Shown here one piece after another: positions 1 through 64,000 of a stretch of DNA of 64,000 bases; position 1 is the stretch's first letter, and the number at the start of each line of letters is the position of its first letter. This stretch comes from Moniliella sp. 'wahieum' (lineage: Eukaryota), in NCBI GenBank assembly GCA_003971905.1, contig RSEE01000087.1, positions 1-64,000 on the forward strand, in the 5' to 3' direction. The notes beneath the pieces were generated by a model, which saw only the letters and a list, made by a program, of their open reading frames with translations, was not told the origin of the DNA and did not search any database. Made by a program: the position numbers and the translations under genes.

Positions 1-2836
1 TCCACGTCGACGTAGTAGACCTCCCCGGGTAACCGGCATGGGGCACGGATACGCCCTCGTCGCCGTTGATGACTTCACGCGGTACGTCTTCACCACAGCG
101 ATCCCGACAAAGGGCGCTGCAACGAAGGAACTGCGGAACCTCATATGCGGGAGCAACGCTACGGCCCGGACAGACTGCTGCGGACTTTGCGCACGGACAA
201 CCCCCGAATTGACAAGCGCACTGCAACCTTTTCTGGACGAGCAAGGCATCACGTCAGAACGGACAATCCCGGGGCAGAGTGCTAGCAACGGTGGGCTGAG
301 CGTGCCATCCGAACCATAACGACTCGTGCAAGGCAGTTGCTCTTGGGTACAGGTCTTCCGACGTCGGACTGGTGGGAACACAGCCTCCACGCTGCGTGCT
401 TCACCCAAAACCAAATGCCACTCAAAACATCCGGGGAAGACAACAAATCGCGATTTGAGCGATACAAAGGCCACGCATACTCGTTACGATGCAACCCTTT
501 GGCCGCGTTGCATACCTCCATCTGCCCGAGTCACGCCGCGAGCACAAGCTCAGCGCGCGGGCAGAGGAAGGTATGCTGGTAGGATACCACCATCAGCGCG
601 GATCAAAGGGATGGCTCTTCGCCACATACCAACCATCCCTGGGTACCTTCACCTACCGCTGGTCGAAACCGTACAAATGGGGCAACGCCATACCCCCATC
701 TCCACCCGACCACTTCCCACCCGACATCTCCAAATCACTCAAATTAAAATCGACAGTGAAAAAGACGCTAACCCTACTCCGCCAGCCGCGGCAGCACCCA
801 TGCCCGAACCGCCGCCACACCCCAGACACCCGCTCCCACCACCCCCTCCCGCCGCTACCCCCTCCGCCAGCGCACCACCCGCACCTCCCTCGACCTGCAC
901 ACACTCCCAATCGCTGACGACCCCACCGACACGACCTACCATGCTCGTGCTGCAGCCGCCACGCCCCACTGCGCCGCACCAGAGATCGGCATCGCCCGCC
1001 CCTACCTGACACATCCGCCCCCCCGTTTGCCGACACAGTTCAACCTCCCGAATACGCCGCCATGACTGCTCTCAGCGCACCCATCCACCCGGACACGGTT
1101 CAGCTCACCAAGGATGGCGTACCCCTCGCTCCCAAGACGCTCAAGGGTCTCGAGACTCACCCCTCCTTTGCCATGGTCAAGCAGGCTATGGCCGACGAGG
1201 TGGCCACACTCGCGCGATACGGCACCTACGAGGCTACGTACCCACCACCGGGTGCACAAATCCTCATAGGACTATGGCGCATCACCACAAAGACGGACGC
1301 CGAGGGCCGGTTCCTGCGCCACGCGCGCGCTTTGTCGCGGGCGGACACCAACAATCGGCCGAGACTTGGGGCCAGACGTTCGCACCATCGGTGCGCACAC
1401 CTGCCATCCTGACCCTCGTCGTGCTGGCCGAGAAGTATAAGTTTGGCCTCTTCTGGCGGACGTCAATGCAGCGTACCTGAACGCCCCCCTCGAAGAAGTC
1501 TACATCCGCCCACCCCCCTACTTCCCCGAAGCGGGTGGTCGCGTGTGGCGTCTCAAGAAGAGTCTATACGGGCTACATCAGAGCGGAGCAAACTGGGCAC
1601 GATACATCCGGAACCTGCTGCGTGACAAGCTCGGCTTCACGCAAAGCTTGACCGAGCCCTGCTTGTTCGTGCGCGCTGCACCACCGGGTGAGCAGATCCT
1701 CCTGGCGGTCCACACCGACGATCTGCTCCTCGCATGCAAGTCACACCAAAAGTACGAGGAGTTTATGGCCGAGATAAACACACACATTGATGTTCGTGGT
1801 AACGGTCCCCTTCACTACCACCTGGGATGCCAATACGATCGGATCGGTGGGGAGCTGTACCTGAGCCAACCAAAGTTCATCGAGGAAGTGGTGGCAAAGC
1901 ACCACATCAAAGCCCCGTGGATCCGGACTCTCCCACATCCCGTACGGATGATACCGCCCCGTGCCGACCCTGAACCCCCATCCCTCCCAGCCTTGCGCAA
2001 GGCATATCAGGGGAAGATCGGATCGGGACTGTGGCTGCACGAATGGGCCGGCCTGACCCTCTTCGCTATCACGGCCCTCAGCAGAGCCGCTGCCGACCAT
2101 CGCAGCAGCATCATCAAGCAGTCGATGACTTCCTTCGCTACCTGTACCATACTCGAGGAAAGGGCCTGAGGTTGACCCCAACATCAGATGCACCGGCCAT
2201 TGCGCGTATACAGATTCCGACTTGGCGGGAGATCCCATCCAGGCACGCTCCACATCTGGATGCCTACTGATGGTGTACGGTGTGCCGGTGTCGTGGCGAT
2301 CCATTCTTCAGCCGAAGAGCGTTACCAGTACCGCCGCCGCCGAATATACGGCAGGATATGATGGACTGGTTGACGCCAACTATGTCAAGAACATCATGAT
2401 CGAGCTTGGGGCCATCGGCGAGGGTACACCCATTCATTGGTATTGCGACAATAAGTCTGTCGTCGATCTCGCCCACAAATTTGGCAGCACCGGCAAGCTC
2501 CGAGAGCTGAAGATCCGGTACCACAATGTACGGCAACACGTGGACTCGGGCGAGGCCATACTTGTACACATCCCCGGCGAAAGGAACCCAGCGGACGTCC
2601 TCACCAAGCCTCTCGGCCGTCCCGCCTGACAAGCCATTGCTCAACTCCGCGTCGAGGAGATGGATCCAGTCCACATGACTGGGCCCTCCGGTCAGCGGGG
2701 GTGTTGACATCCGTCCTAGGACCGCGCGGACCCTGAGTCACGTGAGTCAGCTTTCATTCCTTCCGAGCTCGCACCAGTCTTCTGGACGAGTCAGTCGCAG
2801 AAGCTTCTTAGTCAAATACGACGTTCAGTGCTCACA
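1..2836 (+). mobile_element. Ty1/copia LTR retrotransposon, 3' portion (integrase-RT-RNase H, PPT, 3' LTR); runs off the window at the 5' end
   Basis: Domain order INT-RT-RH is diagnostic of copia. Integrase: HVDVVD, VDDFTRYVFT, SNG..ERAIRT, PFGRVAY..KLSARAEEGMLVGY. RT: WRLKKSLYGLHQSG, EPCLF, VHTDDLL. RNase H: STSG..VSWRS..Q..VTSTAAAEY, CDNKS, NPADVLTKPL. Polypurine tract ends at 2701 and is followed by TG. Many frameshifts. Confidence 0.95.
2702..2836 (+). repeat. Putative 3' LTR of the copia element (TGTTGA...CTCACA, ~135 bp)
   Basis: Starts with TG immediately after AGCGGGGG (PPT). The pol frame ends ...QRGC* overlapping the LTR start. The CA end at 2836 is inferred because no second LTR is in the window. 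Confidence 0.6.
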
Positions 2837-2858
2837 TTTGTGGTAGTAGCGAGGCCGA

Positions 2859-3320
2859 CCCGAAGGGGAGAGAGTTATGCCGAGGCGATAGCTCGCTAAA
2901 ATCGTCCGCTCTATGCAGCATATGGCCTCCGTTCTCGATTGGACGCACCGTTGACAAGTTACACCCCCCATCCCTAACCCTACCCAACCCGACCCAACCC
3001 AACCCACCCTAACCCTAGAGGGGGAGGGGCCGAGGGTAGATAGCTCGCTACCGAAGGGGAGAGAGTTATGCCGAGGCGATAGCTCGCTACCGAAGGGGAG
3101 AGAGTTATGCCGAGGCGATAGCTCGCTACCCGAAGGGGAGAGAGTTATGCCGAGGCGATAGCTCGCTACCCGAAGGGGAGAGAGTTATGCCGAGGCGATA
3201 GCTCGCTAGGAAATCGTCCGCTCTATGCAGCATATGGCCTCCGTTTTTCGATTGGGCCAACCGTTGAGAAGTTACACCCACCCATCCCTAACCCTACCCA
3301 ACCCAACCCACCCCACCCAC
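2859..3320. repeat. Composite repeat block: 39-40-bp tandem unit plus degenerate telomere-like C-rich tracts, with a ~150-bp duplicated block
   Basis: Unit (C)CCGAAGGGGAGAGAGTTATGCCGAGGCGATAGCTCGCTA occurs at 2859-2898, 3051-3089, 3090-3128, 3129-3168 and 3169-3208, with a degenerate copy at ~3014-3050. CCCTAACCCTACCCAACCC... tracts lie at ~2972-3017 and ~3286-3320. Block 2859-3010 is repeated at 3169-3320. Confidence 0.95.
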
Positions 3321-3514
3321 ACCTGTTGATCATCTATGCAAGTGCATGCCATGAAGCGCTTGACAAAGTGGGACAGTCGTTGTTAGGTTCGCCTCAAAGA
3401 CCCACGACGGTCGTCGTCATTGTACACTTCAACATCTATGACAGGCGCTCGGATGCTTCTGTAGTGCATGTACTAGAGTGCATGGAGAGGTAGGCTGAAT
3501 GATGGTATGCATTG

Positions 3515-6500
3515 CTATGTTCCTATACATGCTTGGTGTTGAAGACAGGGAGCAGAGGCGTGGAGATGGGGAGCACAGGCTTGGGGATGGCGAGCACAGG
3601 CTTGGTAACGAGGATGCCCAGGTGGGTTGTGCCAAGCCGTTGGCCGAGGCGCAGGCAGCGGTGTACGTACAGGCACTGTACTTGGCCCGGCGTGTGCGGG
3701 CTGAGGCAGGATCCCTTCTGTCACATGGTCCCACACCTCCACTGGGATTGGGTCCAGCTGCGCCTCCAAGCTGTCATACGAGCTCCCCCTTAAGGACCGC
3801 GCAGGCGCCAAGGTTCGGACCCGCTTGTGGACCACTGCCTCCAGTGTAGGGTCGGGTCGGCGCTTGCTGCCCGACGCAGCTGCACCCGCGGGCAAGATGG
3901 GGTTGAGTTGCGTCCTTTGCCCGACGTCGGGAGCCGGCATGGTGGGACGGACGCTTGGTACGTTGTCCTCGTGCGTGCCGTGTGCGCCATCGGCTTGTTG
4001 CTGACCATCTTCATCTCCAGATGCTTCGTCTTGTTCGGTTTGGCGAGCGAGGGCAACGCCAACATGGTGTGCATTCTGATCATTCTCAGCTGGATGCCGT
4101 TCCTCGAAGAACCCGGCATCCGCTAAGACCCTTGCTCTGAGCTCCAAGCGCCTTGCTCTGCGCTCCTCGTCAATCTGCATCCAACGCGGAGATGGTGGAC
4201 GGCGTGTTGGATTCCGATCCGGCACGTGGGCCTCCTGCCATGTTGGAACGACCGGCTGGTCATCCACTCCCTGTTGTTCCGGGTGCCACCGCGGCGAGAG
4301 AGCGTGGCGATGGGTCACAGGCTCCTCGGTGGGCTGACGACGAGGCGGGCTGCTGATTTCCAAAGCTGGCAAGTCATCGGCTGCGCCTGGCCCATACAGG
4401 GGCGCGTCGTGCGGGAGCCAGGGTGGAGACTGCTCGTCGCGCTGCCTGGTCGCTGCTGCTGGCTCCATGCGCGGGGGAAGAAGAATGGGTGGCAGCTCGG
4501 CACGCGGGGGGCGCAGCATGGGCCTCGTCGCTCGCATGCTGTACACTTGCGGGCTCCCTCCACGTCCTGGCACCGCAGCGGCACGCCATACAGGCAAGTG
4601 TGTACTGCTTCAAAGAGGCAGTCCTTGTGTTGGAGCCAGTGGGCCACGTTGCCCATGTACGCCTTGGCATCGGACACGTGCCGAGTGAGAGCATCGCGCA
4701 CATCTTGCTGCGAGGCAAGAATGATCATGTCGCCCTGCTCGTTGGGCCCACGAGCAGCACGGCCGGCTGCCTGGATCAAGTCCAGCCCGGTAAATGGCAC
4801 GCCGAGCCAGATGACCATGTCACAGTCGGGAACATCAATCGACACGGAAAGCGAAGTGGTGCCAACCAGCACAACCTCCTCGCCCTGGATGAACTTGGCC
4901 AGCTGATCTGCGCCTTCCTCGCCCTCGGTTTCCCGCCTGTTGTAACCCTCACTGATGGCCGGACGGGGGGGAAGGTAGTGCTGAGAGGAAGAATGCAACC
5001 AAGAGTCAGTCAGCAAAGCGGGGCGTGACCACAGGCGGGGAACCAGGAATGGGATCGACGTACCGGGACGTGGAGAGCGGCGGCGGCAACATCGCGCGCG
5101 GCTTGGCGGCTGTTGCAAATGACGATCGCCCTATGAGGCCGATCTTGGGGCGCTGGTGTGCGAAGCCAGGCCTGGCGTTCGGCCAGCCGCGCCGCCAGCA
5201 GCTCTTCAAGCTCTTGCTGTAACCTCTTGGGCCTGGTATGGGAGCCTCGTGGAATACATACCGCACCTCGGGACGCGCGATTGGTTCGTTAAAGTGGGAA
5301 AAGCGCACGTTGCGAATGCCAGGGAGCGACAATGTCGTTTCCAACTCTCGCACCACCCCCACCGGCGCTGTTCCCGATAGGCCGACGAAGCGAGTATGGC
5401 GCAAGATGGGCGCAAGATAGCTGAGGTTTTTGAATTCAGTTCGGAAGTTGCCATGCAGCGCGATGAGATGCGCCTCGTCCACCACGATCCTTTCCAGTCG
5501 GCCCTCGAGTGCCAGCGCGCGAAGACAGTCGGCCAAGCCCTTTTGCGCCAGCTGACTGACCGTTACGAGCAGGACACGCGTGCCGGCCTGGAGCGGGTTG
5601 GCTTCGGGCGCGCCGCCGTGCCATGTCTGGAAGGGAAGGTCGTGCCGCCGCAAGCGGTTCTCAAAGTCGACCACCATGCTGTGCAGCGGCACGGCCACCA
5701 CATGCACTTTGGAGGGAGCTGCCGTCAGTGCTGGCACGAGCCACATCGCCGTCTTGCCCGCCCCGGTTGGTAGAGCAATCATCGATGCCGATCCAGGCTG
5801 GTCTAGCAACAGTCGTTCGAGGCAGAAGCGTTGCTCTTGGCGCAAGCCATAGTCGCCATAGATGCGTACGCCCACCTGATGCGCCATCGCCAGCCGGTCA
5901 TTTATGCTGGGCTCGGTGCGGATGACCGCGTTGGGTTGGCTCGGCTTGGCGTGCTCGGGAAAGTGGAGCTTGAGAATCTCCGTTTGCCAGTCGCGACTGA
6001 CAAAGCGGGACTTGATGATGCTGTCGGCCCCCAAATGGCCAATCTCTTCCGAGTTGATGCCATACGTCAGGGACGCCGTGTTGGCCGAGTGGCCTGCCTG
6101 CCCCGACTGGCTCGCCCACAGGATCTGCCGCTGCAGCGAACGGAGAGCAAACGCCGTGTTTTCGGCGTCGAGCGTCCCCTGGCGCAGCTCGTTGCCGGGG
6201 AGTAGTGCCGCATCGCGCTGCCGCTTCGACAAGGCCGCACAGTAGTGCCGCCAGACCATCAGGTTGAGCGGGGCGACGCAGCCTTGTCAGGCCAGGTAGC
6301 GCGCAGCACATTGCCCAGCCGGGTCGTCGTAAGTGGCTGCGAGCGCCGGTTGACAAACAGAAGCGGCTGACTTTTCGGCACTGTCGGCTCTCCATTCTCG
6401 TTACGCGGACCTGTTAGCCAGCGCAGGCGGTCGGTGAAGGGGCGAACGAGCAAGAGGTATGCTTTGAGCACCTTGCTGGTGATCGGATCCGGGAAGCGGG

Positions 6501-9500
6501 CAGCACGGAACGCAGCGTCGGGGCTGCTGTGCAGGGCTGTCTTGCTGCGGCGGAAGACGAGAAAGACCTCGTTGTCAGTGCCGGCGACATAGATGCCACG
6601 CGGCCCGGTCGTCTCATTGAAGCAGCGCAGCGACAAGGTCTCCACGCCGCGGGCAGACAGGCCACTGACGCAATGGATCGAGAGTGCCAGGTGGAGCAAG
6701 AACTTCTCCTCGAGGCGGAGGATCTGTTTGTGGAGATGCTCCTCCTCGGCGTCGGACTGCATGTCCTCATCTTCCCAGATGCGGTCCGCAACATGGCCGA
6801 GACCGAGTTCGTCCCTCCACAGCTTTGCGTGCGACTCGGCCTCCCAGACAAAGGAGTAATACTCAGCGGGGTTGTTGAGTCGGTCGCGCAGGTGGGTTTT
6901 GTCAAAGGGATGGCGGAGGTAGTGGTCCTGGTAGCGGGCGCGGCGGCCGATGGTAAACAGATCCAAAAAGGCATTGTCGAGGTTGATTAGAACTGTGCTG
7001 GCAAAAACACGCAGGTGCTCGTCGGAAAGGCAGGTGCCACTGGGCAGCACAATCTCATGGTCGTTCGGTACAAATGGCGAGTCGGGGCCGCCCACCGCTG
7101 CACGGGCCCGGCTGCAGTAGCGCAACACATTGCCCAGCCGGTCCGCCACACGCATGGTGCCCACCACCAGGTGCTCCTTCTCGTACGCACGCACAAACGC
7201 ACCCGCCTCGTCTGCCTTCGCTGCCCAGTCGAGCGTCCCATCCGAGCGCAGCGCCTCGGCATCGTTCAGCAGCGCCGCCGTGCAGCGACGCGACCATCGA
7301 CAGACGCAGGTTCCACATCAGCCCCGCCATCGCCGGCGACACTTGGTTCGGCGCACGAAACAGCAGGTGGCCCACCGTGCCTGCCCCACCCTCCCCGGGC
7401 GTCGGAGCTGCTCTGGGCCCTCCCACCTCCTCCTCCTCCTCCTCCTCCTCCTCTCCCTCCCCCTCCCCCTCCAGGCGATCGTCATCATTCGGCTGCTGGA
7501 GAATGTTGCCCACGATGGCGTGCCTAGTAACAGTGGGCGGACGCACCTGTTGCGGCTCATCTGCCTCGGGCGGGTACCAGATGCCGAGACACTGGCTAAA
7601 GGCAAACAGCCACAGCGGGCCTACATCCTCCAGGGTCGCTGCCCAAGGCCGTGTCGTGGTCATCTCGAGCCAGATCGCAAGGCGCTGCCAAAGCGGGTCG
7701 TAGTCAAGCTGCTGCGCTCCCGGATTGTCAACCGGGGGGTCCCAGGGGTTCGGCGCAAGGACATCGGCGACAAAGCTTTCCAGGGCACTCTCGCCCACTG
7801 GCATGCCGTCATCCTCCAGCGCCTGGATGAAGGCCTGCTCGTGCATCGACAAGACGCGACTGGCCAGGTCGGCCAGCGGGTGCTCCTCTGTGCCCCAGCG
7901 TCGCCCGCGCTCCGAGGAGCAACTGCATAAAGACAAAGCAGTCGCCTAACAAGCCGGTGTACTTGCGGATCGTGTCGGTACGGACCTGCAAGCCAAAGCG
8001 ATGGAAGCACGAGAACTCGGACTCTTGCCCGGCTAGCAATGGCGTGCTGGACGGGGTGGGAAAAGGCGAGAAGCGCCTGGGCCCATTGCAAGAGATTTTC
8101 ATTGGCACGCTTGCGTTCGTGGTTCATGTTTGGCAGATACCGCATCTCGGCCAAGCGCATCAGCGGTACCCCAGCCATCAACTCGGACACATGCCACATG
8201 CGAGGGAAGGAGCCCATGAAATGCTCGCCATCTGCAACGGTCAGCGGATCCTCCCCGGGTATGTGAGGCATCAAGCTGGGCGAGCCCTCCTCCCGCGTAA
8301 GGTCGGTATACGTCAGCAGAGGCCGCCGTGGCGGAGAGGCATCGCGCAGGGGACGGGGATGAGGACGATCGGGCGGCGCCGCGGCTGGTGGAGAGGCGTT
8401 GCGCTGCCGCCGCGGGGGGGCAGGCGAGGGCGAGGGAGACTGCGTCGGCCGGCCTGCCTCGGTCGACTCTGCCTCGCTAGGGGATGCTTCCTGGGTGCGT
8501 GCTGGTCGCCGAGTGCGCGCTGGTACCCAGTCCCATTCCGATTCGGAGTCGCTGGCCTCATCCACGTCTCTCCGCTCGGTGTCGCTGGTATCCTCGTCAC
8601 TCTCGGGATCTGTTGCTCGTTGTATCGTCATCCGTTCCTCGGTTGCGCACCGGGCTGGTGGAGGGGGCGACTGGACAGCTGCGGCTGCATCAAGGCGCCT
8701 CGCAGCATCGATCGCGGCTGGTGGCGCATCGGGCCCAACAATGGCAACGGTAAGGTCGTACAAGACTCGTTGGGTGGGAAGCCAGAGCGGACGAGGGTGG
8801 TGGCCGGTAGTGCGGGCGTGCTTGCGTGCGGGTGGTGGTTGCGAGCCACCTGCAAGCATGTGCGGCACACCTCTTTGGGAGGGGAGATGGGGATGCGATC
8901 GACTGGCTCGGTGAGGTACTTGGCAAAGTGCTTGGCTACAGCAGGGCCTGGGTACAGCGCAGGGGGCAGCATGCGGAGTGCAGTACGGGCAGACTCGACG
9001 TGGTCGTCGAGGAACAAGGGATGCGTACCGGAGTGGTCGAAGGCTTTGACTCTTGCAGTGGAAAGATGCGTGTCGGGCACAAAGTATTTGCATTCAGAGC
9101 AATACAAAAGGCGCAAGTCGGAATTGTACTCGATGCCGATCGGATGGAGGGAGCGGCGGATGAGATGGAAGGGGTCTTGAAAGATGGAGGCGGCGACCTG
9201 ACCTTTGAGTTGAAGACATTCCTTGCGTGCTGCGTGCGGTGCGGGCATTTTGCGGAAGGGAGGCAGAACAAGCAGAGCACGAATAGCCTGGTACGTTGTG
9301 GTCAGCACTGGCTGGAAGGGAGGATGGGGGGGACATACCATCGTCGTTCGCTTGGATGCACACCTGCTGCGGCGGCAGTCGGACGAGATGGTGATTTTGG
9401 TGGTGATGACAGACGTGCGCGGCTGGGGAGGAGGCAATGGCGAAGGGGACAAGCCGAGCGGCGAGGTAGGTGCAGCAACAGGGGGAGGTGATGCTGGTGG

Positions 9501-9885
9501 GGATCGGGTGACGGTGCGGTGCCCGGCTGTTGCACAGGATCTTGTGTGCCCTCGGCGCGCGTGTCTCGCGTGGTTGCTGCAAGTGCTAGGAGATCTGGAG
9601 AGGCGTCGGGTTGGGAGGCGGAGTGGGGCTCGTGTCGGTGCCCGGGCTAGGAGAGGCTGGCATGGTTGACAGCTGGGAGCGAGCGGCATTGTGAGCAGCT
9701 GGGCGGTCCATGCGGCGAGGCAACGGCGTGTCGGATGCTGCTCGCGCTGGAGGTGGTGCACCCGACGGGTCGGTCGAAGGTGTGAAGGCACGAGGTTGGC
9801 TGCCAGGCCTGGCCGTGCTGGGATGAGACGAAGCAGGTGTTCCGCAGTCAAACGTGGCAGCTGGCGTCGTAGGCAAGGCAGGCAT
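3515..9885 (-). CDS. Large (~2000 aa) telomere-linked-helicase-type protein: DUF3505/OrsD-like Zn domain + tyrosine-recombinase-like domain + RecQ-family DEAH helicase; split by frameshifts
   Basis: Consecutive minus-strand ORFs (9586-10158, 8628-10442, 7660-9093, 7809-8108, 7055-7936, 6259-7194, 5006-6259, 4315-5118, 3515-4597) join into one protein. Helicase motifs: LPTGAGKT, VAVPLHSM, IVVDEAH, GLSGTAP, RPEVRY, GTTSLSVSIDVPD, QAAGRAAR, then C..C..CxxC. N-terminal part: YNSDLRLLYCSECKYFV..H ... PISPPKEVCRTC..HHPH. Middle: SGLSARGVE, RSKT, VWRH, QAGHSANTASLTY. A 51-nt intron lies at 9288-9338. Start and end are approximate. Confidence 0.85.
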
Positions 9886-10657
9886 GGTAAGGCGAGGATG
9901 GTGTGATGTGAGGAGGAGGGGGCGCGTCGGGAGGCGTGGGAAAAGGAGGAAGGAAATGAAAGAATGCATGCAGCGCGTCGCGTTGGGGGGACAATTATTA
10001 CGCTGCCGCCGTGCGGGCACATGCATCGATACTTGATGCGCGTTAGCGCGAGGCGACGCGACTTGGCGACGCGTTGAGCCATGCGCGCCGCACCAAAATG
10101 GACGTATCTCGGCCGTTTCTCGACCGATTGGGCTGAAATTTGGCATGCGACTAGCCATGCCATCAGACTACCGATACCAGGTGGTACATCTACCACCACC
10201 ACCCTTGGGCACAAGATACTGCATGCATACGGTACAGACGTCGGACGGCCCAACGAGTGCCTGATATGGACGATGCTCGCCATGAAACGGCCATGCGTGG
10301 TAAGAAAGAGTAGTGGTGGTGGAAGAGGGGGTGGTAGTGGTAGTGGGGGTGGTGGGGGGTGGAAGTGGGAGTGGGAGTGGGGTGGGAGTGGGGGTGGCGA
10401 CGGGGGTTGCGCCTGCAGCGGCGGTGGTGGTGGCGTGCACATGCCAATGGCGGTTGTGTGGCGGTGGCGGTGGCGGTGGCGGTGGCGCGCATACTGAGCA
10501 AGGCTCTGACCGCGGCGGCGGGCTCTGTTGAATTAATGCGTGTGCCACCAACTCTCCTGGGCACTGGTCACTAGTCACTGGTACGCGTCACCGGTCAGGC
10601 CCCGGGGCCCGGTTGTGACTACGTCATAGGTCATCGCTCAGGCTCAACCCGGGTCAC

Positions 10658-10681
10658 TCCAAAATCAATATTGATTTTGGA
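10658..10681. other. Perfect 24-bp AT-rich palindrome TCCAAAATCAATATTGATTTTGGA
   Basis: Read directly; the two 12-bp arms are exact reverse complements with no spacer. Confidence 0.9.
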
Positions 10682-10742
10682 CGTCAGGGGGAGCCGATCA
10701 GTAATTGCCAGCCGGCAATTGATTTCAATAACATATGTCTAG

Positions 10743-11269
10743 GTTTTTACTCTGGCTACGGTAAAGGGGACTGCCAACCTGGCTGATCAGTTTACCAAGC
10801 CTCTCAAATGGTGCCCTCGTGAGGGCCGGGGCCCTTGATCTGGGGCTCCATTGATCTACTTCTTATCTTTGGTTTTGACTTGCGTTTCCGACTCGGTTCC
10901 AGGCGCGTCTCTCGTCTCCGTCTTTTATTTTTTCTACTCGACGCGTCTCCTTTCTTTTGTTTACCGTCTTCTTCCTTTGGTCTCCTTAACCTGTGGCATG
11001 TCCGAGGGGGGGCTGTAGAGTATGGCCTGATCATGCACTCACATGCCATTGCCTTTTGCGGCCAGCCATGTATGCGGAAGTCCCCTCATTGTTTCGCCTC
11101 TCGAGCGCCTCGGGCTGGTTATCCCTTGCGCGCTCCTTCCCTTTCCTTTTCTTCCCTGTTGCACACAAGGTCGGACTAGCGTCAGGAGCTTAGAATAAGC
11201 TCTCTGACTGTTCCTATCTTCCCTTGCACAGTGCAATCGTCCTTAGCTTGGTAGCGTAGCTACTTCTCA
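10743..11269 (+). mobile_element. Second, 5'-truncated Ty1/copia remnant: RNase H C-terminus, PPT and probable LTR (11014-~11269)
   Basis: 10743-10806 translates VFTLATVKGTANLADQFTKPL, the copia RNase H terminal motif NxADxxTKPL. GAGGGGGGGC PPT is followed by TGTAGAG at 11014. The LTR end (..TCTCA, 11269) is tentative. The LTR does not resemble the 2702 LTR. Confidence 0.7.
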
Positions 11270-11980
11270 GTTAACGGACAACCGCGGTTCTGGGCTCTCA
11301 TTGGTGTGACCGATTTCATCGCGCTCACCCATTGATCGCCTAGTCTAGTGCTTCGCCCTAGCCCCAATCTTTCACAGACCGGTGCGTTCCTCGTGTGGGA
11401 CTGGGACCAGAAGGCCGAGCGCTGGGTGGCGGCGCACTAGCCTTGCTCGACACGAGGCGGGCCTAGCCCCCCGCTGCGCCAATCGACCTGCGCCACCTAA
11501 TAATACGCGCCCACTGCCGCAACGCAGCACCACGTATTGTATCCGCACCACCCGACTCGGTCAGGGTACTGACCGCGTGCCTTGCGTGGGGGGGCAGCTA
11601 GCGATCATCGATCAGTGTCCAACATGACTAGTGACTGTTGATCAACCTTAGGACCTCCAAGGGATTGTACCCCTCAGCTAACCCCCCCGGGCGGGCCCCC
11701 TGGTGGGGCCCGCCTGTGACGTGACATTGTCGCCTGTTGCCAAGGCAAGTGGCAGCCACCGCGGGGCCACTCCCTTCTTGTCAGTACCTTCCTGTTACGA
11801 TATGGCCACTTGGACGGAGGACGGGGGCAGGGCGCAGTGCGTAGTGCATGCGGGACCTGTTGTTGCGGTGTGGGCACGAGCAAGGCCAGGGGACGCAAAG
11901 GGGGCTCGGCTGCGTGGGCGGTACGGTGCCATAGAAGAGAATGGTGTTGTGGGTCCAACCCGTGGCAGGGGAGGCATGTG

Positions 11981-12075
11981 GCCTCTTTGGCTCAGTGGTA
12001 AAGCATCTCACTAGTAGGCTCTGCACCAGTGTCCTGTACATGAGAAGATCGGTCGTTCGATTCGGCCAAGAGGCA
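11981..12075 (+). tRNA. tRNA-Thr(AGU) with a 23-nt intron (12017-12039)
   Basis: Acceptor stem GCCTCTT/AAGAGGC+A; A-box TGGCTCAGTGG; anticodon stem TCTCA/TGAGA with loop CT-AGT-A|intron|A; T arm GGTCG-TTCGATT-CGGCC; downstream TTCTTTT terminator. Confidence 0.95.
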
Positions 12076-12639
12076 TTCTTTTGCAAGTGTGGTGTGGTGT
12101 CGGGTTGTGGGTGTTGTTGGTTTGCGTGCAAGATTCATGGTTCACGCGTCGTCCAGTTCAACGTTCAAGTTCGACGTTCAGGTTCATTCTAATGCCTGTG
12201 TCGGTTATCGATGCTGTGTGGGTGGGTGTGGGAACGGTCACGGATGAGGCAAATGTGCATCAGCTAGGACCGACGTGCCTTAGAGTGGGATGCTCGATGC
12301 CGGGTACACCGGGCCTCGATCGCGTAAGGGGGAGATGAAAGGGGTTCCCATCCGGCAGCTAAGGCCACACCAAACTCAACGCTCGGGTGAGAGGTGAGAT
12401 TGAGAGGTGAGATCTGAGATGAGATCCGTGGGAGGTGGTTACTGATTTGATGATTGTGTTGAAAAGGACAGGATCGAGACGCGATGCGTGGCCCAGCCTG
12501 ACTAGCTGAGTGCTGGGCTATCATGGCCTGCTATGAAAAACAGAACGACGTACTAATAGACACCTCGTATATGCATCGCATTTTTCGCGGTGGCCTGTTG
12601 TGTGTAACACCGAGATATGATCGATGCTGCCGCTCCGGC

Positions 12640-13446
12640 ACGCGTCTCGGAACCGGAAGAAGAGGCTGGAACGGGACACAAGAAAGCAACAGGCAAAGGG
12701 GGAACAAAAACACGCGACACCCGCCCCGCCAAGAAACGCGCCAAGAACCACACCCGAAACACACGACACGAAACACGCCACGAAACACGCCACTCAACAC
12801 GCGACCGCCAACCAGGACGCGACAAGACGCGACGAGACGAGACGCGACGAGACGAACAAAAAAACCAGGCGACGGCGTCCGATCCGATCTAAGATCTAAG
12901 ATCTCGGAGATTGGCCAGTTCGCACTGTCTTCTAAGATCCGAGATCTGAGTGGAGACGAAAAAAAACAATAGGCAGGCTAGATAGCGCAAGCGCAAGCCT
13001 ACCCACAGTATCCACCGGTCCGCCGCAGCGGGGGAGTGGCAGTGGCAGTAGCTAGTAGGGAGGGACGTAAACGCGGTGGATACGCGCGACGCGTGGCGCG
13101 CACACCGATCGCATCCCATCCTATCCCATCGGGGAGCAATGAAGCCGCCCGACTGACTGCGTAAGTGCGCGTAAGTGCTAGTGCCAGAGACGCGTGACTG
13201 ATTCAGCACAGTAATTAAACACGGCGTGCCTGTCCGAATCGCCGCCGCGCCGATCGGATCAGCCGCGCGGCACACTGCCCCCGTGCCTCGCCTAGCGCGT
13301 CGCGTCGCGGCGACGGTGCTGGGACGTCAGTGACTAGTGACCGGTGATGGGCGGCGATGGGGGCGGAGCGGCGGACGCGTCAGTGTGCGGCCGCTGGCGA
13401 CGCGTCGGCTGGGCGGCCGGACGGGGCAGGCAGATAAAAGACGCGT
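12640..13446 (+). promoter_or_regulatory. Cluster of MCB (ACGCGT) and SCB-like (CACGAAA) cell-cycle boxes upstream of RNR2
   Basis: ACGCGT at 12640, 13089, 13190, 13375, 13400 and 13441; CACGAAA at 12767 and 12779. Confidence 0.6.
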
Positions 13447-13545
13447 ATGGGTTGGGCGCGTCCAGCTTCCTCCTCCCACCACCACCACCTCCTCCTCTAC
13501 CACCTCTGTCTCTCTCTTCTTTGTGTGCTTGTGCTGTTGCCCGCC

Positions 13546-14855
13546 ATGGCCCCTCTGCCCTTGTCCACGACGCTGCCCACCCCGAGTTTGCCACGCTCAA
13601 GATGGCCGATGTGGAGCGTGCCAAGCAGGCGACCAAGTCGGCTCCCATGGGCAGCCACCGCTTGATTCGATTCAGCACGCTTTGTCGGCGACGTCGACTT
13701 GCCCGAGAAGGAGGAAGCGCTGCTCAAGGAAAACCCGCGCCGGTTTGTCTTGTTCCCCATCAAGTTCAATGAGGTACGTTGTTGTCCGCCGGAGGGCATG
13801 GCCTGCGCAGAGTTGATTTGCATGCGCATGCGGATGTGGATGGTGCTTTGCTTTTTTGGGTTGGTTCATGTTGCTTACCTCTACCCCTCTCCCCCGCATG
13901 TTCCGTGTGGCCGATAATACCAGATCTGGCAATTCTACAAGAAAGCCGAAGCGTCTTTTGGACGGCGGAGGAGATGGACTTGTCCAAGGACCTGCACGAC
14001 TGGGACACCAAGCTCAACGACAATGAGCGTCACTTTATTTCGCATGTGCTCGCCTTTTTCGCCGCGTCGGATGGGATTGTGAATGAGAATTGGTGGTGGA
14101 GCGGTTTTCGCAGGAAGTGCAGGCGGCCCGAAGCAAGGTGCTTTTACGGGTTCCAAATCATGATGGAAAACATCCATTCGGAAACCTACTCGTTGCTCAT
14201 TGACACGTACATTCGTGACCCGGCGCAGCGCGAGTACCTGTTTGATGCGATCGAGACCATCCCGGTCGTCAAGCAGAAAGCCGAGTGGGCGATGCGGGGA
14301 TTGCGGATGAACGGTCGTCGTTCTCCGAGCGCTTGGTCGCGTTTGCTGCTGTCGAAGGCATTTTCTTCTCGGGCTCGTTTGCTTCGATTTTCTGGTTGAA
14401 AAAGCGCGGTCTCATGCCCGGCTTGACCTTCTCCAACGAACTCATCACACGTGACGAAGGCTTGCATACCGACTTTGCCTGTTCCTCTTTGGCCATCTGC
14501 GCAAACGCGCCCATCCCGACACGATCAACACCATCATCCGCGAAGCTGTCGCGATCGAACAATCGTTCCTCACGGACGCCTTGCCCGTCGCGCTGATCGG
14601 CATGAACGCCAAGCTCATGTGCCAGTACATTGAGTTTGTCGCGGACCGCCTCCTGGTCGCCTTGGGCAACGACAAGCTGTACCACTCGACCAACCCGTTT
14701 GACTTATGGAGAACATCTCCTTGCAGGGCAAGACGAACTTTTTCGAGAAGAAAGTGGCCGAGTACGCGATTGCCGGCGTCAACCATAACGAAAACGACGA
14801 TGGCGATGGCGTCGTCAAGGACGTTCATGCCTTCACCTTGGACGAGGACTTTTGA
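13546..14855 (+). CDS. RNR2: Ribonucleotide reductase small (R2) subunit; one intron (13774-13923); frameshifted in assembly
   Basis: [128 protein letters not shown]-terminal FTLDEDF*. Confidence 0.97.
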
Positions 14856-15479
14856 ACTACTAAACACCATTATTAGTAGGCTAGTACCCTACTACTAAGG
14901 CTACGCTTAAGGTTTTCCCCCACTCAGGTTCTCCTCCCCTTGCTGTGTATACTCGCGATGGCCAAAACCAAACGGGTTCCTTGGCCTGGTGAGTTGGTCC
15001 TGGGTTTCGGGTGGCCAGCTCCCCATTGTGGCTTTTGCTTTTGCTCTTGCTTTCTCGCTTTGTGCTTCTCTTCAGCACTCATCTCCTCTCCTCTTCTGTC
15101 CTCTTCCTCTTCTATCCTCTCCTCTCCTCTCTCTCCTCGCTCCGCTCCGCCCCGCTGCTCTCGGCGCGCATGTCGTGCCATTTTTCCTATTCGCCTAGAC
15201 CCACAGTCGGGCGGGCTGTCTCGGCCTCGGTCTCGGTCTCTGTCTGCTGTACAACAACTGAATGTCTGTCTCGTATGTGTGTGTGTGGTTGCTTTACTTA
15301 GCTTGGCTTGTACTCGTTTGCCTTGGTCTAGCCTGGTCTTACTACTAGTTAGTCGGCGCGCCAAGCGCCAGTGGCCACGTGCCACTGGCTACTGCCGGCA
15401 CGGCTATCGGGAGACCGGTACCTATAGCGTACACGGCAGGTAGAGGAGGAACTTGCTACACCGCCCGTCCTGTCGTACA

Positions 15480-15546
15480 TACACCACCAAAAATACACCA
15501 CCAAAAATACACCACCAAAAATACACCACCAAAAATACACCCCCAA
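15480..15546. repeat. 14-bp tandem repeat (CCAAAAATACACCA) x ~4.5
   Basis: Read directly. Confidence 0.9.
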
Positions 15547-16484
15547 ACCGACCACCTTGGCCGGAACAGGTACGCCTCCGTTGCGCTGGCACCTGGCACC
15601 TGGAACCCAGTACGGTAGGCCTAGAGTATTGGCACTGCGTACGCATACGCCGCGCTCCCACCAGCACCAACCTAATATCCAGCTCAGCCATCCTCTGTCG
15701 CGCTACCTTCCGTAGGACGTACAGGCAGCTGCGACTGCTCGCAGCGTCGCACGGCACACATCTGCCCCTGCATGCTGCGCTCTACGCAGGGAAAGTAAAC
15801 AGGTGTCTGGGGTATCGGGCCAGGGACTCCCTAGGGACTATAGGGACTGGCCCAGTACGTGCCCCTGGGTCGTGGGTCGTGGGTCGTGCACATGCCCGTG
15901 CGTCGTACAGAATTACTATCCAGTGCACCTGCTGCCTCTCTCGTTCCTTATCTCTCCGCATGCAGATCATGGTCATGGGGTGCATCGTCATTGCGGTCGT
16001 GGCCGTGCACCTGGTTTGGTCTGGCTTGGTCTGGCTTGGTCTGGGTTGGAATTGGGGTTGGCGCATGGGCATCGAGCACCGTCGGTGCACGTGTACGCCG
16101 CCCAGGAAGTGGGGTTGAGCGGGGTGCCTGTCCTCAGTCCACCGGCCACTCGGGATGGACCCATGCACACCCTCATACAGGAATACCAAACCCAAACCCA
16201 AAACGAAGAGATCCTGCGTTCACAGTGAAGTTTGCAGCAGGGGTTTGGCAGCCAGTGGCGTGCCCGTGCGAGCCTTGCATCCGCCCTTGCGCGTATGGTC
16301 ACCGTCACGCGCAGGCGAAGCCGATGAGCCCACGCAAGAAGAAATGGAAGAAGTGGAAGAAGGGGAAGGAGAAGAAGAGGAGAGAGAAGGAGATGAGGTG
16401 GGTCACCGTGAACTTGTTCCCCACCGTGTTCTTGTTTGATCTTGAGCTTGTTGTTTTGTTGCTCTGCTTGTTGTTCTTGGCCAT

Positions 16485-17488
16485 CTACCGTGGCACAGTG
16501 AAGCGGGGTACCGTGGTCCGTACCTGTCTCCCTAGGCAAGACGGCCGCGCGCGCAACGGCACGATCCCCGCCAGCGCAGACATCTCGACCACCGCACACA
16601 CCAGATCGTTCACATGGGGGTACGCACACCAACTCGGCCCGGTCGGAGGCTCTTGCTTCGCCAGGGCGGTCGGAGGAGGAAATGCACGTTGGCCACGACC
16701 ATCACGTCGGCCAGCGTGAGCTGCGAGCCGACCAGGTACGTCGGCCGTGCTGCGTCGCACGGGGCGCGTTCGGTTGTGCTCGTGACCGTGGTGGTGTCCG
16801 GATCGGTGTCCGTGGCTGTGGCTGTGGCCGTGGTTGTGGCTTTGGTTGTGGCCAAGGTACGTTCGAGGTAAGCCAACGCGGCTCGCACCTTTCTCTGCGC
16901 GCGCTCGTGCGCGCTCGTTTCCACCGTGGTGGGTGCAGCGGTGTTGGGTTGGTGAGGCAGGTGCCAGTGGCGGTGGGCCAAGAGCAAGGTCGGGGCAAAG
17001 AGGTGCGTGTCGGCCCACTCGAGCCAGGACAGGACGAGGGTTTCGGTGCGCCGGTCAGGACCCAGGAGCGAGGCGTGGTGGCGCCAAGCGAGTAGCAGCA
17101 GGAGCGGCGTGCGCGGCAACTGAACCAACAGGTCGTGGTAACGTGCGTATCGTATCCGTCCAAGGAATGAGGTTAGCCATTGCACCCTCCACTACGCTAT
17201 GCCCACAGTCCAGAGCCCCACCAGCGTGGCGAGGGAAACAGAACAAGAGAGAAAGAGAGAAAGAGAGAGGGGAGACGTACAGTACACAGCGATCGCATGG
17301 GGTTCGGTGAGGCAAAAGCCGTCGGGGGCTTGGAAGATGGGCAGGCTGGTGGGCTGGATCTGGGTGGCAAGCTCGGTGGGCAGGAGGGGCGTGTGGGCGA
17401 CGTTGAGGCCAGCGAGACGGGCAACGGCGAGAAGACGCCAGGTGCGGCTGGCGGTGCGGCTGCCGCCGTAGAGCGTGCCGAAGGACAT
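16485..17488 (-). CDS. Glutathione S-transferase of the eEF1B-gamma N-terminal type
   Basis: MSFGTLYG...LPIFQAPDGFCLTEPHAIAVY; intron donor at 17280; LLG..TETLVLSWLEWADTHL; ALAYLERTL...TYLVGSQLTLADVMV; YPHV. No EF1G C-terminal domain recognised. The 3' end is uncertain. Confidence 0.75.
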
Positions 17489-17861
17489 GATGGTGGGGAT
17501 GGGAATGGAGGTGGAGGTGGTGGTGGTGGTGGAGGCGGTGGAGATGGGGATGGCGTGGGCGAGGACGAGGCGGATGAAGCGGATGATGAAGCTGGAAGCC
17601 GCCAGGGGCTGGTTTAGCCCCTGAGAGGGAGCAAGCATATAAATCCCACAGTCCAGTATACCAAGGCCAGAGAGAGCAAGAGAAAGAGAATAATCACGTG
17701 ACCACCCCGCGCGTCGGGGCGTCTTGGGCGGAACAACACGCCCTCGCGTTGGTTGTGTCCTGCTCGTCGCCGCCGTTGGCATTGCCATTGGCATCGCCAC
17801 CGCCACCGCCATCGCCATCAGTGTCGCCATCAGTGTCGCCACCACCACCAGCGCCACCCCC

Positions 17862-20800
17862 ATGATCTCCACCCCCACCTCCATCCTCCGCCGCGGCCAC
17901 GGCCGCAAGTCCACCGACACTGTCGGCAGCTCCGTCCGCTTCGGCAAGCGCCTCTACGACAATGGCGAGGAGAGCAGCATGAGCCTTTCCTCCTTCTCGC
18001 TCTCCAACATCAGCATCAACGACCATCTCGAGTCTCCCAGTGTGCGTCCCGCCACCGCACCGCCACCGCCACCGCCACCGCCACCGCCGCCACGACTACC
18101 GGCACGCCCTCCACGCCCACACCTCTCTGTCCCCGCCAACGACAGTCTGTTTGACGACGGCCCTCTCGCTCTCCTCGACCCTGCGCCCGAGCCCAGCCTG
18201 CGGCCCGTCTTCCCACCCCGCGCTCTGCCACCGCTGCCTCGGCGCCCCGCCGCAGCCACCGCTGCTCGCCGACGAGGAGAGCTTGTCCTTCAGCACCCTC
18301 CTCCGCGAGGGCAGCAACTTGCAGCGCGGCTATGCCCAGACGCAAGCCGCGTCCCCATCGCCTTCGTCTTCGCCAGCGCCAACACCAGCGCCAGCAGGAG
18401 CACTAGAATCGCCTTCTTCGTCCCCTTCGCATGCTTTTGCTCCCTCGGCCGTGCCTCCGCCTCCGCTCGCCCCGCCCGCAGCCGTGTCGGCGCGCACGAG
18501 CCAGCCACAACACGACCCTTACTCCCCCTTCAACCACGTCCAGCACGCCGCCCCTTCCCTCCCCGCGCCGCGACGCCCTTCCCTCCGAGTTGGACGTATC
18601 GGACGTGTCGGTGTCGGTCGCGTCGGACCCACGTCGCGTCCCGCTCCCACAGTCGCCCCCTCCCCCTCTCACTCTCACTCGCAATCCCTGCCTCGCCCGA
18701 GCCGCACTCGCACTCACACTTGCGCGCCTCCTATTCCCCCGCCCACGCAGCAGATGGCACCACTCGCTCCACCTTGCATCCTTCCGAAGCAAGTCGTCGG
18801 GCCTCTTCTCCCTCGCCCGCAGCCTCCTGGCGCGGGTACTGCTACTGCTACTGGTACTGGTACTGGCACTGGTCCCGTTGCCCCTCGCTCCTCCCTACTT
18901 CCTCCCCCGGCCCTCGCCTCCACGCACAGAGCGCGCGCCTTTACCTTCCGCCTCGTCGCCTTTGCTCCCCCTTGGCCATGCTCATGATCATGCTCATCGC
19001 AATGGTCTTCCTCCCCTGGCACCACCGCCCATCCCACGGCCCAGCTCACTGCCACACCGCCGTACCGGCTACCCCCTCGTACGGTAGCACCGCGACGCTC
19101 TCGCCCCACCCGTACTTGAGCGCCTCGTCGCTCTACCCTTCCTCGCAACGTCGCCCCAGCCGCGGGAAATTCGCGGTCTCGATCGGCGTCTGGATCGGGG
19201 GGGGATGGGAACGAGCATGGGAGCGGGGAGCGGGACGGAGATCAGGACGGGGAGGGATGGGTCGAGCGCGAGCGAGAGCGACTTGCTCCATGCGGTCCAC
19301 GATCTAGATCGCGCCCATGTGGCCTATGCGACCTACTTGCGTGGGTTGCTGTCCCATCGGCATCGGCGTCGGCGTCGGCGTCGCGCGTCCCCGACCCGAG
19401 CCCGAGCCAGAGACCGACCAAGGCGCCGTCATGCGCACCACGAAACGTCCTACCAAACCGCGTTGACTACCCAGGCCCACCTGGCTTCGCCCTCGCCCTC
19501 GCCCTTGGCCCGCCCGGCCTCTGCGCCGTCGACAGTGGGCACCTCGGTACCTACCTCGTCCGGGGGCGGTTACATCTCCGGCTGCGGCTGCTGCTGCGCC
19601 GCTCGCCGCGCTGCACTACCTACCTGACCTAGCGCGTCGTGTGGAGCAAGCGCACCGTGCGCACGCAAGGCAACGCGCGCGCTGGAACACGCAATTGCAA
19701 GCTTTGCAAGAGCAGTGTGCTGCGCTCACCTCGCCCTCGCCAGCGCAGAGGAAGAAACTAAAGTCCAAGTGCAGCGTGCCGACAGGAAGCTGTCCTCCAG
19801 GCTAGTCAGGATGCTCAGGCTGCTTTACTGGCTCATCAGCGCAGGTGGGCCGAGATGCACAGTGCGTCACTGGTGGAGCATACGGCACCGCGTCCGAGGC
19901 GCCCCAGAGCGAGCGCGAGCGCCAGACCAAGGACGAAGGACGAAATGGAGATGGAGATGGAGATGGAGATGGGGACGAGAGTGGGGACGTACGGGAGCGG
20001 TTGTACGATGCGGAAGCGCAAGTGGCTGAGCTGCAGCGTGCGCTGGAGGAGCAAGAAGAGGCGCAGCACGTGGCGGTCCAACGTGCGTGGGAGCAAGCCG
20101 AGTGCGAAGCCGAGGAGCAGCGTCGGTTGTGGCTCGACGAGCAACGTGCTAGCGAGCAAGGGGGGAAGAGGAAGTGCACCATGCCGAGCAGGCGCGCGAC
20201 GAGGCGCGGCGACAACTCGAGGACGCTCAGCGTGCTCAGGAAGACGCGTTGCAAAAGCTGCATGAGCGGACACTGCTCTCCGTCTCGCGCGCGATGAGTG
20301 CGTCCAAGCGCAGCACCTGCGCGACCAGGCTCAGGGCACCCTCGCGGCGCTCCAGATGCAGCTGCAGCAGGTGCAGGACGAGTTGCGTTCGGCCCATGCC
20401 CAGCTCGAAGCCTTCGAGCAGCGCGAAACGCAGCGCGAAACTGAGCGCGAAAACGTACCAGACGCAGCTCGTCCGCATTGACCGTCTCGAACGCCGTAGC
20501 GCCGACCAGGAACTGGAAACTGGTCCGCGTCCAGCGCCACCGCGCACGCCTCGAACACGAACGGTTCAAGTTGGCCATTGCGCTCGAAGCTAAGCAGGCC
20601 GAAGGGACCATTTGCGTCGCACCTACTCCCTTCGTCCCTCGCTTCGCCGCTAGCTCTTTGCACTTGCCCCGCGCTTCGCGGGACTGGTCCCTCCACCCCC
20701 TTGGCTTCGGCTTTGGCCCCGCCCACTCCGGCTACAGCGTCATCCGCAGCTTGTTGCCCTTTTCTGCGTCGGCGCTACGGTCCGAAAGAGAGGGAGCGGG

Positions 20801-21011
20801 ACAGGCACAGGCACAAGAGGTTCCCCCGCGCCACGAGCCACCAAGACCAGGACCGGGACCGGGACCAAGAACGAGGGGAGAGAGACCAGACGACCTTCTT
20901 CGCCCACCTCGTCTGTCGCATCGAGCTCGGCCGCGCGAGTTGGAGTTGGAGCGAGAGTTGGAGCAGGAGTTGGAGGCGGAGGCGGAAGCAGTGGGAGGAG
21001 GAGCAAGTTAG
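17862..21011 (+). CDS. Hypothetical Ser/Pro-rich protein with a C-terminal coiled coil (frameshifted)
   Basis: Long overlapping plus-strand ORFs. Heptad-like E/Q/R/A segments (VRERLYDAEAQVAELQRALEEQEE; EQARDEARRQLEDAQRAQEDALQKL). Boundaries are uncertain. Confidence 0.55.
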
Positions 21012-21468
21012 CTGGGGTTGCTCACCATGCCCATGCGCATTCCCATGCGCATTCCCATGAGCATTCCCATTCCCATGTTCATGCTCGGAAACCGCAGCAC
21101 CAGTCTCGGCAGCAACAGCAGCTACGACAGCTATGGCGGCTACCAAGTCCCCGCTCGGCCATTGGCCAACAAGGAGAATGTCAAGATGGAGTAGCCACGC
21201 CCGTGGCGCGCACGGCGCGACGACGCAGGCTCCGCCCGCTGCGCGCCTGAGGTGTAACCCTGAGGTGGAGCAGCTAACAGCGGTCAGAACGGTGCGGAAT
21301 ATCCTAGCTGCCCGGCGAGTGGTGTAGTGTGTGTAGTGTGTAGTATGGGGCATAGGAGGGGTAGGTAGCTTGGCAGGCGCAACGGCGCGAGCGGTAGCCA
21401 AGAGTTGTGGCGCGATGGAGCTCGGGTGGGTTGAGGGAGCGACGGCGAGTTAGGCGTCGGCCCGATCG

Positions 21469-24291
21469 CTATCGCATTGCCACGCCATCGCCATCGCCAT
21501 CGCCATTGGGATCGCCATTGGGATCGGGCGGGAGGACATGGAAAGTGGGGCTGGTGCCGGTGAAGCGGGTCAACTCGCCGGACCAGGCCTTGGCCGCGCC
21601 AAAGTACACGATGCGGTACACGCCAGGCGCCGTGTGGGGCTCAATCGCCCACGCAATGCTCACCTGGCTCGTCCCGCCCACCAAGCTCGTCGGCGTCCAG
21701 CGCATCGTCGTCGTGTGGTGCGCATCTGTCCGTACCGTCCGCCACGTCCCGCCCATGTCCACGTCCACGTCCACGTCCATGCCCGCCGCCGCGTTCACGT
21801 CACGCCCGCCGCCGCGTCCACGTCCGACGAGACAAGGCTGCACCACAAAGTGGCTCTCGCCAGCCGCACATCGTTCCGCGGGTTGGCCGCGACAAAGGAG
21901 ACGGTGACGTTGCTGGAGCTGGCATGTGCGCCGACGGGCGCCAAGCCGGGCGCGGTGGTGGGCGGGACGCGGTAAGTGGTCTGTGGCGCATGGAGCAGTT
22001 GACCAAAATGTTTTCCGCGTCCAGGACGGTCGATCACCACTCCCGGTACCAGCTCTGGCGCGCGACCCACGTTGGTCGGCACAACGTCCCCTTGGCGGTG
22101 GCGGCGCGCCCTCCCGCAGCGCAGGCACCAGCACCCGCGCATAAATGTCTGTCAACGCAGTTAATGTCCACGGCCCAAATACTGTTGCTCCACCTTCGTA
22201 CCGCTGCACCGCGTACTCCTCCTCGGTCGTGATGTAGTGCGCGTACGTGTTGCCCGGGCCGGTGAGCAGCACCAGTGGCTCGCGCCGCCACCATCACCGT
22301 CAAACCCGGGCAGGTGCGCGCGGATCGAAGCGCGCACAGCCGCCTTGAGCCCCCCAGCCATCGTCGTCTCCCCCGGCACGACCAGGACGAACAAGTTGCC
22401 CGTCTGGAAGAGCTGGGTCTCGACTGCCGATGGGCTCCAGGCGTAGGGCCAGGTCAAGACGCCCGTGTCGAGCAGGATGGCCTTGGGCTCGTGCGCGGCC
22501 TGTTGCGCGGCCGACGGCTCGTGCACCACCGGTCGCAGGAACCGCCATAGAGGGTTGGTCCAGTCGCCCACAGTGTGGCCTTGGTGAAAGTCGAACTGCC
22601 CGGGCCCATCGTCGTGCCACCAGCAAAGGCGAACCCGAGCGACGCTGGGCGGGTCGAGACGCGCGTGCCGTTGGGTAAGGTAACGGTATAGTTGCTCAGG
22701 TCGACGGTCCACTTGACCACGCGCGTTGCGCCCGCTACGCGTGTAAAGTTGGATGCGGGCAAAGCCAACAGCTTCAGAGCCGTATCCGCTTGCTTGGCCC
22801 CAATCAGCTCGTTCGACCGCCAATCGTACCCGCCCGTCGGGGCCATCTGTCTTGGCCTCGTCCCGTGCCCGGGCCCGCGCGAGTGACAGGTGGTGGTCGT
22901 GTTGCGCTGCAGCAGGCCGAAGAGAAAGGGTACGCGGCACGTGGACGTGCGCGCATCGCACGGCTGGTTGCTGCCTTCGCAAAACGATCCGAGGTGTGGG
23001 CGACGTGTCGCCGACGGACGCCTGGGCAAAGCCGGCGATAAATGCGATGGTACCGGGAGCTTGGTCCAGCGCGTCCGACGCAGCTCTGACGGGCTACGAC
23101 CCCGAGCAAGCGCTTGCTTCTCAGCTTGCTTCTGCTCGACGAGAAACGCTGCAAGGCCCTTGTTGTCCGACGAGGTCAAGGTGTTGTTCGGCTTGAGCGA
23201 CGTACCATGCACAGCATACCAACTCACAAACCCACGCACTGCCCCGTCCGTGTCCCGGAACCGCACCAGCGCAAATCATCGTCCTGCTCACTGTCCCAGT
23301 ACGCCCGCTCCGCCTCGGGGTTCGCCGCGTACGCCAGAGGCGACCGGTTGACGTGCGCATCAGCCAGCGTCGTGTTGGCAAAGTCGAGCTGGAGCGCACG
23401 AGCGCAGCGCTCGCGGCCGCGGCATGGCTGTCCGAACGGGCTGCTGGTGCGCTCAACCAAGTCGACGACCGTCGCGCGACGCTGCTCAAGTCGTGGTGCG
23501 CACGCAGCACCGCGCGGTAACACCCTCGACAATCGCATCCACCGTTTGCCGACTGATGCCCAGGTTGGTCACGGTGGGAAGGAGCGTGTTGTGGTAGCCG
23601 GCCATGCCGGCGTGGTTGTGGGTCCCGACCAGCGCTACGTTTCGCTCGCCGTACAGCCGGGGTAGGCGCTGCGCAGCCGGTGAACCAGCGCACGCCGGAC
23701 CGCCGTATCGCCCATGCACAGGTCGGCGTTCACCAGCACCCACCGGTCCGGCGCCGTCGACTGGGTCCAGCCCGCCCGGGTCGGCGAGCGGGTCGGCAGT
23801 GGCATTGCCGGTGGCGGTGGCAGTGGTGATGGTGGTGGTGGTGGCAATGGCGCGGCGTTCACCGGCCCCGAGGGCAGAGCCAACGATAAATGCGCGCGCC
23901 CAAGTGCGCATGTGGATGCCCTGGTTGAACTGCTCCATCGTCGCATAGCCCATCATGTTGGTCTGCACGATCGGGCCGGTAATGTCGTCGATGCCGAGGC
24001 CAAAGACGGTGTGATGGGCGGCACGACGCAGTGCGTCGGGCGGGTAACTCGGTAGTTTTCTGGCTTGCTCGTCGCGAGCCGCGGGAACCCCGTTGAGGAT
24101 ACCTCCAGCCCCACGTACGGCAGCGGGGGGTACCGGTTCCCGCGCGGACGCAGCACTGGTGGGATCCACCGGTCCACCCGCCCTGCCAGCACCGCAGGCA
24201 CCGCAGGCACACGCGCCACCACAGCAAGCACCACAGCCACCAGCGCCACCAGCACCGCGCTCAGCAGCATCGCCCCGCGCGCCCCGCGCAT
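21469..24291 (-). CDS. Neutral/alkaline non-lysosomal ceramidase (frameshifted)
   Basis: N-terminal hydrophobic signal; GLGIDDITGP..NMMGYA..Q..GIHMR..ARAFIV; GTHNHAG; NRSPLAYAANP; WYAVHGTSL..NNTL.SSDNKGLAA; GDVSP; FAGGTTDGPG; VPGE.TTMAG; NTYAHYITTEEEY.VQRYEGG.T.FGP; AANPRND. Confidence 0.95.
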
Positions 24292-24966
24292 CGCGAGCGA
24301 CGCATGGGTGGGGAAGGGGAAGGGGAGGGAAGGAAAGGGAAGGGGAAGGGGAAGGGGAAGGGGAAGGGGTGAGGAGGAGAGAGAAGGAGGCACGCAGTGG
24401 CAGGCGCAATGCCGATGGCGGCGGTGCGCTGAGTAACCAAATTCCAACCCAACACGCAACGCAACTCAGCTGAGCTCAGGACTCAGGATCAGTCAGCTTC
24501 CGCGCCGCACGCCTCAGCCGTCGGTTTGCGTCAGAGCACTGCTAACCACGTGATGGCCACCATCTCCACCACCCACCACCACCACCTCCTCCTCCTCCAC
24601 CACGAGTACCAGCAGCACCACCACCACCACGGCCTGCGTCCCGGCCACGGTGGCTAGCCGATGGGCAGGGGCGCAGGGGCGCATGCATGGCGCCAGCCAA
24701 GGCACGCTGGCATGTGCCCGCCCCGCTCGGTTGGCCAAATGGGACGAGGTGCTGCGGGGGTGCGCCCTACGCACTGCCTACGAGAGATGGGCGTTGGTTC
24801 GCTAGCTACCACAACATGCGATTACGATGGCCATGGACACGGACGTAGGCATGGTGCCTGCTCCCTCTTCGTGCCGTCGGGACGATGCTTGTCATGTCCC
24901 CACCCACACCCAGGGTGCTACCCATGCTCATGCTCACGCTAGCGCCTCCACCCAGACTAGCCCAGC

Positions 24967-27279
24967 TCACCACCCCGCCCAAACCCCTCGCACGGAGTCG
25001 CAGTCGCGGTCGCAGCCACGTCCCTCTGGCTCACCGCGCACAAGTACATGATGCGTCTCTTGTGGCGGTTGTGGGTATGTGGGTGTGCGGCTGGCATGAC
25101 GGCTGGACAAAGGACTGGGAGACCGGGATTGGGAGTGGAGTGGGATTGAGCGACGGAGCGCCAGCAGCTGCTCCGCCGCGGATGGGCGTCGGGGCGGGCT
25201 GTCGGCGGTGCGGTGCCCATGCCCATACTGGTGAGGGCAAACGGATGGGGATGGTGTGGGGTGACATGGAGGATAAGTATCTTCGACCAGGTGGCGATGA
25301 GGTCGCAAGTCGCAAGTCGGAGGCCGGAGGTGGTGGTCTGGCGAAATGGTCAGACGACGCGGAGGGTGAGAGTGTGGATGTGGGTGGGGTGTAGGTGTGG
25401 GTGTGGTGGAGCGGGCGGGGCAGGCAAGAGTCTCGGGCCCGATCCACCCACGCGCACGCAGCACCGTTCGCACCCACACTCGGCGTCCACCGTAGCGTCA
25501 GATGGATGCGCCGGGAGAAACGCTTCCGTCGGTCCACTTGAACGCCTCCACGGCCAGCGAAGGTGGTGCAACAGTTGGTGCGGGGATCGCGTGGTCAGCA
25601 GCCTCGCCATCTTCCCTACCGCCCTCGCCCTCACCTTCACCATCCGCGGCGGGATTACCATCACCATCACCATCACGCGGACGGAGCACGTCGGACAGCA
25701 GTCGTAGTACCCGCTCTGCTCGAGCGCGCGCGCGCACAGCATGCGCTCCGTGCGTTAGGACGGCCGCAACGTTGGCGCGGTATGATCCCCAGTGGCGGCC
25801 GAGCTGGATACAGTGGTAGTACGACCAGCCTCGGCGGGGAAAGGTGAGAGGGTAAAAGTCGAGGGAGCCGCCAGAGGCCGTACTTGTGGCCGGACGAGTG
25901 GTAGACGCGACGCGCGCCACGCCAAAGTCCCACACCCAGTCGGGCGGGAAAGAAAGGGCAACACCAACCCGCCCGACATGGCATCGACGTGGAGATGGGA
26001 GTATCGATCCCGTCCCCGCCTCCAGCTCTTTCGTCACCGCGCACGCGTCTCGGCCACCGGCTCAATCGCCCCCGGTGCACGTCACCGCAATCACGTACAC
26101 GGCCATCGTATCGCATCCGCCATCGCCAGGCCTGGGCCGGGTCGAAATCTCGGAGATGATGTTATACTTCTTTCCACCCAGCGCTTCTGATCGGCACACG
26201 AGACGCGACTCCATGTCCAAGTACTTGCCTGCCTTTTGCCGCCTCGACGCACATGTCCCGTGTTGGCCCCGACGAGCACGTTGGGCTTGTCGGGTGACGA
26301 GCCCGTCGTCGCTGTGCCCAGCGCACGCTCTTGGTTCTCGTCTGCCCGCACGGTCTTTGGCGCATGCCACACATCCACAGCCATCCACACACACCTCCCA
26401 TGGATCGTCACTAGTCACTAGTCACTGTCGACGCATCTGTTGCCACGTCACCCACCGGCCTTGCCTGATTCGTAGAGGTGAAAGCTAGACCCTAGAGTTG
26501 CCGCGCGCAGGCCAGCAGGCCACGTGTACATTCCTGTCCCACTGCTTGCTCTGTCCTCTTCGCCACCACCTCTCCTCCCCCTTCCCCTTCTTCTCGCTCA
26601 CCTCGTTACTTGATTACTACTCGCTGATCGTCTGCGGTTTAGAGACTAGGTGTCTCCAGGTCAGAGCCTTCACGCGTCGCTACACATCCTCGTCGGCATC
26701 GGCCAAGTCCAAGTTGAGATTGTAGTGGTCCAGCCAATAATGCATCCACCAGTGACACAGTTCAGCACACCCACTGCACGTATGCGCATCGCCAAAGGGT
26801 AAAAAGAGAGAGTCAGTATGGGGTTTGTCGCGTCAGTCGTGCCCTCTTCACTTGAGCGTCGTATGCCTGCAAGCCCACCCATGCTTCTCCTCTGTCCATA
26901 CCCCAGCCCACAAAAACCAACAAAAAAAAACGTACCCGGACCAGACGAAAGCCCTCGTTCAAGTCGATCGAGACAAACTGACGAGACTAAGTTGAGACCA
27001 AATTGACCGACGGCTTGCCATCCAGTCGGTGCCAACTCGGATCACTCTCTAGCACTCGCACGTCGTGCGCATCGTGCGACGCCACACCCTGCACGGGACT
27101 CGAGTTGTGCCGCACCACCCACGCCGCACCGTACCGCCCGCCCAACGGCGTCTGTATAAGCCCCCTCGTCACTTGCGCCCGCGTCCGTCACGGCCAGTCC
27201 GTGGTCCACCACCGCGAGCAGCACTTCAACTCGTCCACGTCCACGTCCACGTCCACGTCACGTGTCGTGCAAGACCCAC
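24967..27279 (-). pseudogene. GAD1: Degenerate glutamate decarboxylase (group II PLP decarboxylase)
   Basis: Collinear GAD motifs: (GTG)GLARHV..DEL, TPLGGRY, LDGKP..NLVS, LADADE, IHGRCV..WHAP, ALGTATTGSS, KPNVLVGAN, KYLDMESRLV, HVDAMSGGLVLPF..WDF, SSGHKYGL (PLP lysine), YYHCIQLGR, LRARGWI. The apparent start codon is GTG, and conserved segments after TTGSS and after HKYGL are missing. Confidence 0.8.
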
Positions 27280-28199
27280 GGTCGTGGTGGTTGTGGGTGG
27301 GGGGGGGTTCGAAGGGAGGAGCTGGGATGCTGGGCTCGGACGGGAAAAGGGGCTGAGGGGGCGACTTAAATGTTGGTTGAGTGAGAATACTATATCGCAT
27401 CCGATACTCGTCTCCCCTCAGTCGATGGGCGTAGCTCTGTGCGGCTGGGTCCGACATGACGTCCATGCGGGGCAGAGGCTGGAGATGGCGAGCAGGCCAA
27501 CCCCCCCAGCGATGCAGGATTGCCCCACAGGACTCTTCAGCCATCGCCGCTCATGCTCTCCCTGATCCGCCGCCGCTAGAATCTGTCTCTCGCCCGGCAC
27601 CCACCTTCCTAACCCTCTCCACGGCAGCCCCCTGAATGCGGCGAGGAGCAGACAACAGAGGAGCGGTACCGGTCGACCCAGCCACACATCCAACAGCAAA
27701 GACAAAAGCAAAAGCACAACCCCAAACCCAACATGGCGTTCCCACTCACTCTGCCCGCTCACCAGCACAGCAAGACGAGCGCAGAGGGCAGAGGGCAGAG
27801 GGCAGGGAAGGCAGAGTAGCACACCTGCTGAGCCCCTTTAACCCCACAACCATCCCTCGCTCTCTCCCGACCGCTTCCTCTCACTGTCGGCCACCACCCC
27901 GTCCCACCCAAAACAGGGGCACATTCGCCCCCCCCCCCCTCCCGACGGCACAATGCCTCCTGCGACTCCCCGTCCCCGCCTCTCCCTTCCTCGCCTCGTT
28001 GTGGCCATAACATCCTCCTCGTGTCACAAACGCAGGTCTCGGCCGCAGTCGGCCATTCCAGACCGCGACATCTTTTTGACGAGGAAGGATCGGAATGAGG
28101 ATGGAAGGGATATAGCCGCCCATCGATCCTTGCAGAAGTTAGCGGCAGGTCCGATTGGGGTGCCATCCACTGAGTGCAATGAGTTGGGGCAGAGTATGC

Positions 28200-29190
28200 T
28201 CAATGCGACGCCGCTGAGCTGTGGCCCATCAGGTGGGGAGAGGGGGTAAGCTAGGTTATACACATTCGTGCCTTCCAAAGCTGGATACTCATCTTTCGCG
28301 GTGTAGTGCCATGCGTGCTAAAGTCACACCGCCCGAGACGTCACCCAATCTTTGCTCCTCAGTGCATCCACCAAGATCCGGATCGTATGTCCAGGAGAGG
28401 GACAAGCTGCCCATCAGGGGTCCCTTAACGGTTCGTTCCTTGGGCGGTTTTGGCTGTTGAGATGGTCGAGCGCACGAGCAGCATCAACCTCGTCATATCC
28501 GCAGCCCATCCCCCATAGACCAAGAGAAGACATAGGCTCCCCCAACACGCTTGCCACTCCGTCTTTGCTCGTGTGCTCGTGACAGGAGTAAGGAGGGTCA
28601 TGCGAATCAGAAGAGGCATTGTCAACACTCGCAGTCCCACCCCCCAACGATCCATAACTCGCAGGCTATAGATGCTACGATAGACGGAACAGAAGACGCA
28701 CACGTACCATCCTCCGTCCGTCTGTCGGTTGATTCATCCGCGCTTTGCATCGCATCTGGAGAGAAGGCCATGGCATCATATGGTGCACTGCAGTCACACA
28801 ACGGCAACACCACAATCTCAACCCTCCTCGCCCACCTCTCCCGCCTGCTTTGACGAACACATGAGGCTGTGGGTGGTAAGCGGTGGGGTGTCAACAACCT
28901 AGCTCTACAGTACTATAGGATTGCATAAATCATTTCCTACTATCGTGCGTAACCCCCGGCTCCTTCTGTTTCCTTCTCACGACAACCTTCAGTCCTTCAC
29001 GTATCTCCAGTAGGGTCCAGGGATAGGCTGGTTGTATGATCATTGCCGCAGCTCACGGCCAGACTCGCCTTTTCTGCCATTAGTATGCCTGCCTTCCAGT
29101 CGCGGTCAAGAGGTCCATTCCGCGTCCGCGGAGGGAGAGGCCCCAAGGTTGCACCGTGGTGGGTTAAGGGACCGTCGCACCTCAATCCAC
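28200..29190 (-). pseudogene. Possible heavily decayed S8 (subtilase) peptidase fragment
   Basis: Ordered, weakly conserved motifs: GIL...AVSCGND (oxyanion-Asn region), RRVEIVVLP (PDIVAPG-like), DGTCASSVPSIVASIACEL (GTSxAxPxVAGxAAL-like), GCGYDEVDAARAL (GxGxVDAxxAL-like). Interrupted by stops and frameshifts. Confidence 0.3.
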
Positions 29191-29525
29191 ATGGCTATCA
29201 ACCCCGGGTAGGACCGAATACAGTCGAGCGGTGAGGGAGGAAGGAAGGTCGTGTGCTCACAAGCGTTGCGACGTAGAGAGCGATGTTTTATGGAGGGGGG
29301 TGGGGGCGCCCCGTCGGGCTCACCTTGCTCTATATTTTCTGCTGGATAGTCTGCCTGGCCCCTTAACCCGCGTTGCAGAAATGGAGCTGCACGATGAAAT
29401 GATACGTGTTCCGCTCCACTCTTTCGAAGCCAAAAGTAGAGAGGACGGCGACAGATGGAGTAGATACAGACGACGGGCTCCTCTCGCTTTCATTTACTAG
29501 TCACTGGTATGAAAGTTAAGTTTTG

Positions 29526-29575
29526 TTCGTTCGAAGTCGCCGCGCAGGGGGTGAGGGAGGGCGACTTCGAACGAA
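29526..29575. repeat. Perfect 16-bp inverted repeat with an 18-nt loop
   Basis: TTCGTTCGAAGTCGCC (29526-29541) and GGCGACTTCGAACGAA (29560-29575). Confidence 0.9.
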
Positions 29576-32500
29576 GCGCGGGATACCTGCCCCCCGTCAT
29601 CCTCTTTCCACCGCCAGCGTGTGTCAATGGAAGTGAGACGAGATAGCGATAGGCCTCAGGGAATCGAAGGATGCATGCGGTGGTGAAGGGGAAAGCGATG
29701 GAGAATCAGTACGACAAGTGTATTTTGTTTGTTTCTATAAATCTGTGCGTCGTGTTATCGGTGCCGCCCCATAAACGAGGCCTTCATCTTGCGATACCAC
29801 AGTTAGACTCGAGCATGTGCTGGCTCTACAGAATGAACTAGAATCGTAGGGAAGCTCATGCTATATCTGACGTATCTCTATTTCTCGCTGCCTCGTGCAC
29901 TCTGTCTGCGGAAGAACTGCCCAGGCATTGAAAGGTCGTCTTCTTATCGAATCAGAATCGCGCGCCGTTGTCATACACAGTGAAGCCAAAGATACCTGCA
30001 CAAAATAGGGGGTTCAATGAGGGTACAAAAAAAACCTGAACAATATGGACGTTCGGTTAAGTAGTCCCATTACTGCGTCTAACTGAGGATGAATGCAAAA
30101 AAGTCCTGGAACGCCTCTACATAGATTCTGAGCAAAGCGCGAATCAATACAAGAGAGAAGAAAAATATAAGATCCTGCTCAGTGGTGACTGCAGCGTCAC
30201 TGGTAGCAGGCATGTCTTCACTCGAGCACGTAATCCATCCACGCAACAGAACCAGGCGATACAAAAGGGGGATCATATTTTTTCTGGGATGCCCGTTTTT
30301 CCATGATGATGGGCGAGCAATTGTAAGAGTTGGAAGAACAGGCCCATAGCTGAACATACTTTTCACACATTTGCCCGTCGAGCCGGGAATCTACGTGGCG
30401 GTCTTGTCTACATTACATGAAGAACTGTCAACTGGTTTGGTTAGAGTCCATAATTGTCCTGGTGTAAAATACTACTATTGGGAGAGTGTCGGCCTCGCTA
30501 CTACCACAGGATGTGAGCACTGGGACGGATGTCAACAGAAAGAAGAGAATATACTAAGGGTTCACTCAATCGTTTACTACCCTTGTGAAGTGTGCGTCTA
30601 AAGCACCGGTAACTGCCACTGGATCGTTGGAGGACATAATGAGTTTGTGGCATACAGACGCCGTTTCTGATGACACATGTCCAGATACAGGTTTTGAATA
30701 AGTCAAGTCAACTGAGGGGCAGTGCAGCTGCTAGAAGGGAAATGACCTGTAAGATACGCTCCTCCATCGAAAAATAATCGAAGTGTTTAGCAACTACATT
30801 TTTAATTGGGCTCAATGCCCGTACAAGGTTTACGCAAGTTATATGGTACAACAAGAATTTTACTGACCCTGATCTTTCCTGATAAATGGAAACTAGCAGC
30901 AACCGAGACGGTATGCACGATGTACATGAGGATAGCGAAAAATAAAATAAATGGATTTGAGTCTTCTAGAGTGCGACCTGGATCTGATGTATCTCCTGCC
31001 TAATCGCCTTCAGGAAGGGTTGGGGCAAATAGGGGTCTGACCGCTGTCTTTAAACAACGCCTGGATTGGATGAGACAGGAAAGAGACGAACCAGATGGAG
31101 CGATACCCATCCTGTGAGGGGAACATTTCTGCCCGGGTAGGCGAGCGTCACAACTAACTGAAGGCTGAGCAAGGAATCTGGCCCTATCCTCCAACAGAGA
31201 GGCACGTTAAGTGGCGCTCGTCACTGCATAGTGCATCCTGGCCCAAATATCCAGAATTGCTACTAATTTACAATTGCTACTGCAAACTTCCACTCAGCTA
31301 CAACTCTGCCTATCTCTATAAATGTGAATTGCATAAAATTCATATCCATTCAGCGAACTTGCAACGGCAACACAAGGCCAAGATTACCTTACAATTTATA
31401 CCCACTGTGGGTGAGAGCGTGGACTTGGGTCTGTTTCGCCATATCCCGAAGAATTAGCTGTACTTACCAGAACCACTGATGAGAAACTCTTTCTAAGAGT
31501 GTAATCTTAATTTCTGTTTAACAAAAAGGAAAGGCAGGAGTATGTGACCGTACATCATCGCTCATTCCCAATGGGCGTCGGGAACATGTCAATGTATGGG
31601 CTTGGGCAGCGAGAATAACCATTCAGCTTTCAGCTCGTCTGAGCCATTTTGTGGTGTCCGTTCCCGTGTTCATCAATGATTGTTATCTTGGTATAGAAAG
31701 GGAGTTTGAAACCCCCCAACACTTGAGTGTACCTACTAAGGAATAAAGGCCTAGATGCAATAGCTCCCATATGGAACGGAGACCATAGTTCCCTTCCAGA
31801 CAAGGGGAAGAAACAATTATTTTGAGACGCCATCGCTGTCGCAACTTGCGCTGGCCTGAATCATGCAAGAAGCAAATCTTCGAGTGATGTGCGTTGCACA
31901 AGACCCCTTCTGTTCCGCGTCCAGTTAGGGTTTTCAAGTCGTAGAAGTTCAACGCTGGCAATTCGCGTTGAGTTGTGGCCACGACCGGCGTTTCCCGGAC
32001 GTTCACAGGTAGTCTGTCTCAATGTCCGAGCCAGTTGCAGTCGAACCAGTGGCAACTGCAAGCATGAGACCCTGATGTACTGTACGTTTCGCAATCATTT
32101 CCTGATTCCGGTTGTAATAGCGTTCGCGATTGTATGAAAAAGAGGGAGCAGATGGTTCCAATGAAGAAGTGATCTTACGCGGGGTACATAGTTGTTATTC
32201 GACTGTGAATCAGTGGTGTAATAAAACTTACCTGCAACCGCGTTGATGCGGCCTGACCCTAAGATTAATCCCATGCCAAAGGGGTTGTCCAAAGTGAAAA
32301 AAGATAGGTCCCATTGGATACGTGCCCGGACGGGACACATCAACGCGATTGCCGCCCTCTTATCTCCCCCACCGGTTTGCCAGATGCCGAGAGCCGCTCC
32401 GCATCCATTTTACGAGTCGCTCCTTCAGAGTTTGGTTTAGATAGCAAGCTCCATCCTCCAGCCAGTTGTTCCGGGAACTTTCTGGCATGGCTTTTTCCTG

Positions 32501-35050
32501 TGTAATGAGAGGGATGCGAATTTCTTGGATATATACCCCTGGCGCAAACATGAGGTTAAGCTAAGTACTTCTATTATAGCGAGATATGGATCATGGCCAA
32601 GCGCATTTAAGTTTATGGCCGAGCTTTAAAGCTATTTGTTCCGGGAACTTGGGTTTACCCCATATCAACCCCGCAGCCGTGTACTCACGAAAAACAATAA
32701 AAAAAACTATCATGCCAAATGCGCAAGAGGAAACGGGGATTGATAGCGGCAGCTCCACGTTTATTGTGATTCTTTCCGATCTGCTTGGCCTGTTTTTGAG
32801 TGCGATCTCCTGTTCGGTATTGGCGGCAGCCTTGGACCGTGGAAACATCATGTAAGAAAACTCGAAACACCATCGAAACGCCCCGAAATCTCTTCCGCTC
32901 TGATTTCTAGATTCGTCACTTTTGCAGAGGGAGCGTCAGAAACTCACGTGTCCAGTGAATATTGTGTAAGCACCGGTCAATACAATCAAGAGGACAGCGA
33001 TGTGATCAGCATGTCAGGACTCCCTCCCTAGCTCTCACGCCCATTCGCTGCCAGACCGGATGTAGCGCGAGTGGAAACTGTTGAGCCATCAGGTGGCTCG
33101 TGCTTTCATGGCCAATGCAGGCCTGGGAGTTCCGTTGTTTTCTCTCTCGTTTTCCTTGTTCCGCAGCTTAGTCCCTGGTGGCGACTCGCGGATTGATGTT
33201 CCTCTGTAGGCGTTGCTGGCTGGCTTAGACTACCACCACCGCCAGTGCGATTGTATCGCCCTCGAGGACCATCAGGACTCCAGGTCTCATCAGAAACGAA
33301 TGAGCGCGGTAAACATATGCGGTGGACCATTGCTAATAAGGCTTTTCAGTAGTTTCTTTCAATGCCCACCCTCTTATCGACAGTCTTTGAAACCCATAAT
33401 TACCTAGGGTTGACTTGTCCAGAGGGAAGAAAGTGGCCATGATGTGGGTGCACCCCTCTACTGTACTTGGCTTTCTAGCGGAAGCTGTTGCGAAACCAGC
33501 TTTCTCCTCGAACAGCTAACTCATGATGCAGCTCTCCATATCTCCGGGGGTTCCTAAGGCGCAGGCGTTTCACCTCATGTGTGTACTGTACGACTTTTTC
33601 CAGAGAACCCTGGGACACGTCATTGAGTCCGTCAAGGTGCTGATCCACCTCCACCCCTGATCCATCAATGAATGCTCTTGGTTTCATCATCATCGTGTCT
33701 GGATGCGCTCCACGTTTATGTCTGCCCGCCCACTTTGTCACGGTCAGTTCCTCTACAACCGGTTGAGTCAATTATTGGGGGTCGCGGACGGACAGAGCAC
33801 ACATGGTTGAGGATCGGTCCATCCATAGCCTCCTAAAGTGCAGAGCCCTAGACTTCGATGAAGTGCAGAGTGCAGGCCAGGAGCTTAAACTTAGTCCACA
33901 TGGGGCACATTACCGCACGAGACCGGAACGGCTCAGGGTATGGAGCCAGTGGGGAACAATCTGGATTTACCTGTTGGGCAAAGCTCGAGTTCGACACCGG
34001 CTGTTGCAGGCATAAAGGAGAATCAAATGTGTAATAGGTGAAATAGATTGCTCGAGTTGGGCACCGTCACGCCCCAGGATAATAGTAGTACTGGTAACGT
34101 ACAGTGGCAACATGGCCGTTTCACTCTCGCCGAAAAAAAAGTCGGTAGTGTGCAGAAGATAGTTGTCCGAGTATCACAGCGTTTTTAGCCGGCCCGTCGA
34201 CTCGGGGAACTCACGATCACCCCATTGCTGGCACTACACATCCCGGCCGACATCTTGACCAAAACTGTTTGGCATTCATGGCCAACCTTCTTCCCCGTCT
34301 AACGTTTTGCGGTATTGCGACATCCACCGTGCCTGCGAGCCGCCCCTGGACAGCGGGTGTGGTATACCACTGAGTGGTCCCGAGCCCATCGGCAGTGATA
34401 CATTGTCCGACAACACACCAAGCATGTATCGGGCCAGCGTATCTACACCTTCCACCAGCTTTCAACTACGGAACTTACAAATGACAGCCCCACAGATCTA
34501 GTAGTTCTCTCCGCATGCATATGGCCAACGCTGCCAGCTATAGGCAGGGTACAGAATTGGATTCCATCTCATCGTCAGTCTCGTTAAGGTTCTTCTTTTG
34601 AAAAGTCCTGTCACATGTCAACGCTCTCTCCCGCACTGTGTTACGTCTTGTATTTCCAGAGCAGGTGCAGACTTTGAGGTCAGCAAAAGTGGGGATACAA
34701 TGTGCGTTTCCCGATTCGCATTTCTTACCGCGGCCTTTAACCTAGAGCTAATATCCGTCAATGTAAAAGGGTATCAAACATCGATTATTCCGATGCATGC
34801 TTCTAGAAGTACAGCTGCCGTTGCACATAGCGGGGCAGTACAAAAGGTTGCAAAGTTGGTACACGAGAGGTTCGTCCAAGAAACAAGTGAGAGTGAGCGG
34901 CGACAGACAAGTAGGTGTTTTTAGGTGTTTATGCACCCCGGGTAAGGGGGGTGAAAAAGTGTCATGGGGCTTGGGGTTTGGACGGGAGAGGATGCACCGC
35001 TCTTCCAAGCGAAACTGCCGCGTTTTAAGCGTCAGAGGCGCACATGCCCG

Positions 35051-36540
35051 TCATCTCCCTGTATTCGGCGGGAGAGGTAGTGTCCGAGGCAAGCCGGCCT
35101 GCCTTGCGACTGCTGCTACGGCGGGAATGAGAAGGGCAAACGGCTGAGACAACGTTCTTTCGAACGGTGGAGGCGTGAGTCTAGCAAAAAGTCGGAAATG
35201 GATACCACTCGCGGCCAGCGACGGTTGGGCTCGTCGTCGTGTGCCTTTCTCCCCCTGCCCTCGTACTCGTTCTGACCTGCTCTTGTTCCTCTTGCGTCTG
35301 CCTTGGTCCATGGCGGGGTTGCCAGCGACAAATGTTGTTGTTTGTCGAAGGGTAGTAATGGTTTCTCGGTCCAAGAAGCGCGACGTGGCGCCCAAGCAAG
35401 CCACAATGCCAGCCAAAGGGAACACATAAACCATTGCTGCTTCCAGGTACATGGCCACGGCGAGTTTCTGGGTTGCCAAGACAACCCAGCTGGCCACCGC
35501 GGTACCGGTTGGAACCCAGAATCCAAAGGCGAGGAAGTGGAGGATGCGGATCAAGGTCCACCAGAACCCCACGCTCCGCTGTGGCCGGAGCGAGTGGTAG
35601 AGGCGTGCTTTGGCCTGGCGTGCCTCGGGACAGGTAGAAGGCGCAGTGGGGTCAAGCTAAGGCGCAGGATGGGATCTGGGGCTTTCCCACACCATCTGCG
35701 CAACTGGGCCAAAGTACCTGTGCCGCGGTTGGAACGCATGCGCCACCATTGCCGCGCCAAGCCTAGGTTGACGTACAACAGCGCTGCGACAAAGGTGGCA
35801 TAGTGAGCGTGGTCCCAGCGCATGCGCTGGGCCGATGTTCGTTGGCCCATGATCAACGTTGCGGGCTGGCTCCAGACACTGGACGCGGCGGCGGGACCGA
35901 GGCGGCTGTCGACGTGGTGAACGCGGTGGAGGACAACGGCGTAGCAGGCCAGGCTGGCGCACTGCAGCAGCGAGGGGGGTAGGATAATGAGGAGTTGCTT
36001 GGTGCGGCCAAAGAGGGCGGGAGGCCAGAAGACAGAGGCGGACAATGAGGGCCCAAACGACGACCCAGGGCACAAGGAAGAGCATCAAGTCCTCCACCAC
36101 GTACAGGCCATCGGCGACCTTGGTTGGGATGCGTGAGTTGACCATGTCGAGGGTCCAGAAGGCTGTATCGAACACCGAGGCCACCAGACCGAGAAGGGAG
36201 GCGGCCAAGAGCCAGACAGTGGGGGACCGGCTTGGCGCTCTCGAGGCCACCCTTGAGGAGGAGGATGGTGAGGAGAAGAAAGAGGACGGTGCAGAGGGAG
36301 GTGTAGATGATGATGTAGGTGACGGCGAGGCGGATGTCGGGAGGCCCTTGGTGGAAATGCACTGTCCGCCGGCCTGCTCGAAGCGGATGGCAGCGCGGAG
36401 CACGTTGGAATAGGCGGCGAGGATGGGGTCGGTGGTGTTGAGGGTGGCGACGAGGGGATAAGGTCCAGGTAGCTCACGTCGCCCACTGTGCAGGGGGGGC
36501 TGGGGACACTGCCATCATAGTGCAGCCCGCCAAGACCCAT
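35051..36540 (-). CDS. Hypothetical multi-pass (about 7 TM) membrane protein (frameshifted)
   Basis: Successive hydrophobic segments across joined frames: LAVTYIIIYTSLCTVLFLLLTILLL; VWLLAASLLGLVASVF; LMLFLVPWVVVWALIV; LLIILPPSLLQCASLACYAVVL; YATFVAALLYVNLGL; ILHFLAFGFWVPTGTAVASWVVL; AAMVYVFPLAGIVACL. Confidence 0.65.
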
Positions 36541-37029
36541 GGGCACATGGGCAGGGAAGGCGGAGGTGGAGGTGGAGGTGGTGGTGGCGGTGGTGGTGGC
36601 GCAGGAGGAGAAGATGGAGGTGGTGGGGGAAGAAAAGCAGGGGCCGTGGAGAAAAGCAGGAGAAAAGCCAGACGGCGAGCCAGGGACGCGAGGGACGCAC
36701 TGGCGCCGTGCCGGGCGCGGGCGGGCGGCAAGCCAGGGGCAGCGCGCCTGCGTGTCGGCTGGTGTGGGGCACAGGGGCAGTTGCTGGGGGCGTCTGGGAT
36801 GGGCCGTGGCTGGCTGGCCGGCTGGCTGCGGCCGCAGTGGTTGTGGGATTCGCACAGCTGAGATTCAGATCGGAGAGCTGAGAATCTCAGATTAACGTTC
36901 AACCCCTCCGCGCTGCCATCCATTGTGGCTGCCCGTCCCTCCGCTCCGATCCGTCGCGGACACCATCCCCTCCACCAGCAACAACAGCCATACATCGACG
37001 ATAGAGCAGAGACACGCAAACAGGCAGGG

Positions 37030-37296
37030 GCAGCGAAGGTGGCACGTGTAGATATGTCGTCGGGGGAGATGCGGGCTGGAGGAGAGGGGCATGGGTTAGC
37101 AGCACTGCGCACGAGGCAGGGCTAATGTATCGAGGACGGCGACAGGAGTAGAAACGCGCTCAGGTCACCTCGCCGTCGGCGGTGGCCTTCTTGAGCGTGT
37201 CGATGCGCTTGCCGTTCTGCGGGGAGAGGTCAGCCAGGAGCGCGGGCACCGAGTGCGCGCAGCACGTACGCCGTCGGGCGTGGACAGCAAAGGCAT
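37030..37296 (-). pseudogene. NOP10: Degenerate NOP10 (H/ACA snoRNP subunit)
   Basis: Exon 1 MPLLSTPDG (37270-37296); intron 37217-37269 (GTACGT..CTGAC..CAG); exon 2 NGKRIDTLKKATADGEVT* (TGA 37160-37162); second acceptor at 37076 with CTAAC branch; exon 3 ARISPDD. Matches Nop10 MHLMYTL..GKRxYTLKK..GE.TKSAHPARFSPDD. Confidence 0.8.
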
Positions 37297-37515
37297 CGTC
37301 CTAACTCATGGCCGCTTCGACCATCGACCGCCTCTCCCCGTCCAGCGCTGCCGGTGGCGGGCAGGCAGACTCCGAGCGGAATGCGGCGGGCGGAACGGGG
37401 CAGAGGAGATAACGCTGGCTATCAGCATCAGTCATCAGTCATCAGTACTCAGTACTCAGTGCGCCGCCACTTCTGATTGCCACGCGTGTGGCCCAACACC
37501 AGCGCCATCAGCGCC

Positions 37516-40093
37516 ATGCCCCGTCCCCGCCCGCGTCCATCCGCGCCGGCATCGACCTCAGCATCGACCTCAGCATCCGCATCCGCATCCGCATCAACAT
37601 CCGCATCGGGAAAGCGCAGCGCATCGCCCTCTCGCCCGATCGGCCGCCACTCCCTGCCTCCGCTCGCACCCGCCGTCGCCAGGCGCCGCGACGGCCCGCC
37701 TGGCCTCGGGCTCGGGCTCGGCATTGGGCTCGGCGTCGGCGTCGGCCTGGGCGCTGCACCTTCGCTCCCGTCCCATCCGCATCACCCCCCCCCTCTGCCC
37801 CTCCCGCCGCCTGCCATTCGACGGCCAATGCCGCATGTGCGACGCGCGCCCGCCACGCCGCCACGCGTGGCACTGCGACACGTGCATCAACGACCGCATC
37901 GCGGACCATGTGGGCGACCGCGTTCGGATCGGCGCGATGGCCCGGCGGCTGCGCGCCCAAGTCGACTCGCTGCTCGGCGACCAGATCCTGCCCGTGCAGG
38001 GCCAGACCGAGCAGGACGCCGTGCTGGCCTTTCTTGCCGCCCCGCTTCCCCACCATCGGCAGCATCCGCCGCCGCCGCCTTCGCACCAAGCGCGTGCGCT
38101 CCGTGCGCAGACCGACCTGTCCCGCCTCCGCCTTGCCCAGCTCACGCGCCAGCGCGACCACTCCCACGCGGCCCGTGCCGCCCTCGAGGCCACGCTGGCT
38201 GCCAAGAAGGCGTCGCTAGCCCGCGGCGCGAGCGGCTGGCCCGCGCCCGTGCGCTCCACCTCCGCCCCGTCGCGTCTGGCTTGGCTGGCCAGGCCGAGCA
38301 CGCGGCCCAGGTCCTGGCTTCTCTCCGGACCCAGAGTCAAGCGTTAGCAGCAGCCATCCAAGCGCGACGCGCTCATCTTGTCCGCTCTGTCTTGCGCATC
38401 TACCGTTTGGAGCCTCCACGTGCCTCGCTTGCCCATGCACGCTCAGCCCGCCCTGCCCACCGCCTGCGCCCATCCGCTTCCTCTTCCTCTTCCGTTTCCG
38501 CCTCTGTGTCCCCCTCCGCGTCTGCCAGTGCAGCCAACAACGAATGGACCATTCTCGGCCTCGTCCTTCCGCCTCCTGCTATGCTGCCCCCTCACGGCCG
38601 AGCGTCGGGGATCGTTCCAGTCTTCTTGCGCTATTACCCTTGACCGAGATCAACGGTGCGGTGCAGTTCACGGCGCAGCTGCTGCGTTTGTTGGCCGTGT
38701 ACACGGGTGTAGCGTTACCGTTTGAGATCCACCTGCCCGGACTGGCCATCCGTCGCGCACGCGTCTTTCCGATTCGGGCGTGGGCGGGGAAGTGATGGGC
38801 AACTTGTTGTGGGGTGGGGGTGCCAGTGGGCTGCACCCGCCCGCGTGGTCCGAGTGTGGCGGGACAGCGGAGGGGAGCAACGCAAAACACGTCCGACCGC
38901 TAGGCCACTAGGCCCGTTACCGCTCACCTTGGCCAAGGATGCGTATGCCGAGCTGCACAGCCGTGTGGCGCCGGTGCCCGCCAGCGGCGCGGGGACAGGC
39001 TCGGGTCTCGGATCCAGCTCGGGCTCCACCCTGCTATCGGGTGCGGCGGGGATGGGGCTGGGAGCGCTCGGCGGGGCTCGATCGGGCGTGTCCAAGTTGA
39101 TGGAAAGCTTTGTTCACCTCGACACGGGACCCGAGCCGCCGCCGGCGACGGACGAAGGGCAAGCGTGGGCGTTTGCCTGTGCGCTCGCAGCGTTGGGGTA
39201 CAATACGGCGTACCTTGCTGAATCGCAGGGTGGGAGGGTGCTCTTGTCTGTGACAGCGAGCAGTGCGGGTTCGATGGGGCGGTTGTTCCAAGGGGTGGAG
39301 TTGGGACCGCCTGCGGACGCGGTGAGTGTTGCGGCGCGTATGCGGATGGGATGTTGCGTACGCTTGCGCATTTGGGTCAGGCGCCTTCGTTGGGAGCGCG
39401 TGCGCACGATACGGCTTACCCCCCTGCGCACCTGACTAGCTTTGCCTTCTACAATGTGGATATGGCAGCGTTGGTGCGCCTTGGCACGACCTCGTCACCC
39501 GGCCGCTCCACGCTCGCGCACGTCACCCTCTGTGCCTGCCGTGCCGGTGGCCGTGCCTGCGCCTGCCAAGCCGACGTCGACGAGTCTGTTGGACGAGGAG
39601 TACGAGACGGTGGATGCGACTATGCTCGAGGGCAGCTATGTGGATGCACGATTGCCCCCGCAGCGCAAGCACCGCCACAAGGACCGGGACAAGGACAAGG
39701 ACAAGGACAAGAGCAAAGACAAAGACAAAGACCGGGACCGAGGCAGCAAGGGATCAGAGAGGGCCGCCCCCCACAAACATCATCACAAAGCCACTTACAG
39801 GGACGCTGGTTCCGATCCCGACAAAGGCAAGGAACGGCCGAAAGAGAGGGACCGGGAACGAGAACGAGAGCGAGAGCGAGAACGAGACGGTGGGGGCGAT
39901 GTGGACCGCAGTACCCCGGGCCGACTTACCTTCGCTCCGAGCCAAAGGGCGGCAAATGCGGCCGAATGTGCAGCTGGATGTGGATGTAGCGGCGTTGTTG
40001 GGCAAAACAAAGGTGCCCAAGCCGGCTACTTCCCCAGCACCACCGGTCATGTTGAATGGCCAGGTCATCTCGGCCCAGCCGCCCGGCTCGTAG
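37516..40093 (+). CDS. ATG14/VPS38 (UVRAG-like) PI3K complex subunit (frameshifted)
   Basis: N-terminal CxxC...CxxC (CRMC..HCDTC), coiled coil, then LVRSVLRIY, WTILGLVLP, INGAVQFTAQLLRLLAVYTGVALPFEI, FACALAALGYNTAYLAESQG; low-complexity tail. Confidence 0.75.
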
Positions 40094-40541
40094 CCCCGGG
40101 GGGGGAAAACTATGATAACTATACCTACGATTCGATTGGGTGCCGGGCAACCCAGGAAACCTACCGCGATCACGACCGTTATGTATTCAATGCATGTATG
40201 TTGCCCAAAAACGACCCTGCCCCTCCCCGCCCGCTAAGTCTGTCCATCTCGTTCGAGGGGCGTGGAATCAACCGCCAACCGAGCGCAACAGCAGCCAGGC
40301 CAAAAGTCTAAACAGGAGACACGGCCAACAAGAAAAGAGCACTGTTCTTAGTGCACCCAAGGCGAATCCATCTTGGCTTGTGAGGAAACAACCCAAGGGC
40401 TCGACGACTGCGTCGGCTAATCCATCAAATTTTGGTGTTTGGGTCGAGAGCGTGGGGACCAAGAGAAAGAGAGTGAGTGAGGGGTGGTGGTACAGGAGAG
40501 GGGGAGAAGGCAAGCAAGGTAGGGTAGGGTAAGAAGGTGGG

Positions 40542-41905
40542 CTATAAGACTGAGCTGGGAGACGCACCGACCGCCTCGGCGGACGGCAACCAAAAGCAAA
40601 CTTGCTCTCCTGCTGTGACCAACAGGGCTCTCCGCGGGTTGAAAGCCACGAGGCGCGGGGTGACGCGGGGTCCAGGCAGCAGTTCCAAGCAGGGCACAGT
40701 TTGGGTGGCAGGTGAGGTGCCGTCTTTGAGTGGGTCAGGGATTTCCCACACACACACTTGGCCACTACCATCGGGGGAGCCGGTCAAGACGAATCGGCTG
40801 TCTGGGGACCAGCACAGGTCTTGGGCCGGTACGTTGGTAGGAGGCAGAAGCTTGGTCCCGTGTGGTGCGCTGGCGGAGGAAGTGGAAACCTGTTGTGCAG
40901 GAGGTGGCAACAAGACAAAGAGTAAGCGCGACTCGGTGTCGAACCCATCGTAAATCGAATGCGGTTCGCCTTCGGTACCAATGAGGATATGCTCGCCATT
41001 GTTGGAGAAGGCCAAGGAGGTGACGCGGGGCTTGCTCGTGCGCAACCGAAGCGTCAAGAATGGCTACAGCAGCAACAGGGCAGGCGGTGGAGACACAGAG
41101 TTAGCAAAAGGAAACCCGGACGCGGACACGCACACGCGGCGAGGGGGAGGGGGGGAGAAGAGAGGAGACGTACTTGGCCGAGATTGTTGGGATCGTACAA
41201 GGCCACTGTGCCAGTGACGCTACATGCCACGCCGATCACCAGCCCGCTCGGGTCCCAGGCAATTACAGGTGTGCCTTTGACTGGCAGATTGCCCTGGTGC
41301 GAGGCGAACAAAAACGAGAGGCGTGGGTGAGTACAAAGGAACGGGAGGGGGGGGGGTCAGAACGCGAGAAGAACGTACAGTGCACTTTTTTTCCACCAAG
41401 TCCCAGATCTTGACGCTGTTCTCGTCGCCCGACGCGAACTGGTCCTTGCACGGGGACATTTCCAATGCGGTAATGCTATGAAAAGAGTTAGAAAGGGTGA
41501 GAGATGCGGGTGGGAGGCGGGCAGGGACACATACCGTCCCTGGTGGCCTTCAAAGGAGTGGATGAGCTGGTTGGTAGCGAGATCAAAGTAGCCCACGCGG
41601 CTCTGTCCCGGGGAGGAGAAGAGGAGTTTGTTCTTTCCATGAGTGAAACGGATGGTCTCTGCGCCGCCGAGGGAGGCCAAGTCGACTGTTCCAAGGTGGG
41701 TGCCCAGCAGACAGTCGTACATGTGCACGGCGCCATCCTCGGTGGCCACCGCCAGGCGCTCGCCCAAGTCGGAGAAGGAGAGGGAACGGGCCGGGGTGGG
41801 CAGGGCAAAGACGCGGGACGGGCCGAGCGTGTGGACGACCTCCCTGGTCATGCGGGAGGGCTGGGTGGCGCGCTCGCTGCTCTCGGCGGCCTGCGTGCTG
41901 GACAT
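40542..41905 (-). CDS. SWD2: WD40 protein of the Swd2/WDR82 (COMPASS/CPF) family, with introns
   Basis: SLSFSDLGERL..MYDC..G; IRFTH; YFDLATNQLIHSFEGH; MSP.KDQFASG..SVKIWDL; IAWDPSGLV; FSNNGEHILIGT; WSPDSRFVLTGS.DG; FNPRRALLVTA..FWLP. Confidence 0.85.
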
Positions 41906-43987
41906 GGCGGCGAGGACGCCAAGAGAACAGGGGGTTGGTTGGGCTGCGAACAGACGACGAGGAACGCAGGGGTTACCCAAGGCAACCTTAAACTTTCAAA
42001 CTGCACATCCACTCCAAACTGCCCTTCTCTGATTTAAAACGCTGATCTCTGCCATCGAGATCCCATCGAGATATCCCGCCGGGGTATATCGCCACGACGC
42101 AGTCTCCCTACACCAATCGACTGGCCGCAGTCCATACGGGCAGAAGCCCCCGCCACTGTTTATATATCCCCCGTCGGATGACAAGTTACACCTCGATCCG
42201 CTTCCAGCGTTTTCACGACACGGAGAGTGTGTCTTTGTCTAGGAACACAGCGGATCAACGAAATAGATTTAAAATATCAGCGGATGTCCAGGGGCTGACA
42301 TCGGCGACGTATTTGCATGGTTTTGAGGGAAATGATGTCAGCGACGGCGCAAAAGAGGTCGTCGATGTCAGCGACGGCGCAAAAAGGTCGTTGGTGTCAA
42401 TGATGTGCAGCGCGGGGGGCCAACTGCCGGCTACATGTGAAACTTTGCGTCGTTTCAAAATCCCACCACACCATTTCGTGTCTTCTGCTAGGAAATGCTA
42501 CCAGAACCACCTGTCAACACGCGTGCTTCCTATACGCGCTCATGATAGCTGGCCGAGGGCAGGGAATCAATTTGGCATAGTCGCCGCACGGAAGGGTGTG
42601 CTCTACGGGGACATGCGTCTTCAGATTAGCCAGGGGAACATCGGCAGTTGGTGTGGCCAAGATTTACCGTCAGGTAAATGGAACCTCTCATTTCATATAT
42701 GGACCAAAAGGCAGGCCATGCGGGACAGCATTGTGCCCACTGATGAGGGTTTGGCTCATCAGGCGTCCATCCTGCGGCTAGTTCTGCTTGAGTACAGGGC
42801 ACGCAGGGACGACTGGTGCAGCCCCGCTGAAGATAGACTTTTGTTGGTCCTTCACATTGCTTTAACCCCGCAAACGAAAGCCATGAAAAGTCGTTGGGTT
42901 CTCCGAGCAAACCGACGAGATCATCGAGAGTCGTTCGTCCTGATAAATCCATAGTCGGACAGGCGCGTTTGAGAGATGGGTCTGAAACCGAAATCGGTCA
43001 AGCGAGACTGTCTCCCAGAGGTTAAGCTGTCGTATACGCAGACTTAACACTTCTTCACCATCTCTTCTTCTTGTTCCATCAGGTTGTGTGCTCGTGAGCC
43101 AACCGTATGACCCATTCCTCGTTGGTTCCGACAACAGTAAGGTGTTGGATGAGCCCGGAGCTTGGGCCCCACTGGTCCGTAGTATATATACGTCCTTCAT
43201 CGCAGTGTTCGACTCGGCCGGATATTCATTGGACCAGATCAATTGTCGGTGGTCGCAGAATGACCCCGTCGAACGGACCAGAGCGAACCACACCAGTTCG
43301 ACGATGAACACGGGTAACGACAGGTTTTACATTTGCGGACCGGCTTGCACTTCAACTGTTCCTTCACGCAAAAGTCCACCTTTTGCTTAATGAACGCTGT
43401 GTTGCGTGTGCGACCTGTCCCAATGCTCCGGAAGATGTCATTGGAAGTCTCTGCTCATCAGCTGGCCGTGTGGCAAATAAAGGCGATGTGCAGAGCCACG
43501 TCGCGTCGCGTCAGAGGCCCAGGGAAGTACCGATGCCCCCAGTAGCTCCCGCGGTAAAGGCTAGAGATAAAGGTGACCGTGCCAACATACGCGCTTGTAT
43601 AGTTAGATCACAGTCGTCCGCTTGGCAACACATCGCGAGCCGGATGGTGAAGTGGGATTCGCGTTAATCCATCCACCCCATCTTGCGAGTGGAGGTCATC
43701 TGAGTTTCACGCATAGTCAATGTGGGAACGGTGAAAAGATATTATGTTCCCTCTCCAGCGTGGAATGGTTCCAGCGTGGAACGGTGGCTAAGGTGGCGAC
43801 GCAGCGATAATTAATCTCAATCAGTGACAGGACCAGTTCGGCGAGCTCTCGCCGCATATACTTTTTGGTAACCACAACTGGATGATGTTGATGACGGCAA
43901 TGAACGGGTTCGTAAAGGGCGCGAACATATTGCTAGCAATCGGGCCGTGGCGACTTATTATTGTTTCTGCAGATCTTTAATTACCAT

Positions 43988-45719
43988 ATGGCAGGACCCA
44001 TCAAAAAGTGTGCAACCCTACTGCTCCCCGACCTGCACGTGACGGGGCTGGCTGCGCCAAGTATCGGGCATATGACAGAGTCGCGTCGACGCGTCCCTCC
44101 ACCCACTTAAAATGCCCCCTACCCTGTACTCACCGCCGGTGTCCCCATTGCGGCACCAACGACCATACTGCTTCAAGGTGCCCCTCAATCCACGCCACGC
44201 CCACGGTTGTGCCCCCACTGCTGTCGACCTGGCCACAAGGCTGCCGCGGAGCGGTGGAGCAAGGAGATGTGGAAAGCAATTGGGGTCTTTGCTTTGCGAC
44301 AAAAATAAGGTGGGGGGAGAAGGACAAGAAGAGGGGGGGGAGGACAAGAAGAGGGGGGGAGGACAAGAAGAGGGGGGGGAGGACAAGAAGAGGGGGGGGA
44401 GGACAAGAAGAGGGGGGGGAGGACAAGAAGAGAGGGGGGAGGGGACAAAGGGATTGGTGGAAGGATGGAGTAAGGATGATCGATGGTCCAGGGGTGGCGG
44501 GCTCGATCCATGTAACGTGAATTACGACGACCCTGTCGCAGGGGGCCCTGCCAGGGGGCTCACTCAGGTTGGTGGGGTACAGTCCCTTACGTGAAAGACG
44601 GCTCACGGTAGTTTCGAGCTTGGGCTATCCGAGCGAGGAGGAGAAGCCTTTGGGCGTGAAGCCGAGGCGGCTGCACGCGTGGCAAAAGGCTGCGTATACG
44701 CCGGCTGGAGGGTAGTAACGTGTCTGAAGCCTCCGGGGCTGAGAGACGGGTAGATGCAGTGGAGCGGACAGACACTGCCAGGGCTGAGAGGCATGATGGC
44801 AGTGGTTGTCAAAGGAACCCACGCGACATGCTGTGGTATGGAGAACCGACGCGGCTGATGGACGGCTCGCGCGACTGGGCAGATGGAAAGCTGGAGGATG
44901 AGGTTGGATGATGAAGATGATGCAGCTAAGTGGAGACGAGAGGTTGCCTGTATTACTGAATCAATTGGCTGGAAACGTTCAGGAGTTGGGCAGGAAAGGC
45001 GGGAAGGGACGAGAAGGGAAGGTGGGATAAAGGATCTCTACCAATCGAGGATGCTGACTGTTGGTTGGCCCCTTTTTGGTAACCCACTGCACTGGGATAG
45101 ATGTTGACAGAGCGAAACAGACGAACCTGCTATAGAGTGCGACTTGGGAGCACTCGCGATCCTATGGATCAGCTGCAATGCAGCCTTCAGACAAGGCGTG
45201 AAGGCAAAGTTCAAGCAACATCTGAATTGAAGGGAAGGAGACAGGAGAGAGAGAAGGGAGATGAAGCGAGCAGGGCGCGCGCGCCCTGCGAGCGGAACTC
45301 TTCCGCCCGGTTAAGTGAGCGTCACCGATTTACCGAGGGCCGTGCAAGGGAACCCCAGCACTACCCTCCAACAGAAGCAAGCGAAGACTGCGAAGGCACT
45401 AAGAATGTCATCCGATAGCACTTCCTCGTATGTTCGGCTGCTTGAACAAGCAGAATGCGACAAGAACGCCAAGTACCAGGGACGCACTCAAGAACCGTTT
45501 TTCCCCCTGGTTTTGACGACGCGAGGATACTACGGCACCAAGACGGCGGGCAAGTTGTTTGCGCATTGGAAGGAGTTGGCTACTAAGTCTCAGTGGAAAT
45601 GGTTCCTCGCTCGTATGTCAACCACGTTCCTCCGTGTCCACACGCGCTTCCTAGGGTACGGGACCGGATGGCGTGAGCCGGAGGGTCCTGATATCCTGGC
45701 GATCCCCCTGGTCCCTTAA
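43988..45719 (+). mobile_element. Decayed, internally deleted non-LTR retrotransposon with a restriction-like endonuclease (CRE/Cnl1/MoTeR-like)
   Basis: N-terminal Zn knuckle CPHCGTNDHTASRC; RREGGIKDL (GGLG-like, post-RT); RH..EP; RLE tail LEQAECDKNAKY..FFPLVLTTRG..GTKT..W..MSTTFLRVH. The RT core is not clearly recognisable. Confidence 0.65.
44321..44440. repeat. 19-20-bp nearly all-purine tandem repeat (AGGACAAGAAGAGGGGGGG) x6
   Basis: Read directly; lies within the retroelement remnant. Confidence 0.95.
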
Positions 45720-48700
45720 TCTTGGTGGCGCTTCCAAGTAACCCCCGCAAGATGAACGGTTCGGTTTAGACGTAGCGTTCCCCTGTCCCAGCCTTAAGCT
45801 CTGTCAATGGAATGCACACAACATAGAGATTGGGGCGTTTTTTCTGGCGCCAGCACAAGATTATGTGGTAAGCGTGCCACCCGGCACGTTCCAGGCCGAC
45901 GCAGCCAGGCGGATGCACATGGGTGATAAATTCCTCCAGCGTGGAACGGTGGCTACGGTGGCGACGGGGTTGGAACGGTAGATCGGTGGACCGTTAAAAC
46001 GGTGGCTAAGGTGGCGACGGGGGAACGGTGGCTAAGGTGGCGAGCAAGCACAAAGCACCAAGCTGGGGCGAAGACCGGGCCGTAGGCCCGGTGGTCTTCT
46101 AGTGTAATACAAATTGTAACCCAGGGAGAGCGAGCATAGGAGGATCAGATTCGTCAGATACGTCGCCCATGGACACGTCAATGACGTAACAAACCTGCTG
46201 ACAGTGACAGGTTTGCACGTCCCCACAGCCAAAACACTCTTTTGACGTTTTTGAAGGTATTTTATATCTTGAAACATCTGTGACGTATTTTGCTGATCCG
46301 AAGGCAAACCAGTAGGGCAATCCAGCCCGGCTAAACAGGTACTGTACTACAGGCGAATGAATTTGGCAGTCTGCCACAGAGGAACAGAACGATGATGTAG
46401 TAGCGGACGAGTGACGCGCGCATGATGCATCCGTGGGCTTAGCTACGTTCATGGATGTCCCCTAACAACAGCCCATTCGCACCTCATCTGCTCTTTCTCC
46501 AAGCGTCCCTCGTCCTCCCCTCACGCCGTTGATATCAATCGCCATGCGCTTTTACGGCAGGGAACGGTTGAAAACGGACCACATCAGTGCAGACCTACGG
46601 GGTAGAAAAGAGGATGTGAGTCAGACCTATCCAACGAGATGGGGGCCTAACGCATAACTCCCCCTCACTCAAGTCACCGCAGTGGAGCGCCGGACACCCA
46701 TCCCATGTGTGGTATGGTCGCAACATCCGCTTGGGGGGGAGCTTCCTCGTATGGATTCTTGTGATGTCTATATTAATCAAGAAGGTGGGTGTATTAGCAG
46801 TTGACGGATGTGGGAAGCTTCATTAGCTTCATTTGGAGAAACGGAGCAGGACAGAGTGAATGGCATGAAATATATAGTATTGACAGCAGACAGACCCCGT
46901 CTACCCTGTACTACACAAACCAGGTTGAGAGAGAGAAGGGATCATTCCCCACTTTCCTCTCTCCGAGCAGATGTAGCAAGCAGCAGAGAGGGCAAGGGTT
47001 TGGAGCTCCTTAGCGGTCCTAACCCACGCGACAGGTTGGATCGTTCATTCTTGGCTGAGGCCGCACCTCCCCCCCCCCATCCCCCCATCTGTGAATTGTT
47101 GGAAGGCTGTTAAGTACGGTAAACTGTGAACATTGACCATTGGCACGCCTGAATAGGGCAATATCATATGCTACGGAGAAAGAATGTCACTGCCACTGCG
47201 ACGGAGAGAGATGTACTAGATGCTGGTGTCATACGCGGGAGAGAGGATCGATATGCTCTTCTTGTACATTCTGAACTCCCACTTTCACGGGGGGTGTTCA
47301 GTCCATCGACCATACAAAAGGCCTCTAGCGTAAAGACCAGAGGCCAACTCGATCACCCCTGCCTATTCGCACTCGATCTGACGTCACGGGGTGATGTGCA
47401 CATGTGAGAGAGGTGGATGACATGTGACAGTGGTGAGCCGCGGGGGGTGATGTTCAGGGCGGACAATGCGGGAGGGCCGCTGGGGAGAGGCGAGAGCACG
47501 GCGCAAAAAAGGACGGCCGCCGCAGCTTCTGTGGTTGCTGGTCGGCGCCATCAACGTGCATCAACATCAGCCAAAAGCACGCCGCAGACAGCGGGGGAGT
47601 CACGTGTCCATGCCATGTGTGATGTGGGACATGTGACAGGGTTAGACCATCGAAGCGCGGCGTCACGCGTCACATGTCACACGTCATGCGTGGCTCATGT
47701 ATTTATCCGTCGATGCCACGTGGCAGTCGGCTGTCCGATCGCCAGCGCACTGATCGATGTGTCGTCCCCATCGTCTGCTGTGACGTGGTTCGATGGGAGT
47801 AGCAGTAGCTCCTCGCGTGTCTGGGTTGGTCCGCGCCTTCCTCATCAGGCTGATGCCTCAGGAAGCGAGCCCCCCCTGCGACCGTGACGGCTGGCATATC
47901 CTATCTGGCGCCAGCGATCGAGGCTTTGCGGCGCCGCGATCTGACGATCCTCGAGCCATTGGTTCTCGTAACCTCTCAGAGATCTGGCCGCTGCGCCCTC
48001 TCCCCTCCTGCCCCCCTTGCCTTCGCCCGCTCATCAGCACCTCCGTCATCAGCTCCTCTCCGCGCCTCATCAGCACCTCTCAGCAGCGCCTCAGCGCACA
48101 GCCCCCCCCCTCATCGCTTGCGCTTGATGCTTGCGTATTCTTACTAGAGTAGCCGGGCACAACTGCTGCTCGCATACGAGATCGACCGCATGTCTGCCAG
48201 CTGTAGTTGGTTATAAACCGTCGCCTGTCTCTGCCAGTCCGTCTCTCCTTTCGCCTCCCTCTCTCTCGCCACACGCCACCAGCACCAGCCTCCATAGCAC
48301 ATCAGCTGCGACCGAGCTGAGCTTGCGGCCTGAGGTTTTGTCAGCCAGCGCCGTCTACTTTTGGATCGTTGACCGGTGAACAGCGTTGATACGTTGATAG
48401 CCCGTCCCCTCAGCTCCAAGTGACGCCACCCACGTACCTCGACACGGACGATCGATTGCCCAACACGCCGAAGAGTGTGCCTGCTTGCCGGTCTGCTCTG
48501 CTGCATCCGTCTCACTCCCGCCCACAACAGCGCTGCAGCGCCAACGACCAGGTCAGCATTTTCCAGACTCAACGTTCAACGTGTCTGCCTCTCTGCCCGT
48601 CTGTCTGGCGTCCCCAGCATCTCAGCTGCACCACAGTTTTGCTCCCACATCGCTCCTGCTGAGGCAACGCACTGCACTGCAGCTTTCTGCCAACTCTTGT

Positions 48701-48992
48701 ATCCTCAGCACCCCGCGCTGGATCTTCGCCAATAAACATTGCAGTGTTTTGGGCGTTACATTACGGTACACATTCCGTGCTTCGAATCCGATAAAGCACC
48801 GTTCTGCCCCTCCCACCCCCACCCAGGCCTTATCCATCACGACCCCCCTCTATCTGTACGTCTCCTCTGTTCCAAGCTATATAGCGTCAGATGGACCACC
48901 ATCCCTCCCGTACATCCACTGGCCAGACCACTGACTGTGACCTTCGTCTTCCGCGTCGTCTTACTACTCCCCGCACAACAGAGACAGTCATC

Positions 48993-51463
48993 ATGGGCGC
49001 AAAGACCCAACTTCACAACGACCTCCTCGGGAAGCAGATTGCCGGTGGCCGACTGGAGTTTGTCTCCATCCTAGGTCTCGGCGCCTACGGAGTGGTCTAC
49101 CTTGCGCGTGACCTGCACCATCCTTTGCATGCGTCACGACAGCCGTGGGCCACGACGGCGAGTGGCCAAGGTCGAGGTCCTAGTGGCGACGCTAGCATTA
49201 CCGGACTGTACGCAGTCAAGTGTCTACACACCGTGCTGGGCTGGATGCTCGTCAAAAGTTGTTTCAAGAACGGGAGATTACGCTGCACAGTCTGGCTGGT
49301 GTGCACCCGAGCGTGGTGACGGTGTATCAAGTGTTACAAGACGCGACGTGTGTGTATGTGGTGATGGAGCATTGTCCCGACGGGGACCTATTTGCGATGA
49401 TCAGGAGGCCCAGCGCTACGCGGTTGCCGGTACGCTTGACAGTTGTGCCGACCCGAGCCACATCATGGGCCGGTACGTGGTTGAAGACGAAGGTAGGGAG
49501 TGCGCGGGCGGAAATGGACCAAACGATCCAAGACGTCTTTCTCCAACTTGTGGATGCAGTGCACTATTGTCACCAACGGGGCATTTACCATCGCGATCTC
49601 AAGCCAGAGAACATTCTATGTGTGCAAGGCGGTGCACGCGTGGTGCTTTCCGACTTTGGCCTAGCCACGCCTGACAGGGAAAGCAAGGACTTTGGTTGTG
49701 GGTCTACGTTTTACATGGGTCCCGAGTGCCAGGGCGGCATCCTTTCCCGCGTTCGACGGTACAATACGGCAGCGAACGATGTGTGGAGTTTAGGTGTCAT
49801 CTTGGTCAATCTGGTATGGGGCGCAACCCATGGAAACAAGCCTCGACGACCGACGACACCTTTCGCGAGTACCTCCGTAACCCGAACTTTCTTGCTGAAA
49901 TCCTGCCCATCTCCGAATCGCTCAACGCCGTCCTCAAGCGCATCTTTTGCCCCTTTCCAGAACAGCGCTGCCGCCTTCCCGAGTTGGCCGCCATGATTCT
50001 CGCTTGCGATCGGTTGACCGCAACCAATGCCGACCTGAGGAAACGGCAGGAACTTCGTCGCATGTCCACGCCCACCAAGCCCAAGCTCAAGCCCAAGCTC
50101 AAGCCCAAACTCAAGCCCAAGCTCAAGCCCAAGCCCAAGCCGCCTCTTTGGCCGTGCTGTCCACCAGGCGGTTGCAGCGGACAAAGCCAGAGCTTGGTTA
50201 AGCCCGACGTTGCTACGCTGCGTCGTCTGCAGGTACCCTACGTCCCGCGGTCCGTTCACCCAGCCGGCCATCGCCCTTCTCCACCCGCTCGACCCCATTC
50301 CCCCGTCGACCCAGCAAGCACCACAAGTCGCGTTCGCTCGGTCCCCCTCTCACGCTGGTGGTGTACCTTGGTGCTCCACCTTCCCAGCTGGGTCGGGTTC
50401 TACGAACATCAAAGATCATGCCGGTCATGCCCGTTACTCGTCCCTGATCACGCCGTCATGCGCCGTGCAAGGAGCAGAGGGGGGAGTAGCCACACTGTGC
50501 GATCTCCACAGGCACATAGGTCGTATGAGCCGCCTGGCTCGCGCGGGTCAGCTGCAGTGCAAGACTACCTACCGCGATTCTCGGTCAGACGAAAAAAATT
50601 CGTGCACGGTCCAGACAAGCCCGCGTCGCCTATCACGTCGATCACGTCGCCGGTGACCAGTCAGAGCCAGGCTGATAGCTTGGGCTCCCGTTCGCCCGAG
50701 AGTTTCTCCACCTGCTCTTCGTCGCTTGCCTCGCGGACCGGCTTGCCGCCACACCAAGGGAAGCGAGTGCTGGTGGAGCACTCCTGCCCCCTCCTAGTCC
50801 GTCGATGAGGGACACTACTGTGCCTGTTCCTCCGTTGGCCCTACGACTTTCACACGTTCCACGGACGCCACGAACGCCACAGACACCACGGACGCCACGG
50901 ATGCTACGGATGATACGGGTGGACGTGCCGCTTCGGGTGGCCGACGCGGGTCGCGGTCTAGCATTGCTGCTCTGACGCGGATGGTGCAACAAGGCAAAAA
51001 CGCAGTACCTTTGCTGTTGGACACGTTCAACCCGTTTCCCAACCGGCATCGTCCAGCTTGTACGCGGCGGGGCGGTGCGCGCGTCGCGAGCGGCGCCACC
51101 ATCCACCTCCCCGCCGCGCCAGCAAGGTTGGACGAGGAAGAAAGTTCGGAGCCTACTACGTTGGAGCCCGTGCACCAGGCGGCGACAGAGCCGGACGATG
51201 AAGCTGTGTACCCTCCTCGGTTGGCTGGTGGCAGGTGGGACGAACGGGCTAGTTCATTGTCCGAGACGAGCATGGAGGAAGAAGAGGGATGTGTGTCGCC
51301 GCGATTATTGTCGCCTAGCTATGTGGCTACGGCGCACGAGAGTCCCGAGGGAAAGAAGTCGTTGCTGTTCCCGCGTACGGCGGAGAGTTTGACAGCGAGT
51401 GGGTTGGACGCTTACCCAGGCGCTGTCCGGCTCGGCCCGCCCCACGCCGCTTGGTTTCGGTGA
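48993..51463 (+). CDS. Ran1/Pat1-family (Sks1/Vhs1-like) Ser/Thr kinase with a long low-complexity tail (frameshifted)
   Basis: LEFVSILGLGAYGVVYLA, YAVKCL, REITLH, CPDGDLF, HQRGIYHRDLKPENIL, DFGLAT..SKDFGCGSTFYMGPECQGG, NDVWSLGVILVNL..GRNPWKQA. Confidence 0.9.
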
Positions 51464-52954
51464 ACCCAACTCGCCAGAGTGGGCGTGGGTTAGGGTCGTG
51501 GATGGCAACTGCTGTTGCGGGCTAGCTGGATGCCCTAACGGATGGGGTTGGTAGGTCGTGTCGTTTGACCGTTCCTGGATGGGAGGAGTACGACTCGGAA
51601 GATTAATGATTCCTACCCCCCTTACCGGTTACCCCTTAGGCCTTGCCCCTTATCCCTGGCCCATTTACCCCCTGCGATCTCTTTTCTTTACTGTCTTTTC
51701 TTGCTGGCAGGTTCAGCTTGCATCTCTTCCATACAAAACATTTGTTAATCTTCCCCCTCTCCTACCCCCCTCTTTGCTGCTTGCGTGTAGGACGAAAACG
51801 AAGGGCTCCTGTGTCCTGCCTGGACCTGGACCTGAATCGTGTACAGTACTGTCGTTTGATCTGGATTATCATGTTCTCTCTCATTGCACGTTCTATACGC
51901 CTCTGAACGAATAATCTGCTGTGCTCGTAGTACACTCCCCCTTCCCACCATCACACCGCCGCACTTCTGTATCATCGACCTTCTTTTCCCGTCGGGTGCT
52001 ATCCCGATGCAGATGCAAGACAAAGCAAAGCAAAGCAAAGCCCGGTAGCCCGGTACACCTTCTGGGACGAGATAGAAAGCAGACTTGGTGTTGAATGCAT
52101 GCATTATAAAAGGCGTACCTAGTTGAGAGACAAGATGCACAGAGAAGATGGGTGGCAGGAGGGTACGCAACAAGCGCCAGCGTCGTAGCGCCGGGGTTCA
52201 ACGTTCAATGCTGCACGTTCATCAATCTTGGTGCTAGAAGAGACCAAGTTGGAAAGAGGAAGATGTAACCAGCCACGTACGTTTCACACCGCAGTGCCAG
52301 TGGCAGCCTTTGCCCCCCAGCCCCCTGCACGGCCAAAAAGCGTCCGGCGAGCTTAGGTACCGCAGAGGGCGGCAACAGCAACAGCAGAGCAGAGACCCAA
52401 TGGGTCTACGTACCTCGGATCGGCACAAACGTGGAAAAGAGCCCGGCTACCGTAGTGGGTTTCACGAGAATCAAAAAGGAGTCACCGGTCACCGAGGCAC
52501 GTCCCCGTCCCGCCCAGAGCAAACAAACGCCCACTGCTTCTGCCTGGACAGGGCGGCCGGGGGGAGCAGGGAGGGGCGAGCGCGTGTCCGTCGCAAGGGT
52601 TCGCGGACCGGCCAGACACCCAGCCAGCCGCGCCACCTCGGCGTGACGCGTGAGGGGTGTGAGCATGTGAGAGGTAAGAGATGTGAGATTCCGTGTGAGA
52701 TGGGCGATGTGCGCGTGGCAACGGCACTCACTCAGTACTCAGTCTGAGTACTCAGTATTCACTGGTCGCACGCAACGAAAAGTTCCAACACGGGCAACCC
52801 TAGCGGCGGGTGCCAGATGCTGATTGGGAACGCAGAGGTGCGCGCCGTGGAGCTGCTGGGCGGGTGGCTGACCAGAGCTAGCCTGTGTTAACCTGTGCTA
52901 ACCTGTGCTAACCTGGATTAGCACCCGACCCGCCCCGGCTCAGGCCTCACCACC

Positions 52955-54794
52955 ATGGCAGCCGTTCCCGCGCCCTCCCTGCCCGCTCTCGTGCCCGTGC
53001 CTGCCGCCGAGCTCAGCCAGACCCGGTACGACATCGTCATTGTCGGTGCCGGTGTGGCTGGGGCGTCGCTAGCGTATGCGCTGGGCCGCAGTGGCCGCAC
53101 AGTTGCCGTCATTGAGCGCGACTGGAGTGAGCCTGACCGGATCGTCGGGGAGCTGCTGCAGCCTGGGGGTGTGCGTGCGCTGGCGTGTCTCGGCCTGCTG
53201 GACACGCTGGAAGGGATCGAGGCTGTGCCTGTGGTAGGCTACCAAGTGTTCAGTGGGGAGCGCAGCGTGGCCATTCCCTACCCTTCTGTCGACGCTTTGG
53301 ACGCTGTGCAGCCCTCGGCGCGCGGGCTGGTCGGGCCCACGGGGAGGCTCGAGGGTCGTGCGTTCCACCACGGCCGCTTTGTGCAGAAGTTGCGCGCGCA
53401 GGCGCGGGCGCAGACCAACGTGACTTGCATCGAGGCCACGGTGCGTGACCTGGAGGAGGAACAGCACAGTGGCCATGTACTGGGAGCGAATGCGGTGCGC
53501 AAGTTGGCTGGGGCCGAGGAAGAGCTGATGATCCGCGGGGCGATTACGATTGTGGCAGATGGGATCTTTAGCAAGTTCCGTTCCTCCTATGGCTCCACGA
53601 TCGCGCCGCAGATCAAGGGACACTTTGTCGGGCTCGAGCTGGAACATGCTCCGCTGCCCAACCCGCACCATGGCCATGTCGTCCTGGGCCCCAGCGGACC
53701 TGTGCTGCTGTACCAAATTGGCGAGGCCAAGCCGCAGCCCGACGGCTCGTTTGGGATCCACACCACTCGTATCCTGATTGACGTTCCTGGGGAGCAACTG
53801 CCCAGTGCGTCCAAAGGCGACCTGCAACGGCACATCCGCACCCAAGTGGCGCCCTACCTGCCTGGTGAGCTGGGGGCTGCACTGCTCAAAGAGCTGGATG
53901 CAACCGAGACGGGCACTAGCCAACGGCGCAGCATGCCCAACTCGTTCCTTCCACCCAGCGTGCAGGGCCAGTCGCGCTACCGCCGTGCTGCATCCTCGTG
54001 GGCGATGCGATGAACATGCGCCATCCGCTTACTGGGGGTGGGATGACGGTTGCGTTTTGGGATGTGGTGCGCTTGACCAACATTCTCAATGCGGGGGGTG
54101 TGGTACCCTGGTCTGGGGCTGAAACAAGAGACCAAGAAGCCACACAAGTTGACGCTGACGCATTGGGATGCGCAGATCCGGCCGGCGCTGCTGCAGTGGC
54201 ACTGGGCGCGGAAGAACGTTGCGAGCTGTGTCAACATTTTGGCCATGGCGCTGTACAGCCTATTTGGAGCGTCGGACGAGAACCTGGGAATTCTACGGGA
54301 AGGCTGCTTCAAGTACTTTGAGCGTGGGGCGTGGTACGTGGATGGCCCGGTACGGTTGTTGTCAGCGACGACGCCTTCGCCCGCGTTACTCTTTTTCCAT
54401 TTTTTCTACGTTGCGCTCTACAGCATCTTTGCGCTCTTCTTCCTTCCGCGGAAGCACGTGGAGCATGGCAAGGTAATTGTGCGGCGTGCCTCGCTGCTCG
54501 AGTACCCGGGGCTGGTCGTGCGCAGTGTACTCGTTCTACACTGCCTGCTCTGTCTTCTTGCCCATCATCCTCACCGAACTCAAGATGAACCGGCCCGACT
54601 TTTCCCACACCCCGCGCAAGGCCGGGGCTGGGTTTGTGCCCAAGGACGCAACGGGGCCGCTGACGTTTTTGAAGTTCATCGTGGTCACCTGCCTCGTGAT
54701 CATCTACTCGGCGTGGTACCTGTTTGACCCGACGCGTCACCCGACGATCTTTGGCGCGCGCAGCGTGAGCAACGGCACGGCCGCCTTGGCCTAG
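52955..54794 (+). CDS. ERG1: Squalene epoxidase (monooxygenase)
   Basis: GAGVAG FAD motif, ERDWSEPDRIVGELLQPGG, GRAFHHGRF, ADGIFSKFR, PVLLYQI, RSMPNSFLP, GDAMNMRHPLTGGGMTVA, NILAMALYSLF, GCFKYF, HFFYVALY; C-terminal TM segments. Confidence 0.97.
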
Positions 54795-55231
54795 GCACGG
54801 GGCACGCGCACGGCCCAGCGTCTGGCCGGAGGGGAGGAGGGGGAGCGGGAGGAGGAGCAGGAGGAGAAGCGGAGGCAGGCGGGGGAGCACGGGAGGTGGT
54901 ACGCAATGGGATCTGCACAGTGACTCGCTAGTCAAGATGTCACGATGAGCAGCTCTAGGTAGGTACCTAGCTGAGCTGTTGAAAGAAAAACAGTAGCAGT
55001 CGGGCTGCTCCAGCCGAATTCCGCTCGGCGCCGGGCGCACCCACCAGGGCGGAATGGACGCCGGCCGGCCGAGGGGTAGGTAGGCAGGCTGGGAGCAGCC
55101 GAGGCAGGTGATTAATTTTTTTTGTCTCGTGTCGCTCTCTCTCTCGAAAGCTGCTTGGGTTGTGTGCTCCTCCTGCGCCCCCCCACCCCAGTACACCACC
55201 ACCCCACCACACCACCCCCCATCACCACAGC

Positions 55232-56299
55232 ATGAAGGCGCCCACACCTGGCCTGCTGGCCTACACCGAATCTGCGCAGCTGGCCGCCAAGAAGAAAGCC
55301 AAGAAGACGAGTGGCAAGGCAGTCAAGCCGACGTACAAGCGGACGACGGCGGTGACGCCGGTGCAGTACAGTGCAAGGCGGCGCAAAGAAGCGCAGGTGG
55401 AATTTGATGATGCGGAGCGGAAAGAGTACTTGACCGGGTTTGAGAAGCGGAAGCAACAGCGTCGTGCGCATGCGCGGCGGGAGATCGAGACGCGAGTCAA
55501 GGAAGAACAACGTGCACAGCGTCGGCAAGCGCGGCAGCAAGTGCGCGACCGCGCAGCGAAAACGTTCAGGCCGAACGGGACTTTTATGGCGATGCGTACG
55601 AAGGTGGGTTGGGGGGTGGGAAGAGTCAGAGCCGGACGGGGAAAACGAGGAGGGAGGAGAGGCACTCAAGAACCAACCTACCCTTGAGACGTTTGATACG
55701 GGCGACCACCTCACCACCGTCACCACTGTGGATGACTGGGACCCGCATGCTGTTGACGAAGAGTTGTGGGCGGCGGAACAAGGGAGCAAAGCCAAGCCCA
55801 AACCCAAATCCAAATCCAACCCCACGCTCCAACCCACGCACACGCCCATGCCCAAGTCTAGTTCCAAACCCAAGCTCACTTCCAGACTACGACTGGAGCT
55901 CGCCGACCTGCACCTGTGCCATCCCGAGGGGAAGGATCGATAGCGCCAGCGGATGCGATTGCGGCGTTGGTGGATCCTGAGGCGCAAGCGTCGATGCAGG
56001 AGACGGATGCGGTGCTGGTGGAGCATCTGAAGCGTGTGGATGCGCAAGCTGCGCAGCTCGCCAAGAACAAGGCCGACTTTCATTACGAGTCCAAGGCGGA
56101 ACGGCAAGCGCAGCAAGACAAGATCAAGGAGAAGCGTCTGGCGCAGGCGGAGAAGCGGAAAGAGGAGAAGATCCGGAAAGCGCGTGAGGACCCGACGAGG
56201 CGGCCCAAGAAGCACAAGAAGCAAATCGAGACCCGCTTGCCAGAACATGTCAAGCGCGCCCGAGCCAAGAAGGAGGCCAAACGCGCGGCTCAGAGTTGA
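55232..56299 (+). CDS. RRP17: Rrp17/Nop25 (NOL12) rRNA-processing protein
   Basis: VEFDDAERKEYLTGFEKRKQQRR signature; basic C-terminus; frameshifted. Confidence 0.85.
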
Positions 56300-56792
56300 G
56301 TGCTCAGGACGGTGTAGGAAGTACAACTTACTGCGGGGGTGGCGGGTGCTGAGTACCGAGTGCTCACTGAGTGTCGAGGGCTGAGGACTGAGTATCAGGA
56401 CTGAGTTCAGTACCGAGTTCAGTACTGAGTACTGAATTACTGAATGCTTTTGTGTGTGGGTGCATGAGATCAAACACCCATGTTGTGGGAATCCATTCGA
56501 GTGCGATATCTGGGCGTCTTTACGCAGCCTCGTACAAATACAAGTCAGGGGGGGGGGGAGGACCAAAAGCAAAAGGGTAAGGGTCCAGGCGCTGCCCGAG
56601 GCCCTCCTCGCTCTCCTCACACATCGATCGGCGTGGTTGTCCACTACCCCAGCGATCGCACCAAGAACAATACAAAACACAAAACCCAACCCAAAGAAAG
56701 AAAGAAAAGAAAACAGACAAAGAGAGAAATAAAGAAAGAAAGGCTGACTGACTGGCACCTCTGTCCGTCTGCCACTTGTGCCTCTTGAAGCT

Positions 56793-58115
56793 TCACTCGT
56801 CGACCAGCATCTCTGCTGGGGGTGCCTCATTGGCGGTAGCCTGTATGGTGCGCTGAATTTCTTCGACCTCAGCTGGGCGGACCGGGTTGGGTGCGATCTT
56901 GTGGGCCTCAGTTTGAAGGCGGTTGATGAGGCGAATGCCATTGATGGCCTTTTTGAGGGTGGCCTTACCACTGAATGCACGTTTCATTCCCGGGAGGAGA
57001 TCGTTGTGGGTGGATCCTTCGGCGAGGGGGGGGACTGGATGGGCGCGGTGAGCCAAGGATGGGCAAGTGCCTGGGAGGCGGTCATACGTTGTTGTTGGTC
57101 AATGACCAAGAGACGACGAATAAAGTCTTTAGCTGGGTCCGATACCCGGGCCCAGTACACCGCCGGTTCAAAAGCATAGCTTGCCGTGACGATAGCCTGG
57201 ACCTCTTCCGTCATGGACTCGCGGTCAAAGGGAGTATAGCCACACAGAAGGAAATAGGCAATCACCCCGATCGCCCATAGATCCACTGGTTTCCAATGCC
57301 CGCTTTTGGTGAACAGTTCGGGAGCCATGTAGCCCGGGGTACCACAAGTCGTGTTGAGCATCACCATCTTCTCGTCGTCCACGATGCGCGACAGGCCAAA
57401 ATCGGCAATCACCAGCTCGGCCGACTCGTCCTTGCTTTTGAACAACAAGTTCTCGGGCTTGAGGTCTGTAGGAGGCGGAGGATATCAGCAGCGGCTCGGC
57501 CACGGGGTGGGGGGGGTTGAAGGAGGAGAGGGAGAGGGAGAGAGAGGAGGTGCAGCGAAGGGTCACAGACGTACCGCGGTGAATGACACCATTGTCGTGC
57601 AGGTACTGGACTGCACTGGTGACGGTTCGAATGATGTGGGCAGCATCTCTATGGGCAAGAGTCAGTACTCAGTACTCAGCGCCACCGTCCTCCACTCGCC
57701 TGCTCCCCCGTTTCCCTCTGCACCGCCGTACCTATCTGCAGGAAAAGCCAAAACCAAACCAAACGTACTCTTCAAAATACGATCCGCGTTCGCAGATCCG
57801 GTCAAACAACTCGCCTCCCGTGCAGAGTTCAGTGACAACATAGAGGTTGTTGAGCGTCTCAAAGTAGTCGATGAGAGTGACGATGTTGCGATGCCCTTGG
57901 GACACTTTCTTCATGGCCAAGATTTCGTTGCGCACCATCGATTCGCGTCCCTCGAGTAGTTTCTTGCTGATGATCTTGCATGCGTACCGTTGACCATCGG
58001 AAATGCGCTGCGCTTCCTTGACCACCGCATACGTCCCGCTGCCAAGGGTACGGCCGGTCTTGTAGGCGCACGGGACGGTCCGCATGCGCTTGCTCGTCGT
58101 TGCTGGGGAAGTCAT
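56793..58115 (-). CDS. Ca2+/calmodulin-dependent protein kinase I (CMK1/CMK2-like), two introns
   Basis: YKTGRTLGSGTYAVVKEA, YACKII, HRNIVTLIDYFET.NNLY...CTGGELFDRIC, HR|DLKPENLLF, IADFGLSR, TTCGTPGYMAPE, KPVDLWAIGVIAYFLLCGYTPFD. The C-terminus is approximate. Confidence 0.93.
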
Positions 58116-59805
58116 GGTGGGAAGGGAGATGGAGATGGAGATGGAGATGGGGGTGGGGAGGGAGGGGAAGGAGGAGCAGGAGAAGGAAGGCTGGGTGGGA
58201 TGGGATGGGGCGCAGGGACGGCTTGTGCGCTGTTGGCAGATGGAAAGAAGCGCAGTGTGCCCCTGGCTTTTTTGGGTACTATTGTCCGTGGCGGCGTACG
58301 CGGCGCAGCGGGCGGGTGACAGGTGACAGGTGACATCATCCGCCTGCTCGCCGACACTCGCCTCCCGCCGGCACCAGGTTTATCTTTGATGGCCGGGTGG
58401 GTGGTAAAAGTACTAAGCATCAGATAGAGCCAAGTAGGAAAGGTACTAGTTACCGTTGAACGGGCAATGGTTAACCTTCGTGTCGGGAATGGGGATGGGG
58501 ATCTGGGGCAAGTATAACCTGCAGCGTCGCTACGGACGTATCCGTATGTCATAGCAGCCACCCTGAGGCCTGATGTCTGATGCATGCTGCCTGAGGGTCG
58601 CGCTGTTCCGTGGTTGGTGGGCGCCACCGCCCCGCATTTCGCTCATCTTGCGTTCCACATGTGGTACGGCTTGCTGGTAGACGAAGAAAATAGACAACGT
58701 GAGCCATGCACTAATCAGTGCATCCCCGCATAGCTAATCGAAAACGCTGGTAACAAGGTTCCGGATAGATATATGAGGACTACGTACAAAATTCAAGGTG
58801 GGCAAGGCCCACAAGATTGTGCACAAGAAATTTCGATTAGCTATGCGCCATTGGGACCTTGTTCAAGCCAACACGCGTCCATCTCGTGATTGATGCGGTA
58901 AAAGACGCATGTTTGGTCTCTCGACCCCCAGCCCCCCTTGGCCATATAACCCGCATGACAGCTCTCTCACCACAGACGAAGAGCCATGCAACGCTGGGGC
59001 ATCCGTCGCGGGGAAAGGCAGGCCGGGCAGGGGACGGCGAATGCGACCGTGGGGATGGTCCCAAGGGGAGAGGAGACGGCGGGGCAGTGGCGAGTGAGCA
59101 TGGCTAGTGACTTCCGGCGGTCCGAGCACCGCACCGACACGCGCAGCCCGCAGGCTCTGCCGAGGCAGAGTGGCCACAGGAAGCGCATGGCTGCGCACGG
59201 TGGGCCCAAGCGTCAGGCCTGACCTCACGCGTCACGCCATACGGTCACGTGCTGGCGCCTCGGCGTCGGGCTTCGGGCAGGTGGTGGGTACAGCCGATTC
59301 ACTATTCACTCATCTGGCGGTGGCTTCGATGGGCTTGGGCGGCTGCCTCTGTTGTCGCACGACGGCCTGACCCAGGCCAAGCAAGCGCTTGCCCCGTCCC
59401 GCGTTCGATCGCAGCCGGGTCCTCTGCCCCGCTCGGCCCATCGAGCCGGTCGAGCGCAAAAGTGGAGCGGATGGAGCCGGTGGGCCCGGTCGGTCGTGCT
59501 GGTCGACCCGGTGGAGCCGGAGGGCTAAGGAAGCGGACAGCGACGCACAGGCCATGCAGGGACTAAGACTGAGGTCAGTGTTCAGGTTCAGTGTTCAGGT
59601 TCAGCGCTCAGGGCTTGCGGCGGGGAAGCAGGCTTTCATTTTCTAGTGGGCGTGGTATTATGTTGCTCGCCTGTGCGTGGATTTGGATTGGCTCTTTTGC
59701 CCCGCTCTAGTGGTGCGTGCGCTGCCCCGCTTGTGGTATAAAACCGCCTCGGCCGCCACCCGTCGCGCGCCCCACACTTCCCCCCAGGACCTCCCCGCAA
59801 CAAGA

Positions 59806-60976
59806 ATGGTACGTGATTGATGATGGATCTGTGGCGCTTGTTCTCCCCCGCGCCTATCCCACCGCTGGACTGTCCACTGAGTACTGACCCTACCTCCGCC
59901 CCCGTGTGTGCGAGGATCCCACAGGCGCAGATTAACTTGCCAGCCTCGCCGTTGACTGCGAGCAAGACGTACCCCGTGCCTGTAGCCGAGTACGAGACGG
60001 CGCTAAAGCGGGCGTATGCTACGCTTGAGGAGCACTGGCCTAGTGGCGAGGGCAGTGGGTGGGAGTCGGCCGGGGAGAAGGACGGGTGGAGTTGAGCAAG
60101 AAGGTGGATGGGGAAGCGCCGGACGATGTGCCGTGGGTGCGGGGCAAGACGATTGTGGAAGGGGTTACGCCCGAGCAACTGTGCATGACGATCAATCTCC
60201 CTTCGTTGCGGAAACTCTGGGATGCGCGACTGGACTTTGGGTGCAGCGTGCAGCGCTACTCGTTGGAGCAATCGGAATTTTACACGTTGATGCGCTCGCC
60301 TTCGTATTTGGTCTGGGCGCGTGACTTGGTGGGTGTGCAATCGATTGCGACGACCGAGACGGATGCGCCCTTGGGCCCCACCTACCGCCTCGTCCAAACT
60401 TCAGTCCAAGATGAAGAGCATGCGCCCGAACAGGGCAGCTACAATGCCAAGCGGACCCGGGGCGAGTTGGTATTGAGTGCATGGGTCTTTGCTCCGGTTG
60501 GTGGAACCACTTCCGAGGGGGGCGCGAGCGCCAGCACCCCTACCGCCACCGAGGTGACGTACATCTGCCGTATCAAGCTCAACGGCTGGCTGCCCACGTC
60601 GCTCTTGTCTGCGCTTGCGACGGAAATTCCGTTGTGTGTCGGGCGGGTGCGGGACCTAGTGTACGAGGTTGGTACAGTACCATTTTTCGTGCACGAAGCC
60701 GGTACGCCGAGGCGCTTGCCGCAAGCGACGGTCGAATCGTTGGAGTTTAACAAGAGTCCGCGCCAGTGGTCCTCGTCCATCTACATTCAAGAAGCCAAGA
60801 CGATTGGAATTGCGTTTGACCCGGTTCGTCAGTTCCCCGATCCGAGCGTGACGTTGGCTGGTCCCGGTGCCGAAGGCGCCGCCTTTTCGATCGACAAGGA
60901 CGCCAAACTCATTTCCATCACCTTGGCCCCGACGGCAGTGGGAAAACAGCTGGACGTGTCCATCTTTACCAAGTAA
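59806..60976 (+). CDS. START/SRPBCC-domain lipid-binding protein; ATG-only first exon, intron 59809-59924
   Basis: ATG|GTACGT..TACTGAC..CAG; W...GEKDG.ELSKK, PWVRG, RKLWDAR, LVWARDLVG, TSVQD, RTRGEL..SAW, VTYICRIKLNGWLP. TATAAAA near 59737. Confidence 0.8.
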
Positions 60977-63900
60977 TCGTCGTATGTTTTGTTCCATGTG
61001 TTTTCTGGCTTGGTTGAGTGGTTAGTTTGTTGGGTTGCTTTGTGTCCCTGGCCCCGGCCTCTCGTACCTTGTTGCGTGGTTGCATTGGCGCGTTTCTTTG
61101 TGCCTCTCTTCCGCCCTACTTGACTACCATATGATGGATGACCTTCGTTGGCCTGCCAATAAAGGTGGGAAAAATGCTATAGCCAGCAACAGTTGCGACG
61201 TGAGGAGAGATGGAGATCGCGGCCCGCCGGGAGAGAGGTTGTCAGGAGACGCAGATGGGGGAAGGGAAGCAGGGATTGCATACATCTATGGACGCACAGG
61301 AGGTATATGTACCTCCTCAGGAAGGGGGCATAGTCGAGAGGTGGACACAGGATCTCCCAACTGATAAGAATCACGCCATAGTGCCCATACTGGTCTAGTG
61401 GGCCAAGGGCCCCCTAGCACGGCGTGAGTCTGACAGAGGTACTACTACTACTACTAGTACTTAGTAGTGGTAGTAATAATAAGTGGAGAGAGAGAAGAGA
61501 AAAAGAAATGGGAAGGCGCCCGAGGTCGTTGGCCACAGCCTTCCCATTTGAGCGCGTAGTAGGGAGGTAAAACCTGGTTTTGCACGCGCACGGGATGCAG
61601 CTTTGGGTCCGTGCTTGCTCCCATACCGCCAGAGCCAAACAATCAAGGTGAAGACAATGTGGTCGGCAGTGGATTCGAGTCGGACTACTAATCAGAGAAC
61701 GAATATTACCCAGACTATCCCCGCGACGGCTAACTACTAAGCCACGAAAGATGATATAGTAACAGCGCGCAACGCCGAACGCAGAACGTCTATTGTGGCT
61801 ATCAGTCACTCTTGGCCTAGAACGCAACCGTATCGTCTTTTTTTGCCTATTGGGTATCAGCACTCAGTGAGTATTGAGACTCAATACTCTCTGTCCGTGG
61901 ACCATACGCGGATGTAATGAAGATACACCGGGTGCGTGCGACTGATGGCGGCGGACCCACAGCCTTCTTCTGCACAGCACAGCACGAAAGGAGAAGGTCG
62001 GTTGGTCCGTTAGCCGGTTTTGCTCGTCGTAGGACATGAGAGCCACGGCCGTGTAACAATGGGGTACGAAGGTCTAACGTGTAAACCCTTGTGCGAGACC
62101 GTGTGCGACCGTGCGCCCGTGAGACCGTGAGACCGTATGACCGTGGGGTACGGGATGTAGGGGGGCACCGGCTCGCAGTTATTGGCCGGTTATTAGCGTT
62201 GAAGAGTGAATTGGCAAGCGCGTCTCAGAGAAGAAAGAAAAGAAAGGACAAAAGAATCGAGAGAAAGGGGAAACGGACATACGAACTCAGGTACTATAGT
62301 ACACCCAGTACTATTAGCTGGGTACTAGTACTAACGGTATACGAGTTGGCCACGTTGACGTTGACCTGCGCCCTGGAGGAGAGGAGGAGGTTGCGAAAAA
62401 GCGTTGACGCGTTGGGAGTTTTGAGAGAACTTGTCTGATCTCTGATCTTGACGTTCAATGAACTTGGACCGTTGATAAGGTGGATGGATACCTTTGGATT
62501 GCGAATTGGCTGGACCTATCACACATGTGGCTATAACATGTGAGCTCAGCCACTCACGTGCACTGACCGCGCTAATGCCAATCAACGTTACCAGTTACTC
62601 TAGGTTAGACATTTTGGAAAGTGCCAAAAGCTGTGACATGTGATGTACTGACCGGCCACTGACCACAGAGACTGAGAGTACTCAATACTCAACACTGTGA
62701 GTACTGATGCATGGCTGGGCGTACCGCGTACGGCACACGATGTGGGGTTGCATGTGGTGCAATGGTCCAATGGCGCAGACCGTTGAACGTTGAACGTTGA
62801 CGTGACCTACTCAACATGTCACCGAGGACGGCATCTGCGGTACCCGTACCCGGTCCAGAAAGACTGGTGTGATGGTATACAGGATACAAATCACACTGAA
62901 TCGGTGTTATATTCCGCGTGCATTGCTCCGCGCTCCACTGGGTACGATGAAGCACATACCAGCATGCTCAGGTGCTCAGTATTCAATGACAACGATGATA
63001 ACGAGAGGGGAGCGAGAGGAGCACGACCTGTCCAATATAGCGAGTGTTGGGTGAGCGACGAACGTTGAATGTATGAACACTGAGTACTCAGACTGAGTGC
63101 TGAACCGTTGAACGCTGAACGCTGGCGTTGGCGCGTTGGGGAGGATACGTTCTAAGAAGGGAGATGCGTTAGCCGTGAATTGGCTGCGATGGGGCGTTAA
63201 GCTTTACGCTTTGCAATGGATTGAATTACGGCGGAACGAAAAGAGGTTTCAAGTAGAAGGACGTGTTTGACAGTGGGTGGAAATTAAGCAGGAAGGAGAG
63301 TCAAGCTTCAAGGCAGAGTAGCTTTTGAGGTTGAGGTTTTGTGCCGAAACGAATACTGCGTGGTGAGGTGGATGATCGAGAGAGGATGATCGATGGGCGG
63401 TCGGGCGCTGACTAGCTCACTAGCTCACTAGCACTGAGCCAGACACGGCCCAAAGGAATAAGAATAGGAGCGGTCTTAGATCTTACCCGTGCTGGACCAG
63501 TGTCGCGGCTGGGCCTACATAGTGGGTGTCATTGAGCCGTGTTGCATCACAAGCATACGCGTTACGACGTTAAGCATGACGCATCTTTTACCAGGTACCG
63601 TTCCCCCCACCGGCAGGTCGTCGTTGGGGCATCTTTACTCTGAGAGGGCAGTGTGAGATGGGCGATGTGTGATGGATGGTGTGGATGATGGGGACGATGC
63701 AGGATGGTCCAGATCTTGGCGCGGGGTGGAAGACAGGGGGTGATTAATGGGACACCAAGTGGCGGTGGTAGAGGGCCAGAAGCTAGCAGAGCCCCACCGT
63801 CCTCTATGGGGGCGGAGGGTGCGATTGCAGCAGACAAGGGGTAGCGGTTATGAGCGGTGGCCAGTGATTAATGATTAATGATTGGCTAGTTGCATTGTTG

Positions 63901-64000
63901 AAACTTGAAGCCTTTTTAGTTTTTTTGGATGTTTGGTTTGGTTGCAATTTGGTGTGGGTGGGAGGCGCGGGGGGAGTGAAAGGTGAACGCTGAGACGAGG

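Follow-up and report, generated by a model that had tools for sequence, protein, structure and literature searches.

The minus strand of this 64-kb window, by which we mean the whole stretch of DNA analysed, raises the question of whether a RecQ-type helicase gene can carry, ahead of its motor, the active site of a tyrosine recombinase, and what such a fusion would do. All four motifs behind this idea are present on the minus strand at the codons named in the original prediction: SGLSARGVE (6640..6666), where a conserved Glu comes directly after the putative first catalytic Arg (6649-6651); RSKT (6538..6549), with the beta-hairpin Lys (6541-6543); VWRH (6245..6256), with the putative second catalytic Arg (6248-6250) and a Met in place of the His of HxxR; and GHSANTASLTY (6062..6094), with the His (6089-6091) and, nine residues on, the presumed nucleophile Tyr (6062-6064). 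The motif scan accordingly finds Arg, Lys, Arg, His and Tyr complete (5/5), with every motif upstream of the RecQ-type helicase core. The order of the residues is that of tyrosine recombinases, and the Tyr stands at His+9, as the nucleophile does in XerD. The gap between the second Arg and the His, however, is about 53 residues in the window, in contrast to roughly 20-25 in Cre and XerD.

The ATP-binding lobe of the motor (5231..5833, minus strand; Pfam DEAD, E 2.7e-10) holds a Walker A motif, PTGAGKT (5750-5770), and a DEAH box (5468-5479), and all of the PDB matches of the ORF at 5006-6259 (35/35) are RecQ-family proteins, BLM, RECQ5, RecQ, WRN and RECQ1 among them. The C-terminal lobe (4711..4947, minus strand) is in a separate frame, where the Helicase_C pieces of two relatives, P0049 and P0048, match 4947-4711 by tblastn; the ORF at 4315-5118 matches Pfam Helicase_C (E 9.1e-10), and motif VI, QAAGRAAR, is read at 4750-4773 on the same strand. 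The DEAD, Helicase_C and PDB matches together supply the RecQ-type core of the family known as telomere-linked helicases (TLH), and a gene of this kind, fungal in type, is present in the window in broken form.

Searched by tblastn with intact relatives, the homologous span of this TLH-like gene covers 4711..9224 on the minus strand, of which the 5006-7194 first proposed is only about half. By comparison with those relatives, a zinc-finger region is followed in turn by a helical N-terminal region, the recombinase-like domain and the RecQ helicase. Among intact relatives P0002 is the closest, and it aligns in seven tblastn pieces over 9224-5061 (best E 3.6e-46 and 7.9e-66). One piece, in frame -2 (6262..7296, minus strand), comprises the helical N-terminal region and the first half of the recombinase-like catalytic domain, with the first Arg and the Lys; it corresponds to the ORF at 6259-7194 and is 34% identical to P0002 residues 631-972 (E 3.6e-46). 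Farther upstream, a zinc-finger-like motif of the form C-x2-C ... H ... H (CSECKYFVPDTHLSTARVKAFDHSGTHPLFLDDH; 9000..9101, minus strand) aligns with the N-terminus of P0002 and corresponds to the C2H2/OrsD region of the relatives. Pfam OrsD (DUF3505) has no match in the window ORF; it is found in 6/35 relatives at E<=0.01, and also in P0047 and P0048.

The two halves of the protein had been thought to be separated by a single frameshift near 6270. A frame break does exist there (6262..6290, minus strand): frame A ends in RATWPDKAASPRST and a stop, frame B reads GCVAPLNLMVWRHY, and the recombinase-like domain is split between them. P0002 is continuous at the matching site (RAVWPDPVVAPKLTLQIWRQY), so the break is a small indel and an intron is ruled out; it falls outside any homopolymer run. 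The break is not single, however, as tblastn against the relatives reveals at least seven frame changes between 9224 and 4711, one of them within the helicase. The succession of frames along 4711..9224 (-3, -2, -3, -1, -2, -1, -3, -2) identifies the gene as a pseudogene, a multiply broken relic from which protein production is now impossible. No second copy of the locus was found by a repeat search of the 64-kb window, nor were element ends, empty sites or circular junctions seen.

The fusion itself is borne out by the relatives. In eight of them (P0002, P0022, P0028, P0035, P0042, P0047, P0048 and P0049) the recombinase-like region lies N-terminal to DEAD/Helicase_C in one polypeptide; in P0002 the domain occupies residues ~826-1075 and DEAD begins at 1114. 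Some other relatives are paralogues that combine OrsD with the recombinase-like domain and have no helicase.

Homologues were collected with the ORF at 6259-7194 alone, which yielded 35 at E<=1e-3 (best P0002, 6.6e-44) and which stops before the second Arg, the His and the Tyr. In a 39-row alignment (A2; a further alignment, A1, has 37 rows), counting among rows that have a residue at the position, the first Arg and the Glu that follows it are each kept in 37/38 rows, the Lys in 38/38, the second Arg in 32/33, the His in 31/32 and the Tyr at His+9 in 29/29, so that the spacing noticed in the window holds in every covering row. The five residues are retained in the order and spacing of the superfamily though the relatives are just 17-30% identical. 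Because the second Arg, the His and the Tyr lie outside the query, hit selection cannot explain their conservation, and judged from these sequences the motif pattern exceeds chance. The near-invariance expected of homologues is seen among the A2 relatives. The earlier observation that only the first His of HxxR is replaced, by Met, describes the window correctly but understates the case, since this His is missing from the whole family: three residues before the second Arg, 32 A2 rows carry R15, Q8, S4, A3, K1 and N1. With the His missing family-wide, the active site would be as topoisomerase-IB-like as it is integrase-like.

In predicted structures, the domain upstream of the helicase looks like the catalytic domain of a tyrosine recombinase or topoisomerase IB. 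The AlphaFold2 model of P0002 residues 632-1091 (pLDDT 80.7, pTM 0.79) has XerA, human topoisomerase I, Tn1549 integrase, XerD, XerH and Cre as its top Foldseek matches in the PDB, at E no better than 0.1. The better-scoring model is that of P0036, a distant relative and not the window protein (pLDDT 78.6, below 50 around the Tyr segment); every PDB match from rank 1 to rank 47 is a tyrosine recombinase or a type IB topoisomerase, led by XerH (E 1.3e-3, probability 0.99), with XerA likewise at probability 0.99, and a viral library returns integrases together with proteins that have a Tyr-recombinase domain (best E 6.6e-4). Lambda Int is also among the predicted-fold matches. The models are predictions that draw on 37-39 aligned rows, a shallow basis, and the Foldseek TM-scores are low (0.27-0.48), with borderline E-values. 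The nearest named ESM-Atlas clusters, Phage_integrase, NDC10_II and Integrase_2 (0.82-0.84), serve as leads only.

The predicted structures thus match the superfamily, whereas the sequence profiles stay below significance. Pfam recombinase families match 0/37 A1 rows even at E<=10; the family profile run against PDB sequences retrieves only the 3nkh integrase, at a non-significant E of 0.13; and comparison by hhalign with Cre, with lambda Int and with a profile of 9 integrases reaches E 0.31-0.69 at probability <1%. These non-significant alignments still pair the family's second Arg with the 3nkh HxxR Arg, and its Arg/Lys with the catalytic Arg/Lys of Cre (R173/K201) and lambda Int (R212/K235). 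The ~250-residue domain is predicted to belong, as a strongly diverged member, to the tyrosine recombinase/type IB topoisomerase fold, with the same catalytic-domain fold as XerH, XerA, XerD, Cre, lambda Int and Tn1549 Int. It differs from tyrosine recombinases in having no Pfam match and in sharing its polypeptide with a helicase and a zinc finger.

By position and architecture, this would be what the literature calls the TLH domain. TLH papers describe proteins with two C2H2 motifs, a ~250-residue TLH domain that immediately precedes the helicase, and RecQ motifs, a layout that the relatives match, and whose domain order they share with M. oryzae TLH1, S. pombe Tlh1/2, U. maydis UTASa and the TLH proteins of F. 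oxysporum and B. cinerea. The identification with telomere-linked helicases is supported in this way; the sole sequence link to a named TLH is a single cluster at 90% identity, which has no helicase Pfam match and among whose proteins is one called 'tlh3'. Where those papers give the function of the domain as undetermined, we read it as a putative recombinase/topoisomerase-IB-like catalytic domain, and a connection between TLH and tyrosine recombinases was drawn in none of the papers that our literature search turned up. The same sources report OrsD+DEAD+Helicase_C genes in fungal subtelomeres, a Botrytis TLH of matching layout that has 14 copies in one strain but is absent from two others, a patchy distribution in which a choanoflagellate is counted, and RIP-mutated copies.

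We propose that the domain of the intact relatives is a DNA cutting and rejoining enzyme within a selfish subtelomeric TLH element, a joint reading to which we give a probability of roughly 55%. To go by conserved residues and modelled fold, the intact proteins would cleave and then reseal DNA by way of a 3'-phosphotyrosine link, and the RecQ motor attached to the domain would meanwhile unwind or branch-migrate the same substrate. The most likely use of these activities would be to recombine or copy the element's own gene cassette between chromosome ends, and the resulting selfish subtelomeric element would act at telomere-proximal repeats. If this is true, a puzzling gene family gains a testable chemistry.

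Unlikely, and yet the alternative that survives best, is that the domain works alongside the RecQ motor in a topoisomerase-IB-like or junction-resolving role, serving the host in recombination-based telomere maintenance, with the gene multi-copy only through subtelomere duplication. Such a helicase-plus-topoisomerase role in recombinational telomere upkeep, in which a motor fused to a nicking-closing enzyme would act on recombination intermediates, is consistent with the same data, and its logic would be comparable to that of RecQ paired with Top3, or of reverse gyrase. An R-K-R-H-Y set without the integrase first His is the pentad composition of topoisomerase IB, and the fold matches include topoisomerase I from human and from Leishmania as well as a bacterial topoisomerase IB; the better model, P0036, nonetheless ranks recombinases above topoisomerases (probability 0.99 vs 0.69), and the TLH-like domain differs from type IB topoisomerases and telomere resolvases in its domain context and in having no topoisomerase Pfam match. 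TLH genes lie at chromosome ends and are discussed as possible telomere-maintenance factors, likened to the Y' helicase of yeast, whose induction occurs when telomerase is absent; a telomere resolvase from the tyrosine recombinase/type IB topoisomerase superfamily is reported to unwind DNA (PMC5388405). Presence or absence at strain level and the patchy distribution, choanoflagellate included, fit a dispensable selfish element better than a host maintenance factor, and such an element is favoured too by frequent decay, seen in the window copy and reported for the RIP-mutated ones, and by the helicase-less paralogues.

Improbable, to our minds, is a recombinase-derived DNA-binding module devoid of chemistry, like Ndc10/Cbf2 or the Crypton-derived DUF3504, that would only target the helicase to DNA. 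Domestications of this sort are documented in the Crypton paper (PMC3212892), NDC10_II is one of the nearest named Atlas clusters (0.83-0.84, a lead only), and the family is missing the first His. However, the domesticated Crypton-derived domains described there are non-catalytic, having lost the Tyr and the second Arg, whereas the TLH-like family keeps Arg, Lys, Arg, His and Tyr in 29-38 of the covering rows, at 17-30% identity, which argues for chemistry. Cryptons, DIRS/Ngaro elements and Starship captains (DUF3435) resemble the TLH-like genes in being eukaryotic, largely fungal, multi-copy genes of recombinase type, yet the Pfam models DUF3435, NDC10_II, GCR1_C, DUF3504 and Phage_integrase have no match in the 37 A1 members, which therefore contain neither the DUF3435 domain of captains nor, by Pfam and A2, a Crypton-type recombinase sequence with its R-H-R-Y tetrad, the His of which is absent from the TLH-like family. 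Without Crypton-derived, Starship-captain or phage-integrase matches in Pfam, the family is distinct at the sequence level, as the original prediction had it for Cryptons and captains. Movement of Cryptons is proposed to proceed via a circular intermediate using short direct repeats, and the paper mentions helicases 0 times (PMC3212892).

We regard it as very improbable that the resemblance is coincidental, the TLH domain being helical but unrelated, and that pattern reading, together with AlphaFold run on a shallow alignment, produced the motifs and the fold matches as artefacts: no sequence method (Pfam, PDB profile, hhalign) is significant and Foldseek reaches no better than ~1e-3 with low TM-scores, but five residues conserved in the right order and spacing, Arg and Lys falling on those of Cre and lambda Int and the second Arg on that of 3nkh in the non-significant alignments, 47 consecutive PDB matches from one superfamily, and the same families from an independent viral library all speak against it.

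The setting of the window copy differs from that of published TLH genes, since the broken gene is internal to a 64-kb stretch with ordinary genes and adjoins only a degenerate telomere relic. This relic is a repeat block (2846..3322, plus strand) ~1.4 kb past the 3' end of the gene, made of two direct modules of ~170 bp that are 89% identical (2846-3020 and 3150-3322) and that flank a 40-bp tandem array (3039-3208, plus strand). Each module ends in ~50 bp of degenerate CCCTAA/CCCAA telomere-like repeats (2967-3018 and 3276-3319, plus strand), and CCCTAA-like tracts number 3 matches against 0.06 expected. A Copia fragment lies past the telomere-like tracts.

The original prediction had read this minus-strand locus as a tyrosine recombinase joined to a RecQ helicase, and the motifs behind that reading fall on two ORFs, 6259-7194 (311 aa) and 5006-6259 (417 aa), both on the minus strand. 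All four lie on that strand at the codons claimed, and every position was confirmed: SGLSARGVE at 6640-6666 (Arg codon 6649-6651), RSKT at 6538-6549 (Lys 6541-6543), VWRH at 6245-6256 (Arg 6248-6250) and GHSANTASLTY at 6062-6094 (His 6089-6091, Tyr 6062-6064). They do stand upstream of a RecQ core. The minus-strand helicase motifs PTGAGKT (5750-5770) and DEAH (5468-5479) follow downstream, in the same frame as VWRH and GHSANTASLTY, and the matches of ORF 5006-6259 to PDB sequences are RecQ-family in 35 of 35 cases (BLM, RECQ5, RecQ, WRN, RECQ1). Pfam places DEAD on that ORF and Helicase_C on ORF 4315-5118.

With ORF 6259-7194 alone as the query, HMMER run exhaustively over 1.84 billion representative proteins returned only 35 proteins at E<=1e-3, headed by P0002 (1373 aa, 36% identity, E 6.6e-44), the closest intact relative. 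Pfam detects DEAD and/or Helicase_C in four of the 35 (P0002, P0022, P0028, P0035) and the OrsD zinc finger (PF12013, formerly DUF3505) in six. Additional helicase-bearing members are P0042, P0047, P0048 and P0049, the last three being the sole additions from further word-index homology searches. The region homologous to our domain is N-terminal to the helicase in all eight helicase-bearing proteins, with OrsD preceding both in P0048, and the proposed union of a recombinase-like domain with a RecQ helicase in one polypeptide holds in these eight relatives. Many family members show no detectable helicase domain, which indicates that the recombinase-like domain is not bound to one. One of these is annotated 'tlh3', and the 90%-identity cluster that includes the protein of that name from Fusarium coicis shows no helicase Pfam match in its long members.

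The named records among the relatives are from Colletotrichum, Fusarium, Cadophora, Leptodontidium and Leucocoprinus, and 27 of the 30 nearest ESM-Atlas clusters (score >=0.9) are unnamed fungal protein clusters. P0013, P0056, P0012 and P0054, from Colletotrichum and Fusarium, carry OrsD and the recombinase-like domain without a detectable helicase domain. P0047, a 3055-aa protein of Leucocoprinus leucothites, runs from OrsD through the recombinase-like region and RecQ helicase into SPT5-type KOW domains and is probably a gene model that merges a TLH-like gene (TLH, telomere-linked RecQ helicase) with an adjacent SPT5 gene. P0037, a 76-residue fragment in the P0004 cluster, is labeled Enterococcus faecium and shares a 90%-identity cluster with eukaryote-like family proteins; it probably comes from a contaminant contig within a bacterial assembly.

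The putative active site is conserved across the family. In an alignment of 37 proteins and the two window pieces, counting only the ungapped rows at each column, the first Arg is kept in 37 of 38 rows, as is a Glu three residues after it, the Lys in 38/38, the second Arg in 32/33, the His in 31/32 and the Tyr at His+9 in 29/29; the deviating rows are those of P0009 (Gln), P0023 (His) and P0030 (truncated end). Conservation of R/K/R/H/Y in homologues, which the original prediction had put forward as a check, is borne out on this alignment, including the spacing of the Tyr. Because the second Arg, the His and the Tyr all lie past the end of the query, their conservation cannot be explained by the way hits were selected. 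The replacement of the first His of HxxR by Met, singled out in the original prediction, is present in the window, but it is no local oddity, since that column varies across the whole family (R15, Q8, S4, A3, K1, N1). The set shared by the family is R-K-R-H-Y, which is also the composition of type IB topoisomerases.

Predicted structures point to the same superfamily. AlphaFold2, given residues 632-1091 of P0002 and the 37-row family alignment, produced a model with pLDDT 80.7 and pTM 0.79. Foldseek matched it to nothing in the PDB at E<=1e-3; XerA heads its list at E 0.1 and probability 0.72, with human topoisomerase I, the Tn1549 integrase, XerD, XerH and Cre also near the top. The global scores of this model are poor, in keeping with a two-domain query. 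For a second model, made from the relative P0036 (pLDDT 78.6) and beginning just ahead of the catalytic domain, PDB ranks 1-47 are tyrosine recombinases or type IB topoisomerases throughout, lambda Int among them, with XerH at E 1.3e-3 and probability 0.99, XerA at 0.99, an MRSA integrase at 0.98, Tre/Cre at 0.91-0.96 and a bacterial topoisomerase IB at 0.69. A viral structure library yielded chiefly integrases and proteins with a Tyr-recombinase domain, the best being a Feldmannia virus protein (E 6.6e-4). These comparisons suggest a structural match to the tyrosine-recombinase fold, with low TM-scores (0.27-0.48) and a Tyr segment that is of low confidence in the P0036 model.

Tests on sequence did not detect this relationship, which must therefore be remote. 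Pfam found no recombinase family on the window ORFs, nor in any of the 37 members at E<=10, and phmmer against PDB sequences gave nothing significant for the recombinase-like part. The sole match of the family profile to PDB sequences was the 3nkh integrase, aligned on the second-Arg region and not significant (E 0.13). Alignments by hhalign to Cre, lambda Int and a nine-phage-integrase profile were likewise not significant (E 0.31-0.69, probability <1%); in them the Arg and Lys of the family line up with their catalytic counterparts in Cre and lambda Int. A remote kinship with recombinases and type IB topoisomerases is thus predicted from modeled structure together with an ordered set of conserved residues. 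On this basis we regard the domain as recombinase/topoisomerase-IB-like in its predicted fold, with a conserved pentad; in eight relatives it shares a polypeptide with a RecQ helicase.

These relatives have an architecture that matches the published layout of TLH proteins, so the likeliest identity of our domain, judging from position and layout, is the TLH domain. Records of TLH genes at chromosome ends in numerous fungi go back to the late 1990s, and the TLH literature, as far as accessible, gives no function for the protein or its conserved domain; the TLH-domain paper mentions neither recombinase nor integrase. A Botrytis preprint describes the same layout and counts 14 copies in the subtelomeres of one strain and no copies in two further strains. 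Another preprint reports genes of the OrsD/DUF3505 + DEAD + Helicase_C type from subtelomeres in Fusarium, Colletotrichum and Pyrenochaeta and never mentions a recombinase, and a Crypton survey (PMC3212892) makes no mention of helicases. Full-text literature searches turned up no paper linking TLH genes with tyrosine recombinases or Cryptons; within what is searchable, the recombinase reading of this known family appears to be new.

The window copy itself is decayed. The frame break claimed near 6270 is real and, on comparison of translations with uninterrupted P0002, is a small indel: the first frame ends in RATWPDKAASPRST and a stop, the second reads GCVAPLNLMVWRHY, and P0002 continues across the junction as RAVWPDPVVAPKLTLQIWRQY. 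An intron at this point is ruled out by the gapless P0002 alignment through it. The original prediction is partly supported: its domain assignment and helicase fusion hold and its mobile system stays a candidate, but the gene is not one frameshift from intact. Overlapping ORFs in differing frames extend along the minus strand from ~9.2 to 4.7 kb, and tblastn with P0002 covers 9224-5061 in frames -3, -2, -3, -1, -2, -1 and -3, followed by the Helicase_C lobe at 4947-4711 in frame -2. This gives at least seven frame changes within 4.5 kb, with alignments on either side that abut or overlap. The window copy is a pseudogene; a very poor assembly is much less likely. A motif scan shows a surviving zinc-finger-like CxxC...H...H at 9000-9101 (minus strand).

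About 1.4 kb past the 3' end of this relic lie two direct modules of ~170 bp each, 89% identical (2846-3020 and 3150-3322), which flank a 40-bp tandem repeat of 4.3 copies and each end in degenerate CCCTAA/CCCAA telomere-like tracts. The C-rich strand is the plus strand, so the TLH-like gene points toward the apparent former chromosome end. A Copia-type retrotransposon fragment (1-2700, plus strand; RVT_2 match on ORF 1543-2169, flanked by pol-like ORFs) now lies beyond that end, running off the left window edge on one side and stopping just short of the modules. The 2846-3322 segment has the look of a chromosome-end relic now in an interstitial position, or possibly of a recombination site of the TLH unit.

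We hypothesize that the intact protein would cleave DNA through a 3'-phosphotyrosine and then reseal it or exchange strands, with unwinding or branch migration supplied by the RecQ motor. We favor a selfish, end-seeking element that would recombine or copy itself among subtelomeres, given the strain-level presence and absence, patchy distribution, frequent decay and helicase-less paralogues, and given that the catalytic residues are retained, whereas domesticated recombinase domains lose them (PMC3212892). The chief competing reading is a combined helicase and topoisomerase that serves the host by maintaining telomeres through recombination, and the same data fit both. Tentatively, with a probability of roughly 0.3, TLH genes would be a separate self-propagating class of eukaryotic element, not host helicases, in which one protein combines a strand-transferase of tyrosine-recombinase/topoisomerase-IB type with a RecQ motor and the telomere-like repeats on the 3' side (2846-3322 here) serve as the crossover site. 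Such a site, if real, would account for the homing of the family, in fungi and in a choanoflagellate, to the ends of chromosomes. If the TLH domain is a working DNA breaking-rejoining enzyme, both the spread of TLH genes among chromosome ends and a role in recombination-based telomere rescue become testable at the bench with one Tyr-to-Phe mutant. Breaking-rejoining chemistry and a RecQ motor in a single polypeptide would be an unusual enzyme architecture, and TLH-type proteins could define a further eukaryotic tyrosine-recombinase lineage beside Cryptons, DIRS-like elements and Starships. Two other leads were dropped: Chlamydomonas RECQ3 is an irrelevant host gene, and the Academ transposon pairs its RecQ helicase with a DDE transposase, a domain absent from the locus.

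The surrounding DNA is eukaryotic, with a G+C of ~60%, and carries ceramidase pieces (21.4-24.4 kb), a protein kinase (49.2 kb), squalene epoxidase (53 kb) and a START-domain protein (60 kb); no second copy of the TLH-like locus occurs within the 64-kb window. Long overlapping Pro/Gly/Arg-rich ORFs fill both strands at 7400-10500, a stretch that also holds simple repeats (CCT x15.7 at 7426-7472; GTGGGA-like arrays at 10310-10397). Most of these ORFs probably stay open by chance in G+C-rich DNA over the gene's decayed 5' part. At 30001-34000 the G+C is only 0.46-0.50, against ~0.6 in the rest of the window.

What the first reader, a model, noticed from the sequence alone, without database searches (positions are those of the whole stretch)
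5006..7194. Tyrosine-recombinase catalytic motifs fused to a RecQ helicase: candidate YR-helicase mobile system
Seen: upstream of the RecQ DEAH core the protein shows SGLSARGVE (Arg codon 6649-6651), RSKT (Lys 6541-6543), VWRH (Arg 6248-6250) and QAGHSANTASLTY (His 6089-6091, Tyr 6062-6064). Established: the lambda-integrase/Xer family uses R...K...HxxR...H/W...Y, with the nucleophilic Tyr nine residues after the GH His (XerD GHSDLSTTQIY). The same H+9 spacing is present here, and only the first His of HxxR is replaced (by Met). Inference: proteins usually annotated only as fungal telomere-linked RecQ helicases may be integrase-helicase fusions. Such a protein could cut and rejoin DNA through a 3'-phosphotyrosine and unwind or copy it, making this a self-mobilising or self-amplifying element distinct from Cryptons, DIRS and Starship captains. 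A single frameshift near 6270 separates the two halves.
Basis: partly seen in the sequence, partly recalled or inferred. Interest (0 to 1): 0.92.

Follow-up and report, generated by a model that had tools for sequence, protein, structure and literature searches.

The report
Recombinase hidden in telomere-linked helicase
This fungal gene is built like the 'telomere-linked helicases', and its long-unexplained middle domain has the fold and conserved active-site residues of a DNA-cutting-and-rejoining tyrosine recombinase, which suggests these chromosome-end genes may copy themselves between telomeres.

The parts
3515..9885 (-). Whole TLH-type gene (C2H2 fingers - helical region - YR domain - RecQ - low-complexity tail); start codon at 9885 and the tail are guesses
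   Evidence: three-frame translations; colinearity with P0001 residues 37-1372 over 9224-5061
9033..9101 (-). First Cys2-His2-type finger (C-x2-C-x7-H-x10-H), same spacing in P0001
8800..8867 (-). Second C2H2 finger, split by a frame break near 8820-8830; P0001 has C-x2-C-x12-H-x4-H here
6760..8054 (-). Conserved helical region ahead of the catalytic domain (possible core-binding domain; not established)
   Evidence: aligns to P0001 from residue 417 on; separate fold test inconclusive
5970..6760 (-). Tyrosine-recombinase-fold catalytic domain (the 'TLH domain')
   Evidence: model of the P0001 equivalent; profile match to XerD-type YRs:
6649..6651 (-). Arg I (= P0001 R843, XerD R148); Glu at +3 (6640-6642)
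6541..6543 (-). Lys (= P0001 K879; probably XerD K172, register shifted by a gap in the profile alignment)
6270..6273 (-). Frame break at a C run between the two halves of the YR domain
6248..6259 (-). M-V-W-R: HxxR position, Met in place of His, Arg II (= P0001 R977, XerD R247)
6062..6091 (-). His (6089-6091; XerD H270) and nucleophile Tyr (6062-6064; XerD Y279), spacing 9
4500..5850 (-). RecQ-type SF2 helicase: motif I 5750-5773, DEAH 5468-5479, motif VI 4750-4773, Cys cluster after it; one frame break near 5235-5245
   Evidence: Pfam DEAD E 2.8e-10 and Helicase_C E 9.3e-10; annotated hits of P0001's helicase are RecQ or DEAD/DEAH helicases
4981..5063 (-). 83-nt intron (GTACGT ... CTGAC ... 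CAG); the called ORF of P0001 ends at the same place
2858..3320 (+). Repeat block downstream of the gene: 40-bp tandem units (3039-3208, 4.3 copies; one more at 2860-2898) and two ~150-bp units holding worn CCCTAA tracts (2967-3015, 3276-3319); G-rich strand runs away from the gene's 3' end
10658..10681 (.). Perfect 24-bp palindrome ~0.8 kb upstream of the gene, the longest of 3 perfect palindromes of 16 bp or more in the window; link to the unit not tested

Best explanation
The locus is a copy of a TLH-type gene whose product is a tyrosine recombinase fused to a RecQ helicase, and the TLH unit (gene plus flanking repeat blocks) is a selfish, telomere-targeted DNA element. SHOWN: architecture, fusion in intact relatives, YR fold, conserved R-E-K-R-H-Y, and a repeat block with telomere-like tracts past the 3' end. 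FROM ESTABLISHED YR CHEMISTRY (recalled): the Tyr nicks one strand and forms a 3'-phosphotyrosine that a 5'-OH from a partner DNA reseals. INFERRED: the C2H2 fingers and helical region bind sites in the telomere-like/helicase-associated repeats; the YR joins a TLH end (or an excised circle) to the repeat tract of another chromosome end; the RecQ motor unwinds or branch-migrates the joint so that the unit is copied, giving near-identical units and tandem arrays at chromosome ends. The frame breaks in this copy are probably errors of an indel-rich assembly (about 65%), so it may be intact in the cell.
Confidence: 0.52

Rival explanations
1. Domesticated host enzyme: the YR-RecQ fusion is an active recombinase-helicase kept by the host for telomere rescue (resolving fused or catenated ends, or driving telomerase-independent lengthening); its own amplification is a by-product of subtelomere recombination.
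For: TLH genes are induced in telomerase-deficient fission yeast and aid recovery (as summarised in 10.1101/2024.02.27.582403); a U. maydis TLH locus is upregulated in ter1 mutants (PMC10532341). Conserved architecture from fungi to a choanoflagellate. Same fold and residue evidence as the best explanation.
Against: Only 4 of 11 M. oryzae copies are full length and the region is described as not essential; N. crassa ends have none (10.1101/2023.02.05.527183); helicase-less relatives keep the whole catalytic set, which fits a family of elements better than one housekeeping enzyme.
Confidence: 0.25
2. Topoisomerase-IB-like swivel: the domain nicks and reseals one strand as a monomer to relieve twist ahead of its own RecQ motor, with no strand exchange between DNAs.
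Against: Glu at Arg+3 in 32 of 33 rows and the 'YL...RP' helix align with XerD; for XerH, IntI, Cre and Tn1549 Int the structural alignment starts at model residue 1, ahead of the catalytic domain, while the TopIB alignments start at residues 83-97; the nearest named Atlas clusters are phage integrases, though only at 0.85, a lead. No TopIB profile could be built for a like-for-like sequence test.
Confidence: 0.12
3. Protelomerase-like enzyme: it cuts a palindromic or fused-telomere junction and seals hairpin ends.
For: TelN shares the non-His HxxR position and H+9 Tyr; telomeric location; a 24-bp perfect palindrome upstream; a ResT/TelK cluster appears at 0.82 in the Atlas list, a lead only.
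Against: Profile match to 8 phage protelomerases E 0.45, score 15.2, within shuffles (max 18.5), while the same shallow profile does detect bacterial YRs (E 0.002).
Confidence: 0.04
4. About this copy only: it is a dead remnant (real frameshifts, decayed helicase), whatever the family does.
For: Six or seven frame breaks; three glycine losses in helicase motifs V and VI; internal position between copia remnants; broken TLH paralogues are common.
Against: No nonsense codon in the 7 matched segments, C runs at 4 of the 6 break windows examined, canonical intron, all five catalytic residues kept, and housekeeping genes in the window show the same damage.
Confidence: 0.35

Closest known systems
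Telomere-linked RecQ helicases (TLH) and TLH-containing regions: M. oryzae TLH1, S. pombe tlh1/2, U. maydis UTASa, F. oxysporum TLH
   Same: Two N-terminal C2H2 fingers, a conserved domain directly ahead of a RecQ core, 3' end facing tandem repeats with telomere-like tracts. Relatives carry OrsD/DUF3505 (7 of 30 scanned, 6 over the cut-off).
   Different: The papers give the TLH domain no function; here it is a YR. This copy is not at a contig end. No named TLH protein sequence was available, so the link rests on architecture and published motif descriptions.
Xer/Cre/integron/phage-integrase tyrosine recombinases (Pfam PF00589; XerA 4a8e, XerH 5jjv, IntI 2a3v, XerD 1a0p, Cre 1kbu)
   Different: HxxR His replaced; long insertion between Arg II and the His (53 codons against 23 in XerD); fused to fingers and a helicase; not detected by PF00589.
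Type IB topoisomerases (3m4a, 2b9s, 2h7f, 1k4s)
   Different: XerD-like sequence profile and Glu at Arg+3; structural match limited to the catalytic part.
Cryptons (CryptonF/S/A, Glomhoppers) and Starship captains (DUF3435)
   Same: Eukaryotic, fungal YR elements without long terminal repeats.
   Different: No DUF3435, DUF3504 or NDC10_II match in 35 members at E<=1; the word 'helicase' does not occur in the main text of PMC3212892, PMC13465315 or PMC11162782; no cargo or terminal direct repeats found here.
Telomere-inserting nimavirus tyrosine recombinases (PMC10871703)
   Same: Eukaryotic YR with a C2H2 finger associated with insertion into telomere repeats.
   Different: Viral, no RecQ fusion reported in the passages read; no sequence comparison was made.
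Yeast Y' elements
   Same: Helicase-coding subtelomeric units in tandem arrays, amplified without telomerase.
   Different: Different helicase (recalled); no YR reported in the passages read; not compared by sequence.

Membership tests
Tyrosine recombinase / topoisomerase IB superfamily | Catalytic-domain fold | tested here: met
Tyrosine recombinase / topoisomerase IB superfamily | Arg, Lys, Arg, His/Trp, Tyr catalytic residues in order and conserved | tested here: met
   32/33, 33/33, 27/28, 24/25, 23/23; all five in the window; R, R, H, Y in register with XerD R148, R247, H270, Y279.
Classical YR (Xer/Int/Cre) | His of the HxxR motif (R-H-R-Y tetrad) | tested here: not met
   0 of 28 rows have His; Arg 14, Gln 7, Ser 3, Ala 2, Asn 1, Lys 1; Met in the window.
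Classical YR (Xer/Int/Cre) | Acidic residue three after the first Arg | tested here: met
   Glu 32, Asp 1 of 33.
Classical YR (Xer/Int/Cre) | N-terminal core-binding (SAM-like) domain | tested here: inconclusive
Classical YR (Xer/Int/Cre) | Site-specific strand exchange through a 3'-phosphotyrosine | not testable with these tools
   Needs biochemistry.
TLH genes | Two N-terminal C2H2 motifs | tested here: met
   9033-9101 and 8800-8867; the first has spacing slightly outside the published pattern, as in P0001.
TLH genes | Conserved ~250-residue domain directly upstream of a RecQ core | tested here: met
   matched by position and size to the description.
TLH genes | Sequence identity with named TLH proteins | not testable with these tools
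TLH genes | Next to a chromosome end, with helicase-associated repeats | tested here: inconclusive
   Repeat block with worn CCCTAA tracts in the expected orientation, but at least 2.8 kb of copia DNA lies beyond it and no genome is held.
Starship captains | DUF3435 YR at the 5' end of a cargo-carrying element | tested here: not met
   No DUF3435 match at E<=1 in 35 members or the window frames; definition.
Cryptons | YR with GCR1_C (CryptonF) or DUF3504 (CryptonA), short terminal direct repeats | tested here: not met
   No such Pfam match; NDC10_II appears only as an Atlas lead at 0.84; termini could not be defined.
DIRS/Ngaro retrotransposons | Reverse transcriptase and RNase H in the same element as the YR | tested here: not met
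   The only RT found in the 11 frames scanned from 1.4-10.5 kb is a copia RVT_2 on the other strand beyond an LTR-like end.
Protelomerases (TelN/TelK/ResT) | ResT-TelK catalytic profile and fold | tested here: inconclusive
   Profile match not above shuffles, on a shallow profile of 8 sequences; not listed in the fold search.
Mobile DNA element | Defined ends, multiple insertions, empty sites or circles | not testable with these tools
   No genome, runs or related loci.

The most novel reading that the evidence does not exclude
TLH units are an unrecognised class of eukaryotic DNA element, mobilised by their own tyrosine recombinase and copied with their own RecQ helicase, that targets telomere repeats, builds tandem arrays at chromosome ends in fungi and other eukaryotes, and can stand in for telomerase; helicase-less YR relatives are a sister group.
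Probability: 0.45. Interest if true: 0.92.

Novelty: new variant of a known kind. Interest (0 to 1): 0.78.

Why it matters
The function of TLH genes and of their 'TLH domain' has been open since these genes were described; the F. oxysporum paper still calls it undetermined. Naming the domain as a tyrosine recombinase gives one residue to mutate and turns the question into a direct test. If the unit is self-mobilising, the near-identical subtelomeres of many fungi are the footprint of a telomere-targeted element rather than passive host repeats, and a recombinase-helicase fusion is a new route to telomerase-independent end maintenance and possibly a repeat-targeting integration tool. This window adds a basidiomycete-like copy that may be intact, beside a repeat block of chromosome-end type.

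Tried and rejected
Word-index protein searches found nothing new: N-half against 617-2000 aa proteins, 0 hits; alignment A2 searched only 2810-5000 aa proteins because the longest member set the range, 0 hits; alignment A3 returned only its own first member. Pfam does not see the YR domain. PDB sequence searches: one integrase (3nkh) at E 0.46 behind three low-complexity hits, and nothing relevant with A3. Foldseek: no hit at E<=0.001, although YRs and TopIB fill most of the top rows. Protelomerase and Ndc10 structures are not listed in the fold search, which does not exclude them. Core-binding-domain model inconclusive. No genome held; no sequencing run was listed, so the frame breaks could not be checked against reads; locus searches with A2 did not run for lack of a conserved stretch; P0001 found no metagenome locus; viral and prokaryote contig collections were not scanned. 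P0025 had no match in phages. No TopIB gene in 4 records searched, so no TopIB profile. Look-ups of earlier findings by sequence and near this place were empty. Rejected: separate YR and helicase genes; programmed frameshift at 6270 (P0001 is continuous and breaks are assembly-wide); H+9 spacing as proof of a recombinase (TelN has it). The Microstromatales telomere paper (PMC13234504) has no 'TLH' or 'recombinase' in its main text; whether this organism belongs there was not tested. Supplements were not read for any paper; supplementary alignments or tables of the TLH, Starship and Crypton papers, and subscription papers (Rehmeyer 2009 on the TLH domain, Repbase reports), could bear on the claim that the link is not in print.
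Full report
OBSERVATION. Arg I and Lys lie in the frame 6259-7317; Arg II, His, Tyr and the DEAH helicase lie in the frame 5006-6286; the switch is at a C run near 6270-6273. Pfam finds DEAD (E 2.8e-10) and, in a further frame, Helicase_C (E 9.3e-10), but nothing in the YR-like part.

THE GENE IS LARGER AND MORE BROKEN THAN REPORTED. A phmmer search of 1.84 billion representatives with 6262-7200 gave 34 relatives. The best, P0001 (1373 aa, 36% identical, unnamed source), aligns colinearly with the window from 9224 to 5061 in seven segments, that is six frame changes. The order is: two Cys/His fingers (9033-9101, 8800-8867), a linker, a conserved helical region, the YR-like domain, and the RecQ core. 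P0001's called ORF stops where the window gene has an 83-nt intron (4981-5063). After the intron come helicase motifs V and VI and a Cys cluster, then probably a seventh frame change into a low-complexity tail ending near 3515. This is the architecture described for telomere-linked helicases: two C2H2 motifs, a ~250-residue 'TLH domain' and RecQ (10.1101/2024.02.27.582403; parts 1-3 of 4 of the text read). Annotated matches of P0001's helicase among the 20 plasmid rows shown are RecQ or DEAD/DEAH helicases. No named TLH sequence could be fetched, so the TLH label rests on architecture.

ARE THE BREAKS REAL? None of the 7 homology-matched segments holds a stop codon, and 4 of the 6 break windows examined have C runs at the switch. 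In the same window the ribonucleotide reductase small-subunit gene changes frame 6 times in 0.93 kb and squalene epoxidase at least twice (genes identified by Pfam; frame assignment in part from recalled conserved sequence). The TLH gene's rate, about one per 0.7 kb, is no higher. The breaks are therefore probably assembly errors, but no reads were listed to check. Against an intact copy: motifs V and VI lack three glycines that P0021 and P0028 keep.

FUSION. Of 35 relatives, 25 reach the Tyr; 5 carry a helicase in the same called ORF (P0001, P0021, P0028, P0034, P0040; the first four built the helicase profile and also have Pfam DEAD), 13 end within 250 residues (uninformative, probably cut by introns or contig ends), and 7 have longer tails with no helicase. 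So the fusion is real and recurrent but the YR family is wider than the fusion, and the helicase-less members keep the full catalytic set.

SURROUNDINGS. Past the gene's 3' end lies a repeat block (2858-3320): 40-bp tandem units and two ~150-bp units with worn CCCTAA tracts, the G-rich strand pointing away from the gene. M. oryzae TLH genes also point 3' to the telomere across tandem helicase-associated repeats, some with TTAGGG, and have a sharp inner boundary inside a telomere-like repeat (PMC1635262; passages read). Here a copia element lies beyond the block, so this copy is internal or a former end. No second copy is in the window, the flanks share only low-complexity 9-10-mers, and no genome or related locus was available. 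Unchecked notes of this scan describe a two-layer 140-bp/40-bp block at contig ends of this genome and another TLH-like copy on another piece; these are leads only.

HOW IT MOST LIKELY WORKS. Shown: fingers, YR fold with five catalytic residues, RecQ, in one protein. From established YR chemistry (recalled): nicking through a 3'-phosphotyrosine and resealing to a partner strand. Inferred (about 0.5): the protein recognises telomere-like repeats flanking its own unit, joins the unit or a circle of it to another chromosome end, and the helicase drives unwinding or branch migration so that the unit is copied. This would explain near-identical TLH regions, in arrays, with telomere repeats on both sides in F. 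oxysporum. Nimavirus YRs, which also carry a C2H2 finger, go with insertion into telomere repeats (PMC10871703; passages read). Rivals: a domesticated telomere-rescue enzyme (0.25; TLH induction without telomerase), a TopIB-like swivel (0.12), a protelomerase-like enzyme (0.04).

COMPARISON AND NOVELTY. It works like a Xer/Int-type YR but fails the classical R-H-R-Y test at the first His. It is not a Starship captain, Crypton or DIRS element by Pfam content and architecture. Searches for a printed link found none: 'telomere-linked helicase' + 'tyrosine recombinase', 0 papers; RecQ + tyrosine recombinase + subtelomer + fung, 3 holders, 2 listed, unrelated by title; DUF3505, 6 papers, two checked by term search; tlh1/helicase/recombinase/telomer/AlphaFold, 30 of 99 listed, none with the link by title; Starship + tyrosine recombinase + RecQ, 2 papers, one checked; 'TLH domain' absent from the 15 of 1,788 listed; Crypton searches seen as listings. 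Other papers were seen as passages only plus one abstract; no supplements were read and subscription journals are not covered. The scan itself reached the same reading on other genomes; my reading was recorded before that call, and those notes are not independent evidence.

VERDICT. Observation confirmed; YR fold and fusion about 0.95; catalytically active family about 0.85; self-mobilising telomere-targeted element about 0.5. New variant of known kinds (a new YR family inside a known gene family); interest 0.78, rising to 0.92 if mobility is shown.

Noticed in passing
window 13923-14853 (+) and 52956-54795 (+): The ribonucleotide reductase small-subunit gene changes frame 6 times in 0.93 kb and squalene epoxidase at least twice (frame assignment partly from recalled conserved sequence). 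The assembly is indel-rich, so 'broken gene' calls in this genome are unreliable.
   Followed up: yes
window 1-2836 (+): Copia-type retrotransposon 3' half (RVT_2 E 6e-26), purine tract and an LTR-like end at about 2703-2836, followed by a primer-site-like stretch just before the 40-bp repeat (read by eye).
   Followed up: partly
window 10700-11231 (+): Second copia remnant: RNase H C-terminal peptide at about 10760-10810, purine tract and a different LTR-like sequence from about 11013 (by eye). The TLH unit lies between two unlike copia remnants.
   Followed up: partly
window 2858-3320: Two-layer repeat block (~150-bp unit with worn telomere tract plus 40-bp units). Unchecked notes on other pieces of this genome describe the same kind of block at contig ends; sequence identity could not be checked.
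   Followed up: partly
window 10658-10681; also 10562-10580 with 13328-13346: A perfect 24-bp AT-rich palindrome, and a 19-bp inverted pair 2.7 kb apart; role unknown. M. oryzae HAR-D holds a 23-bp imperfect palindrome upstream of TLH.
   Followed up: no
proteins P0008, P0009, P0010, P0011, P0014, P0016, P0029: Relatives with the full YR catalytic set and 268-652 residues after the Tyr but no helicase; three end in an OrsD domain, two in a Cys-rich domain. Possibly a helicase-less sister family of YR elements.
   Followed up: partly
window about 11981-12076 (+): tRNA-like sequence with a probable intron, seen by eye; ARAGORN listed no tRNA in the window.
   Followed up: no
protein P0035 (cluster of P0003): A 76-aa fragment labelled as an Enterococcus faecium protein sits in a cluster whose long member P0040 is TLH-like; probably contamination of that assembly.
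   Followed up: no
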